Positions 1 to 64,000 of a stretch of DNA of 64,000 nucleotides are shown here, piece by piece. The notes under the pieces were generated by a model. It was not told the origin of the DNA. It searched no databases and saw nothing but the letters and a program-made list of their open reading frames with translations. This stretch comes from Raja brachyura (taxonomy: Eukaryota), in NCBI GenBank assembly GCA_963514005.1, contig OY740792.1:16678001-16742000 (forward strand), written 5' to 3'. A program made the translations under genes and the position numbers. Every line of letters starts with the position of its first letter. Position 1 is the first letter of the stretch.

Positions 1-627
1 TGACTTCTTCTTCTAACAGTCTTCTTTGTGATATACAATATTGTAAAGACATGTCTGGATCAGAATTGTATTTTTACTTGTTTCAATATACTGAGCCCTT
101 GTTCTGATTAGAAAGTTGGGCGTATATTTCAAATGTGGTTTTTCACAATTATGTTTTTGGCACCAACTCATACTTATCTTTAAATTAGAATTATATTAAG
201 GAATGCAAAGTAAATAAGATTTCATGTTATTATGGATTATGAAATACAGCAATTATCATATGTCTCAAGTGCTTTACAGTGCAGCAAAGAAAGACAGACT
301 GGATTTTACTTAAAAAAAATAATGGCTTAATGTTCAAGTGATTCGAGGCATGTCTATTGTTGGGCAGTCTTGACCCAATCAAACTTTAATATCTAGCTCA
401 CAAAGGCGTTCATTGGTTTTATTCATTATCTGCTCCCTTTTTTATCTTACTCATGGCTCCATCTCCCAATCATAATAAAACCCTCATCACTCAACTTCCC
501 CACCCACTGATCTCCTGATGTCAATAGCCCGAAAACACGAACCTCACCTCTTCGCTGTCCATCACCACATGGCCTGACCCTCTACAGACTTGCAGACTTT
601 TACGAACTACCATTCATCCATACCTGG

Positions 628-1055
628 CTTGGAGACCTTGAGTGTTGGGAGAGATTGAATAGGCAAGGTCTTTTCCCTCCAGAGTGAAGGAGACGATTAT
701 AAAAGTATGTAAAATTATGAGAGCATAGACAGGGTAAATGGACAGTGTCTGTTTCCCACTTTGGGAGTATCTAAAACTTGCGTATGTGGGTTTAAGGTGA
801 GGAGGGGAAAATGTAAAGGGCATCTGAGGGGTAAATCATTCGTAGAAAGGGTGGTTGGTATCGGGAATGAGCTGCCTGAGGTGATGATCGAGGCAGGAAC
901 TGTAAATGTATTTAGCATCTAGATTGTTACTCAAATCAGCAAAGCATAGAATGATGGTAAATTAATGCAGGCAAGTTGGATTAGTTCTGATGGGCTTCAT
1001 TATCAGCATAGATGTAGGCCGAAGGTCCTGGTGCTATTTTATATACTTATATGAC
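628..1055 (+). mobile_element. Degenerate CR1-type LINE 3' fragment
   Basis: Decayed match to the 3' end of the CR1 copies elsewhere in the window; boundaries approximate. Confidence 0.65.
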
Positions 1056-1286
1056 TCGATAACCTGGTGTTTCTTCATCACCTTTTGAACCCCAGCCTTG
1101 GTTCCAAACCATGGCAGAAGGACTACAGCTATACTGGTGTATTCTCCTACACTCTGCATTGTCACTTTCCTAATCCTACTGCAATGCACATTAGTTTGGG
1201 ACTATGAATTTGCCAGCTACTGATCCATGACCAGAATGGTCCCTGGCACACCACTGAGATTAATTAACATATCTTTGAAGACAGTT

Positions 1287-2170
1287 AAGCCCCTGTCCCA
1301 CTTGGGCAACCTCCATCGCGAGTTCTGGCGACCTTGCCCGCGACCCATAGTTGCCAAGAGGTCGTAGGAGGTCTTCATCACTCTCCTTCATGGTCGATAG
1401 TGGTCTCCGCGTAGTCGAGGCTTCAGCTAGGTCACGGCGTATTTTTGACCACGACTAAAAATAGGTCACCGTGGGAAAAATTAATACTTTTTTAGTCGTA
1501 GGCCTAGTCGAAGTCGGTCGTAGTGATGCTAGTTGTAGGTACTCGAAGGTGGTCGAAGGTAATAGCTCCGGGGTGAAAAAAAGGTCATTAGAAAAAAAAA
1601 AGGTAATTTAAACAGCGGCACGTGACCTCTGTCTCTCCAGGGCATGTTCATTCATAGCTGGAGTGTTTTTTGTAGAGGAGACTTGTGTTTTAGAGATGGC
1701 ACCAAAAAGGCAGCAGCGCAGGGGGAGGGCACAACCCTAAAAAAAAAACCTGCCATGCAGGTGTTGCCCATCCAGGAGGAGGAGTGGCAGGAGGTGATGC
1801 CACAGGAGGTGATAGTGCAGGAGGAGGTCGCCCTGCATGAGAGACCCCCTGGAGGAGGAGACCAGGGTGGTAGTATATGTCCCAACCACCACCCCATCCT
1901 TCACTGCCTCATTTGAAGGCAGCAAAGCAGCCCTTTCTCTTATGTCTGACACAGCATCAGAGGCAGATGCCCCATTGGTGGTGAGGGAGGGCTGGACGAA
2001 GGTTATGCCTGGAAAATGAGGGGTACAGGGACAGGACAAGAATGGCATGCTTGCCATCCATTGCCCCACACGTGTGCTTAAAGTTCTATCTTTTGTCAAA
2101 GCCCAGCGCCACTCTCTTCCAGTCATCTGATGTACTGGGACAGTCCATCACATCATCTACATTCACCCGT
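1287..2170 (-). mobile_element. PIF/Harbinger transposon remnant with transposase fragment
   Basis: TAA followed by TIR-like GCCCCTGTCCCACTT at ~1287. Minus strand 2160-2041 translates VDDVMDCPSTSDDWKRVALGFDKR*NFKHTCGAMDGKHAI (Harbinger/HARBI1 W-N-F-x-H..GA-x-DGKH motif, with a stop in place of W). Confidence 0.75.
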
Positions 2171-2387
2171 TGAGACCTCTTCTTGTGATTCCTCTTCACC
2201 CTTGCTCTTCCCCTTCTGCCTTTTTTCAATATTCAAGATTTAAGAGAGTTTATTGTCATGTGTCCCATATAGGAGACTTGCAACAGAATATTGCAACAGC
2301 GAGACTTGCAACAGAATCCTTGCAACAGAATATAGTAGGCATAAATAAATACAGAACAGATCAGTGTGACCATATACCATTGAATAT

Positions 2388-2676
2388 AGTGCGGAAACAA
2401 ACCCTTCGGCCCACCTAGTCCACACCGACTAGTGATCCCAGAACATGAACACTATCCTACACACATGCACACATTAGGGACAATTTACTTTTATACCACG
2501 CCAATTAACCTACAAACCTGTATGTATTTGGAGTGTGGGAGGAAACTGAAGATCTTGGAGAGAACCCAAGCAGGTTACGGGGAGAAGCTACAAACTACGT
2601 ACAGATCGCACCCGTCTTCAGGATCAAACCCAGGTGTTTAGCGCTGTAAGGCAGTGGCTCTACTGCTATGCCACCA
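2388..2676 (-). mobile_element. HE1-like tRNA-derived SINE
   Basis: Reverse strand has a tRNA-like head (GGTGGCATAGCAGTAGAG...GGGTTTGATCC) and a GGGCCGAAGGG tail; similar to copies at 11897, 39117, 45985 and 54637. Confidence 0.7.
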
Positions 2677-2776
2677 TTATCGTTGTTGGTGTTGTTATTC
2701 ATTGTGCCATTTTCAGTTCACACTACAGCATATATGTGGGCATTTTGCGGGATTACACCCGCATTATTACATGCAT

Positions 2777-4749
2777 GCATTAGCCAGAAAAAGCAGCCAA
2801 CCAGAGGACTGGGAGAAATTCAGAGTCCAGCAGAGGAGGACAAGGGGCTTAATTAGGAAAGGGAAAATAGATTATGAAAGAAAATTGGCAGGGAACATAA
2901 AAACTGACTGCAAAAGTGTTCATAGATATGTGAAGAGAAAGAGATTAGTTAAAACAAATGTAGAGCCCTTGCTGTCAGAAACAGGTGAATTGATCATGGG
3001 GAACAAGGACATGGCAGACCAATTGAATAACTACTTTGGTTCTGTCTTCACTAAGGAAGACATAAATAATCTGCCGGAAATAGCAGGGGACCGGGGGTCA
3101 AATAAGGTGGAGGAACTGAGTGAAATCCAGGTAAGCCGGGAAGTGGTGTTGGGTAAATTGAATGGATTAAAGGCCGATAAATCCCCAGGGCCAGATAGTC
3201 TGCCTCCCAGAGTACTCAAGGAAGTAGCCACAGAAATAGTGGATGCATTAGTGATAATTTTTCAAAACTCTTTAGATTCTGGAGTAGTTCCTGAGGATTG
3301 GAGTGTAGCTAATATAACCCCACTTTTAAAAAAGGGAGGGAGAGAGAAAACGGGGAATTACAGACCAGTTAGTCTAACATCGGCAGTGGGGAAACTGCTA
3401 GAGTCAGTTATTAAAGATGGGATAGCAGTAAATTTGGAAAGTGGTGAAATCATTAGACAAAGTCAGCATGGATTTACGAAAGGTAAATCATGTCTGACAA
3501 ATCTTATAGAATTTTTCGAGGATGTAACTAGCAGAGTGGATAAGGGAGAACCAGTGGATGTGTTATATCTAGACTTTCAGAAGGCTTTGGACAAGGTCCC
3601 ACATAAGAGATTAGTACACAAACTTAAAGCACACGGTATTGGGGGTTCAGTATTGATGTGGATAGAGAACTGGCTGGCAGACAGGAAGCAAAGGGTAGGA
3701 GTAAACGGGTCCTTTTCAGAATGGCAGGCAGTGACTAGTGGGGTACCACAAGGCTCAGTGCTGGGACCCCAGCTATTTACAATATATATTAATGATTTGG
3801 ACGAGGGAATTGAATGCAACATCTCCAAGTTGGTGGATGACACTAAGCTGGGGGGTAGTGTTAGGTGTGAGGTGGATGCTAGGAGGCTGCAAGGTGACTT
3901 GGATAGGCTGGGTGAGTGGGAAAATGCATGGCAGATGCAGTATAATGTGGATAAATGTGAGGTTATCCACTTTGGTGGCAAAAACAGGAGGGTAGACTAT
4001 TATCTGAATGGTGGCAAATTAGCAAAAGGGGAGATGCAACGAGACCTGGGTGTCATGGTACACCAATCATTGAAAGTAGGCATGCAGGTGCAGCAGGCAG
4101 TGAAGAAAGCAAATGGTATGTTCGCATTCATAGCGAAAGGATTTGAGTATAGGAGCAGGGAGGTTCTACTGCAGTTGTACAGGGTTTTGGTGAGACCACA
4201 CCTGGAGTATTGCGTACAGTTTTGGTCTCCAAATCTGAGAAAATATATTCTTGCCATAGAGGGGGTACAGAGAAGGTTCACCAGACTGATTCCTGGGATG
4301 TCAGGACTTTCATATGAGGAAAGACTGAATAGACTTGGCTTATACTCGCTAGAATTTAGAAGACTGAGGGGGGATCTTATAGAAACGTACAAAATTCTTA
4401 AAGGGTTGGAAAGATGCAGGAAGATTGTTCCCGATGTTGGGGAGGTCCAGAACAAGGGGTCACAGTCTAAGGATAAGGGGGATTTCCTTTAGGACCGAGA
4501 TGAGGAAAACGTTTTTCACACAGAGAGTGGTGAGTCTCTGGAATTCTCTGCCACAGAAGGTAGTTGAGGCCAGTTCATTGGCTATATTTAAGAGGGAATT
4601 AGATGTGGCCCTTGTGGCTAAAGGGATCAGGGGGTATGGAGAGAAGGCAGGTACAGGATACTGAGTTGGATGATCAGCCATGATCATATTGAATGGTGGT
4701 GCAGGCTCGAAGGGCCGAATGGCCTACTCCTGCACCTATTTTCTATGTA
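2777..4749 (+). mobile_element. 5'-truncated CR1 LINE, ORF2 reverse transcriptase region (pseudogenised)
   Basis: ORF 2654-4492 carries KSPGPD, NYRPVSLTS, QHGF, GVPQGSVLGP and RPHLEYC. The catalytic FADD reads LVDD; frameshift near 4410; TTCTATGT tail. Confidence 0.95.
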
Positions 4750-5493
4750 CCTTTCACAGATGACCTGACTAAGACGTCTCCCATATTTTCAATTTGTTAA
4801 AAAACATTAAAACTTTAATAAATATGACATTCAATTTAAAGAATTAATGTGCACATGACCGATGAGTTCCTTTTCCATATATTAAGCAGTCCCATTTGTT
4901 CATTAAATATTGCTTCAAACGAGGAGTTTCCTCCCTACTGTAGTGATTTTGCGGTAGGTAGGCATGGAGCCAAAGATTACTGTTTCCAAGATGTGATAAC
5001 AGCAGCACACACTTGCAATGTGCTTAAGTAGGAACAAAATGTAGAGCCCTCTCCGCTCCCCTCCCCCCCCCCCCCCCCCCCCCCCCCCCGCCCCCAAATA
5101 CTCTTGACCATACATGCCTCCCTTTCTGTCCTCTTCTATCTATAAAACAATTTGTAATTCTGCCATTTATTACAAGACATAGATTTAAATCTTAGCAACA
5201 TTACTGGAACATTTTATAGCACTCACATTTTGAACCTAATTCAAACTTATAAATTGATACCAATACTGGAACTGACACAGCTGGCACATGTAATTTCATT
5301 TCGGAATCACGTGAGTGACTTCGTGAAGAACCCGCCAGCACGCATGCGCGACATATCGTCGCAACGCGTTGCTGCCGACGGCTGGCGGTGGAGCGCGCTC
5401 CCGCCAGCCCTTCATAAGGGACCGCTAAGGTAAGTGACACTAACCTTAAGTTGGTTGGTCCTTGTTGAAAGTATTTTTTCTTTCAGCAGGGGC

Positions 5494-7257
5494 ATGGAAG
5501 GGAGTAGCAGAGGCCGTAAGACGTCCGTCCGGAGTCGCCGGCCACCTGTCCCGGAGCCCTCATCATCGGCTGCACCTGTGAGACAGGCCGGGAAGAAGGC
5601 GGGGAAGTCGGTGAGCCCTGTCGCTACAGGGCCCGACCCGCCGATACACCGCAGCTCCGGTGAGGAATTCGAGGAGCAGGACTGCGGTGTGCCATCGGAG
5701 CAGGTAGACCCTGCCTCCGTATCGAGGTCGCCAACGGGCTCGTTGGCCGACCTGGGCAAGGGCTCGCGTGCGGCTGCACAGCCCTTCTCCCTGAGCCCTC
5801 AGAGTAGAGGGAGGGATGGAGCCCGTAAGCCTCACCCTTTAGGGGCAAAGGCGTCACCTGCCGCTAAAATGCGGACAGGTGTTATGGCGGGACTCAAGTC
5901 CACTGGGAGACCTATCAGGACCAGTGTTGACTCCCCAACCATCGATACCGGGAAGAGTCACTTGGGAGGAGTCCCGCCACGGTCACCGAGTCCCCCGTGG
6001 ATGGGAGGACGGGACCGTCCGTCGGCTAGGTCCACGATGTGGGCAGCCGGCAAGCCCGCGCGGGCGTCGGGTCACCGTGCTGAGGCATTGGGTGCCGACT
6101 CTCCACCGCGTTTGCCCTCCGAGGCAGCGGGATCAGGCTCCGCCAAAAGGAGGCGTTTGAGCGCACCTCCCGCGCGGGAATCGCTCAGCTTTGCTGCGGC
6201 GGCTGGAAGCGACAATTTCCGGCACCGGGTTCACCTCGACGAGGTGCGGGCCGATGAACGGAGCCTCAGCAGTGCACCAGAACATGAGGACTCCGACCGC
6301 CCGAGTGTACAGGGCGAAGGGCGTATTGACCGGATGGAGCGGATGTTGGAGCTCCTCTTGCAGAACCAACGGCAGGATGCATCCAGCTCCAGACGGCACA
6401 GGGAGGTTTCGCCATTCTCAACAGGCAGCCTTAGGCAGCCAGAGGAGGAGGATTTGTTATACCATACACCAACTCCATCGGAGGTGCCGCAGGAAGAACT
6501 CCTCGACGTGGCGGCAAAATTTGCTTCTTCGGAGACATCGGGACTACCCCTCAACCCCAAACTTGCTGCCACCGTGGACTTCCTAACTAATCATCAGCTC
6601 CAGGAGGAAGTTCTATCGCAGGCCATCAACAGGCATAAAGCCCCAACCAACTGCAACTCCCTCAACGTGCCCATGGTCAATACGCCGATCTGGGGCAACA
6701 TTGGCACAGTCATCAGGACTCAGGAGATAAAGCTCCAGCGCATCCTGAAGCTGCTTACTGCTGGGATCACCGCGTTCGCGCGGTCGGTGGACGGAGAGGA
6801 CCTAAGCTTGGACCAGGAGGATGCTCTCGCTCTGCTGTGTGCTACTCAGCATGAAATAAATGCCTTCCGGAAGAGTGTCATCCGCCCCACGCTCAACCCA
6901 AAATTCATGGTGTTGTGTAAGGCGCCTCCTACACCACCGCCCAGACAGATGTTCGGGGAAGACCTCCCGAAGAGGGTCAAGGAGCTGGACGAACACGTCA
7001 AAACGGTGGGACTGATGCGGTCTCAGATCGCGCCCAGGCAGGCGGCCAAGAAAGCGCCGTTTTACAGGCCACGAGGCCCTGCCACCAGACCGGCACGTAC
7101 TTACACTCCAGCTCCGCCTCAATACCAGCAGCCCCAGCAGCCGCGGCCTTTTTTAGGGCAAGGCCCGCAGCGGCCTCCGTGGAAGATGCGGACGCCGCAG
7201 CACCAGCCCAACCCAGCACCTCCACGTCCCGCCAAACATGTCAAGGGCCGCCGGTAA
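5494..7257 (+). CDS. DIRS ORF1 gag-like protein
   Basis: Open 587-codon frame from ATG 5494: low-complexity N-terminus, central P.NC..L.VP.VN..IW motif, basic Pro/Gln-rich tail. Confidence 0.85.
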   Translation: MEGSSRGRKTSVRSRRPPVPEPSSSAAPVRQAGKKAGKSVSPVATGPDPPIHRSSGEEFEEQDCGVPSEQVDPASVSRSPTGSLADLGKGSRAAAQPFSLSPQSRGRDGARKPHPLGAKASPAAKMRTGVMAGLKSTGRPIRTSVDSPTIDTGKSHLGGVPPRSPSPPWMGGRDRPSARSTMWAAGKPARASGHRAEALGADSPPRLPSEAAGSGSAKRRRLSAPPARESLSFAAAAGSDNFRHRVHLDEVRADERSLSSAPEHEDSDRPSVQGEGRIDRMERMLELLLQNQRQDASSSRRHREVSPFSTGSLRQPEEEDLLYHTPTPSEVPQEELLDVAAKFASSETSGLPLNPKLAATVDFLTNHQLQEEVLSQAINRHKAPTNCNSLNVPMVNTPIWGNIGTVIRTQEIKLQRILKLLTAGITAFARSVDGEDLSLDQEDALALLCATQHEINAFRKSVIRPTLNPKFMVLCKAPPTPPPRQMFGEDLPKRVKELDEHVKTVGLMRSQIAPRQAAKKAPFYRPRGPATRPARTYTPAPPQYQQPQQPRPFLGQGPQRPPWKMRTPQHQPNPAPPRPAKHVKGRR

Positions 7258-7259
7258 CC

Positions 7260-9189
7260 ATGGAGGTAAGGCGGTCTGGTTTTCATGCACCTGGGTGCTT
7301 AACTTCACATGTTGGTGGGCGACTACGGTTCTTCACGGGGGCATGGGAAACTATCACTTCAGATGAGTTTGTCTTACAAAGTATTCAGGGCCATGAGATT
7401 GAATTCATTAATGGTAACATCCCTCCATCCCAGCATATGCCCGATCGGAAATTTACGCTGTCTAGCATTGAAAAGGCAGCAGGCTATGCTGAGATCTTAA
7501 GGTTACAAGAAAAAGGAGTGATAGAAAAAACTATACACGAACCAATTGAATTCGTATCCAACATATTCACCAGGCCCAAGAAGGATGGAGGATGTCGGGT
7601 TATTATTGATCTGACCCATTTGAATACCTTTGTAACATATACCCATTTCAAAATGGACACGTTCGAAACAGCCAAGTCATTGATTTCTCATGGCTGCTTT
7701 ATGGCATGCATTGATTTAAAAGATGCGTACTATTCTGTATCCATTCGGAAACACCATAGGAAGTTCTTAAAATTCATCTGGATGGATCAGCTATGGCAAT
7801 ACAGGGCTTTGCCAAATGGGCTTACCACAGCCCCTAGATTATTTACTAAATTACTCAAACCTATTCTGGCCACGCTACGGAAACAACATCATATAGTGAT
7901 GGCCTATTTGGATGATATCTTGATTGTTGGCAACACCCTGGAAGCAGCTGAACTGGCAGTTTCAGCCACTGTGGCAATTTTTCAGCAAATGGGGTTCATT
8001 ATCCATCCAGATAAATCAAAGTTCTGCCCTTCACAGGTCATGGATTATCTGGGGTTCACGGTGGATTCCAATCGCATGAGGGCCACCATACCAGCTAACG
8101 AAGTTGGGGATGTCACCCAAGTATGTGAGGATTTGGTCTGGGCCAGTATACCATCAATTAGACAAACTGCTAAGGTGCTTGGCAAGATAGGAGCACTTTT
8201 TCCAGCGGCTCGATACGGGCCTTTGCATTATCAAAATTTGCAAAGAGCCAAGATCTCAGCATTAAAACAAAACGCTGGACATTTTGACAGACCAATGCAG
8301 CTGTCTCTTAAAGCTAAGATTGAGTTACAATGGTGGGTAGACAATATTAGTAACTCATTTAAACCCATCATTGTGCCCAATCCGATGGTATATACTTACA
8401 AACCGATGCAAGCTCCCATGGCTGGGGAGCTACGGACAACTATTCTAGTTGCGGGGGCAGATGGGACAACCTTGAATCTACTCTGTTATTGACACAAGGG
8501 ATAAACTATTTGGAGTTGCTTGGTGCATTTCACGGACTTCGAGCTTATTGTTCTAATCTTACTGACGCTCATGTCCGTCTCCAAATAGACAATACCACTG
8601 TGGTGGCATATTTAAACCATATGGGCGGTACCAGGTCAATTTCATGTGATGAATTGGCGAATACAATTTGGCTCTGGTGTATTCAACGGAATATTTGGAT
8701 TTCAGCTACCTATTCACCAGGTGAGCTCAATACTGTGGTGGACACCAGGTCACGCAAGTTCAATGACAACATCGAGTGGATGTTGCATCCTCAAATCTTC
8801 ACTAAAGTTACAGCCAAATTTGGTAAACCGGATATCAACCTCTTTGCGTCGTGGTTGAACCATCAGGTACCAACATACGTTTCGTGGGAACCAGTCCTGG
8901 GGCAATGGCGATGGATGCATTCTCGCTGGACTGGGGGAAATGGTTCTTCTATGCATTTCCTCCATTTTGCCTCATCAGTCGGGTATTGCAGAAAATCCAG
9001 ATGGATGCTGCCAAGGGCATTCTTATCATACCCGACTGGCCTACGCAGCCATGGTATCCGGTGGTCTTTGAGATGATCAGTCAACCTTGGGTCCTCTTAG
9101 AGGGTTGCCCACAATTGGTCACTAACCCTGTGTCAGGGGAACCACATCCCTGCCACAGCTATCTAAACTTGTTGGCTTGCAGGTTCTGA
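7260..9189 (+). pseudogene. DIRS pol (RT, RNase H, adenine-methyltransferase-like domain), two frameshifts
   Basis: IDLKDAYYSV, LPNGL, YLDD; LQTDASSHGWG and INYLEL in a shifted frame after ~8390; DAFSLDW..FYAFPPF and PDWPTQPWYP after a second shift at ~8895. Confidence 0.92.
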
Positions 9190-10166
9190 ACAGGCCATTA
9201 CTGCGGTATGGCCTATCACCCAGAACAATGGATACCATCGGAGCGTCATGCCAGGAGTCCACCAGGCGGCAATACCTCTCCCACATCCGGAAATGGGAAA
9301 CCTACTGCGGCCGCTCCCAAATTACATATGACGCTGCAACCATAGCCGACGTATTGGAATTCCTGGCGGGGTTGCACCATGGTGAACACTTGAGCTACAG
9401 TGCCATCAACAGCGCCAGAAGCGCGCTGTCATTCTACCTCAATATTGAGGTAGGATCCAACAGGCTGGTGTCCAGGCTCATGCGGGGAATATTCAATTCG
9501 AATCCGCCCAGACCACGCTATAATATCACCTGGGATATCGGGAAAGTACTAACCCTGCTCAGGACGTGGTCGCCCATGGAGGGGCTAGAGCTGGACAAAC
9601 TCACCATGAAGCTGGTGATGTTACTAGCACTGACTTCAGCGCAGAGGGTACAGACACTCCATAAAATCCGGATCGACAGGATGATCTCTACCCCTGCAGA
9701 AGTAGTCTTCTTTATAGATGAGCTACTCAAGCAGCATAGACCTGGGTTCACAGGGCTGCAGCTGAAGTTCCCGGCATACCCCGCAGATGCAAGGCTATGT
9801 TTAGCTGCCCGTATCCGTCACTATGTCAAAGTGACGAGAAACCTAAGGGGAATGGAGAAATACCTGCTTGTCACTCACAAGAAACCTCACCATCGAGTGA
9901 CAGTCCAGACGATATCCAGGTGGCTCAGGATCGTCTTGGGTAAGTCAGGTATCGACACTAATGTCTTCAAATCCCATTCCACCAGGGCTGCATCAACGTC
10001 GGCGGTGAGGGTCATGGAGGTGCCCATGGACCATATTCTCGCCACAGCAGGATGGGCGAATGAAGCCATCTTTCAGCGGTTTTATAACAAGCCTGTTGCC
10101 GCTCCTCTACAGTTCGCGGAGGCCGTGCTGAATGCAGATCAAGAACGTAGAGATGTCCCCGAATGA
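9183..10166 (+). CDS. DIRS tyrosine recombinase
   Basis: Open frame with SAQRVQTL, HSTR, GW and FQRFY motifs; true start uncertain (see findings). Confidence 0.92.
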   Translation, partial: VLNRPLLRYGLSPRTMDTIGASCQESTRRQYLSHIRKWETYCGRSQITYDAATIADVLEFLAGLHHGEHLSYSAINSARSALSFYLNIEVGSNRLVSRLMRGIFNSNPPRPRYNITWDIGKVLTLLRTWSPMEGLELDKLTMKLVMLLALTSAQRVQTLHKIRIDRMISTPAEVVFFIDELLKQHRPGFTGLQLKFPAYPADARLCLAARIRHYVKVTRNLRGMEKYLLVTHKKPHHRVTVQTISRWLRIVLGKSGIDTNVFKSHSTRAASTSAVRVMEVPMDHILATAGWANEAIFQRFYNKPVAAPLQFAEAVLNADQERRDVPE

Positions 10167-10312
10167 GGGGTTTTTGTTTTGATTGTTAATAAATATTATT
10201 CTTGTTTTTCAGTACAAGCAGTCTGGAAAGTTGTTTACTCCCATCCATCCTTAAACAGTGGTGTGTCAGCATGGACGTGGTCCAGGGCGTGAAATCACAG
10301 AGCTTTGAAGTC

Positions 10313-10423
10313 TTCACGAAGTCACTCACGTGACTCCGAAATGAAATAGTAAGATTAAACGAGAACTTACCAGTTCGAAGGTTGATCTTTATTTTATGAG
10401 GAGTTGCGATGAGGGATTTCGTG
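10313..10423. repeat. DIRS internal complementary region (ICR)
   Basis: 10313-10347 is the reverse complement of the left end 5293-5328 (1 mismatch); 10347-10423 is the reverse complement of the right end 10567-10643 (1 mismatch). Confidence 0.95.
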
Positions 10424-11632
10424 CCCTCCGCTCCCAACCCTCGATCATAATCAACTGGTAATTAGAGTCTCTTCAATCTTACTATGCCAAGTCATTTCTC
10501 TGTGTTGTTCTGTGATTCCACACCGCTACTTTGAAGAATGTCGCGCATGCGTGCTGGCGGGTTCTTCACGAAATCCCTCATCGCAACTCCTCATAAAATA
10601 AAGATCAACCTTCGAACTGGTAAGTTCTCATTTAATCTTACTAGTTTATATCATTGCAGGAGTTAAGAATTTAAATCTTTCTTCCATTTATGCAGACCCT
10701 TTAAAAGTCAAAACAGCTCACAGACACTTAGCATTATTGACTAATGCAGTAACAATTGCACTGACAGGGAGTAGTTTTTATGGTGTCAATGAACAAAAAA
10801 GCTTCAAGATTAAGAATTGTGTAAAATGAATAATGCAATCTGATGGATATAGACAAAAGCCAATGAACTCCATGGTAATGGAATTTAACTGAGATATGAA
10901 AGTGCAAAAGAACTAAAAGTGCCAAAACTCACAAGTTGTCATTGAAATTAAGTTTAAAAAGTTGCATTTTGTTTTTAAATCTCTAAAAGTTAACATAAAT
11001 ATTGAGCGTGCATTGATATCTTTGCATACAGTAGCAGATTCAGTTGTGTTTCTAGTCATTGCTAAGGAAGCTGATGGAAAGGGACTTGACATTAGTACTG
11101 CTACATATCAAAGGTACACATCCCTGATGTGCCATAAAGGTGCCATGAGTATTGAGAGTAATCTAGCTACACATTCAAAAATTGATTCATAGAGACATGC
11201 AGCATTGATGCAGGCCCTTCAGTCCAAATCGGTCATGCCAACCAAGTTGACTCTAATGTTTTACACTATTTACATTTGGCCGTATTTGGCCCATATCCCT
11301 CTAAATCATTCCTATCCATGTATAAATGTCCTTCTCTGTCCAAATATATTTTCAATGTTTTACTTGCAACTCTACCACCTTCTCTGGCAACTTGTTCCAT
11401 CACCCTCTGTATGAAAGATTTGTCCATCAAGTCCCTTTTAAATCTTTCCCCCCCACCTTATATTCCTCCACAATAACACTGGAGCAGGACCCTAATAAAT
11501 ATTTATTGAAGCCCTGAGTGCACTCCACTGTACCATTGCACACATGTCAGAAAATAGCTGCCCTCCACCCAATTCTTCCACTAACTTATATGGACAGGTG
11601 TAGCATCTCCTCCTCCAATTCCCCATGCTGTT

Positions 11633-11732
11633 AGTCTGAAGAAGGATTTTGACGCGAAACGTTACCTATTCCTTTTCTCCAGAGATGCTGTCTGTTCCGC
11701 TGAGTTATTCCAGCTTTTTGTGTCTATCTTCA
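11633..11732 (+). mobile_element. Penelope-derived short repeat with hammerhead-like core
   Basis: CTGAAGAAGG...CGAAACGTT followed by GATGCTG...GCTGAGTTATTCCAGC, shared with many copies in the window. Confidence 0.6.
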
Positions 11733-11896
11733 GAGATTTCTTTAGATTTTATTTGCTACTGACCATAAAATATAAATTTTATTCAAAGACCATTAATCAA
11801 ATGAAATTAAGACTTATCTCCATACATCAAAATGGTTTTATCTCCATGGAAAACAACTTTGTGGAAATGGGTCTATTTTTCTGCTAGATATATTTC

Positions 11897-12192
11897 AGTT
11901 TAGTTTTAAGATAGAGCATGGAAACAGGCCCTTTGGTCCACCGAGTCGGCGCCGACCATCAATCACCTGTACACTAGTTCCATCTTACACACTAGGGATA
12001 ATTTACAGAAGCCAATTAACTTACAATCCTGCACATCTTTGGAATGAGAAAGGAAACAGGAGCACGCAGAGAAAACCCACGTGGTCCAGGGAGAATGTAT
12101 AAACTCCAAATAGACAGCACCCATTGTCAGGATCAAACCCATAGCTCTGGTGCTGCAAGGCAGCAACTCTACCATTGGACCATTGAGCCGCC
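11897..12192 (-). mobile_element. HE1-like SINE
   Basis: tRNA-like head, conserved body, GGGCCTGTTTCC tail and (AACTA)-type end on the reverse strand. Confidence 0.75.
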
Positions 12193-14855
12193 CTTCATAC
12201 ATCCAGAAGTACAAAATATAGTGAGACAGGACCAGTGATATGACTAGTGCCAGTGATATTACATTAATGTTCTTTAACCTGCAGTGCAGGAATTGGGTGG
12301 AGGGCAATTATTTTCTGAATTTAGCAATGAAACAGAGTGCATTCAGGGCTTTCGGAAAAATTTATTACGTTCCTGCTCCAGCGGTATTGCGATGGAATGT
12401 AATATCCACTAAAGCCATTTCTTTTGAAGTAGAGACTTAATTGTCATGGCATGAATGAGAACAGAATGTGAATGCAATCCTTTTGTTCCCAAATCTACAG
12501 AAGGCATGACACCAATGTTTAATCAAAGATTTGCAACAAAGAAATTGAAATATTTGGCCCTGTGCACTGAGAGCCCCTGAAGCAGTGACTGTCTAGCTAG
12601 AAAAAATATAGTTATTTAATGACATGAATGCAGCCCTTTGACAATGTCAAATTCTATTTGTTGGGCCAATAAAAATAAACTTATAATGCCCAGTTCATAT
12701 TATAAAGCCACAAAAATGCTTTTTTTTTAGATTAAAGCAGAAAGTTTTGAATTGTTTGAAAGATTTTAATAGAATACTAGGTGAAATATTGTTTTCATTG
12801 TTCAACAAATCAATAAAAAGGTAAGACCAATTCTCATTAACCAAATTGGAAAAGTTGCTATTGCTCAGATGATCATTGTGTGCATTTCAATTATTTTGCA
12901 GCTAATCTGCCACCACGTCAAATTTTGTGATGATTTATAGAATGAGTCAGTTGGCAGTCTGATGGGGGGGTGGTGTAGAATGAGCTTTAATCGAGGGACT
13001 AATTAGCGTAAAAGCAGCCCACTTTAATTTTCCGCTCCTGTTGACCTCACTATCACTTAGTTCTTTTGGTATGAGTTCTGCCTTTCAAACAGTAAAACGA
13101 ATTGGTAAATTGGAATGAAGTGTATCCAGCTGTGCAAACGATTTATCAATTCCACCAGCACAAGCACTATGATTTGATTGGTAATTTTCTGTGGTTTAAA
13201 TTTTACGATTGTATGTACGTATCTGTTTTTGTTTACTTTTACAAGAATTATCGATTATCACTGGAGATCACTCTTATCCAAAAAACAATATTCTTTAAAC
13301 CGAACATAAAGGACACTATATAGACAGGCCAGTTAATATTTGCTGAGTTTTGAGAACATGAAAAATATCACCCATTTCATCACTTGAGGAGAAAAACATT
13401 AACACAAACAATAAAGCAGATGCATACTCTATTGAGTAAATGACTGAACCACAAAATGGCTAGGCTTTTTAGTATGTTCCTATATTGCTGTGTTTCTTTA
13501 AAATAGTATGTTGTTATATCTTGGGGAAGTATGCAGAAATCCTTACTCACCAATCAGAATATTACTATTATCTCTAATAATTTTTTTTAAAATCTTCCTT
13601 TGGAATATAGAATGGAACGACATAACTGCAAGTAATTCACAAAGTAACTGCAACATTGGGAAGCTCCATGCACCACAGAAAGCAAGGGTGAAGTTGTAAG
13701 ACAAGTCATCTCTGGCATCCCCTACTATGAACATTAAACTCTGGCATTCTCTCAGCTGGGCAATATTGTACATCATTAGAATCTAGAAAGGATGTGGAAA
13801 AACATTGAAAGTTCTGCAAAAAGCAACACAAAATGAAATTCAGAGTAAAATATTAGAACTCCAAATAAAATGGAATATTCAAAGACATAAAAAGGGCGCT
13901 GAGAATACTTTGACTGTTCCCATACTGATGTAGACTGAGAAAATGTCTGAAGCCACAAGGCCAAAGTCAAACTTAGCTGGCCACTTTGGGAAATAATGTA
14001 ATACTATGATCCTGACATTAAACAAGAAAATAACACCAGTTAACCTTTATGAACCAGGTGTCCTAAAGTACAGTGAATCTAAACATTATTCCCTCTAAAC
14101 GTTATCCCCTTATCATGTATCTAGACACTGTAAATGGATTGATTATAATCATATATTGTCTTTGTGTTGACTGGTTAGTGCGCAACAAAAAGCTTTTCAC
14201 TGTATCTCGGTACACGTGACAATAAACTAAACTGAACTGAATTGATCTGAGGTTGGCATCACCAGCTCAAATTTGGTTGAATGAAAACTTATTTTCTCCC
14301 ACCTCTTAAGTTGGAGGAAAATTGTATCCACTGCGTTCTACTTGGGGTTGTTTCACTAATAATTTCATTGTCCTTTTATAAATTATACATATTTCTTCAT
14401 GAAAGATGTTGACTTCGCTGTGCGGTTTAATTACTTTAAAATAAAATATTTAATCTTGAATACTGGAAACTTGGTTATTTGCATTACCACAACAAATGGC
14501 ATAGGCTGGGCTCTTAATTGATTGCCTGTAAAAGCTCACCCGGATTCAATGGAATTGAAAGTCCCAGTAGTTAAAATCCGAGTCAATTAACCTCTGTGAA
14601 ATAATTGATCCCATTCAAATGTTAGTTAATTAGCAAATACTCTCGGAACATTTCAGAAGCTGCCAAAGAGAATAGCCACAGCTCGTATGACCTTTCTCGT
14701 CCTTTTGAGGGCACAAAGGAACGATTTTCCTTGGCAATCACTGTGGAAGTCCACCCTGTTAAGTCCCCTTGATATGGGGAAATTCTATCCCTTACAAAAA
14801 TTCAAATAGTTTGGGTAAATCGATCAGAATTTTACCATAACTATTTTCTATTTGA

Positions 14856-15430
14856 CTGGGCAACTTGAATGCCCGAGAGTGAAAAAGACTGCAAAAAGTT
14901 GTGAACATTGCAGTCCATAACCGACTCTGACCTCCCCACCATCGAAAGGATTTACCAGAGTCGCTGCCTCAAAAAGGCAGTCAGAATCATCGTAGACCCA
15001 TACCACCCTGGCCATACACTAATTTCACCCCTGCCATCGGGAAGAAGGTACAGGAGCCTGAAAACGGTAACGTCCAGATTCAGGAAAAGCTTCTTCCCTA
15101 CAGCCATCAAGCTATTAAACACAACATCAAATAAGCTCTGAACTACAGACTATTATTGTTATTATTGCACTACTATGNNNNNNNNNNNNNNNNNNNNNNN
15201 NNNNNNNNNNNNNNNNNNNNNNNNNNNNNNNNNNNNNNNNNNNNNNNNNNNNNNNNNNNNNNNNNNNNNNNNNNNNNNNNNNNNNNNNNNNNNNNNNNNN
15301 NNNNNNNNNNNNNCTTTCTTGTTTATTATATTGTTTACTGTATATAATGTTTACATATTCTGTTGTGCTGCAGCAAGTAAGAAATTGATTGTTCTATCTT
15401 GAACATATGACAATAAAACACTCTTGACAC
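14856..15430 (+). mobile_element. Rex1/Babar-type LINE 3' fragment (contains assembly gap)
   Basis: Translation HPGHTLISPLPSGRRYRSLKTVTSRFRKSFFPTAIKLLN; tail TGACAATAAA. Confidence 0.8.
15178..15313. other. Assembly gap (N run)
   Basis: Run of N. Confidence 1.
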
Positions 15431-16044
15431 TTCTATTCTCCAAAACAGATATCAAGCCTTCTGTCCTCTATGCCAAGAAAGTCTTGGATTCGCAACATTT
15501 TGTAAAATCACATTCATTTCATAGTGGAGTGCTCCACAGATTTAACCATATGAACATGTGTTTGGCCTCCTTATACCCTCAACAGTAATTCTGAATAGAT
15601 TACGTAACTTTAAAAAAGCCCATAGATCAACACTACTTTCATCTAGATTAAACAATTTAGTAGAATTAAAAAGTGGCCATTTTCCATCAGTTAAAATAAC
15701 TTAAACATTTTCTTCAATGAAGTTTGACCTGTTTTACATTTCTAAATGCTAAAGATTCCATAAGTAATCAATTGCTTTAAACATCATCGTCCAGTGTTTC
15801 ATTTGCTGCTTTCTACCTGGCATTGTTTCACAAATAATTCCAGTGTCATTTTACAAAATTTTATAAAATGTTTACAATATCATTAAAATCAATTTAATGG
15901 TGGAAGATTTTGACTGAACAGTACAGTTTGTATTTTATTATAATTATTTACCTTATATATATATAATTATAGGCTGATAATGGGGGGCTCTAATTGACTG
16001 CTTATGCATGGGAAAATTATAGAGATGAGAGTTTAATATTTCAC

Positions 16045-16461
16045 ACCATATAACCATATAACAATTACAGCACAGAAACAGGCCTTCTCGGCCCTTCCAG
16101 TCCGTGCCGACTATTTATTTTCCCCTAGTCCCATCTACCTGCACTCAGACCATACCCCTCCATTCCCTTCCCATCCATATACCTATCCACTTTACTTTTA
16201 AATGTTACAATCGATCCTGCCTCCACCACGTCTGCTGGAAGATCATTCCACACAGCCACCACTCTCTGAGTAAAAAAGTTCCCCCTCATGTTACCCCTAA
16301 ACTTCTGTCCCTTAATTCTCATGTCATGCCCTCTTGTTTGAATCTTCACTACCCTCAATGGGAAAAGCTTATCCACGTCAACTCTGTCTATCCCTTTCAT
16401 CATTTTAAAGACTTCAATCAAGTCCTCCCTTAACCTTCTGCGCTCCAAAGAATAAAGACCT
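16045..16461 (-). mobile_element. CR1 LINE 3' fragment
   Basis: ORF 16125-16448: ERRRLREDLIEVFK...TRGH...FFTQRVVAVWN. Confidence 0.9.
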
Positions 16462-16494
16462 GATAAAACAAAGAGTTTGCAGCGAAGATGAACA

Positions 16495-16822
16495 TGAAAA
16501 CCTTGAGCAACTCTGCGGATCAGACAGCATCTCCGAAGAAATTAAATAGGTGACATTTCAGGACGAGATCCTTCTTCAGACTGAGAGTCACAGGGAAAGG
16601 AAAACAAGAGATATAAATGGTGATATATAGAGATATAGAACAAATGAATTAAAGATATGCACAAATGTAACGATGATAAAGGAGACAGGCCATTGTTAGC
16701 TATTGCCTTGGTGAAAACAAGTAACATACAATGAGACCTCCAGAGATGTTGTCTGACCCGCTGAGTTACTCCAGCTTTTTGTGTCCATCTCCGGTTTAAA
16801 CCAGCATCTGCAGTTCCTTCCT
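16495..16822. mobile_element. Penelope-derived repeat with inverted terminal halves
   Basis: Minus-strand hammerhead-like segment at ~16547-16585 and plus-strand tail at 16740-16822. Confidence 0.55.
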
Positions 16823-17384
16823 AAAGATTTTGCAGCAATAGTATTGTGTGGATTTTTATGTATGCCATTGACATTGCGCTATATTTTCAGAATGTTGATC
16901 TGATAATGTGCAATAATGCCAAAAATTACGATGGACCTTCTGAACGTTTGTTGGCTTATCTCCCTGATCAATGAACAGGGAGCAGGGAACAAATAGAGGA
17001 GAAAGCAGGGCTAGATTATACATCAATGGGAATCAAAGAGTTCATTAAAGGAAGAAAACAGACAGCAAAATGCTCATGCATAATAGTTGCAGAATTAGGC
17101 CAGACAGCCCATGAAGCCGGTTCCACCATTCAATCATGGCTCAATCCTTCTCCTGCCTCCTCCTCATAACCCCTGACACTCATACTAAAAATGTAAACGA
17201 GAACTTTGTAGAGACCATTTTAAGTGCTGAACTATCCAACAATATCTGGTCCAGAATGCACAGGAGTGCTTTTTTTTTTAAAAGACACAATAACACCATA
17301 CAATCATAAACAATCTAAGATTGAAATAATTAAGGCAGACCTTTCGAAAGTCTGGTTGGTAAGAAGTCTAAACATTTTAAAATT

Positions 17385-17866
17385 AGGTGAGGCAGAGGTT
17401 CACCTGCACCTCCTCCAACCTCATCTACTGCATCTGCTGTTCCAGGTATCACTTCGCCCAACACCTCCACTCAGTTCGCAATAACCAATTCCCGGTGGCT
17501 CAGTACTTCAACTCCCCTCCCATTCCGAATCCGACCTTTCTGTCCTGGGCTTCCTCCATTGCCAGAATGAGGCCCAGCACAAATTGGAGGAACAGCACCT
17601 CATATTTCGCTTGGGTAGTTTACACCCCAGCGGTATGAACACTGACTTCTCCAATTTCAGGTAGTCCTTGCTTTCTCCCTCCTTCCCCTCCCCTTCCCAG
17701 CTCTCCCACAAGCCTACTGTCTCCGCCTCTTCCTTTCTTTTTCCCACCCCTCCCCCTCCCCTCCCGACATCAGTCTGCAGAAGTGTCTCGACCCGAAACG
17801 TCGCCTATTCCTTCTCTCCATAGATGCTGCCTCACCCGCTGAGTTTCTCCAGCATTTTTGTCTACC
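17385..17866 (+). mobile_element. Penelope-like element 3' fragment (GIY-YIG region plus terminal repeat)
   Basis: VRQRFTCTSSNLIYCICCSR..FAQHL..PVAQYFN and KLEEQHLIFRLGSLHPSGMN, typical of PLE GIY-YIG endonuclease; followed by a hammerhead-like core at ~17775-17802. Confidence 0.85.
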
Positions 17867-18611
17867 ACCTTATGAGGCAGAGTCATTTGAATCATTTTCA
17901 GATTCATTTCCATACCCTGAGGTAGAAAGAACATACTATCTATCCAATTCTGAGCTCGACTTGCACATTAACTGCAATGCATGCCAATGAATAACATGGT
18001 CAATATGTGGTCAATTTTCTCTCCAGTTAAAATTATGCTTGCGGTTTGGAGCTCTTGAATCCTGGGAGAACACACACATCTACAGTTGGCTGAAATTTAC
18101 TACAAAGCACTGATATCACAGTGAATCTCCTGGTTGACATTTAGGATTAGATAGTTGCAGTTGCTGACATGTTTGGGATCGAACTGTGACTGAACCTTTG
18201 ATTTGCAAATCCAAGCATGCTTATTTTAATTAATGGAATTATTGGTATGTAAAATAAAAATAGGGTAGGTAGACGTAATTCCTTAGAGAGGTTTTTAAGT
18301 GTTTCATAAAATTGCCCGGCATGATTTTTATTCAGAAGCAAGGATTAGGAGTGTTTATAAAATTATTGCTCAGTACGTAATATTCTGTCTATCTTTTCCG
18401 AGGAATGGTTTCAACTGCCACACATCCTATTATTCATTACCTAGATTACAGGTGTAGCATCTGGGTTCTCTCGCTGATGTCCCAGATCCATATGTCATTG
18501 TCCTTAGGTGGAGGTACAACTTGGTGAGCAGGACACCCACTGCATATTTTGGATAAGCTGCTACCTACACAAGCAATCAGAAACCTGGTATGGTGTAAAA
18601 ACCCATTTGCT

Positions 18612-20690
18612 ATTTGGTATTTTTGTTAGGGTTTAATTTCATCATGTCTAACAAGATACAGTGGTAAACCTTGATTTGCGCACTATCCAGGCTAATCATG
18701 CCGTTTACAGATATATCAGCTAGTATAAAAAAGATATAGAAACAGAGTGCAGAATATAGAGTACCAGCTACAGAGGAAGTGCAGATAATGAAAGGGTGGT
18801 TAAAAAAAGTGCAAGGGCCGCAACGAGGTAAATGGGAGATTGGAAATACATCCTTAACATTTGAGAGGTTCAAGATTCTGATAACGGCAGGGAGGAAGCT
18901 GTTCTTGTATCTGATGGTACATGCTTCCAAGCTTTTATATCTCCTGCCTGACAGAAGATGGGAGAGAAGATAATGAAAGGGGTGAGAGTTATCCTTGATT
19001 ACGTTGGTGCTTTCTCAAGGCAGCATGAAGTATAAATGGAGTAATTGAGGGTGGGACGAAGAAGTGGGGAGGCTAATTTGCATGATGGACTGGGCTGCAT
19101 TTCCAGCTCTCTGCAATTTGTTGTAGTCTTGAGCAAAGCAGTTGCTATACCAAGTTGTGATGCATCAAGATAAGATGCATTCTACGTAGAAATTGTTAAG
19201 AGTCGGTGAAAGCATGCTGAATTTCCTTCAACTTTTGCGGAGGTGGAGGGGTTGCTGTGCTTTCTTGGCTATAGCGTTAATGGGGTGGGACCAGGAGAAA
19301 GTGTTGGTGATATTTACAACTAGGTTCTTGAAGCTCTTGGCCATCTTCAATTCAGCACCATTGATACAGATTGGAGTGTGTATTCCAACCTGCTTCACGA
19401 AGTCGATGCAAAGCTCCTTCGAAATTTGCTGAAAATGTAGGAGAGCTTGTTGTTTTAATTCCATGCAGTTCTCTATCTCGTACCTGCACACCATCTCATC
19501 ATTGTTTGAGGTACATCCGACTATGGTGGATTAATCTACGACTTATCAATGAAGTTACATAATGAGTATAATAAGGAGCAGAGAATGCAGCTTTGCAGGA
19601 CATTGGTTTTGAGAATTATCATGGAGGATGTTCTATCAACTATCTTTATTAATTGTAAACTATGGGTCAAGAAATCAAGGATCCTGTACAGAGATGAGAA
19701 CTTATGTCCTTGGTCCAGAAGTTTGGAGATGAGCATGGTTGGAATTATGGTATTGAAGGCAGAGCTATGGTTAATAAATAGGAGTTGGACATAGGTGGTG
19801 TTGTTATCCAAATTGTTCAAGGATGAGGGTTCCAATGTTTTGTAAATCTGTATAGAGCCAGGGAGGTGGCATCTGCCATGGACCTGTGGCCACAGTAGGC
19901 ACATTGCAATGGATCAAGGCTGTGTCGGAAGCTGGAATTGATGTGCTCCATGACCAGTCCTCAAAGCAATTTCTGATGATGGATACTAGGGCCACTATAT
20001 GGTAGTTACGTTTTTTTACGTTGCTTTCTTTTGGCACTGGGATGGTAATGGGGTTCTTTATCCAGGTGGGCACCTCATATTGGACTAGGGAGAGGTTAAA
20101 ATGTCTAAGAATACACCTGCCAGCTAGTCAGTGCAAGTTCTGACATCCGGGCCAGTCACTTTCTGCAGGTGCACACTTAGGAAGGCTGATACGACATCTG
20201 TGACAGTGACCATGGGTACAGTTTCACACAAGGATGTGGGGCAAGTAATGTCATTCCACAACCACCTTCAAAACTAGCACGAAATACATTGAACTCATTG
20301 GGAAAGGTTACATTGTTGTTAGAGATTCACCCAACTCAGCTTTGTAGTGTGTTATAGCTTGCGAGCCTTGCCACAATCAATGGGCATCTGTATGATTAGT
20401 CTGGTTAGCTTGGTTTGGAATCATCTCTTGCCATCCCTGATGCCTTTGCGAAGGTCGTACTTTGTTTTCATGTACTGGAAGTGAACTGACGTGTCCACTT
20501 TTAACTTGGGCTTCAATAGGGAATGGATCTCATGGTTTATCTATGATTTCTGGTTGGGAAACACTCAGATTTACTTCTTTGGCATGCAGTCATCTGCACA
20601 CTAATTAAACCTGTGACGGTAAAGCTTACTCATTCAGGTTGGTAGCTGATTCCTTGGATATGGACCAGTTCACTGACTTTAAGCAGCGAG
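18612..20690 (-). mobile_element. Old degenerate Rex1/Babar-type LINE (RT region to 3' tail)
   Basis: Fragments ITIPVPK, YVQLLFINHSSAFNTIIP, KKAQQPLHLRK and RYKNSFLPAVIRILN. Confidence 0.8.
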
Positions 20691-20869
20691 CGGAGCGGAG
20701 AGGAGAGGCGTGCGGCAGAGATTGCAAACAGGCGGGTTGCCAGCTGTCCGAGTTTACCTGCAGATCTTACTTGAATTAGAGAAGCAGAAATGACAAGTTG
20801 GAATTGCTAAAGACCTCTAGAGTGCATAGCCAGAAGTTTTCAATGTCATTGGGTTGACAGTGTGGCTAA

Positions 20870-21450
20870 GCATTGATTCTGGACCTTCTGGCTGGTGAGG
20901 CCAGGCGGCGAGGCCTGTCTGGGCCGAAGGAGCCTCCATGGTGGCGGCCGTGGGAACCTCGGCGGTAGCAGCGAGGGCTCAGCGGCGGCAGCGGATGCCT
21001 CAGCGGCAGTGAGAAACTCGGCAATGGCAATGTGGGCTTCATTGGCAATGTGGGCCTCGGCAGCGGCGGGAGCCTCAGTGGCAGTGGGGCCTCGCAGTCG
21101 TTGAACGTGAGGGGGGAGGGGAAGACATTGGTGGATCTAGCATGAGGGGACCGCGTGAAGAACAATGGGGACCCGCTGTGTGGGGACCGCCGCGAGGCAT
21201 GGTGGCAGAACAAAAGGGGACCCGGTGTTGGGGAGGCACTCTAGAATCCTCTGCCCAGGGGATAAGTCTGTGTTTGTTTGTTTGTTTGTTCATTTGTCCC
21301 GGTGAAGGTGCTGTGCACATGCAGTCAGCCAACAGTTGCTTATGTTTTTTTTTTGTTTTCACTTTTAATTTCAAGTTTGTGTACCTTGTGTGTTGTGACT
21401 GTCGGCAGCCCACTTTCCCTCCAGGGTTGAATATCGTTTATCGTATTATA
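20870..21450 (+). mobile_element. GC-rich non-coding interspersed element with Rex-like 3' tail
   Basis: Short GC tandem repeats, then a tail TTTCCCTCCAGGGTTGAATATCGTTTATCGT; boundaries approximate. Confidence 0.45.
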
Positions 21451-21472
21451 TTAGCTCATCTGTTTCTTTTGA

Positions 21473-22057
21473 CTTGCACCGGAACGACCTGGGAGCTCCA
21501 GTCGCGGAGCCTGCGGAGCTGTGGACTTACCATCGTGGGGCTGGCCGGCCTCGGAGCATGGGGAGCGGTGGCGGCTCGCTGCTGTGGCCCGACCCCGGAG
21601 CTCGGAGGCTCCAGCTGCAGCTGCAGGATCGGTGGACTGTGATATCAGGAGCTCGCGGGTCTGGGTGGGAGATCACTTTTTGGAGCTCCCGCATCGCAAC
21701 TTCTCCAGCCCGTGTCGCGGAGTTGGAACGACCCGGAGCGAGGCCGTACATCTTTGTGACTTTGTGACTTTTGGGCCTGGAGCGGGGCCGTACATCGCCC
21801 GGCGCGGCCTTGAATGGCCGTGGGACTTACCATCGCCCGCCTGGGGCTTCGACATCGGGAGAGAAATGGTGCAGGGGAGAGAAAAGACTTTGCCTTCAAT
21901 CACGGTGAGGAGGAGATTCACTGTGATGGATGTTTGTGGAAATTGAATTGTTTGTTTTGTAGGAATTGTCTGTTTGTATGGCTGTGGAAACTGAGTTTCG
22001 TTTGAGCCTCACTGAGGTTCAAATGACATGGAATAAAATATTGTATATTGTATTGTA
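21473..22057 (+). mobile_element. GC-rich non-autonomous retroelement-like repeat, copy 1
   Basis: Aligns with 60053-60640; two 3' hairpins, AATAAA and (TATTG)n tail. Confidence 0.7.
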
Positions 22058-23344
22058 ACACAGGGCAGAATTTCATTCTTCGCTACCATCTCCAAGATAG
22101 TCACAATCTTCTTACACACCATACCAAGCATAATACTTTGTGAACCAAAAACCTTCAACTGCATCCTTTCATGTTTTAGACCACACATGAACTGGATAGC
22201 AATCTGTAGCAGGGATTTTCTTTCCAGTATCTCTTCCTCATCATTTGACCATGACAGATTTTTCTAACCATGACCAGATTTATTTTATTCAGCAAATATC
22301 CTTCACTGCATGGATGATTTTTTTTTTTTATCACTTCATGGTCAACTCAATTTTTTTGTACTAAATGTATAGGTTCTGATTTCAGCTTGTACTGTTCAAG
22401 TTAATTAGTGAAAGTTATGATTTAACTTGTCTCAAAGTACTGAAATTTCTAAATGCTAAAATTTATTATAATTATAATTATAAAAAATATCACGATTTTA
22501 GCACTCAGGTGCAAATTAAAATCAATTTTATATAGACAGGTCTCCGTTTACTCAATTTGAGTAATGGATTGTGCCGTATAACACACATCAGGAGGGATTG
22601 GAGAATGAGGGAGTTGACTAATTTTCTTCCAACCAGCCCTATTGAATGTACTAAAATGATAGGTACCCAAATGTTCTTGTGCATACTAATGTGAACACTA
22701 GATGGTCATCGCATGGGGCCTCAAAATATATTTTCAGTTGTGTGCTCCCCACTGCAAAGTGAGTTGCATCTTTGCTGCCCAGGTCCGAGGCTAGATGTGG
22801 AGATTTACGTAAATGAGCGAGCCAGGATATTGGAAAGATGCTAAAGATGCTAAAGATCCCTCTCTCAGTTCTTCTCTGCCTATACAAAATGATACATTGA
22901 TATTTCTCAGTCCACAAAGAGCAGAGTTGTGCTCTCTCATATAACCTGTGACAGCCTGGAAAGTTCCAGTACTGTGTACCGGGAAATTGGTACTGAGATC
23001 CTACTTGCATTAGATAATACACTGTTGGCTGTGCTGCAGGCACAGAGTACTCTTTCCATAAGGCCAGAAATCTCTGAGGCACCCTACTTAGTAAAGTTTA
23101 ACCAGTTTATGTGCTGTTGTCAGATTCGGTTAATATAGGAGTCTTGACCCTTGGAGAACTGGGGTCATCCACCACAACCAAAACCTTTTGCCCATCCCAA
23201 TCACGGTTTCACAATTCGCAACTCTTTAATGTTTTTGTCTCACACAGGGGCGGAAATCCCGGGGTCGAGTGTGTTCCATGTTTTGAGAGGTGGGGGACAA
23301 TCCCCCCCCCATGTTTTGTGTCGAGGCCATCAAGGCTCTCAACG

Positions 23345-23672
23345 ATGGGCGATGGTAGGTCCCGCGGCCGATTTTAAGCCGCGCCGGGCGATGAAAGGTC
23401 CTGTGAATGGGCCAATTCAAGCCCCACGATTTGGGGTGGAGGAAGCTGCTGTTGTTGCTGGAGCTCCCAAAAGTCCGTCACCAACCAGGGACCCGCGAGC
23501 TCCCGATGTTACCGCCCACAGGGCCCGCGGCCGAAGCCTCCGAAGTCGAGTCACTGCCACAACGCCACCACAGCCTCCAAAGTCAGCCAGCTCCGTGATG
23601 GTAAGTCCACAGGCTCTGCGACTGGAGTCCTCAAGGTCGATTCCAGTTGGAGGCCACCAGCTCCTCGATGTT
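23345..23672 (-). mobile_element. Related GC-rich repeat, internal fragment
   Basis: Reverse complement contains CATCGCCCGGCGCGGCTT and GGACTTACCATC motifs shared with the 21473 and 60053 copies. Confidence 0.6.
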
Positions 23673-23914
23673 ATGCCTCAGCGCAATTATATATCAATTT
23701 TAATTTACACCACTTTTGGCCTTCTTTCACTGTCTCTCAAAACTTCCCCAGGCCCCAGGATCGTTATAGTAAGATACGTGTAAGATGTATGTAAGGTGTG
23801 TGTGTGTGTCTGTGTGTGTAGGGGGGGGGGGGGGGGGAGGAGATAAAAGGAGGGTGGGAAATTGTGTCGGCCCCCATGTTTTAAAAGCGATGTCCGCCCA
23901 TGGGTTTTAATCTC

Positions 23915-24155
23915 TGGCACCTGTGTCAAACATCTGCCTATCAACTACCTCCCCCCACCTTGACTGTGTCTGCCTTGCTTTGACCTCTCTCTTCTCTCGC
24001 CCAACTTTCTTTCCCCTCCTCCCTACAATCAGTCTAAAGAAGGGTCCCAACCCGAAAAGTCACCTATCCACGGTCTCCAGAGATGTTGTCTGACATGCTG
24101 AGTTACTCTAGCACTTTGTGTCCTTTTTTGTCAACCAGTATCTGTATTTCCATGT
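23915..24155 (+). mobile_element. Penelope-derived repeat
   Basis: TCAGTCTAAAGAAGGGTCCCAACCCGAAAAGTCACC plus the family tail. Confidence 0.6.
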
Positions 24156-24261
24156 TCCTCCAATCTTCATACCTTTTTGTCTCTTTCTACTGCTGATACT
24201 CGTTACCTCATTTAGTCTTCCCATTTTTCCTCACGAGATCAATACATATCCCTTCCATCGA

Positions 24262-24652
24262 GGGGATCTATCGCAGTCGCTGCCGCAAAAAGGCTGGCAG
24301 TATCATCAAGGACCTACACCATCCTGGCCACACACTCATCTCCCTGCTACCTTCAGGTAGAAGGTCGGGGAGCCTGAAGACTGCAAAGACCAGGTTCAGG
24401 AATAGCTACTTCCCCACAGCCATCAGGCTATTAAACTTGGCTCGGACAAAACTATGAACATTAATAGCCCATTATCTGTTATTTGCACTTTATCCGTTTA
24501 TTTATTCATGTGTGTATATATATATATAATGATATATGGACACACTGATCTGTTTTGTAGTCAATGCCTACTATGTTCTGTTGTGCTGAAGCAAAGCAAG
24601 AATTTCATTGTCCTATCAGGGACACATGACAATAAACTCACTTGAACTTGAA
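24262..24652 (+). mobile_element. Rex1-type LINE 3' end
   Basis: Similar to 14940-15120; tail AATTTCATTGTCCTATCAGGGACACATGACAATAAA then (CTTGAA). Confidence 0.8.
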
Positions 24653-26727
24653 CTATCTAAACATTTCCTTTCCTTCAGCAACATTTCTAAGGTATCTATT
24701 GTGGTGGAGTACCATGGCATCCCCTCTTTTTTGCAAGTCTTGGGGAAATATCCAGGCTAAAAGCTGGTGGAGGATTGGTAAAGATGTGATACAGCATTGA
24801 ACAAAGCCACTTTATTAATCACAAAAGTCCTTTTAAAATTAAAATTGTTGCTCCAAGGGGTTATTAATTGAATTGCTTTCCATCACACTTCTCTGCAGTT
24901 TCATTGATAATTAAATTCTCTGCTGCCTCTAATTAATCAATCTCAATGATCACTCAATAGTTCCATTCCTACTGCATGTTTCTTTACCAAAATGATGTTC
25001 TCAGTTTGTTACAAGATAAATCAGTGTTACAGCTTGGTCACCAGAGACACTAATGCCCTAGATGTCTAAAGAAATGCATCCTTGCCAATTTGCTACATAT
25101 TTGTGGCTTATATTGTGGAAAATTGGCAAAATAACGTGAAACCACAAGATACAAATCTTTCTATAAACAATACCACTATAATAAAACCACAGAAACGATG
25201 TATCCTCATGGATTTAATGTGTCTTTCATTTTGCCAAAATCAGTTATGAAGGTCACCAGACTGAAAATTCAGAAACCAGGACCAGGTTTAATGATCTGAG
25301 TAGCATCTCTACATTAGGTCCATATTCAAATAATTAGGGAAGCATCAATCTGTATGGACATCTTTTTAATTGGATATGAATTAATTTCCTGACCAATTTG
25401 ATTTTTATATTACTAGCATTTTGTTCTTTTTTAATTTCAAATTAGGAGCATTTACTTATTTTCTATGCTTATCTTTCCCAATCGTTCATCATTATTGCTG
25501 AGACAAATAATAGGCCTAAATCACACGATTTCTAAATTCTGCCCTAATAACTCTTTGGCAATTAATTCCATTCTAGAGAAACCAGACAAACCATGGCCAG
25601 AAAAAAAGACAAAGTCAAAGTGAAATGGTTTCTTTATAAACCATTGTGTGAGAGGATGGTACAGAATGCAGTAGAACACAAATTGCTGGAGATATTTGCT
25701 GGTATCCCTGGAGAGAGGTGACGCAGGCCCTATCGAAGCTTTTCAAAAAAGGGGGGTGGCATGACAGGATTACAAAAATATTATGTAAAATAATGTGTGC
25801 GCAGCGCACATCTTGAGTGCAAAGCACAAAGTCCCTCACGGCCAGGGTCCAGGGCCCGCTTTAAGGAAGCTCTGGGGTTTTAGATGCTCTCTAGTGCATT
25901 CCGAGCCTTATTTTGGAGCATTTTTGCACCAGATTTATGACCAATATTTCAGAAATAATTTTGGTTGAGTCAAGAGTAATGAGTGGGTGGAATAGGATGA
26001 TTGGGGTCATTGTTGTATACATCTTTTTAAATCAAGAATTGAAGTTGTCCTGTTGTAAAATGTTATGTAAAATGTAATGAAGGAGCATGCAAAAACTGCA
26101 AATGAAATACTGTAAGTTTTTGCAGTAAAGAAAACCTTTTTTTCGAAAATGTTTTGGGTGTTGATTTGATTGCCTGTTACTGTTAGACTGTGTTAGTGTG
26201 TGCAGTGCGCCCTTACTGGTCCTCGTGACCCAACAACTTCAACATGGAACTTCATCATAGTGATGTGAATACAACATTTATTTCAACTTCAATTTCCATC
26301 ATGAAAATTGAAGTCAAACTAAATGGTGCATTTACATTACTATGATCGCTTTCAAACTAACCTATTTTACTGTCATACTATAACAAATCTTAGATCCACG
26401 ATGACTCATAAACAAGATCATAAATCACATTTTGAATTCTCAAACACAATGTGATTGTGAATAATTGCAGAACTGCCAAGTTTTACCGAGCATTTCCGTA
26501 TTTTGATGGCTGAAAATCAGTATTTCGTTGGGGAAATCGGTATTTCTCACATAAATGCAATAGAACGTACTACACAGAAACTGGATTTTTGGAAATCAGT
26601 ATTTTGCATGCAACCTCATGTATTCTCAAATATCAGTATGGCATACTGAAAATCAGTACTACTGAATTGTGAAACCATTTTTGAAATGTGAATTTATAAT
26701 TCTTGATTTTGATTCAATCATATCATA

Positions 26728-28446
26728 TCTCTACAATTATAAAACTCTGATCTTGCGTGTGTGCGTGTGTGGTCTAGTAGAGATTTATCCCGTGGACTCC
26801 AAAATCGTCACCTGAAAAATTCATGCTTTATTTCTCGAGTTATTAATCAAAATGTTCAAAAATCTGAAAGAACTTAGAAAAAAATTGTGCTTTGGCTGAT
26901 GACGTCACAATGGATCTGCCTCGCGCAACCTTTGCTCGACAGTATGTTCCACGTGCTGCGAGTGACGTCAACCCCCCGACCAGTCCCCCCTTCCCGCATT
27001 CGGACCCTGCAGCCGGGAGCTGCCAGACTGGAGCGAGGGAGTATTGCATTCGGGGACCAGCCCTCCCATGAATACCCCTCCCCCCAGGCTCTGGATTGAA
27101 GCCACTGAACACGCAGTCCTTTAGTTGACGTGCGCCCCGCTGCCCACTCCCTGCTCCACATGGGAGGCGTGGTCCTCCAACTCAAGTCGTTCCCGAATGC
27201 AAGATTCCAACACTCCCCTGCCTCCCTCAGCAGTGGGCTTAAAAAAAATCCACTGCACTTCCCATGCATGTTGCAATAGCAATTTGCCCTCTCCCTCCTG
27301 TGGGGTGAAAAGTTCAGTGTTCCTGTGTCGCAACACGGTATCAAAGTGTGTTGGAAACTGGCAGGAATAATTTTAATGAAAATGTGAATCAGAATATGTC
27401 TGCTCCCCCAACACAATATTCCACCACTCAGCCGTTCCCCCAAGGCAACTTAACCCTTTCCCCAACGTAAGATTCCAGCACTCCCCTGCCTCCCTCAGCA
27501 GTGGGCTTTAAAAAAATCCAACTGCACTTCCCATGCATGTTGCAATAGCAATTTGCCCTCTCCCTCCTGTGGGGTGAAAAGTTCAGTGTTCCTGTGTCAC
27601 AACATGGTATCAAAGTGTGTTGGAAACTGGCAGGAATAATTTTAATGAAAATGTGAATCAGAATATGTCTGCTCCCCCAACACAATATTCCACCACTCAG
27701 CCGTTCCCCCAAGGCAACTTAACCCTTTCCCCAACGTAAGATTCCAGCACTCCCCTGCCTCCCTCAGCAGTGGACTTACAAAAAATATTCCAATTGCACT
27801 TTCCCTGCCTGCCGCAGAAGTTCCAACTGCAATACCAATTGGCCCTTCCCCTCCTGTTGAAAAATCCCATTGAGGTGAAAAGTTCAGAGTGTTTCTGTCT
27901 TGCAACATTGTATCGAAGTGTGTTGGAAGCTGGGAGGAAGGATTTTAACAGTAAAAATCTTGTTCAAAGTTGCCATTTTATAACTTTAATTGCGAATAAC
28001 ATGTGAATTATAGGATGAAATCTTCAGTGAAGCTGGTCACTGCTAGCCGAGCCATTGTGACATCATCAGTTGAAGCTGGTCATTTTAACTTCAACGTCTT
28101 TTGATCTTTTTAAACTTTAATCAGCAATAAGTCGAGAATAAGTCAAGAAATAAAGCATAAAATGTTAAGTGAAGGTGATCTCTGTCTAGAGGGGAAAAAT
28201 GTGAATCAGAATATGTAAAAATGTAATCGTTGCTGCGTAGTGTTTTTGCGAAGATGTAAAGACAACCACATATACACACACATCCATACACATATACACC
28301 CACACATACAAGATGAGTCTTTTAATAAGTCTATACCAAGTGCAGACCCGTTGGGGGTTCCCGTATGGCACCCGTTCCTTATCCATAGTCCCCACGGAAT
28401 GCGTGGTCCTCCAACTCAAGCCGTTCCCGAACGTAAGATTCCAGCA
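26728..28446. mobile_element. Cluster of non-autonomous Helitron-like elements in both orientations
   Basis: A|TC 5' end TCTCTACAATTATAAAACTCTGATC at 26728 (same family as the minus-strand end at 58251). Minus-strand 5' end at ~28329 abuts a minus-strand 3' end remnant (CCCAACGGGTCTGCACTTGGTATAG) at 28332-28356. Confidence 0.65.
27201..27950. repeat. Tandem repeat, ~268-bp unit, about 2.7 copies
   Basis: Unit starts AAGATTCC at 27201, 27469 and 27738; first two copies near-identical. Confidence 0.9.
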
Positions 28447-29953
28447 TATATAGATAGATAGATTTTGTTTTTCTAATTTAGTTCAATCCTTGCTTAAAAA
28501 AAGCTTCTACCACTGACAGCTGAATTCAAATAAAGCAATTCCAGTAAGTTAATTGTTCATTAAGGTTGCCCTCCCATCATTGTAACAATGTAGAGGAACA
28601 ACAAAAGGCTCTTTTCTTTACTTGATGATTTGCAATTTAGTTACTAGTGCAAGTTCAAAGACAATTGTTCTCAATGTACATTAATAGATACAAATTCAGC
28701 TTTGAAAATATTTTAGCTATGCTACAGAATATTTTTGACAGAATTCTTCAAAGGTAATGTTTAAAATTACAGCAAAACTTTAGCATCAGAATTACATTAT
28801 TTATTACCTGAAAATTTTGCCATTTAGTTTCAATGTTTTTGTCCAGTAATATATCAAGTCGAAATAGAACAGATGCAAAAACAGATAGGTAACGAGACTA
28901 ACATTACCCAGCCGTGAAAGTTAAGTAACATGGATCAAAATGGCAGGAATATTGAGACATTGCAGATATGCATTTTATATTTGGCTGAACCTGTGAAACT
29001 GTGTGCCTGAGGCCTCAAACAATAAGCTCCAGCAAGGAATGAGAGATCACATGAACTGCTGCAGCATTACAAGGACATACAGTATAGCTCTCCTGGAAAA
29101 TCATGTTTTCGGAAAAGCATGGTCTTATGAATCATGGTTTTTCCTGACACGCCTCTCTCAAGCGGCACCACACATGTGCCCCAATTTTCCGGTGACGAGG
29201 GAACTACAACTTCCATGATCCCTGCAGCCAAGCAAAAGTACTGGAGCCCATAATATCTGAATACCTATGACTAAAGATAATGGAATTTTCTTTGACAGAT
29301 CAGTGAAAGTCCAAAGCTCTGAAAACATTAGTTAATTATTGGAGATTTTAAGGCATGTAAACATATTTCCTTCTAATAATAGGAAACTAAACAATGTTTG
29401 CAGCAAGCACAATGGTTGCAAAATACTGTGTCCAACAATCCTGGCGGAAGGCATGAGTGCCCTCAATTAAAATCAAGATTTTACTTTGCCAAGATATCAG
29501 AAAAGCAGCTTAACCCTTGAAACAACTAACCTCCTCATTAACAAATATAAATTGGATTTGTGGATTGACAGGAAGAGAGAGTAAGCATTTCATAAGTTTA
29601 ACACGTTGTGTATGCAATTTTATTAGGACAAATTTTACAAAAGTAGCATAACAGTAGAAGAAGAAGTTATAATCCCAGATAAGGTACAGCACAGTTTGTT
29701 CTTTGGCGATGCAGTACAAAAATAATAGTTAATCATCAGCTGAATTAGAACAATAGCAAAGGTCTATAAATAATTTGAATGCAGTGGACTTTCACTGACC
29801 TCAACTAACAGTGTTATAAATGTATTTTACGTAACCATAAGTCACTGGAGTGCTGATGACGCACACTAATGAAACCTTTCAAGAACTTGATCTAATATAG
29901 AATGAGCCAAATTCAATACCATAAATATAAATAAACTTATTGGCCTTTAACTT

Positions 29954-30558
29954 TCATAGCAGAAAGATTTGAGTATAGGAGCAGGGAGGTTCTACTTCAG
30001 TTGTATAGGGTCTTGGTGAGACCACACCTGGAGTATTGCGTACAGTTCTGGTCTCCAAATCTGAGAAAGGACATTATTGCCATAGAGGGAGTGCAGAGAA
30101 GGTTCACCAGACTGATTACTGGGATGTCAGGACTGTCTTATGAACAAAGACTGCATAGACTTGGTTTATACTCTCTAGAATTTAGGAGATTGAGAGGGGA
30201 TCTTATAGAAACTTACAAAATTCTTAAGGGGTTGGACAGGCTAGATGCAGGAAGATTGTTCCCGATGTTGGGTAGGTCCAGGACAAGGGGTCACAGCTTA
30301 AGGATAAGGGGGAAATCCTTTAGGACCGAGATGAGAAGGATTTTTTTCTCACAGAGAGTGGTGGGTCTCTGGAACTCTCTGCCACAGAGGGTAGTTGAGG
30401 CCAGTTCATTGGCTATATTTAAGAGGGAGTTAGATGTGGCCCTTGTGGCTAAGGGGATCAGAGGGTATGGAGAGAAGGCAGGTACGGGATACTGAGTTGG
30501 ATGATCAGCCATGGTCATATTGAATCTACTCCTGCATCTAATTTCTATGTTTCTATGT
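29954..30558 (+). mobile_element. CR1 LINE 3' fragment (young family)
   Basis: ORF 30001-30495 near-identical to the 3' ends of the 2777 and 52950 copies; (TTCTATGT)n tail. Confidence 0.95.
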
Positions 30559-30829
30559 TAAGATTCTGTAATTCTGTGGGGGGGGGGGGGGGGGAATGCT
30601 TAGATAATTGGATAAAAAGATGGGCAGATTATAATAATAGGTATAACAGAAATATATATGTCATTAATAGAGCCGGGATGTTTGGGCACTAAAAATCTCT
30701 GAAATAGGAAGGCAAATAGGCATAATAAAATTACAAAAAAGGCACGAAAAAGGCATTTATTGACAAAGAAAGGCATAAAAAGGCATTTCCACTGCCAAAA
30801 TATAGTTAAAAATGATAATATAAAGGTAT

Positions 30830-32303
30830 ACTACATTAAATGACCAAAGTTGCCTGGTTGCACATAATTACTAGCATTTTTTTTCAAATTATTTAGTGTT
30901 AAACTATGCCATCTGTCAGACGGAATATGCTTCAGTTGAGAAAAACCACTTTCTGCCCCACTGGTGCATACCCAAAACAAGCCACTGACTCTATATTCAT
31001 GTTGATATCTTGTGCATAACAACTACCTTTGAGAACTTCAGCTATGTTTTGTGTTTCTTTTAGATCTTTGTTACCTAAAATCACTCTCTCACATTTTCCT
31101 TGTATGTCTTTACCTACATCGCCAGGAACTTTATGAATATCGTCAGTTACTTTGTTGAAAACCTTCAAGTTATTCACTAATGTTTTTCCACGTTTCTCAA
31201 GGAAAGTGATAGCTTGTGGGAAGTTTGCAAAATTGGAAGCAATAAACACAAGATCACGGTGGAGGGACTTTTTCTGCATGATTTCACTGACGATCCTGAC
31301 TGCAGCAGTTTCTTCTTCAAAACAGTTGACAATTTATTTTATGTTTTCAAAATTTGCAGCATAGTAGAGTACAGCAGAGAGCCATGTACCCCACCTAGTC
31401 AAAATGGGCTGAAGAGGTAGCGGAATCTCGGGAGCCATTTCCTTGAACAACTGCACACGTGACGGTGCTTTGAGGAAGATTTTCTTGACATTGGAAACTA
31501 GCCAATCGACATTTGGAAACAAGCTACGTATGTGCTCGGCAATTCTATGGAGTCCGTGAGCTAAGCATGTCAAATGCAACATTTTGGGGAATAAAACTTT
31601 AAGAGCACGAGCAGCTTTTTTCATGTACGGAGCTGCATCAGTCACAAACAGAAGAGCATTCTCGTGTTTTATACCTTCTGGCTAAAGTACAGCAAGTGAA
31701 GATGGAAACAACTGGGCAATAGTTGAGCTGTTTGACTTCTCCAATACTTCCGATGTAAACAAATACTCCTTTGATGGTTGACCTGCCTCCAGTGTACCGA
31801 TGACCACATTGGCAACATATCTCCCCACAGCATCAGTTGTCTCGTCTATTGAGATCCACATTTTGTTGCATGCAACTTCATCTCTAATTTTCTGCACAAT
31901 AATGTTGAAGTTGCTGTCAACATAATTTTTCCGTAATGATGACTTGCACGGTATATGTTCCTTTGTATATTTCTCTAAAAAACCTCTGAGAAATTTGTTT
32001 TCCAATTTCCACAGTGGAATTCCAGCATCAATGAATGCCTTGCACAGATCACTCGAAAACTCAGATTTGTGACTAGAACCAGCAGTAAATGTAGTGAGGA
32101 GAAAAGCTTGTGTATATCCCGCCTTCAGATTCTCTGCCGCCGACTTGTGTTTAGCTGGGAGACGAAATATTTATTCTCATGATTCACTGCTTTCTCACAT
32201 GCTTTGCAAAACAGTACACAGTTGTCTGTAGCAAATATATCACTTCCAGACACTCTCACCAAATCCTCCATTTTTTACAAGGTGTTGACTTGACTTTAGG
32301 CAT
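30830..32303 (-). pseudogene. hAT transposase pseudogene
   Basis: MPKVKS start, VLFCKACEK zinc-finger part, [30 protein letters not shown]; broken by stops and frameshifts. Confidence 0.88.
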
Positions 32304-32327
32304 TTTGACGCTTGCAGGGGTATATCC

Positions 32328-32575
32328 TACAGGAGCGGGGATGCAGACCTTTACAGGCAGGCCAAGTACAAGCTGAGAAGAGGAATCAGTGCTGCCAAGG
32401 AAAGGTACTCTAAGAGGTTGAGGAGCAAGTTCTCAGCTAATGACTCTTCTTCAGTGTGGAAGGGCTTGCAAGAAATCACAAGCTACAAGAGGAAAGCCCT
32501 CCCGCTCCTTGGACAATCGTCAGCTGACTAATGACCTGAACGAGTTCTACTGCAGGTTCGATTAACAGAAACTTA
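32328..32575 (+). mobile_element. Internal Rex1-type LINE fragment nested in the hAT element
   Basis: Translates RSGDADLYRQAKYKLRRGISAAKERYSKRLRSKFSANDSSSVWKGLQEITSYKRK...LTNDLNEFYCRFD. Confidence 0.75.
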
Positions 32576-34435
32576 ACCCTGGTACCCCCTCCCCCCTCCC
32601 CCTCAGCCAACACTTCACACCTACTCACAGCCCGACTTCGGTTTGAAAAATTGGACCCTTCCCCACCCACTCCTCCCCAATCACCACTTCACACCTACTT
32701 TGGTGGTGGAAATTTTGTCATAAGTTACGTTAGCGGCATAAAAAAGGCTGATTTGGGCACTCGGTCGTGAAAAAAGCATTATCTTGCTGAAATCATCAAA
32801 AAAGGCATGAAAAGGCACTTATGGCACATGGCAAAATCCTGGCTCTAGTCATTAATTAAATTACATTTATGTCAAAGATAAAATAACAGATAAAGAGTAA
32901 TATGATTCACCATGTCACTATAATAAAATGGGTTTAATTCTTTCTAGTTGTAATTTCTGTTTTACAAGACTCTTGATAAAGTTAGAAATTTTGTAACAAG
33001 ACGGCCGACTTTGATCAAATAGGACTGCTGCTAATACTAGAATTTGATGATGATGATAATAATTTGTCACTTGTACCTAGGTACAGTGAAATTATTTGTT
33101 TTTGTATACAAAGTGCACAAAAAAGTCGCCACGAAGGTTTGTTCCCCCTCAAAGAAAATTTAGGGAGATAGGCAAAAGTTTGAACAACAGGACATCTAGG
33201 AACAAAGTTGCAGGATTATTCTCAATGTCATGTGCTATACAAGGGTAGGGATAAGAGGACAGGACAGATGATTGCATGGGTAAAGGGCTGGTGCCGGGGG
33301 CAGGGGGTTGTGGGGGAGGTCTTTAGTACTTGGATCATTGCAATTGCAACTGAGGCAGGTGGAATCTGTATAAGGAGGATGGGTTGCACCTAACCTAGGT
33401 GGAATCAAATACAGTCAATCATTACATTCAAGAGACATTGAGACAAGCAGTAAATTGGCGAGGCACAGTATATGAACCTGATGTGGGCAAATGGGGTTAG
33501 TGTAGATCGGCAAAAAGGTTGGCATGGACGTGATGGGTCAAATGGTCTGGTTCCGTGCGAGATGATTCTATCGCTCAATGCAGGCTCTGTACTTCTTGAT
33601 TCACTCCTGGTAGCAGTTCAAATCCAATACACAGATCAGTTTTAATCTTCCAATTGTTGTCAGTGTGTTATGTGGTAGTGATCCACGACATTTGCCTTAA
33701 TTTTAGCATGGCTTCCAAATGACTGCAAGATGTACAACATCAGACTAAGTAATTCCCGTTATGTTATATGGAAGGCAATGGAGCTGGCAGCTATGAAACG
33801 TGATTGTGCCCTTTTTTGTAAATTTATCGATAAGATGACAGTAAAGGAGACAGCTCTCTAACAAGTAAAAGGGAGATGGGAGCTTAATAGCTCTGTAAAT
33901 GTTGCACACTCATACCATTCTTCCCCCCCCCTCGCCCTCCCCCTCACGCCATCCTCAAACCGATTTTGCCGAGTTCTGTTTTAAAATGCAACCATAAACG
34001 TTGGCGGCTCAATTTAACCACGTTGAAAATTCTTTGTTATACTGCTACCAAGAAGATAGCAGGTCACTGACATGGTTTAATTGGAAGCCATTCACTCTTA
34101 CTGTTTGGAGGTGATGGACCTTTATCAGGATTTGGCCATTATTTGAGTTCTACTTCTTCACATTATGCAGAGACAAAAAGGAATGCACACATTTTCATTA
34201 CCTCAACCACCTTTCATTTATTCTGAATAACTGAAAAACGTTGTGAAATATTTTTACATGAATTCCTCGTTTACCATTTTGACATTATGGGGGATATCAT
34301 GTCGCCTTGAGAAATAATTATTTCAGGATAATTAGACGTTAAAACCAGAAGAATTAAAACTATCCTGTCCTTGCTTGAAATACATACTATTTTTTTCCTA
34401 TTTGCATTGTGTATTGGTATCTATCTATATCTATA

Positions 34436-35706
34436 TCTATATAATTAAACGTCTCATCTTGACCACTTCCTGTTTGCACTGTGCTTTGATTCTAGAAAAA
34501 ACGCTACCACATATGGCTGTGATTGTTTGGCCATCTGAGTAAGATGGCAAAAAAAAATCACAGCCGTATGTGGTAGCTGTGGAGTCCTCCTATGTGGAGT
34601 CCTCCTCCACTGCGCAGGCCCCGAGGATTTTTTCCATCGTTTCCAAAATAAAAGACTTATTAGTTTAAAAAAAAATCTTAAGATTCTCTCTCCTGTCAAT
34701 CACCGCCACGAAGGCCACGCCCATTCCGATGGGAGGGGAGGGAGGGACTGCAAAACCCAGAAGTGTGGGCGTGGCTCAATCTGTCCACAAGATGGCGAGG
34801 GAGAGGTCACGACTCTCTGTCTGAGCTGGGAAACTACAGAACTGTGAGTATGCAATGTACTTGAATAAGTGATTTGTTAGCCCTTAATGAAAATGAAATG
34901 AGTTGTTTGGCCTGCCCTATGCTTGAAGCTGCAATGGTAATGGAAATGAAGTGAAAATGCAATCAGCTGTTTGGCTTGAGCCTGCCCTGTGCTTGAAAGT
35001 GCAATGGCAATGGAAATGAAGTGAAAATGCAATTAGCTGTTTGGCTTGGCCTGCCCTGTGCTTGAAACTTCAATGGCAATGGAAGTTAAATCAAAATGCA
35101 ATGAGCTATTCGGGCTGCCCTATGCTTGAAACTGCAATGCAATTGGAAATGAAATTAAATTAGTTGTTTGGCATGCCTGAAACCACCAATTTCGGCCCAC
35201 AATGCCCCTATTAGCTGAGAAACCAGTCCCCTAGCCCAAAATGCCCATATTAGCTCAGGAGGAGCCCAAAAGGCCCGTGCCATGCCAGGAAAAGTCCAGA
35301 AAAAGTGCCTTTCACTGAGATTTCACTCCGATTTTTTTTTAAAGAGCCCCTTCGGCCCATCAGTAAGTATTCCCCCTGCAAGTATTAAACCTCACCCCAG
35401 TATTTTTATCCCTCCCTTCATTTGCTCCCTGTGAGAGATCCAAGCCAGGATAGACTTTCTTCCTTCATTGCTGTGATCTGCAGAAAAATATGAAAAATGG
35501 CTAAAATTGATTCTCCACCCGCTCCCCCTTCTCTCTCACATAGTCTCTCACCAGCCCCTTCGGCCCACAACACCCAAACTAGCGCTCAAGAACTCCCCCT
35601 CCCCCACTGGCCAGCAATATTGGAATTGGTGGAGAGGTGGAATATTGTGTTGGGGGACCAGCCCTCCCGTGTGAACATGGGACCCAACGGGTCCCACTTA
35701 CTATAG
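34436..35706 (+). mobile_element. Non-autonomous Helitron
   Basis: 5' A|TC (TCTATATAATTAAACGTCTCATCTTG); perfect hairpin TGGGACCC-AAC-GGGTCCCA at 35678-35696, ~10 nt before a CTAG-like end. Confidence 0.75.
34890..35178. repeat. Minisatellite inside Helitron, ~66-70-bp unit, about 4 copies
   Basis: Repeated GCCTGCCCTRTGCTTGAA..TGCAATGG.AATGGAAATGAA. Confidence 0.85.
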
Positions 35707-36890
35707 TATTATACTAAAACTCTCTTTGTGGCTTTTCTTCCACACACTAGGCCACAGCCTTCCCATTGTCACACATTCTACTCACATTTTCCCCGTCGAG
35801 GCGATAGTCATCTTCCCGTCACAGTTTAAAAAACAGCCCAAAAACTCACCCATTTTCCGACCGAGTGACATCATAATGCACTCTCCAGCGCTCCAACGGC
35901 ACTTTCCAGATTTAAAAAAAACTCCTGGTGAGAGGGGCACTCCAGCGCTCCAACGACCACTCGCAAAGCAGGACGGGACACTCCTGCTTTGGGAGGAGCG
36001 GCACTCAAAGCAGGACGGGACAGTCCTGACTTGAAGGAGCGGCACTCAAGCATCTGAGAGGAGTGGCAGCGGTTACCGGCGCCCGAGGCCAGACACTCAA
36101 CAGCCAGTGGAGAGGGTGGTGCTGGAGCTGGAGTGAGTGCCGAGCCCAGGGGTTGGGATGGGGCCATGACCAGGGCCGAGAAAGAAGACGCCGCTGGAAC
36201 AGGATGAGTCTGCTTCCGGGTTCAGGAACGAATCCGGAGATTAGGGCCTGTTACGTGCTAAGTTAGGGCCTGGACCGAGCTAACGGCTGGGGGCTACAGC
36301 CAGGGCGAGTACCTGAACCAGGCTGAGTTCCAGGCCCTGGCAATGCTCTACGACCAGGGTAGGTCCTGGGACAGGGAATGGGAGTGAGGGGAGGAGGATG
36401 AGGGAAATGAGGAGGGAGATGGGGTGGGGAGTGGGATGGTCGAGGGAGGTGTGGTTGGGGGGGGGGAGATACATCCCTCCCTATCTACCCTCACTCCCAC
36501 CCTCTCTACCCCCCTCCCTCTCTACCCCCTCCCTCTCTACCCCCCTCCCTCTCAACCCTCCATCCCCCCCACTCTACCCCCCTCCCTCTCTGCCTCTCTC
36601 CCCCTCCCTCCTTCTACCCTCCCTCTCTACTCCCCTCGCTATCTATTCCCCTCCCTCTCCATGCCCGTCTCCCTCCCTCTCTACCACCCCTCCCTCTCTA
36701 GGGGTTGAAGCGGATGAAGAGGAGGAGGGAGTGCTGGAGGATGAAGAGAAATTAGCCTCGCCTGAGCAGTTGGCGGCTATGCGCGAGTGGTGCAATATTG
36801 CATTGGGGGGACGGCTTGCGTTGGGGGAACGGGTGAATGGTGGAATCTTGCGTTGGGGAAGCAGACCCAACAGGTCTACACTTGGTCCAG
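35707..36890 (+). mobile_element. Second non-autonomous Helitron, head-to-tail with the first
   Basis: Starts TATTATACTAAAACTCTC; ends with imperfect hairpin GCAGACCCAACAGGTCTAC and ACTTGGTCCAG|T; CT-rich low-complexity interior. Confidence 0.65.
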
Positions 36891-37043
36891 TTCCTATTAA
36901 TGGCTTGGCAATGCACCTTACAATTATTCACAATTTAAGTAGGAGTAACATCCAGAGTAAATTATCTCCATTGAAAGATAGCAAAGAAAGCCAACAGATA
37001 AACAGAAAGAAGGTCTTAAATGTTACACAGCCATATTCTAAAA

Positions 37044-37086
37044 TATAGAGTCTGAAGAAGGGTCTCGACCCGAAACGTCGCCTATC
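37044..37086 (+). ncRNA. Putative minimal type-I hammerhead ribozyme in a Penelope-derived repeat (repeat extends to ~37150)
   Basis: CTGAAGA-A-GGGTC(TC)GACCC-GAAA-CG-TC; palindromic ACGT in place of stem III; stem I weak. Confidence 0.45.
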
Positions 37087-37619
37087 TCCTTCGCTCCTTA
37101 GATGCTGCTGCACCCGCTGAGTTTCTCCAGCTTTTTGTGTAACCTTCGAAAATATAACCATGGTTCAGCAATGCTGGGACTTATTTTCAAAATGGGCATA
37201 TTCCCATTCTGTAGAATTCACATGACTCTAATGCTCATTTTATCAGCCATTAGACTTGCTATAATTCACTTCAGTTTCCCTGGAAGTGCATCAAATAATT
37301 CATATTTTTAAAGATTTGATTATTCAAAACATGGTAGAAAAGACCACCAAGTTTTGGAATGATATAAAGACCCAATAGGTTCAATAATCGTCAAGGCACG
37401 TAAATTAGGAAAATTATTTGCAAAAGCCCAAAATACCTACCACAATTTGGAACAATTCTCTCAACTTGATATATTTTTAACTTACCACATTTTGGAAGGT
37501 GGAACATGGGGTTGCTGGGTGACGTTCGCCAGACACACATGGAGGACATTGAAGGACTTATGTCCCGCCAAACAATTCCTCTGTCTCTCAAAACTGAGTG
37601 GTTTGTCTCTCAAAACAAA

Positions 37620-37940
37620 AGTGGGAGAGTCTAGAACTAGAGGTCATAGCCTCAGAATTAAAGGGCGTTCATTTAGGAAGGAGAAGAGGAAATTTTTATT
37701 TAGTCAGAGGGTTGCTAATCTGTGTAGTTCTCTGCCACAAAAGGCTGTAGAGCCAAGTTGGTGGATATTTTTAAGGCAGATAGATAGATTCCTGATTAGT
37801 ACAGGTGTCAGAGGTTATGGGGAGAAGGGAGGAGAATGGGGTTAGGAGGGAGAGATAGATCAGCCATGATTGAATGGCGTACACTAGGTGGGTCAAATGG
37901 CCTAATTCTACTCGTATTTCTTATGACCTTGTGACCTTAT
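37620..37940 (+). mobile_element. CR1 LINE 3' fragment
   Basis: VGESRTRGHSLRIKGRSFRKE...FSQRVANL. Confidence 0.85.
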
Positions 37941-38529
37941 AACTGCACGTGTAACTGTTGCTGCTGCCACTGAATCTGAAAGGCTGATGGATGAGGAAAG
38001 AATCATAACTGCCACATGCCTCTACTGCCTTACAGCAACAACTGACAGCTGCTTCATAATCGGTGCTTCCGCTTTACATGAAGGTGATTGTTGCTCCAAC
38101 GTGACGTACTGTTTACCCCATTATATGCAACTTGCAGATTTGCGGAAAAATTTGCAGAACCCTAGGATGTTATTGGATTGCACAGAATCATGGAAAATGC
38201 CAGGAGAGCCATTGCAAACATCGGAATTATTAGTAATGTCTCTCACACACACTCTCTCTCTCACATACTATCTCTCCTAGAAACACCATGAATTCCCTGT
38301 TCAGCAAATAAATGCAACGATCCTGCATTCCTAATCCATCCTTTCCACTAAACCTGCTACTTTCAGACATACTTTTCCGCTCTTAGTTTCTCTGCATTTC
38401 CCAGTCGCTAACACATACTGTATTATGCATATGATTATTTAGCCAAAACACAGAACTACAACATCTTCAGATCAAATTGCAGGACCAACTGTTATATTTC
38501 ATAGAGTCATAGAATCACAGTATGGAAGC

Positions 38530-38978
38530 AGGCCATCATACAAACCAACATCCCTTCCACTGACTCCATTTATACTTCATGCTGCCACGGCAAAGCCAGC
38601 AGCATAATCAAGGACGAGTCGCACCCTGACCATTACCTCTTCTCTCTCCCATCGGGCAAAAGGTATAGAAGTGTGAAAACGCATTTCTCCAGATTCAGGG
38701 ACAGTTTCATACTAGCTGTTATCAGGCAACTGAACAAGCTTACCACAACTAGAGAACTGTCGTGAACTACTATCTACCTCATTTGTGACCCTCGGACTTT
38801 CTTTGATCGGACTTTACTGTTTTTATCTTGCACTAAATGTTATTCCCTTATCATGCATCTGTGCACTGTGAATAGTTCCATTGTAATCATGTATTGTCTT
38901 TCACCAGTGCTGACTGGTTAGCACACTACAAAAGCTTTTAACTGTACCTCGGTACACGTGACAATAAATTAAACTGAA
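38530..38978 (+). mobile_element. Rex1-type LINE 3' end
   Basis: LPSGKRYRSVKT..RFRDSF..AVIRQLN; tail shared with 14098-14240. Confidence 0.75.
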
Positions 38979-39116
38979 GCATCCAAATGCTCATCTAGTC
39001 ACTTCTTAATTGGTGTCAGTGACACTGCTTCTGATAAACCTACATTTAAAAAAATCTAGGTTTATCTTGATTTACTTGCCACTATATTTCTCAATCACAC
39101 TATGCTGCCCTTAATA

Positions 39117-39592
39117 GGGTGGCTCAATGGCACAGCTGATAGAGTTAGTGCCTCACAGCACCAGAGATCCAGGCTCGATCCTAAGCTCAGGTACTGTCAG
39201 TGTGGAGTTCACACGTTCTCTATGAGACCAAGTGGGTTTCCTCCTGATGTTCTGGTTTCCCCCCACATCCCAAAGACCTGCAGGTTAATTAGACTCTGTA
39301 AATTGCCCCTATTGTGGGGTGGAAGATTGCAACCTTCACGTGGTCAGCCCTGTTTCAACGAAAGCAATCAACCCAGCATGCACAATCAAATAAGATCAAA
39401 TACAACAAGTTGCCCTGCAACTTTGGGCTGTGCATGCCATAAGCATGAAGAAGAAGCCCCAATTGTGTAGGGACTGGATGAGAAAGTGGATCAATGTCAA
39501 ACTAGTGTGAATGGGTGATTAAGGGTCAGCGTGGACTTGGTGGGCCGAAGGGCCTGTTTTCATGATGTATCTCTAAATTAAACTAAACTAAA
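39117..39592 (+). mobile_element. HE1-like SINE with a nested ~140-bp insertion
   Basis: tRNA-like head, GGGCCGAAGGGCCTGTTT tail, (TAAAC)n end; insert 39316-39456 flanked by a direct repeat. Confidence 0.8.
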
Positions 39593-42500
39593 CGCACTTT
39601 TAACAAAAATTACATTTCCTGTGCTCTGACTTGCAGCAAAGTTGATTTCTCAGGACACTGGCTTCATTTTTTTGCCTTAACATCTTGGGAGGGGACAGAA
39701 TTTCCTTTGTTGGAATGTACATGTTCTGAACTCAGTTTCATCCTTTAACACCTCCCACTGCTCTGACACAAGTCTAAATTAGCTGCTTGCTACCCATTTT
39801 TGCCAAATAATGTCTGCGTCTCAGAAGATTGGCTTCATTCCAACTAGAACTTTTACTACTGGTTTATTTTTAGTCATTTTCCATTACAAAGACATTATAT
39901 TCACCACTGCCACAAGTAGTGTTATTGTTGCCACCAGTACCAACCTCCCAGCTTTATTTCATAAATCCATGTTCAGGACTGTCCCTTCTCTTGTTCGTTG
40001 GTAATGTATAGATTTTTTTTTTAATGTTCTCTTGAATGCAATTTCTGTAAATGCATACTTTTATGCTGCTTTTGTTAGAATAGTTGCAGTTTAGACTTAC
40101 TGCCCTTTCTTTTTTTGTCTCGGGAACAAAATTAGCCTGCTTATTTGTTTTTCTACCTTTTCTTAAACAGTTGGTGGTTAGACCTAATGGTTTTTCCTTA
40201 TTCCTTGCATCTTTCTTGGACATCACAACAAGATTTCTTTCTTCAACCAATATAAAACATCAGCAACTCCGTCCCACCCCATTCTTTTTTAATCCATCTG
40301 CATTTTGATAAAAATCAGAGTATTCGGTTGCTAATCCTTCTCTTCATTCGCTTTGTTAAACAACAGCTATAATATCATGATCTTTCATCATGAATAACTG
40401 CATAAATTAAATAGCTATGATAGCTATGAGATAGATACGCAGCAATAATTTTTACTCAATCAATTAACAGCACAATTGTTAGCCCAGAATTGAATTCTTA
40501 CTTCACTCAGAAAATGTACACTAGGGCATATTTAAATTATAAAACTCTCTTGACTCTTGAATGTGTACATGGTCCATCTTAAAGTGAAAGATATTAAGTT
40601 TAAACATTTACAAATTTATTACTTCAGTCCTTACAAGTGACACTAACGTTATGGGTGTTAGTGATGCATTAATTTAGACAGTCCTCCAATGACACACCGT
40701 TTTTTTTGCTATTACCAGCACAGTTCGAATTTTTGACAACTTTCAACACAACTCTCGGAATTTGGTTACAAATTCCTCAGTTTATCTGATGTTTTTAACT
40801 GTGTTACGAGTAATTACTGATGGAAGTTATAGAACAGGCACAAGGATTGCATGATGCAGCATGTTGGAATAGTAGTATAGATTAAAACAGAGCGCGAACT
40901 ATATGTTCAGCTTTGTTCCACGATGCAACGTACTCTGTCTAGGCCATGTCTTCAGCTAGGAGTGGAGGCCAAAGATTTCCTGGCAGCAAAAATAAATTGA
41001 CTAAAGGGCATCCTCACATACCTTTCAGCTTCCATAATTCTATTTTCCTACGGTGAGCTGATGTGAGATTTGGACCACGTGAATACCCTTGTAATAAGTT
41101 GCACTCTTCCTTGAGCCTGCTGCTATATATTTGCACATGCACATTGGATCAGGTCTGTCGGGCTGCAAAATTGTAACACTGGGAGAGATCGGAATCCAGA
41201 GGAGGACTTTACAACCACATAATCAAAAACAATATTAATTTGAGTTATCTACTTCGAACATAAATGCATTTTCGATAAACCCTCAGCCTCTTCACCACTG
41301 CGATTCACTCCAAAACTTAACATAAATATCCATGCCATAGTCCTCTTGGACCTATGAAAATATATTCATCAACTGTAGGTAACTCCATTTTATCTGCTGA
41401 TCCTTAATTGTTGATCCACTTATTGAAGTCAAACTACATCTTGGCTTGTCAAATTTGCTTCTATGTTTATATTCTGTCGGAAGAGGAGGCTATGAGTCAG
41501 TGTCGTAGAATTGTACAGCACAGAAGCTGGTCCTTTGGTCCATCATGTCCATTCTAAACGTTTTGGCCAATTACACTGAATCACATTTGCCTCCTTTAGG
41601 ACTGTGTCCTTTTAGGCCTTGTCTATAACAAGTGCCTTTCTAAATGTGGTGTAACTGTAGTGATTGTAGCCGATTCCATCACCTGCTCTGGCAGCGAGTT
41701 CTAGATGTCAACCACACTCTGTGTAAAACTATTTCCCTCAAATCCCCTTTAAAGATCCTTCCTTCATACTCCTTTTTTTATATGCCCATACCATGGAAAT
41801 GGAATGTTGTCCATCTACCATTTATGTCTCATATAATCTTATCTGCTTCTATCAGGTGTTGTTCAATGGCCACAGCTCTGTGAAATATTCAAAGCATGAA
41901 AATATTGTATGCTACTTCATTTTAGTGGACACTGCAATTGTACCAATCACCGTCTACACAATGTGCACATTCCACCTCACCATGTTATTTTTTTGTAATA
42001 TTTAACAGCATGTATAAACATTTGAGAAGCTAAAAGCCACCAAAGACCTTTAACAATGGGCTGCAGTATACTGCAGCAAATATGATTTTCAAGTAGGACA
42101 GGAAATCAACTTCTAGTATGGCATTAAACTCCCGTGTTCAGTGGAGTTACCTTCTTCAGTGATCTTATACTGATGTTCAAACAAAAGTGCTTTACATTAA
42201 TGTGGAAGTAACGCAGTCGCAAAACAGGTGCCTTAACAACTCTTACAGTGGGAAAGAAGAAAGGTTGGGAGCTAATTGGCCAACTATCCACTTGTTACAT
42301 GTGGCAGATAGGAAAACACAGAGGGAATTTTAAAAAGAGCTTAAACAGATATTTTTTAAAACCTCAATTTACACGTGGGTTGAGGATCAACTGTCAAATG
42401 GATGCATAATCCACATTACCCGGGCACGCTTCATTTTACAGCAAACAAAGGTTTACAATGTTGACATTACCCCCCCTAAGTGCAAGTAACCCAAAAAAAG

Positions 42501-42848
42501 GGTTTTAGATTGTCTACATGGTAAGCAGGAGCGGAGTTAACGCGGCAAAACAAAATTACTGCATCATTTAAATAAATATCTTTGACAAGTAGCAATCAAA
42601 TAGAAAGTTAATTCCCATTCTCCTAATTGTACCGACAATGTGTCAAATACGGTGCATGGGCACAGAACGTTGTGTTTGCATATCACATTCCTCTGGGATA
42701 GTAACAAACAATAAGCTTGATATTAAAAGGCATCGAGATGAAATAAGAATTACAACAAATACTGAATTGCTGCAGAAATTGTGATTTGCTTCGAGATATT
42801 GTCAATTACACATCAGTTTCTGTGCAAACTTGTTAAATTCTCTCTTAC

Positions 42849-42957
42849 CTGAAAAGATGGCCGAGGCGTTCATCTCTTTGGTCCGGATGAGGATAAGATA
42901 GATCAGGATGACAAGCACTGGTATCTGTCTCCCTGGACTTCCATCGAACAGGGTCAT
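42849..42957 (-). CDS. Probable first coding exon (signal peptide) of an unidentified secreted or membrane protein gene
   Basis: ACG-ATG start with an upstream in-frame stop; MTLFDGSPGRQIPVLVILIYLILIRTKEMNASAIFS+G; strong phase-1 donor CAG|GTAAGA; CpG-rich, TE-poor upstream region. Confidence 0.55.
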
Positions 42958-43339
42958 CGTGCAAGTGCGATGAGAAGTTCACATCGTTTCAAATCGGTCT
43001 TTGCACGCCCATTTCTAAGTGACGTTGGTCTCAGAGGTCCAGCAACGTCTCAGAGGTCCAGCACACGTCCCGGGAGTGCTACGCCAGGAAAGGAGAGGAT
43101 GCTATCCACGGTGACCTCCCTTCCAGGAGATCCAGGGTCCACAACCAATGCCTCTTTTAGGCACTGGCACAAAATCGACAACACGCCCGCCTGATGAACG
43201 TGTGCGATAATGCAATCCAACACAGCCGAGGGGTGCGCAGACAAGAACCACCCACCCCGGGGTGCAAATGGGGAAGAATCGCCTCACTCGCCCCTTGAGC
43301 GTGCAGATAGAACACAAACCTCTTCTGGTGGGCGCGAGG

Positions 43340-43830
43340 GAAAGTATAGAACCCCACCCCTAGGAGCACGCGATAGGACCCACCCCCGGGAGCTCGTGGG
43401 AAAGGATGGAAACTAATACTGTGAGCACGCAGGATGGGATGGAGCCCTGTCCCAGCGCGCACGCGAGATGGAATAGAACACTACCCTGGGTAGCACGTGG
43501 GGTGGAATAGAATACTAGCCAGGCTAGCACACGGGAAGGGATGGAACACTACCCTGGGGAGCACGCGGGGTGGAATAGAATACTAGCCAGGCTAGCACGC
43601 GAGATGGAATAGAACACTACCCCGGGGAGCACGCGGGGTGGAATAGAATACTAGCCAGGCTAGCACACGGGAAGGGATGGAACACTACCCAGGCGAGCAG
43701 CCGGGAATGAATGGAACCCTTTCCTTAGGAACGTTACCCCGGGGAGCGCGCGGGATGGAACCCCGCCCTTAACTCGCGGGGTGGGATAGAACACCACCCT
43801 TGGGCGCACGCGGGAAGAACGCTATCCCGA
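43340..43830. repeat. CpG-containing minisatellite, ~33-34-bp units with alternating variants
   Basis: Repeated GCACGCGGGGTGGAATAGAATACTAGCCAGGCTA / GCACACGGGAAGGGATGGAACACTACCCTGGGGA. Confidence 0.9.
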
Positions 43831-45734
43831 AGGCACAAGGACAGCAGGATCTTACTACCTGAATGGTACACATACAGATTCCCGAGAGCAGGCGAGTCCA
43901 AATCACATTGCGAGTCAGAGCTACCGATTTTCGCCTTTTTTTTTCTTGTTAAAGGTCCAGTTCTGCCTGAAAGTTTTTACTGCAATTACAATCTCTTCAT
44001 CATAACGTCCAAGTGTTATTTAATGCTGCGTTATATCCTACGTGGCTTCTCGCCCCACCTGCTGCAAAGTTCTTTGACAAAGCATATCCAAAAAATACAA
44101 ACTTGAATAGTTTCCATCCCGCATCTTTCCGCTTTTGGCTACAATAGCTGTTGATCGCAGTTTAATTGCGTGTGCCTTTTGGGGGTGTGGTTCTTAGTTT
44201 CCTTCAAAATTATTTGGTCCCCAGTTTGAGAAGAGTTGGGAGGAAATTGTAACTTTTAGATGTTCAACGCCCAGACATTGCTTCCCGTTTCTTGCAGAAT
44301 GCGGAGCAGTAACACTTAGTCTGACTTAATTGGTCTACATTATCCACAACCCTATTCTTTTTATTGCAATTTGCCAAGGCCGAGTACTTTAAAACGTGTC
44401 ACGCTCGATTTTGTTAAAAAATAATAATCACGGCGTTGCGCAATTCAGGCATTCCCTGCCGCGAACTAATGCTGCTCAAAAAACGATTTGATTCTTTCGA
44501 TTTTGTCGCTTTGGTGCAGTCTGGATTTAGAAAAATGTTAGGGTTGCTTTAATTCCCAATTTGAGGAATATTTGCCTGTGGCACTGGCACTGTGTTTTTT
44601 CCATCACTTGTCGCCCCCGTAATTTCTGCAGGATTCCCGTTCTCCAGGGACAGTGAATGGATGTCGTGTTACTCCTTGTCAGTTTCACAGGCAGATGGAA
44701 ATAAATATTCCCGCCCACTGCTTCCAACTCGTGTACAACTCCAACACTGCTGCCAGTCCCTGTAACTCCACCACTGCCCTTCGCCTCTGCCTCCTTCAGA
44801 GGTGTTCGCTAATCGTGTTAGCTCACGGTTGTTTTTTCTTCCAACTCTAACCAAGAAGCGTTAAATCATTGCGAAATAGAGAGAGCAAAAACTTCCTCAA
44901 TTCCAGGTGTTTCGCCTTCATGTCACAATCTCGTTACCGCTTCCACCAAAGTGTTGGATGACTTTAGAATCTTCGGATTAAAAAAAAACCCTATTGCGAC
45001 TGTTTTGGTGGATGGGTTGACAACACCAGAGCGTCAGCAGCTGTGGGTGGAACCGATTGTAATCCTATTTCTTCCACCAACCTTGAATTAATGGAGGCTG
45101 AGGCTATTCCAGTCTCTGGCGAACCACGTAATCTAAGTACTTGCATTCAGAAGCGTAAAATTATGTACGTAGCAAAGAGAAAGGGAGAATGCATTTAAAC
45201 GTATACTGTTGTTGCAGCTCACGGTACAAGGAAATACGATTGGGAGATTCTTGAAAATGTAGAGCCCAAGAAAGGTGAGAATCCGCCGTACTCGAAATAA
45301 TTCAGTGTCCGCAAGCAAATTTACGCACCTGTGACGTCTATTGTTGTTTTGCCAAGAAACTTAAGCATTCTTGTCCCAGTCGGGTTTTTTTAAGTGCACA
45401 GTGCCCGTCTCATGAAACCCAGGACTCTTGATGTTGCTTTTTTTTAAAGTTTCGGTGCAATTTAGCTTTCCAGATAAATTTGTCAAAACGGGTTTTCCAT
45501 GGTAGTCCTAATTTGCACCACAAATACTTAAAATCTTAAATTTGTGCTAAATGCAGAGACAGCAATTCGTGGTTGTCCAGGTGCTGAATGGTATAAAGTC
45601 ATTTCAGATAAATATGTTTTTACTGCGTTACTAATGTTAGGTAAACATGCATGGGACTGCAACGCACGCCCACTTGTGGTACAACACGACATTGCAGCTT
45701 CGCCTTCCTCTTTTTGTGTTGGAGAGGAACTGAA

Positions 45735-45874
45735 TGTAGACACAAAAAGCTGGAGTAACTCAGCGGGTCAGGCGGCATCTTTGGAGAAATGGAATAGGTG
45801 ACGTTTCCGTCCACCTATTCCTTTTCCCCAGAGATGCTGCCTGACCCGTTGAGTTATTCCAGTTTTTTGTGTCT
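45735..45874. repeat. Palindromic Penelope-derived repeat (two inverted halves)
   Basis: AGACACAAAAAGCTGGAGTAACTCAGCGGGTCAGGC... pairs with ...GCCTGACCCGTTGAGTTATTCCAGTTTTTTGTGTCT. Confidence 0.8.
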
Positions 45875-45984
45875 TGTTCCTCTTTTTTATATATATCAAC
45901 GGTCATGCATCAATCTCATAAGAAGATATATGTGTGATGTTCAAAAATCGTAACTCCTTAAGTTTCAATTGAATTTCTCAATAG

Positions 45985-46290
45985 TCGGCACAGTCAGCAG
46001 AGCTGCTGCCTCATCAGCTCCAGAGACCTGGGTTCAATCCTGACCAAGGGTGCTGCCTGTGTAGTTCTCTCTGTGGCCACGTGAATGTCCTTCAGGTGCT
46101 CCGATTTCCTCCCACATCCCAAAGACTCATCAGCTTGAAGATTAATTGGACTCAGCAAACTGCCCCTCCTGCGTAGGCAGTGGATAAGAAAGTGGAATAA
46201 CATAGTGTGAATGGGTGATCGATGGTCGGCGTGGACCTGGTGGGCCAAAGGGCCTGTTTCCTTGCTGCATCTGGAAACTAAAGCTAAATA
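45985..46290 (+). mobile_element. HE1-like SINE
   Basis: GCTGCCTCA..GGGTTCAATCC head; GGGCCTGTTTCC tail. Confidence 0.75.
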
Positions 46291-46469
46291 ATACATCAAC
46301 AAATTTGAGGTAGTACAATTGTAAAGACATATTGGGGCAAATAAATATAGCAATACATTTGTCTTTTCTTGCAAAGCCACATTGGGGGAAAGAAATATAT
46401 CTCCGCAGTCGTCATTGTATATATCAAATATATAAAGAAGCAAGGAAATTCAGAAGCTTATTTAAAAGT

Positions 46470-48145
46470 TTTGAGGTAGTTATGGAAAACAATAAAGTTG
46501 GTCCTCAAGTTAAGGTGTTCAATTGGGAGAAAGACATATTTCAATATTGTAAGAGAGGACCTTGCAAAACTAGATTGGGAGCAGATACTTGCAGGTAAAA
46601 TGACAACTGACAAATTGGAGACTTATAAAAGTGAATTGACAGGGCCAGCATGTCCCAGTCAAGGTGAAAGACAAATTTGCGAGATTATGGAACCTTGAAG
46701 GACAAAGGATCTTGAAGGTTGGATTGGAATATAGGAAGAACGTGGAAGGTCTTAACAATTGAAATCAATGATGGTTTTTAAAGTGTACAGAAGAGCACTT
46801 ATGAAAAAAAATTAGGAGGGCAAAGTGTCTGTGGAATACCTTTGATTGAAGGGAATCCCAAGACATTCTATGTTAATTGGCAGCAAGAGGCAGTCATAAG
46901 GTCATAAATGATAGGAGCAGAATTAGACCATTTGGCCCATAAAGTCTACTACGCCATTTAATCATGGCTGACCTATCTCTCCTAACCCCATTTTCCTGCC
47001 ATCTCCCCATAACCACCTGACAGGGAATAAATGGGTCTCCTTTTGGACCAGAACAAGATCTATGTATAGAGCATAGGGATTTGAGTGAGGTGTTACATGA
47101 ATACTTTTCATCTGAATTTATTAAGGAGAATGAAGCAAAGGGTGGTGGTGAAAGAATGCTTTTCTGATTAGAAGTCTGTGAGCTTGTACTCTGTTGGAAG
47201 TCTGTTGATGTACCTTAGGAACACTTCCCATTTGTGATGTATATTAACGACTTGGATGTGAATGTAGCAGCTGTGATCACTACATTTGCGCTTGACCCAA
47301 AGTTGGTGATGTTCCAGTAGGGGGTAAAGATGTGCCAGGCTAGAGCAGGATATTGCATCAGATTGAAATTTACGCAGAGTATTGACAGATGGAATTTAAT
47401 CCCAACAAGTGTGAGGTGATGCATTTTGAGAAGTCATATAGAGTAAAATATATACAGTGAACAGAAGGATCCTCATAAGTGTTGATGAAGAGAGGAACCT
47501 TAGGGCAACTCAATGGATAGGATTGTGAAGAAGACATGTGTCATGTTGCAGTCACAGGTTGGGCCATAGAATATAAAAGTTGGGATGTTATGTTGCTACA
47601 TTTCAAAACACTGGTTAGGTAGCAGGGGGAGTACTGTGTGCAGTTCTGGTCACTACACTAAATGTAGGATGTGAGGGCGTTGGAGCGAATACAGAGGAAA
47701 ATCAACAATGTTCCATGGATTGGAGGACTTTAGTTATTAGGAAGTGATTGGATCAGCCGGTGTTATTTTGTATTCCCAGAAGAAATGACTTGATAGAGAT
47801 ACTGTATATAAAATTGAATGACCAATGACAGGGGAGGTCAGAATCTTTTTTCCATGGTTGTACTACTAAAAACAAGAAGGCATTGGTTTAAGGTGAGAGG
47901 AAGGAGTTTTTAAAGGCATTTGATAACAACATTCTTTTTCACAGAGAGTGATGGATATCTGGAATTTGGTACCAGGGGAGGTGGTAATATCAGACACAAT
48001 CACTATGTTTAATAGATATTTAGACAGACACTTGAAGAGGCAAAGTATAGGACACATACCTTATGTGGACCAAAATGATTAATGCAGATAGACAAAGAGG
48101 TAGGCATGGATGTGGTAGGTCGACAAGCCCGTTTCTATTCTACAC
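46470..48145 (+). mobile_element. Old degenerate CR1 LINE with an inverted CR1 tail inserted at ~46896-47022
   Basis: Decayed [24 protein letters not shown] and FFTERV..IWN segments. Confidence 0.75.
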
Positions 48146-48821
48146 AACCCAGTGAGTTTATAACTATTTTTCAACTGCTTGATTGTATTATGATTTTTTA
48201 ATTCCCTATTATTGTTGCTTTTTGAATTAAATTTCAACATTTTCCTAGTGATAGTTGTTAGGCTCAGTGGTCTATAGCTTCTGGTTTAGTTCCTCCCTCT
48301 CTTGAATAGGGGAGTTGTAGCTGTGGGCTTTCCAATGTTGGAGGTTCTCAGAATCTAGGGAGTGCATCTTTTCAACATTTTCTTCTGAGACTCTTTAGAT
48401 CTCTCAAGATCCTCACAGCAAGGGTGTCATAGTCCTCCAACACAGTCTTGGGTTACATTAATCGTGTGAGACCTCAACATTTACTCCAGATCCCGTGAGA
48501 TTTCAAGGCATCAGACTGAATGAGAGCAGAATTAATATCACCTCTTCATGCGTAGCGACAGGAGAGACTAAATTGCATGATTCAACGCCACGTGTCGTCG
48601 ACCAAATGCAGCACAAAGCGAGGACCCATATCATATCAACTCTATAGGCCTTCTAATAAAATGCCTTAATCTGGAATATTAACTCTGTTTCTCCTTCCAC
48701 ATACTTGCTGAGGGTTTCTAGTATTCTATGTTTCTATTTCATATTTCCAACGAATGTAGTTTTATTTTATTTTCAGCAATTTAGTCTTTCTGGGCCAAGC
48801 ACCTTCTGACTGCGAGAATAA

Positions 48822-49024
48822 GACCACAAATCCCAGAAAGCACTTTGGTCGATCAGTTGCTTGTGGCTGCTTTCCAGAGTATGACTACAACTCACAGAAA
48901 GCACTTTGGTAGACCAGTTGTGTAGGAAGGAACTGCAGATAGACACAAAAAGCTGGAGCAACTCAGCGGGACGATCAGTTGTTTGTGGCTGCTTCCTGGG
49001 TTGGAATACAAATCCCAGCAAGTA
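48822..49024 (+). promoter_or_regulatory. Distal tandem copies of a ZNF143/THAP11-type (ACTACA-n-TCCCA) motif unit
   Basis: GACCACAAATCCCAGAAAGCA (48822), GACTACAACTCACAGAAAGCA (48883), GAATACAAATCCCAGCAAGTA (49004). Confidence 0.5.
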
Positions 49025-49026
49025 AC

Positions 49027-50948
49027 TGTGATATCTTCTGCTCAGACACAGAACACGAGATGACTCACTAGTTGACTAACCTCCAATTCCAAAGGTAATC
49101 TAGACATGACATCAGCATTACTGTGCTCTGCTGCCTTACCATACTGAATATCATACTCCATTTAAAGCGGGATGGTATGGAGCAACTCTAGTGTGTTTTA
49201 CACCATTCCCTTTCATGAATTGTGAACAGAATTGAGGTCCGTTATCAGACACAATTTCCTCTGGAAATCTATAGGACGCAAACAATCCTCGCAAAATGTC
49301 TATCATTTTGCTGGATGTCGTTTTGTTCATCGGAAACACCTCAACCTACTTGGAGTGACTATCAATCACAATGAACAATTGTTGTCCATCTAACTCTACA
49401 ATGTCAACGTGTAATCTTTGCCACGCTCTAGCCAGCCATTTCCATGGCTGTAGCAGTACTGTTGGTGGATTCTTTCCAACCGCTTGACATGCGCTAGACC
49501 AGGCCATCATAGATAGCTTCTAGCTAGACTCTTTGTTAAACACATTCCCAAATGCTGATCATGAAGATCTCCTAGCAATTTTACTCCATATCTTTCAGGG
49601 ATTACAACTCTCGCTCCCCACATGATACACCCTTGGCCTCCTGAGAGTTCATTCCTATGTACAAATAATGATTTCAGTTCTGCCTCTGAATCCGGCAATT
49701 TGCATGGCCATCCATTTGTAACATACTCCTGCACTCTTGACAAAAGTCTGTCAGTGCGAGTAGCCTTCCGAATGTCCCCTGATGTGATAGGTAACTCATC
49801 TACATGAGATAAATAAAACACGTCCTCTCTGTTTAGGGTAACCTCCAATTCCAAAGGTAATCTAGACATGGCATCAGCATTACTGTGCTCTGCTGCCTTA
49901 CCATACTGAATATCATACTGGTATGCAGACAATATCACGAGTATCACTCCGCCCTGAATAACGGACAAAACTGTGCTAGATGTGAGCCCGAACAGTGATA
50001 GCATGACTTTGCGGTAGTCTAGCTACCCTTCCATGGATAACGATTCTCTGACGTCTTTGTCAACTTATGCGTCTTTGGTTTGCTGGACTGCAGCTTGTTC
50101 AAATCTTCCACTACTTGTCTAGAAGTTGTCCTGACTTTTCTAGAACCCCTCTCTGCCATATCCATTGACAAAGCAGTTTTACAAGCTGTTTCAAATGTCA
50201 GGTCATACACCGTCATCAGCTTACTTTGGATCCGCTCACTTCTCAGTCCACACAAGAAAAGGTCTCTTAACGCCCAATGTTGGAAATTTCCAAAATTACA
50301 ATTAATTGATAGCCTCTTGAGTGCCACAATAAAATGACTAATGTCCTTCTCTGGAAGTTGGCATCTCGTTACAAATCGATAGCTTTCAGCTATTTCTAAG
50401 GGCCTAGGGTCATAATGTTCTGTTAACTTCTTAAGAGTATCCTTCAAAGGCGTGTCCTTTGGTTTGGCTAGAGCTAACAAATTCTTAACCATACATAAAC
50501 ATTGGGACCCATTTCAGTGAGGAAAATTGTTCTTTTCCTAGCTTGAGTTGCTTCATTCATACGTCTTGATTCCGCATCAGAAACTTCTACTTCAGTAATG
50601 TTATACGCAACAAAAACATCTCTAAACGTTCAATGTACGCACTGAACGTTTCCCGGCTTTGCTGGAACTCGCCCAATCGTCCGATGTACCTGCTGGGCAC
50701 CGCAATTTTGGATTTCTAACAATCTCACAGAATTCCAACTTTGTAACCGGATTTTTAGCTTTCCGTGACACCGAAAGTTATACAACATTCCTCGTGCCTC
50801 TGTAGAATCCCTTATCTACACCAACAATTAAAGCTGGGGAATCCACGATCCCTTCCTCGTCGCCATTTTGTGATATCTTATGCTCATACATAAAATACGA
50901 GTTGACTCACTCTATGATCTTTGCTGGTAACCCGAAATCGACTGCACA
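49027..50948 (-). mobile_element. Internally deleted Ty3/Gypsy (Mag-like) LTR retrotransposon
   Basis: gag (AESYRF...LRDLFLCGL), RNase H end (HSNADAMSRLP), integrase (LHDQHLG; IVSDNGPQF). LTR remnants 49027-49069 and 50869-50911 are similar. PBS TGGCGACGAGGAAGGGAT (50865-50848) resembles the complement of the tRNA-Ser(GCU) 3' end. Confidence 0.9.
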
Positions 50949-50999
50949 TTGCACTGCATCTTTGGTGCACTGTGGTTTATTCAATCATTTACAATCCTC

Positions 51000-51290
51000 C
51001 AACCAACCGCCTTTGCGTTTGCAGCTCCTAGACTGTGGAACAGCATCCCTCCTCCCATCAGAACTGCCCCCTCCATCGACTCCTTTAAGTCGGGACTAAT
51101 AACTCATCTCTACTCCCAAGCCTTTCTTGACGTCCTCTGAGCGAGGGCCTGTATATATGTAGTGATGTTTGTATTTAACCTATGAACCATTGTTGCTTGT
51201 GTATACTATTCTTATACCAATGTAAAGCACTTTGGCCAACGTGTTTTTTTAAATGTGCTATATAAATAAAAGGGACATGACTTGACTTGA
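51000..51290 (+). mobile_element. L2-type LINE 3' end
   Basis: AFAFAAPRLWNSIPPPIRTAPSIDSFKSGLITHLYSQAF; tail TGTAAAGCACTTTG...GCTATATAAATAAA then (GACTT)n. Confidence 0.8.
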
Positions 51291-51309
51291 AAGGTGGCAC
51301 TATTACAGC

Positions 51310-51593
51310 AACTTGGTCAATCAATCGCTGGGGCTGTTTCCCTGGTTTGACTACAAATCCCAGAATGCATTTCGGACAACTAACCGCCGCGGCTGTTCCT
51401 CTCCTCGGGTCGGGTAGTCCCGCCCCCTGCCCCCCTTGCTCCTCCCCTTCCCCCCCTCCCCCCCCCCCTCCTCCCGGGGCTGCACGGTCGCTCGCGCGCA
51501 CACATTGTCCAGGTTGACATCCCCGATTGGAACGTGGACCCGGCGCGGGACGGTGTCTTGGTCTCGAGCTCTGCTCTGCTCTGCTGTGCAGCC
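51310..51593 (+). promoter_or_regulatory. CPOX CpG-island promoter/5' UTR with ZNF143-type site
   Basis: GACTACAAATCCCAGAATGCA at 51349-51369, GC-box-like CCCGCCCC at ~51419, ATTGG at ~51526, CpG-rich. Confidence 0.65.
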
Positions 51594-52101
51594 ATGTCGC
51601 GGCTCCTGGCTCTGACCGCGCTGCGCCGCTCCGTGCTGGGCACCAGCAACCCGGCCACTGCTCAGGCTCTCACCGCCGCCAGAGCCCCGCAGTCCGGCGT
51701 CGCTCTCTCCGTCTACACCCCACGAAGCACCGTCGTTTTCCGTTGCTTCTCGGGCAAGACAGCGCGGGCCGCCGGTTTTCGCAAGGGGTTCCTGGTGGGC
51801 ACCGCCGCACTGGTTGGAGTGACGGCAGCCGGCTTTGGCTTCAGACGTAACCGAGCTCTGATGGCTTCCAAGAGCCCGTCTGACCGAGAGCAACAGCACG
51901 CGTTGAATGAAATGTTACAGAAATGCAATCACTTCATGTCGGATCCGGTGACCGATATCAACAAACTGCTGGAAAATAAGGATGACATGAGGACTAAGAT
52001 GGAATTGCTGATCATGGAAGTCCAGGCTGATGTTTGCAAAGCCTTGGCTGAGGTCGAAGGCAGTCAGGTATTCAAAGTAGACCGATGGCAACGCGAAGAA
52101 G
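51594..52101 (+). CDS. CPOX: Coproporphyrinogen-III oxidase, exon 1 (mitochondrial presequence and start of mature enzyme)
   Basis: GCC-ATG; Arg/Ser/Ala-rich leader with a hydrophobic segment; MRTKMELLIMEVQADVCKALAEVE..FKVDRWQREE; phase-1 GT donor. Confidence 0.95.
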
Positions 52102-52787
52102 GTATTTCCCAATACACGTCTACGTGCTGATATCCATGCATGTTGAGTACAATAGAGGAAGTTGTAGGGACACCAGTGTCATTGATGCTGTCAGAGCACT
52201 GTTGCTGACAAAAAATCTTCGAGCTGAGCAGCATTCATTTCCTTTTCTCTACCCTCTGGTTCAACCTGACCTGCTGAGTATTTTCAGCACTTTGCTGCTT
52301 CAATAAACATAATTTTGGTGCTACACGACAGAATGAAGGAACCCTATAACCATTTGCCCTGTCTGAATTCCCATTTTTAAGCTCTTGTATGGGAAATTTG
52401 ATATTGCACCTTGCAATATAGCATATCCTTTCAATATCGCACCTTGCAATATAATGTATCCTTTCTAAGAACGTAGTGCTCAAAACTCTCCACTATATTC
52501 AAGACGTGGCCTGGTTTGGTGCTTGACATCATTGAAGCAAGATGTCCTCTCCTTTATATTATAGTTCCCTCTTAATAAAGGCAAAGATCAGCTCTTAATC
52601 TCAATTATGGTGAAGTACAATTGTAGAAGGAGTCACCTGTATGTTGCTATCCACAACTTAAAGCAAATAAAAATGTGAATCTAATGATTAAGTGAATGCC
52701 CAATGGAAGTATTTTATGTAACATGACTATGGAGATTGAATTAATTTTCTTTTGAAGTATTACTTTGGGACTTGTTTATAATTGCAG

Positions 52788-52931
52788 GTGGTGGTGGTAT
52801 TAGCTGCGTGCTTCAAGATGGGAAAGTCTTCGAGAAAGCTGGGGTCAATGTTTCTGTGGTATTTGGAAATCTTTCCGAAGAAGCTGCAAAACAGATGAAG
52901 AGCAGAGGAAAAACATTGAGGTCAAAAGATG
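52788..52931 (+). CDS. CPOX: CPOX exon 2
   Basis: AG/GT bounded, 144 nt, [36 protein letters not shown]. Confidence 0.97.
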
Positions 52932-52949
52932 GTAATGATCTGAAGTCAA

Positions 52950-53932
52950 AATATACATTAATGATCTGGATGAGGGAATTGAGGGCAATATCTCCAAGTT
53001 TGCGGATGACACTAAGCTGGGGGGAAAGTGTTAGCTGTGAGGAGGATGCTAGGAGACTGCAAGGTGACTTGGATAGGCTGGGTGAGTGGGCAAATGTTTG
53101 GCAGATGCAGTATAATGTGGATAAATGTGAGGTTATCCACTTTGGTGGCAAAAATAGGAAAGCAGACTATTATCTAAATGGTGGCCGATTAGGAAAAGGG
53201 GAGATGCAGCGCGACCTGGGTGTCATGGTACACCAGTCATTGAAAGTAGGCATGCAGGTGCAGCAGGCAGTGAAGAAAGCGAATGGTATGTTAGCTTTCA
53301 TAGCAAAAGGATTTGAGTATAGGAGCAGGGAGGTTCTACTTCAGTTGTATAGGGTCTTGGTGAGACCACACCTGGAGTATTGCGTACAGTTCTGGTCTCC
53401 AAATCTGAGGAAGGACATTATTGCCATAGAGGGAGTGCAGAGAAGGTTCACCAGATTCCTGGGATGTCAGGACTGTTTTATGAAGAAAGACTGGATAGAC
53501 TCGGTTTATACTCTCTAGAATTTAGGAGATTGAGAGGGGATCTTATAGAAACGTACAAAATTCTTAAGGGGTTGGACAAGCTAGATTGCAGGAAGATTGT
53601 TCCCGATGTTGGGGAGGTCCAGGACAAGGGGTCACGGCTTAAGGATAAGGGGGAAATCCTTTAGGACCGAGATGAGAAGGACTTTTTTCACACAGGGAGT
53701 GGTGGGTCTCTGGAACTCTCTGCCACAGAGGGTAGTTGAGGCCAGTTCATTGGCTATATTTAAGAGGGAGTTAGATGTGGCCCTTGTGGCTAAGGGGATC
53801 AGAGGGTATGGAGATAAGGCAGGTACGGGATATTGAGTTGGATGATCAGCCATGATCATATTGAATGGCGGTGCAGGCTCGAAGGGCTGAATGGCCTACT
53901 CCTGCACCTAATTTCTATGTTCTATGTTTCTA
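52950..53932 (+). mobile_element. 5'-truncated young CR1 LINE in CPOX intron 2
   Basis: [18 protein letters not shown] to (TTCTATG)n tail; several frameshifts. Confidence 0.95.
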
Positions 53933-54636
53933 AAGGAGGAATCCTTGGATATGAAATTGTGATTGTACCTCAAAAGCTATTTGGGTAGTACAACAGTTTC
54001 TTTGCTGTCTTTGTCTTTGCTACTTCCATCCCTAATTCTCCAAATATACTCCTAGGTTCCTGACAGATGCCTTTTTGGATTTGGGATCCTTCAGACTGAT
54101 GGCATAGGAAGAGGGGGGTGAGGGTGTAGGGGGTGGGGGTGGGGGGGGGGGGGGTGGTGGGTGAAAGCTGGAAAAGGGAAGTAGGGTTGGGGCTGTGCCT
54201 GATATGATAGGTGGATACTGGTGAGGGGAGGGAGCAGGTGGCAGATGAGTGGAGTAAGTGAGATTAGCTGGAGGTAAAAATAAGACAAAAGCGTGCCGGA
54301 TAAAGGAAGAAGAGGAGGAGTGAAATATAAAACCAGGGGAGGGATATGGGTGGAAAGGGACACTTTCTCTGCACATTAACGCATTCATTTCCTGCTTCCA
54401 ATTCTGATGATTCTGATCTGAAACAAAAACGTTGTTACATTTTTGACAGATGCTGCCTGATCTATTATGTTTTTGCATTTTGCTGTTGTCAAAAGTAGTT
54501 TTATGACACTTTTCAATTTTAACAATGAGCTTATCAGATGATCACATTCACTTGCATTATCTGTAGAATACAACAACATGAATTTCGATTTGTAGCATCG
54601 ACCTGCATGTGATCCCTTTTTACCAGATTTTCATTT

Positions 54637-54878
54637 TAGTTTAGATTAGAGATACAGCCCTTCAGCCCACGCTGACCATCAACCATCCTTTCACGCCAGT
54701 TTTATGTTGTCTCACTTTCTCATCAACACCCCTATACACTAGGGGCAATTTACAGAGGTCAATTCACCTAGAAACCTCCATATTTGTGGGATGCACCTGG
54801 AGAAAACATGCGTGGCACTCAATGTCAGGATCTGGCCCTCTGAGACAGCAGGTCTACCAGCTGCAGCACTCTGCTGTC
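54637..54878 (-). mobile_element. Degenerate HE1-like SINE
   Basis: Similarity to the other SINE copies on the reverse strand. Confidence 0.6.
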
Positions 54879-55064
54879 CAAGGCCTATTTACAGTGGAAG
54901 TTATCCACTTCCAAACAATTTTAGTTGCCATTGGCAGTCACGATGATGTCCTGTCTCTGAGTAGTGCACCTCCTTTGTTTGTTGAAGCGGGATTGATTTG
55001 CGGAGGATGTGTAATAAAGGGAATTCTTTATGCTTAGAAGTTCTGGGTTTGGTTCAGGATATAA

Positions 55065-55307
<243 letters not shown>

Positions 55308-56202
55308 TAGAAAGGCAGGGCTGATTAGGAGTAGTCAGCATGGGTTGTGCATAAGAAATTGTGCCTCACCAATATGATTGAGGTTTCTTAAGGGGAAATG
55401 TTAGAAGGCACTTAGACGGGTACATGGATAGGTAAGAATTGGCGGGATATGGGCCAGGTGCAAGCAAGTGGAACTAGCTCGGTTAAGCACCTTGGTTGGC
55501 ATGGACAAGTTGGGCTGAAGATCCTGTTTCTGTTCTGTATAGTTCGATTACTCAATGTGTGCAGTAATATTGTGTCTGCTAATATTTTACCTTGGGTTAC
55601 TTTTAGAAGCTATAAGTATATTTTTGTTACTGAAAGTTAAAAATACTAAAGTCTGAATGTTGCATTGTTTAATAGAATTTTGTCGCACGAGTGTCATAAT
55701 AATTTATTGCTTTTCACCGGCCACCTACTGTGAAATTGATAGACAATGTTCTTGAGAGACAATGGTATCTGATTATCGGGGGGAGGTTACATGGAAACAA
55801 CTTTTTCCCTGATACTTTTTTTCCCATTACAGCTTTTTTTCTGTTTGACAACTCCTAAAGTAGTTTTTGAGTAATTTTCTAGACATTGGTTAAAATAGCC
55901 ATGGTAGAAATTGCTCCCTAATTTATTAATCATGTTATATCTAATTTATGTTATCAAGACACATATTATAGCAGAGAAGGACTGTTGATGTCACATTAAC
56001 CTGGTGTTTGTGATCAATCTTTAACGTCCGTTTGATACGGCATGTAGATACGCATTTAATCTCTTCAGTTTTCACTCGTGGGGCATGAAGTGCTATTTTT
56101 AAAAAAACAATTACTCTATTCTATAAATTGAATGTTCCTGTAAGTGCGAAGTAAATGTTGCTGTTAGGCTACCCATTAAGTTTGCAAATTCTTGTCTGCA
56201 AG

Positions 56203-56344
56203 GTCAAAAGACATGGTGGTTTGGTGGTGGGACAGATCTGACGCCTACGTACCTAAATAAAGATGATGCAGTTCATTTTCACAAAACTCTCAAGGAGGCC
56301 TGTGATAAACATGATCGAAGTTATTATCCAGCTTTTAAAAAATG
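56203..56344 (+). CDS. CPOX: CPOX exon 4
   Basis: AG/GT bounded, 142 nt, [44 protein letters not shown]. Confidence 0.97.
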
Positions 56345-56854
56345 GTGAGTAAAATGGATAATTTCTAAAATTTACTGCAACATTTCCACAAATGTTTGTG
56401 CAAAGTTGTTGTGAGCTTGTTTTAATGATTAGCCGACCGGAACTTCAGCTGCATGCAGTGAATAACATTAGGTGGGCAATACTTGCTTGTTTGGGAGAAT
56501 CCTCACTGTATGTTATTATTTGCCTGCATTGAATGAAAGCCAACAGGAGGTAAATGGAATTCACAGATAAGAGAAGGGAAAAAACTAGGCAGGCAAAGTT
56601 GCAGAAAATGAACAAACTGTGCGCTTAACAGGAAACACTGAAATATATTAATTGAGTGCAAATTCAAACACTTGCCAGTTTTAAAAAACAATGTTAGATT
56701 TACATGTTTTCTGTTAAAATATTTAAAGTTTCTGATGTAATCCTTTATTTACTTTCCATTGAATATGCCATATTGAAGCTTTCTATCAAAAAAGGGGATA
56801 AGGGAAGATTCCAGCAATAATCACCAAGGAACCACCATAATATCCATTGATTTA

Positions 56855-57290
56855 GAAGCACGGAATTGCACATGCTGGTTTACAAAAAAAGACACAAAGT
56901 GCTGGAGTAACTCAGCAGACCAGGCGGCATCCCTAGAGAACATGGATGTTTGGGATTGCGACACTTTTTCAGACTTTAGTCCGAAGAAGGGTCCCAACCC
57001 AGAACTACACCAATATATGTTCTCCAGGGATGGTGCCTGACCTGCTGAGTTATTCCAGCATTTGTATCTTATAATATCCATTGACCTCCCTTAGTGTTTA
57101 CATCAGAAGCGTAATCCCTATCATCTCTCAATGACAGGTTTTTGGCCAGTCAGTTAGATCAATGTGTAAGATGGAACTACAGATGCTGGTTTAAACTGAA
57201 GATAGACACAAAAAGCTGGAGTAACTCAGCAGAACAGGCAGCATCTCTGGAGAGAAGGAATGGGTGACGTTTCGGGTAGAGACCCTTCTT
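56855..57290. mobile_element. Penelope-derived repeats (inverted pair plus a minus-strand copy)
   Basis: GCTGGAGTAACTCAGC halves in both orientations; hammerhead-like remnants at ~56978 and ~57265-57290. Confidence 0.6.
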
Positions 57291-57634
57291 TAAATCAATG
57301 TTTAGTTAATGCAGTAATTCTTAAATTTTGCTTGGTTGTGTTTGTATTGAGGGCAATTTGGAAGACTTGTAAATTCTTACTGCAATGTTGGCCAAAATAT
57401 TAAATGCCATTCTTGTTTATTCCATTTTCCAACCACATTATTTTATCAAACCTTAGCATGCCCATCTTTGGTATGGATTTTCTATTATTGTCAAGTTGCA
57501 TGGTTACTGCTCTTTACTTGCATCCGTGCCTCACTAAGTTACAAGCCATCTTCAACAATAATTATACCCAGGGTAGAAATGTCAAATATTAGAGGGCATA
57601 GCTTAAAGGTGAGAGGGGAAAATTTTAAAGGAAA

Positions 57635-58251
57635 CTTAACCAAGTGGGACCCGTCCCCTCAACGCATGGTTGCGAGNNNNNNNNNNNNNNNNNNNNNNNN
57701 NNNNNNNNNNNNNNNNNNNNNNNNNNNNNNNNNNNNNNNNNNNNNNNNNNNNNNNNNNNNNNNNNNNNNNNNNNNNNNNNNNNNNNNNNNNNNNNNNNNN
57801 NNNNNNNNNNNNNNATTGGCTCCTTTTACCCCATACCACCCTATCCACTGTCACATAGCCCCCAGCTCGCAGGCACGTCTAGAGGGAGGGGCAGGGAGAG
57901 AGAGGGGAGTAAGGGAGGAGGAGAGGGGGGTCGGCAGCTTGTGGGGGGGGGGCAGCTCGTGGTGGAGGGGAAGTCACTTGCAGACACAGCACGCCGAGCG
58001 ATTGTGACGTCATCAGCCAAAGCCACTGGGTTTCTATTTTCAAAGACATTTCAGATATGTGAACAATTTCACAAATGACTTGAGAAATAAAGCATGAATT
58101 TTTCAGACGAAACAATATTGGACTCCACGGGATAAAACTACAGGAATATATAAAAGATTTCCCGTTCGCGCGTTGTTTTTTCGAGTAGATGTGATCACAC
58201 ACAAACTAATAAACACACACGCGCGCGATCAGACTTTTATAATTATAGAGA
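57635..58251 (-). mobile_element. Non-autonomous Helitron inserted into a CR1 remnant (contains assembly gap 57677-57814)
   Basis: Minus-strand 5' TCTCTATAATTATAAAAGTCTGATC and 3' CGGGTCCCACTTGGTTAAG; CR1-like sequence continues on both sides with no TSD. Confidence 0.7.
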
Positions 58252-58789
58252 ATGTGTGGAGCACAGAGGAAGGTTTATGCTGGGAACATGTTGCCAGAGG
58301 TCAGATACAATAGCGGCATTTACGAGGCTTATACATTTGTTTATAAATAAGCAGGGAATGGAGGGACATGGTTCATGTGCAGGCAAATGAAAGTAGTTTA
58401 TCTTGGCATTGTGGTCGGCACAGACATTGTGGACTGAATGGCCTGTTCCTGTGCAGCGCTTTTCTGCACTGGACTTTGCCGTAATTCACAAAGTATTACA
58501 GCAAAGCATTGTTCTACACACCATTTAGGACCTTTTGAGAGGTGAAACAAGTTCTGTAACTAGTTGTCAGGTTGTCTTAAATGTTAATGAGATGGTTGTA
58601 GATTAGTTAGGATGTCTCACTGTTAGCATTTAATATACAGTAAAATAGACGAGCTATAATTTTTCTTCTGGTACGTTATTCCACGTAAATAGAACATTCT
58701 GTTCTACGTGTTGCGATTGCGAGTTTCGCTGAGATATAATGCAGCGAGTGGAGGAATGGGACAATATGGTTTGGATCAGCTTGAATTCA

Positions 58790-59300
58790 AACATAGAAAC
58801 ATAGAAATTAGGTGCAGGAGTAGGCCATTCGGCCCTTCGAACCTGCACCGCCATTCAATATGATTATGGCTGATCATCCAACTCAGTATCCCGTACCTGC
58901 CTTCTCTCCATACCCTCTGATCCCCTTAGCCACAAGGGCCACATCTAACTCCCTCTTAAATATAGCCAATGAACTGGCCTCAACTACCCTCTGTGGCAGA
59001 GAGTTCCAGAGACCCACCACTCTCTGTGTGAAAAAAATCCTTATCATCTCGGTCCTAAAGGATTTCCCCCTTATCCTTAAGCTGTGACCCCTTGTCCTGG
59101 ACCTCCCCAACATCGGGAACAATCTTCCTGCATCTAGCCTGTCCAACCCCTTAAGAATTTTGTAAGTTTCTATAAGATCCCCTCTCAATCTCCTAAATTC
59201 TAGAGAGTATAAACCGAGTCTATGTAGTCTTTGTTCATAAGACAGTCCTGACATCCCAGGAATCAGTCTGGTGAACCTTCGCTGCACTCCCTCTATGGCA
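58790..59300 (-). mobile_element. Young CR1 LINE 3' fragment
   Basis: ORF 58883-59287 near-identical to the other young CR1 copies. Confidence 0.95.
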
Positions 59301-59873
59301 AAAATTCACTGCTTAACTGCACTTTTGCACCTTAAAGGTTTGCTCTCTTTGTCTGACTATGCCTGATATTTAAAGCTACGTGTGCAGACCACTGGTGAGA
59401 TTTAGAGTAACCATCATGTCGCAAGTACAGCAACCTATTCACATTGATAAGAGTCATAACAGATAAATGACCAAACATATTTGTGAGATTACGTCTGAAT
59501 TTTGTACTTGAAGGCAGATCACAGTGACTTTGGACAAGGATGGCATAATCAGGGGCAAACAAAAGGTCGAGAATGTCAGTCCTTATCACTTACTTAGCAG
59601 TTAGTAGTGGGTGGGTCACTGTTTAAAGTTGATGCTTCACTCAAGATTAATGGTGAAAAGCTCGCTGTATGCTCTACTGTGCATCCAAATGTTTGCTTCA
59701 AAGATTGAGTTTTTTGTTCAACCGCATGGAAAATGTTAGCAGTTTCATAATGCAAAGTCTTTGACTTCCAGCATCCTTGCTAGCCAATATCTCAATTGGT
59801 AATAATACCCTGGTGATGGTATAAGTTTGTCCTTAAACATTTAATGTCAGAGTCTGGCCATGAGAATGCATCT

Positions 59874-60052
59874 TTTAGACTTTAGAGAATTTAGAGATAC
59901 AGTGCAAAAACTGGCTGTTCAGCCCACTGAATCCGCGCCAACCTGCGATCATCCTGTACACCAGCAATATGCCACACACTAGGGACAATTTTACCAAAGC
60001 CAATTATCCTACAAACCTGCATGTCTTTGGAGTGTGGGAGGAAACCGGAAAA
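59874..60052 (-). mobile_element. HE1-like SINE, truncated where the GC-rich element begins
   Basis: SINE tail and body present, head missing. Confidence 0.65.
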
Positions 60053-60640
60053 AGTCACGGAGCTGCGGACTTACCATCGTAGGCCTGGCCAGCCTTGGAG
60101 TGTGTGGAGCGGTGGTGGCTCGCTGCTGCGGCCCGACTCCGGAGCTCCAGCTGCGGCCCGACTCCGGAGCTCCAGCTCCAGCTGCAGATTACACCCGGTG
60201 GACTGTGATATCGGGAGCTCGCGAATCCGGGTGAGAGACCACTTCCCGGAGCTCTGCAACACAACTTCTCCCGCCCGTGTCGCGGGATTGGAACGACCCG
60301 GAGCAGGGCCGTACATCGCCCGGCGCGGCTTTAAATGGCCGCGGGACATTCCAGCGCCCGCCGGGGCTCCAACTTTGTGACTTTTGGGCCTAGAGTGGGG
60401 CCGTACATCGCCAGACGTGGGGCTTCGACATCGGGAGAGAAATGGTGTGGGTTAGAGAGAAGAACTTTGCCTTCCATCACAGTGAGGAGGAGATTCACTG
60501 TGATGGATGTTTGTGTGAATTGAATTGTTTGTGTGTTTTTTTATGAGTTCTGTTTGTATGGCTTGTAGAAACGGAGTTTCGTTTGAGCCTCTCTGAGGTT
60601 CGAATGACAAGTAATCAAATCAAATCATATCAAAATCAAA
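60053..60640 (+). mobile_element. GC-rich non-autonomous retroelement-like repeat, copy 2
   Basis: Aligns with 21500-22030; perfect 13-bp hairpin at 60473-60507; (AAATC)n tail. Confidence 0.7.
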
Positions 60641-60979
60641 GCCCGCGCGCATTTTCAAAGTATAAGAAGTATAGTGTTTGAAATACCTGTCCGGTTAACC
60701 AGGGTGGTAATACTTGGCATCCAAGCACCTACACTGGAAGAGCAGAGGCTTTCATTATATTTTTATAGTTTGAGTATTTTTTTTTACAAAAGTGATTGCC
60801 ACTGAGTTCTATTGCAAGGAATCTTTCTCTCCCTCCACTACTCTGCTATTAATCACTCTAGCAGCTGCAATGGTCACAACTGTCCATGTAATTTGGCATC
60901 GGGGACTAATTAACAATTGATCTTAATTCTTATGGTGAATGTCACATTCTAGCGTGGAGTAATTTTGTAGACTTGGAAG

Positions 60980-61180
60980 ATAGACAAAAGTGCTGGAGAA
61001 ACTCAGCAGCAGCATCTATGGAGCAAAGGAAATAGGCAATGTTTCGGGCCGAAACCCTTCTTCAGGCCTGAAACGTTGCCTATTTCCTCCACTCCATAGA
61101 TGCTGCTGCACCCGCTGAATTTCTGCAACACTTTTGTCTACCTTTGATTTTCCAGCATCTGCAGTTCCTTCTTAAACACT
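60980..61180. repeat. Palindromic Penelope-derived repeat
   Basis: TAGACAAAAGTGCTGGAGAAACTCAGC... pairs with ...GCTGAATTTCTGCAACACTTTTGTCTA; centre has overlapping hammerhead-like remnants. Confidence 0.75.
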
Positions 61181-61568
61181 TTGTCTACTCCACTGCGAAA
61201 TCTCCTCAAGGTATGCCTACTTTTGGAACTCCAGAGAGATCCAAAAGGATGGTTTGTGCTTAATCATTAATTGCAGTAGGTAATAATTTCAAACTCTTGT
61301 CACATGAAAGTTATTTATGGTTTTTGCTTTGCACGTAATAAAAGTGAATGCATCCTTCTGAAGTTTATAATCTTTGCCAGCTCTAACCTTCAAATTAATG
61401 TTCCTCCAATTCTGGCCCCAAAGTACAAATTACATTCGTAATCATGTCAAAATGTGCATTAGTATGTGCACCACCATAGTCAACACATGGTTATTAAACG
61501 TGGGAGAAAAAGGAATTGGGAATGTTTATTATTATGTAACTGCCACCTTCCCACTTTTCCACATGAAG

Positions 61569-61787
61569 GTGCGACAATTATTTTGTCATCACGCATCGTG
61601 GAGAGCGGAGAGGAGTGGGCGGTATATTCTTTGATGACTTGGATTCACCCTCCGCGGAAGAGCTCTTCAAATTTGTACGCAGCTGTGCCCAGGCAGTGGT
61701 TCCATGCTATGTTCCCATTGTGAAGAAGCACGTCCATGACACGTTTACACCAGAGCAAAAAGCATGGCAGCAGCTCCGAAGAGGCAG
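61569..61787 (+). CDS. CPOX: CPOX exon 5
   Basis: AG/GT bounded, 219 nt, [28 protein letters not shown]...WQQLRRGR; phases match exon 4. Confidence 0.97.
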
Positions 61788-63079
61788 GTAGGTTGAGTGA
61801 AATCCTTGATGGAAAGTACCTTGTCGAACCTGATTATTTAATCACCATGTGGTTGCTTGAAATTCTCTTCTTTCCCCATAAAAAAGATACTTTACACAGT
61901 GTCTTTTAGTTCCCTTTTAGGCTATACCATGTTGCACGATTTAAATACGTGGCTTTGAAATGTTGTTATTGTAATGTTGGAAGTACATCAGCAAATTTAC
62001 ACAAAGCAAGCAGCTATAATCATCAATAATCAAATAATCTGTGCTTTATTAATATCAAACAAGGACCAAACATCAAACAGTCTTGAGTGTTGCTTGATCA
62101 CAACTACAGAGAACTACCGAACAAAATAGCGCATCAGCCATGAAAGTTATTGTAAATGAGTTGTCTTCAGGACAATCTTCAATTCTTTGCCAGCAGTTGC
62201 TGTCATCTTTTTGCAAGGAACATTTTCTCAGTAATAAGCTGATTCATGCCAATGATCCAATATAATGACTGATTGAAGGGTTTTTAGTTAGGGGAAACAT
62301 TTGCTTTTATTTTAACCACTAGAAGTTCAGAAGGTGCATTTGTTAAGTAGATGCAGATAAATCGCCATCCACAGTTCCACTGAATATAGTAGTAATCTGA
62401 TATGTCATCTCACAGAACATTCCCATCAGTTCCATTATTCTTAATTGCTGTAAACTATTCTGCATCAAATGCCCATCATCTTTCTGTGATTTCAATTGTA
62501 AGAATTACATTGTTCAGTCCTGGTACATTTGGTAATGTAACACACTCTGGATTCTTCAGTCTTGATCCAACTGCCATTACCTTGCGCTGAGGGACTATTT
62601 ACGGCAGAAAATTAACCTACCAGCATGTTTTTGGAATGTAGGAAGAAATCAGGAGATTGGGAGGCAATCCATGCAAACTATGGCAATGACTAATTACAGC
62701 AATAAAACTAAATTTACTGTTTGCCCACCTTGATGCATGCTACATCTGCCTGCTAACTCTCATTGGTTTTATATACGAACACCTCAGTCTTTTGGAACAT
62801 CAACCTTTCCCATTCCCTCACTACTTAGACAATGCTAACATTTTTACTTATCTGTTTTGTGTACCTGAGTGTTGCAGACTTTCTGACCTAATCAGTCGAT
62901 ATTGCAGGTGACACCTTATTTGACTATTAGTGTCTTCTCCACCAGAAGTGCAAACCTCTCAGGATGAAGCAAGAGGCACACTATTTGCAGTGTGGCTGAA
63001 ACTCTAATAATAGTGGTGCTGCAAGGACCCATGCAGCATCCAGTGGGCAAATCTCAGTACACTTGTCGCCCCCTTGACT

Positions 63080-63625
63080 GAAAATGTTGAGATGCTATTT
63101 CCCTGGCTGCGGAATCATTAACCAGAAATCACAGTGTCTGGATAAAGGGAAGAAATCTCTTTACTCGCAAGGTTCAGAGTGTTTCTGCGAGACCTGAGGC
63201 ACGGCCTTTGAGTAAATCAAAATCAACATGCTTTGAGTACTGTGCACTAAAGGGGATATTTGAAAAAAAAACATGGGAAAGGGAAATTGATGTGGAGGAT
63301 CAGCCATGGCGGAGGAGGTGAGAATAAGGGATCCCAGTATTAGAAAAGTGAGAGAATTTTAGGGCTGATATGAGGAGAAATTTCTTCTGCACTTGATGGA
63401 TGGGAAACCTTTTGAAATTCTCCAGCTTGGAGAACTGTAAAGGCTCAATCAATGAATTTGTTCAAAACAGCATTGAATAACGTTTCTGGTTGTTAAGGGA
63501 ATTGAGGGATAATGGGAAAGTGTAGGGCAATCGTGCTAAGGTAAGAGATCAGCTATGATTGTGATGAATGGCAGAACAGGCTTGAAGGGCCAGATGGCCT
63601 ACTCTGCTCTTCTATATCTTGTGTT
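63080..63625 (+). mobile_element. Two adjacent degenerate CR1 3' fragments
   Basis: Decayed TRGH/FR.DMRRNFF segments and GATCAGC.ATG..GAATGGC tails. Confidence 0.55.
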
Positions 63626-64000
63626 ATGCGTAGGTTTTGTATCTGACCTGAAGCAGATTGGAAGCCTGCAGAAATATTATTCAATTTCCAAGAAAATAAT
63701 TTCAGTTTGTCAGAGCTTTCCATTTCTAGGTATTGATAATATCTGCTATCTCCCACAACTCAGGGAGTTGTCAAAGCATCACTGGCCCTTCAAATAAACA
63801 GCAGCAGCCAACTACTTAAACCATGGAGGGAATTTGAAATGCATCAAGTGTTAAAAGAAAAACAAGTTTCATTACATTTCTCATATGTAGTTAAAGAAGA
63901 GTTGGTTCTCCTTTTTCAAGCAAAGTTTAGTTTATTTCTTCATGGGCTAGTATAAAACCAAATAAGTTAGACACTGAGATGACTAGGTCTAATTTGCACA

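Follow-up and report, generated by a model that had tools for sequence, protein, structure and literature searches.

Evidence for pol as an optional intron and for a predicted -1 frameshift in a DIRS1-like retrotransposon of Raja brachyura

Organisation of the element and its splice motifs

The window analysed here, a stretch of 64,000 nucleotides from contig OY740792.1 of Raja brachyura, contains a young DIRS1-like retrotransposon at positions 5293-10652, with all features described below on the forward strand. The element carries inverted terminal repeats on the left (5293-5354) and right (10538-10652), together with an internal complementary region (ICR, 10311-10423) that is complementary to both outer ends; within the left repeat, 5293-5329 is complementary to the ICR and 5312-5354 to the right terminus. 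The first ORF, gag (5494-7257), runs uninterrupted for 587 amino acids in the window copy and is 33-40% identical to the gag parts of echinoderm DIRS proteins, with no Pfam match. It is followed by pol (7260-9189), which comprises reverse transcriptase (RT), RNase H (RH) and methyltransferase (MT) regions, spans 642 codons in intact copies and is 52-58% identical to echinoderm DIRS pol. The RT domain matches Pfam RVT_1 (E=2e-22); RH and MT gave no Pfam match in the broken pol frames of the window copy, and we assign them on the strength of the motifs LQTDAS, DNTT and AFPPF and of the identity to echinoderm DIRS pol. The third gene encodes a tyrosine recombinase (YR) in place of a DDE integrase. 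Its frame spans 9126-10166, with Phage_integrase and Phage_int_SAM matches on 9126-10163, and its exon (9183-10166, 327 codons, phase 0) has its first own methionine at 9228.

The window copy has an uninterrupted gag and YR exon but a pol that is broken by frameshifts: the pol frame starting at ATG 7260 stops after 410 codons, and other frames hold RH and MT. Pol is open over 641-642 codons in 5 of 20 close copies. Within the 2.7-Gb genome, 40 of 4033 candidate copies were scored and proved 96-99% identical (the window copy itself excepted), and judged by sequence the family is young. No relatives of the element were found among viral contigs.

An earlier note on this DNA had placed five splice motifs in the element, and all were found at their coordinates: donor D1 (GT at 5430), acceptor A1 (AG ending at 5486, with a second AG at 5489, in a NAGNAG arrangement, here A1b), acceptor A2 (AG at 7156), donor D2 (7266, directly behind the ATG GAG that begins at 7260) and acceptor A3 (9182). 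Joining D2 to A3 gives a 329-amino-acid ORF that, as the note had predicted, begins MEVLNRPLL and is in phase with the recombinase, and the first in-frame ATG of YR (9228) indeed lies behind an out-of-frame ATG (9208). We ranked the sites with a simple weight matrix built on approximate U2 frequencies. On this scale D1 was first and D2 fourth among the 263 GT sites of the element; among its 341 AG sites A1b was first, A1 second, A3 sixth and A2 15th. The dinucleotides are kept in 17 (D1; the other three lack the region), 18 (A1), 20 (A2), 19 (D2) and 19 (A3) of the 20 close copies, and the signal columns vary by 1.1% against 1.5-2.6% elsewhere, a comparison of low power because these copies are 96-98% identical.

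The candidate leader intron and the probable route from gag into pol

The candidate leader intron D1-A1 (5430-5486, or to the alternative AG at 5489) is non-coding and lies just upstream of the gag ATG; its length of 57 nt, which had been raised as a caveat, was confirmed. In 46 copies, drawn from subfamilies whose intron interiors differ, a GT-AG unit of 56-63 nt is conserved and ends 4-7 nt upstream of the gag start. A genomic search limited to the A1 of the window's subfamily returned no spliced copy and one unrelated match. Judging from its conservation, D1-A1 probably is a genuine leader intron in this lineage. The proposal that this splice makes gag is supported to that extent across the subfamilies of this genome: among invertebrate relatives, 2 of 11 elements have a strong leader donor, and most of the 11 show no evident leader intron. 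A leader uORF (ATG 5344) was considered and rejected, its phase at D1 being 0 in 30, 2 in 11 and 1 in 5 of the 46 copies. In the window copy, splicing D1-A1 would put this uORF in frame with gag, and splicing D1-A2 would put it in frame with pol.

A2 coincides with a second kind of signal. The letters TTTTTTA(G) at 7149-7156 form, in the gag frame, a U UUU UUA heptamer of the X XXY YYZ type, read F-L in gag and F-F-R in the pol frame, which is the -1 frame; we call it a predicted -1 frameshift site. From here a transframe stretch of 39 pol-frame codons (FFRARP...PVTME, 7149-7265) overlaps the 3' end of gag and reaches D2; 38 of 40 full-length copies have no stop in it. The pol-frame ATG (7260-7262) lies two nucleotides beyond the gag stop.

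We grouped 80 metagenome loci and relatives from the same genome into 49 clusters, of which 24 have a usable pol start; since the clusters are related, p-values overstate their independence. Of 23 clusters (L160 was dropped from this count), 14 have TTTTTTA in the pol register, as against 0 of 154 control windows, and a looser heptamer definition gave 19 of 23 as against 41 of 110. Other families have AAAAAAC or GGGTTTT as the heptamer, and AAAAAAC offers no acceptor. In 17 of 18 clusters a stop closes the +1 frame 8-44 nt upstream of the donor; in 15 of 18 this frame is the long ORF lying upstream. Furthermore, a methionine between the site and the donor is missing in 17 of the 19 relatives with such a site, one sister subfamily has ACG in place of the ATG at 7260 and yet an open 642-codon pol, and a sister family encodes gag and pol in a single frame of 776 codons. 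A search for a strong conserved frameshift stimulator, expected 5-9 nt downstream of the heptamer, found none: z-scores by window were -1.4 to -2.6, with a weak 4-bp hairpin backed by one compensatory pair among 11 sequences, and z fell below -2.5 in 4 of 18 relatives. The weak stimulator speaks against a frameshift; the heptamer and reading-frame patterns favour entry into pol by a -1 frameshift over initiation at ATG 7260, a preference that we hold with some reserve, and a role as -1 slippery site accounts for A2 no less well than a role as acceptor.

The strongest competitor is the scheme closest to the earlier note, in which D1-A2 would remove gag, D2-A3 would remove pol, and both pol and YR would start at a pol-frame ATG, possibly alongside frameshifting. 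That start would be ATG 7260, or, in other subfamilies, the further pol-frame ATG that those with an AAG-type donor have soon after A2. D1 is the best donor of the element, ATG 7260 has a good Kozak context (ACCATGG), the AG of A2 stays in place, 109 nt from D2, also where erosion has broken the run of T, and 12 of the 14 TTTTTTA sites in distant clusters are followed by G, so that they end in AG and can also be read as acceptors. Set against this are the rank of A2, only 15th of 341, and the ATGs at 7186 and 7238, which precede 7260 just as the note had cautioned. Genomic D1-A2 copies numbered 0 in one search, and another returned three matches, all unrelated; this counts for little, since such RNA may not be copied. 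The claim that D1-A2 makes pol accordingly found no genomic copy behind it. Neither did the borrowing of the pol ATG by the recombinase hold as a general mechanism, given the ACG of the open-pol subfamily and the relatives that mostly lack a methionine before the donor, and the leader intron on which the scheme draws is likewise not evident in most of the invertebrate elements. The precedent offered as established, the removal of gag by splicing in Dictyostelium DIRS-1, was not confirmed either: the splicing described in the available parts of PMC7192593 and PMC5633606 is that of an engineered marker intron. We regard the double splice as the less probable scheme, one that may operate alone or alongside the frameshift, and prefer the -1 frameshift as the route into pol.

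The YR acceptor and genomic copies that lack pol

The second proposed splice, D2-A3, would remove pol as a GT-AG intron (7266-9182) of 1917 nt in the window copy and about 1916 nt in intact copies. Its ends fit the U2-type consensus, and exactly this segment is lost from genomic copies. The exact junction pattern occurs at three genomic loci, in elements that have both termini and are missing precisely 7266-9182. At up to three mismatches the pattern occurs at 106 loci, as against 0 for a reversed-pattern control; these copies were chosen by the junction search, so their count is not a rate. The junction reads ATG AAG|GTT in 93 of the 100 loci listed (of 106), matching the AAG|GTAAG donor found unspliced at 1539 loci. 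The end of gag is joined to YR at the D2-A3 point in 30 of 30 loci checked and in 20 of 20 longer stretches, and all 16 copies shown finish at the DIRS terminus without poly(A). The D1-A1 intron is retained in 21 of 21 readable pol-less copies (of 24), implying that the RNA that was copied would have been spliced at D2-A3 only.

These copies do not descend from one event. One pol-less copy, L088, matches unspliced members of a third subfamily at 96-99% identity on both flanks and shares their private letters beside the junction. Trees of the flanks, computed for 26 of the fetched rows, reject a single clade of junction copies on both sides (p-AU 7e-42 and 4e-38) and force at least three changes, that is, at least three origins of pol-less copies; trees of a larger set, from which L093 and L139 were left out, point the same way. 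On the evidence of these sequences, pol-less copies arose in at least three subfamilies. One pol-less clade was amplified to about 100 copies.

The distant clusters carry the same signals. At the pol start, 20 of 24 clusters have their best donor in phase 0, while phases in control windows are even, and this donor reaches at least 8 bits in 15 of 24 clusters as against 15 of 322 control windows. An AG at the A3 position occurs in only 13 of 45 clusters. Where it is lacking, the YR frame is open for about 70-90 codons further upstream, to an in-frame AG that sits in a Ser or Arg codon directly after the MT motif FPPF. An in-frame acceptor at one of these two positions is present in 34 of 41 clusters and neither in 7 of 41 (four clusters have no locatable FPPF motif, and L139 has no YR in the fetched stretch). 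The serine after PPF is encoded by AGY in 23 of 26 cases, as against 154 of 598 serines elsewhere in pol, and the YR frame is closed just upstream where the AG is of the A3 type and open further where it is not (p=4e-4). In the window the corresponding motif is YAFPPF-C (8950-8970), and the upstream acceptor, a Ser AGY as the next codon in many relatives, is absent.

Reading frames that run across such a junction agree with this arrangement. In five pol-less copies gag, transframe and YR form one ORF of up to 730 amino acids. In a pol-deleted invertebrate element (L171) a single frame likewise runs through gag, AAAAAAC, transframe and YR, the junction lying further into pol, and RefSeq predicted models of the echinoderms Diadema and Amphiura read FFR-transframe-E|V/I-YR, with the E joined to the first YR residue.

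An origin of the pol-less copies by RT template switching or by DNA deletion at AGGT would make the splice-like motifs by-products of protein constraint and leave YR to be made otherwise. D2 and A3 do share AGGT (they are alike at 6 of 7 nt), this microhomology is common to all junctions seen, and a genome search found no pol-less copy for the subfamilies whose CAG|GAT acceptors shorten the homology (one locus matched, belonging to the main pol-less clade). For a distant single-ORF family, too, a search for a junction copy returned only one unrelated match. Among the 15 listed of 53 contig joints from runs X1, X2, X4 and X5, which carry no RNA label, none was a predicted junction, and none was among the 15 listed of 17 in X1 alone, which is from another organism and whose RNA status is a guess; these joints speak neither for nor against splicing. 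A template switch at AGGT may account for a single event. As a general account it appears very improbable: the same nucleotide was used in at least three independent subfamilies despite 1769 other microhomology pairs of at least 4 nt available in the element, the five other deletions of at least 100 nt are singletons, each elsewhere, and donor consensus, phase and the synonymous choice of AGY are conserved in distant families. The D2-A3 junction was thus very probably made by splicing, and this part of the earlier proposal is strongly supported, at the level of sequence, by recurrent exact-junction copies and by conservation in distant families.

Least probable of all is translation of YR from unspliced RNA, either starting at its own in-frame Met (9228) or reached through another frameshift where pol and YR overlap, of the kind suggested for Ngaro (Poulter and Butler 2015, as quoted in PMC13003380): the 15 codons ahead of that Met show synonymous changes and conservation in the YR frame, in several families this frame is already closed within 0-8 codons upstream of the AG, so that hardly any overlap remains for a shift, and the out-of-frame ATG at 9208 intervenes.

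A model for expression and its relation to known systems

Building on the observed splice signals, exact pol-less copies, repeated origin and conservation, we propose, with a probability of about 0.6, that Gag-Pol is made by -1 frameshifting and that YR is made as a Gag-transframe-YR protein from pol-spliced RNA. The whole pol region 7266-9182 very probably serves as an optional intron, and both pol and recombinase would be reached from gag through a -1 frameshift at UUUUUUA (7149-7155): unspliced RNA would yield Gag and Gag-transframe-Pol, and D2-A3-spliced RNA Gag and Gag-transframe-YR. The spliced RNA would retain both termini and the ICR, so that it could be reverse-transcribed in trans and integrated, leaving pol-less genomic copies. 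Such a route is plausible in view of Dictyostelium DIRS-1, whose RT works in trans and for which the available text of PMC7192593 describes a spliced marker RNA that was copied and integrated. As a plan for animal DIRS1-like elements at large, we lean slightly towards a -1 frameshift that leads into a transframe linker joined to pol or, upon pol splicing, to YR; the integrating enzyme would be delivered as a Gag-YR fusion, the acceptor would have moved between two sites in the MT region, and spliced RNA would repeatedly found non-autonomous Gag-YR lineages.

In its gene content the element resembles published DIRS1-like elements, for which the accessible portions of PMC3266345, PMC9210276 and PMC7192593 describe the same gag, RT-RH-MT pol and YR ORFs, inverted termini, a two-part ICR, a variable pol/YR overlap and RT acting in trans; these portions give no mechanism for pol or YR expression, and splicing is unmentioned in PMC3266345 and PMC9210276. 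Natural splicing or gag-pol frameshifting in DIRS1-like elements is likewise not described in the portions available of PMC7192593, PMC5633606, PMC3266345, PMC9210276, PMC6681497, PMC4157794, PMC9341512, PMC13003380, PMC4495291 and bioRxiv 10.64898/2026.05.21.726589. Our literature searches on this subject found none, and the Poulter, Butler and Goodwin papers, Repbase notes or supplements may hold a prior mention. This is apparently a known class of element with an undescribed expression plan. Ngaro elements are also YR retrotransposons with a YR ORF that overlaps the end of pol; they differ in having split direct repeats in place of inverted termini and ICR, and in the frameshift that Poulter and Butler (2015) proposed for their YR, according to the quotation in PMC13003380. 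Spliced retroelement RNA is reported for Ty1/copia gag (PMC5580714), and the spliced integrated retrotransposed elements of L1 (PMC5860796) indicate that spliced RNA can leave genomic copies; the pol-less DIRS copies differ from the latter in their DIRS termini without poly(A) and in one lineage that stands at about 100 copies.

Expression of the second and third DIRS ORFs is unexplained in the portions of the literature covered here, and the pol-less integrated copies would be a natural record that the splice happens on RNA that is copied. If the model is true, YR ORFs are often annotated with a wrong start, the recombinase probably stays attached to Gag, and long versus short pol/YR overlaps across the superfamily reflect acceptor position; the two acceptor positions may explain the long overlap in about half of DIRS1-like elements.

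The closest parallel to the proposed plan is HIV-1, in which Gag-Pol is made by a -1 frameshift at U UUU UUA, the transframe protein starts with FFR, and env is expressed by splicing. The heptamer and its geometry are the same in the DIRS element, and in the proposed plan, as in HIV-1, removal of pol by splicing gives access to the third gene. Unlike HIV-1, the DIRS element has no env or protease, and no strong stimulatory hairpin was found in it; moreover, gag stays in the spliced RNA, and the third ORF is a recombinase that would be fused to Gag.

Termini and neighbours of the DIRS copy

In the left terminus of the DIRS1-like copy (window 5308-5350), we found the motifs CACGTG and GCATGCGC, which resemble E-box and NRF1 promoter sites, and GCATGCG is also present upstream of gag at a further element locus, L170. 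Near the right end, at 10620, lies a strong donor-like site, CTG|GTAAGT, which ranks second in the element under a simple weight matrix; its sequence is complementary to a segment of the internal complementary region. Just upstream of the copy, an RT-like ORF of 616 codons and a 3' end (2642-4750) apparently belong to a CR1/L2-type LINE, as judged by its motifs. At 11458-12402 there are inverted repeats, 68 and 36 nt long, nested and separated by about 700-800 nt; they may be a pair of SINE copies in opposite orientation, or else a small DNA element.

Variation among pol-less copies

In the genomic copies that lack exactly the candidate intron (7266-9182), the gag 5' region is about 1.5 kb longer and contains tandem repeats of about 92 nt and 280 nt, as seen in the 5' halves of L054-L056 and L091-L107. 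Within the pol-less lineage of about 100 copies, the T run of the predicted frameshift heptamer (7149-7155) is shortened in L090-L092, L096 and L097 (G000 contigs C16, C11, C1, C2 and C3), thereby placing gag, the transframe stretch and the tyrosine recombinase (YR) within one ORF, which in L090 spans 730 aa. In a different branch, the YR ends at about 232 codons.

The ACG subfamily and distant relatives

In one subfamily (L152-L154 and the pol-less L088), the pol ATG is replaced by ACG and the donor reads GAG|GTGAGG; the pol frame of L152 is open over 642 codons. A distant DIRS family (57% amino acid identity; L157, at G000 C15:38545400-38552700, and others) holds gag and pol in a single frame, retains the PFLG motif without the T run, and carries a weak phase-0 donor and an acceptor of the A3 type, the one at the front of the YR frame. 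Finally, L171 (contig ERZ1738538.4655), an invertebrate-type DIRS missing most of pol, encodes in one frame, in order, gag with AAAAAAC, the transframe, about 60 pol residues and the YR.
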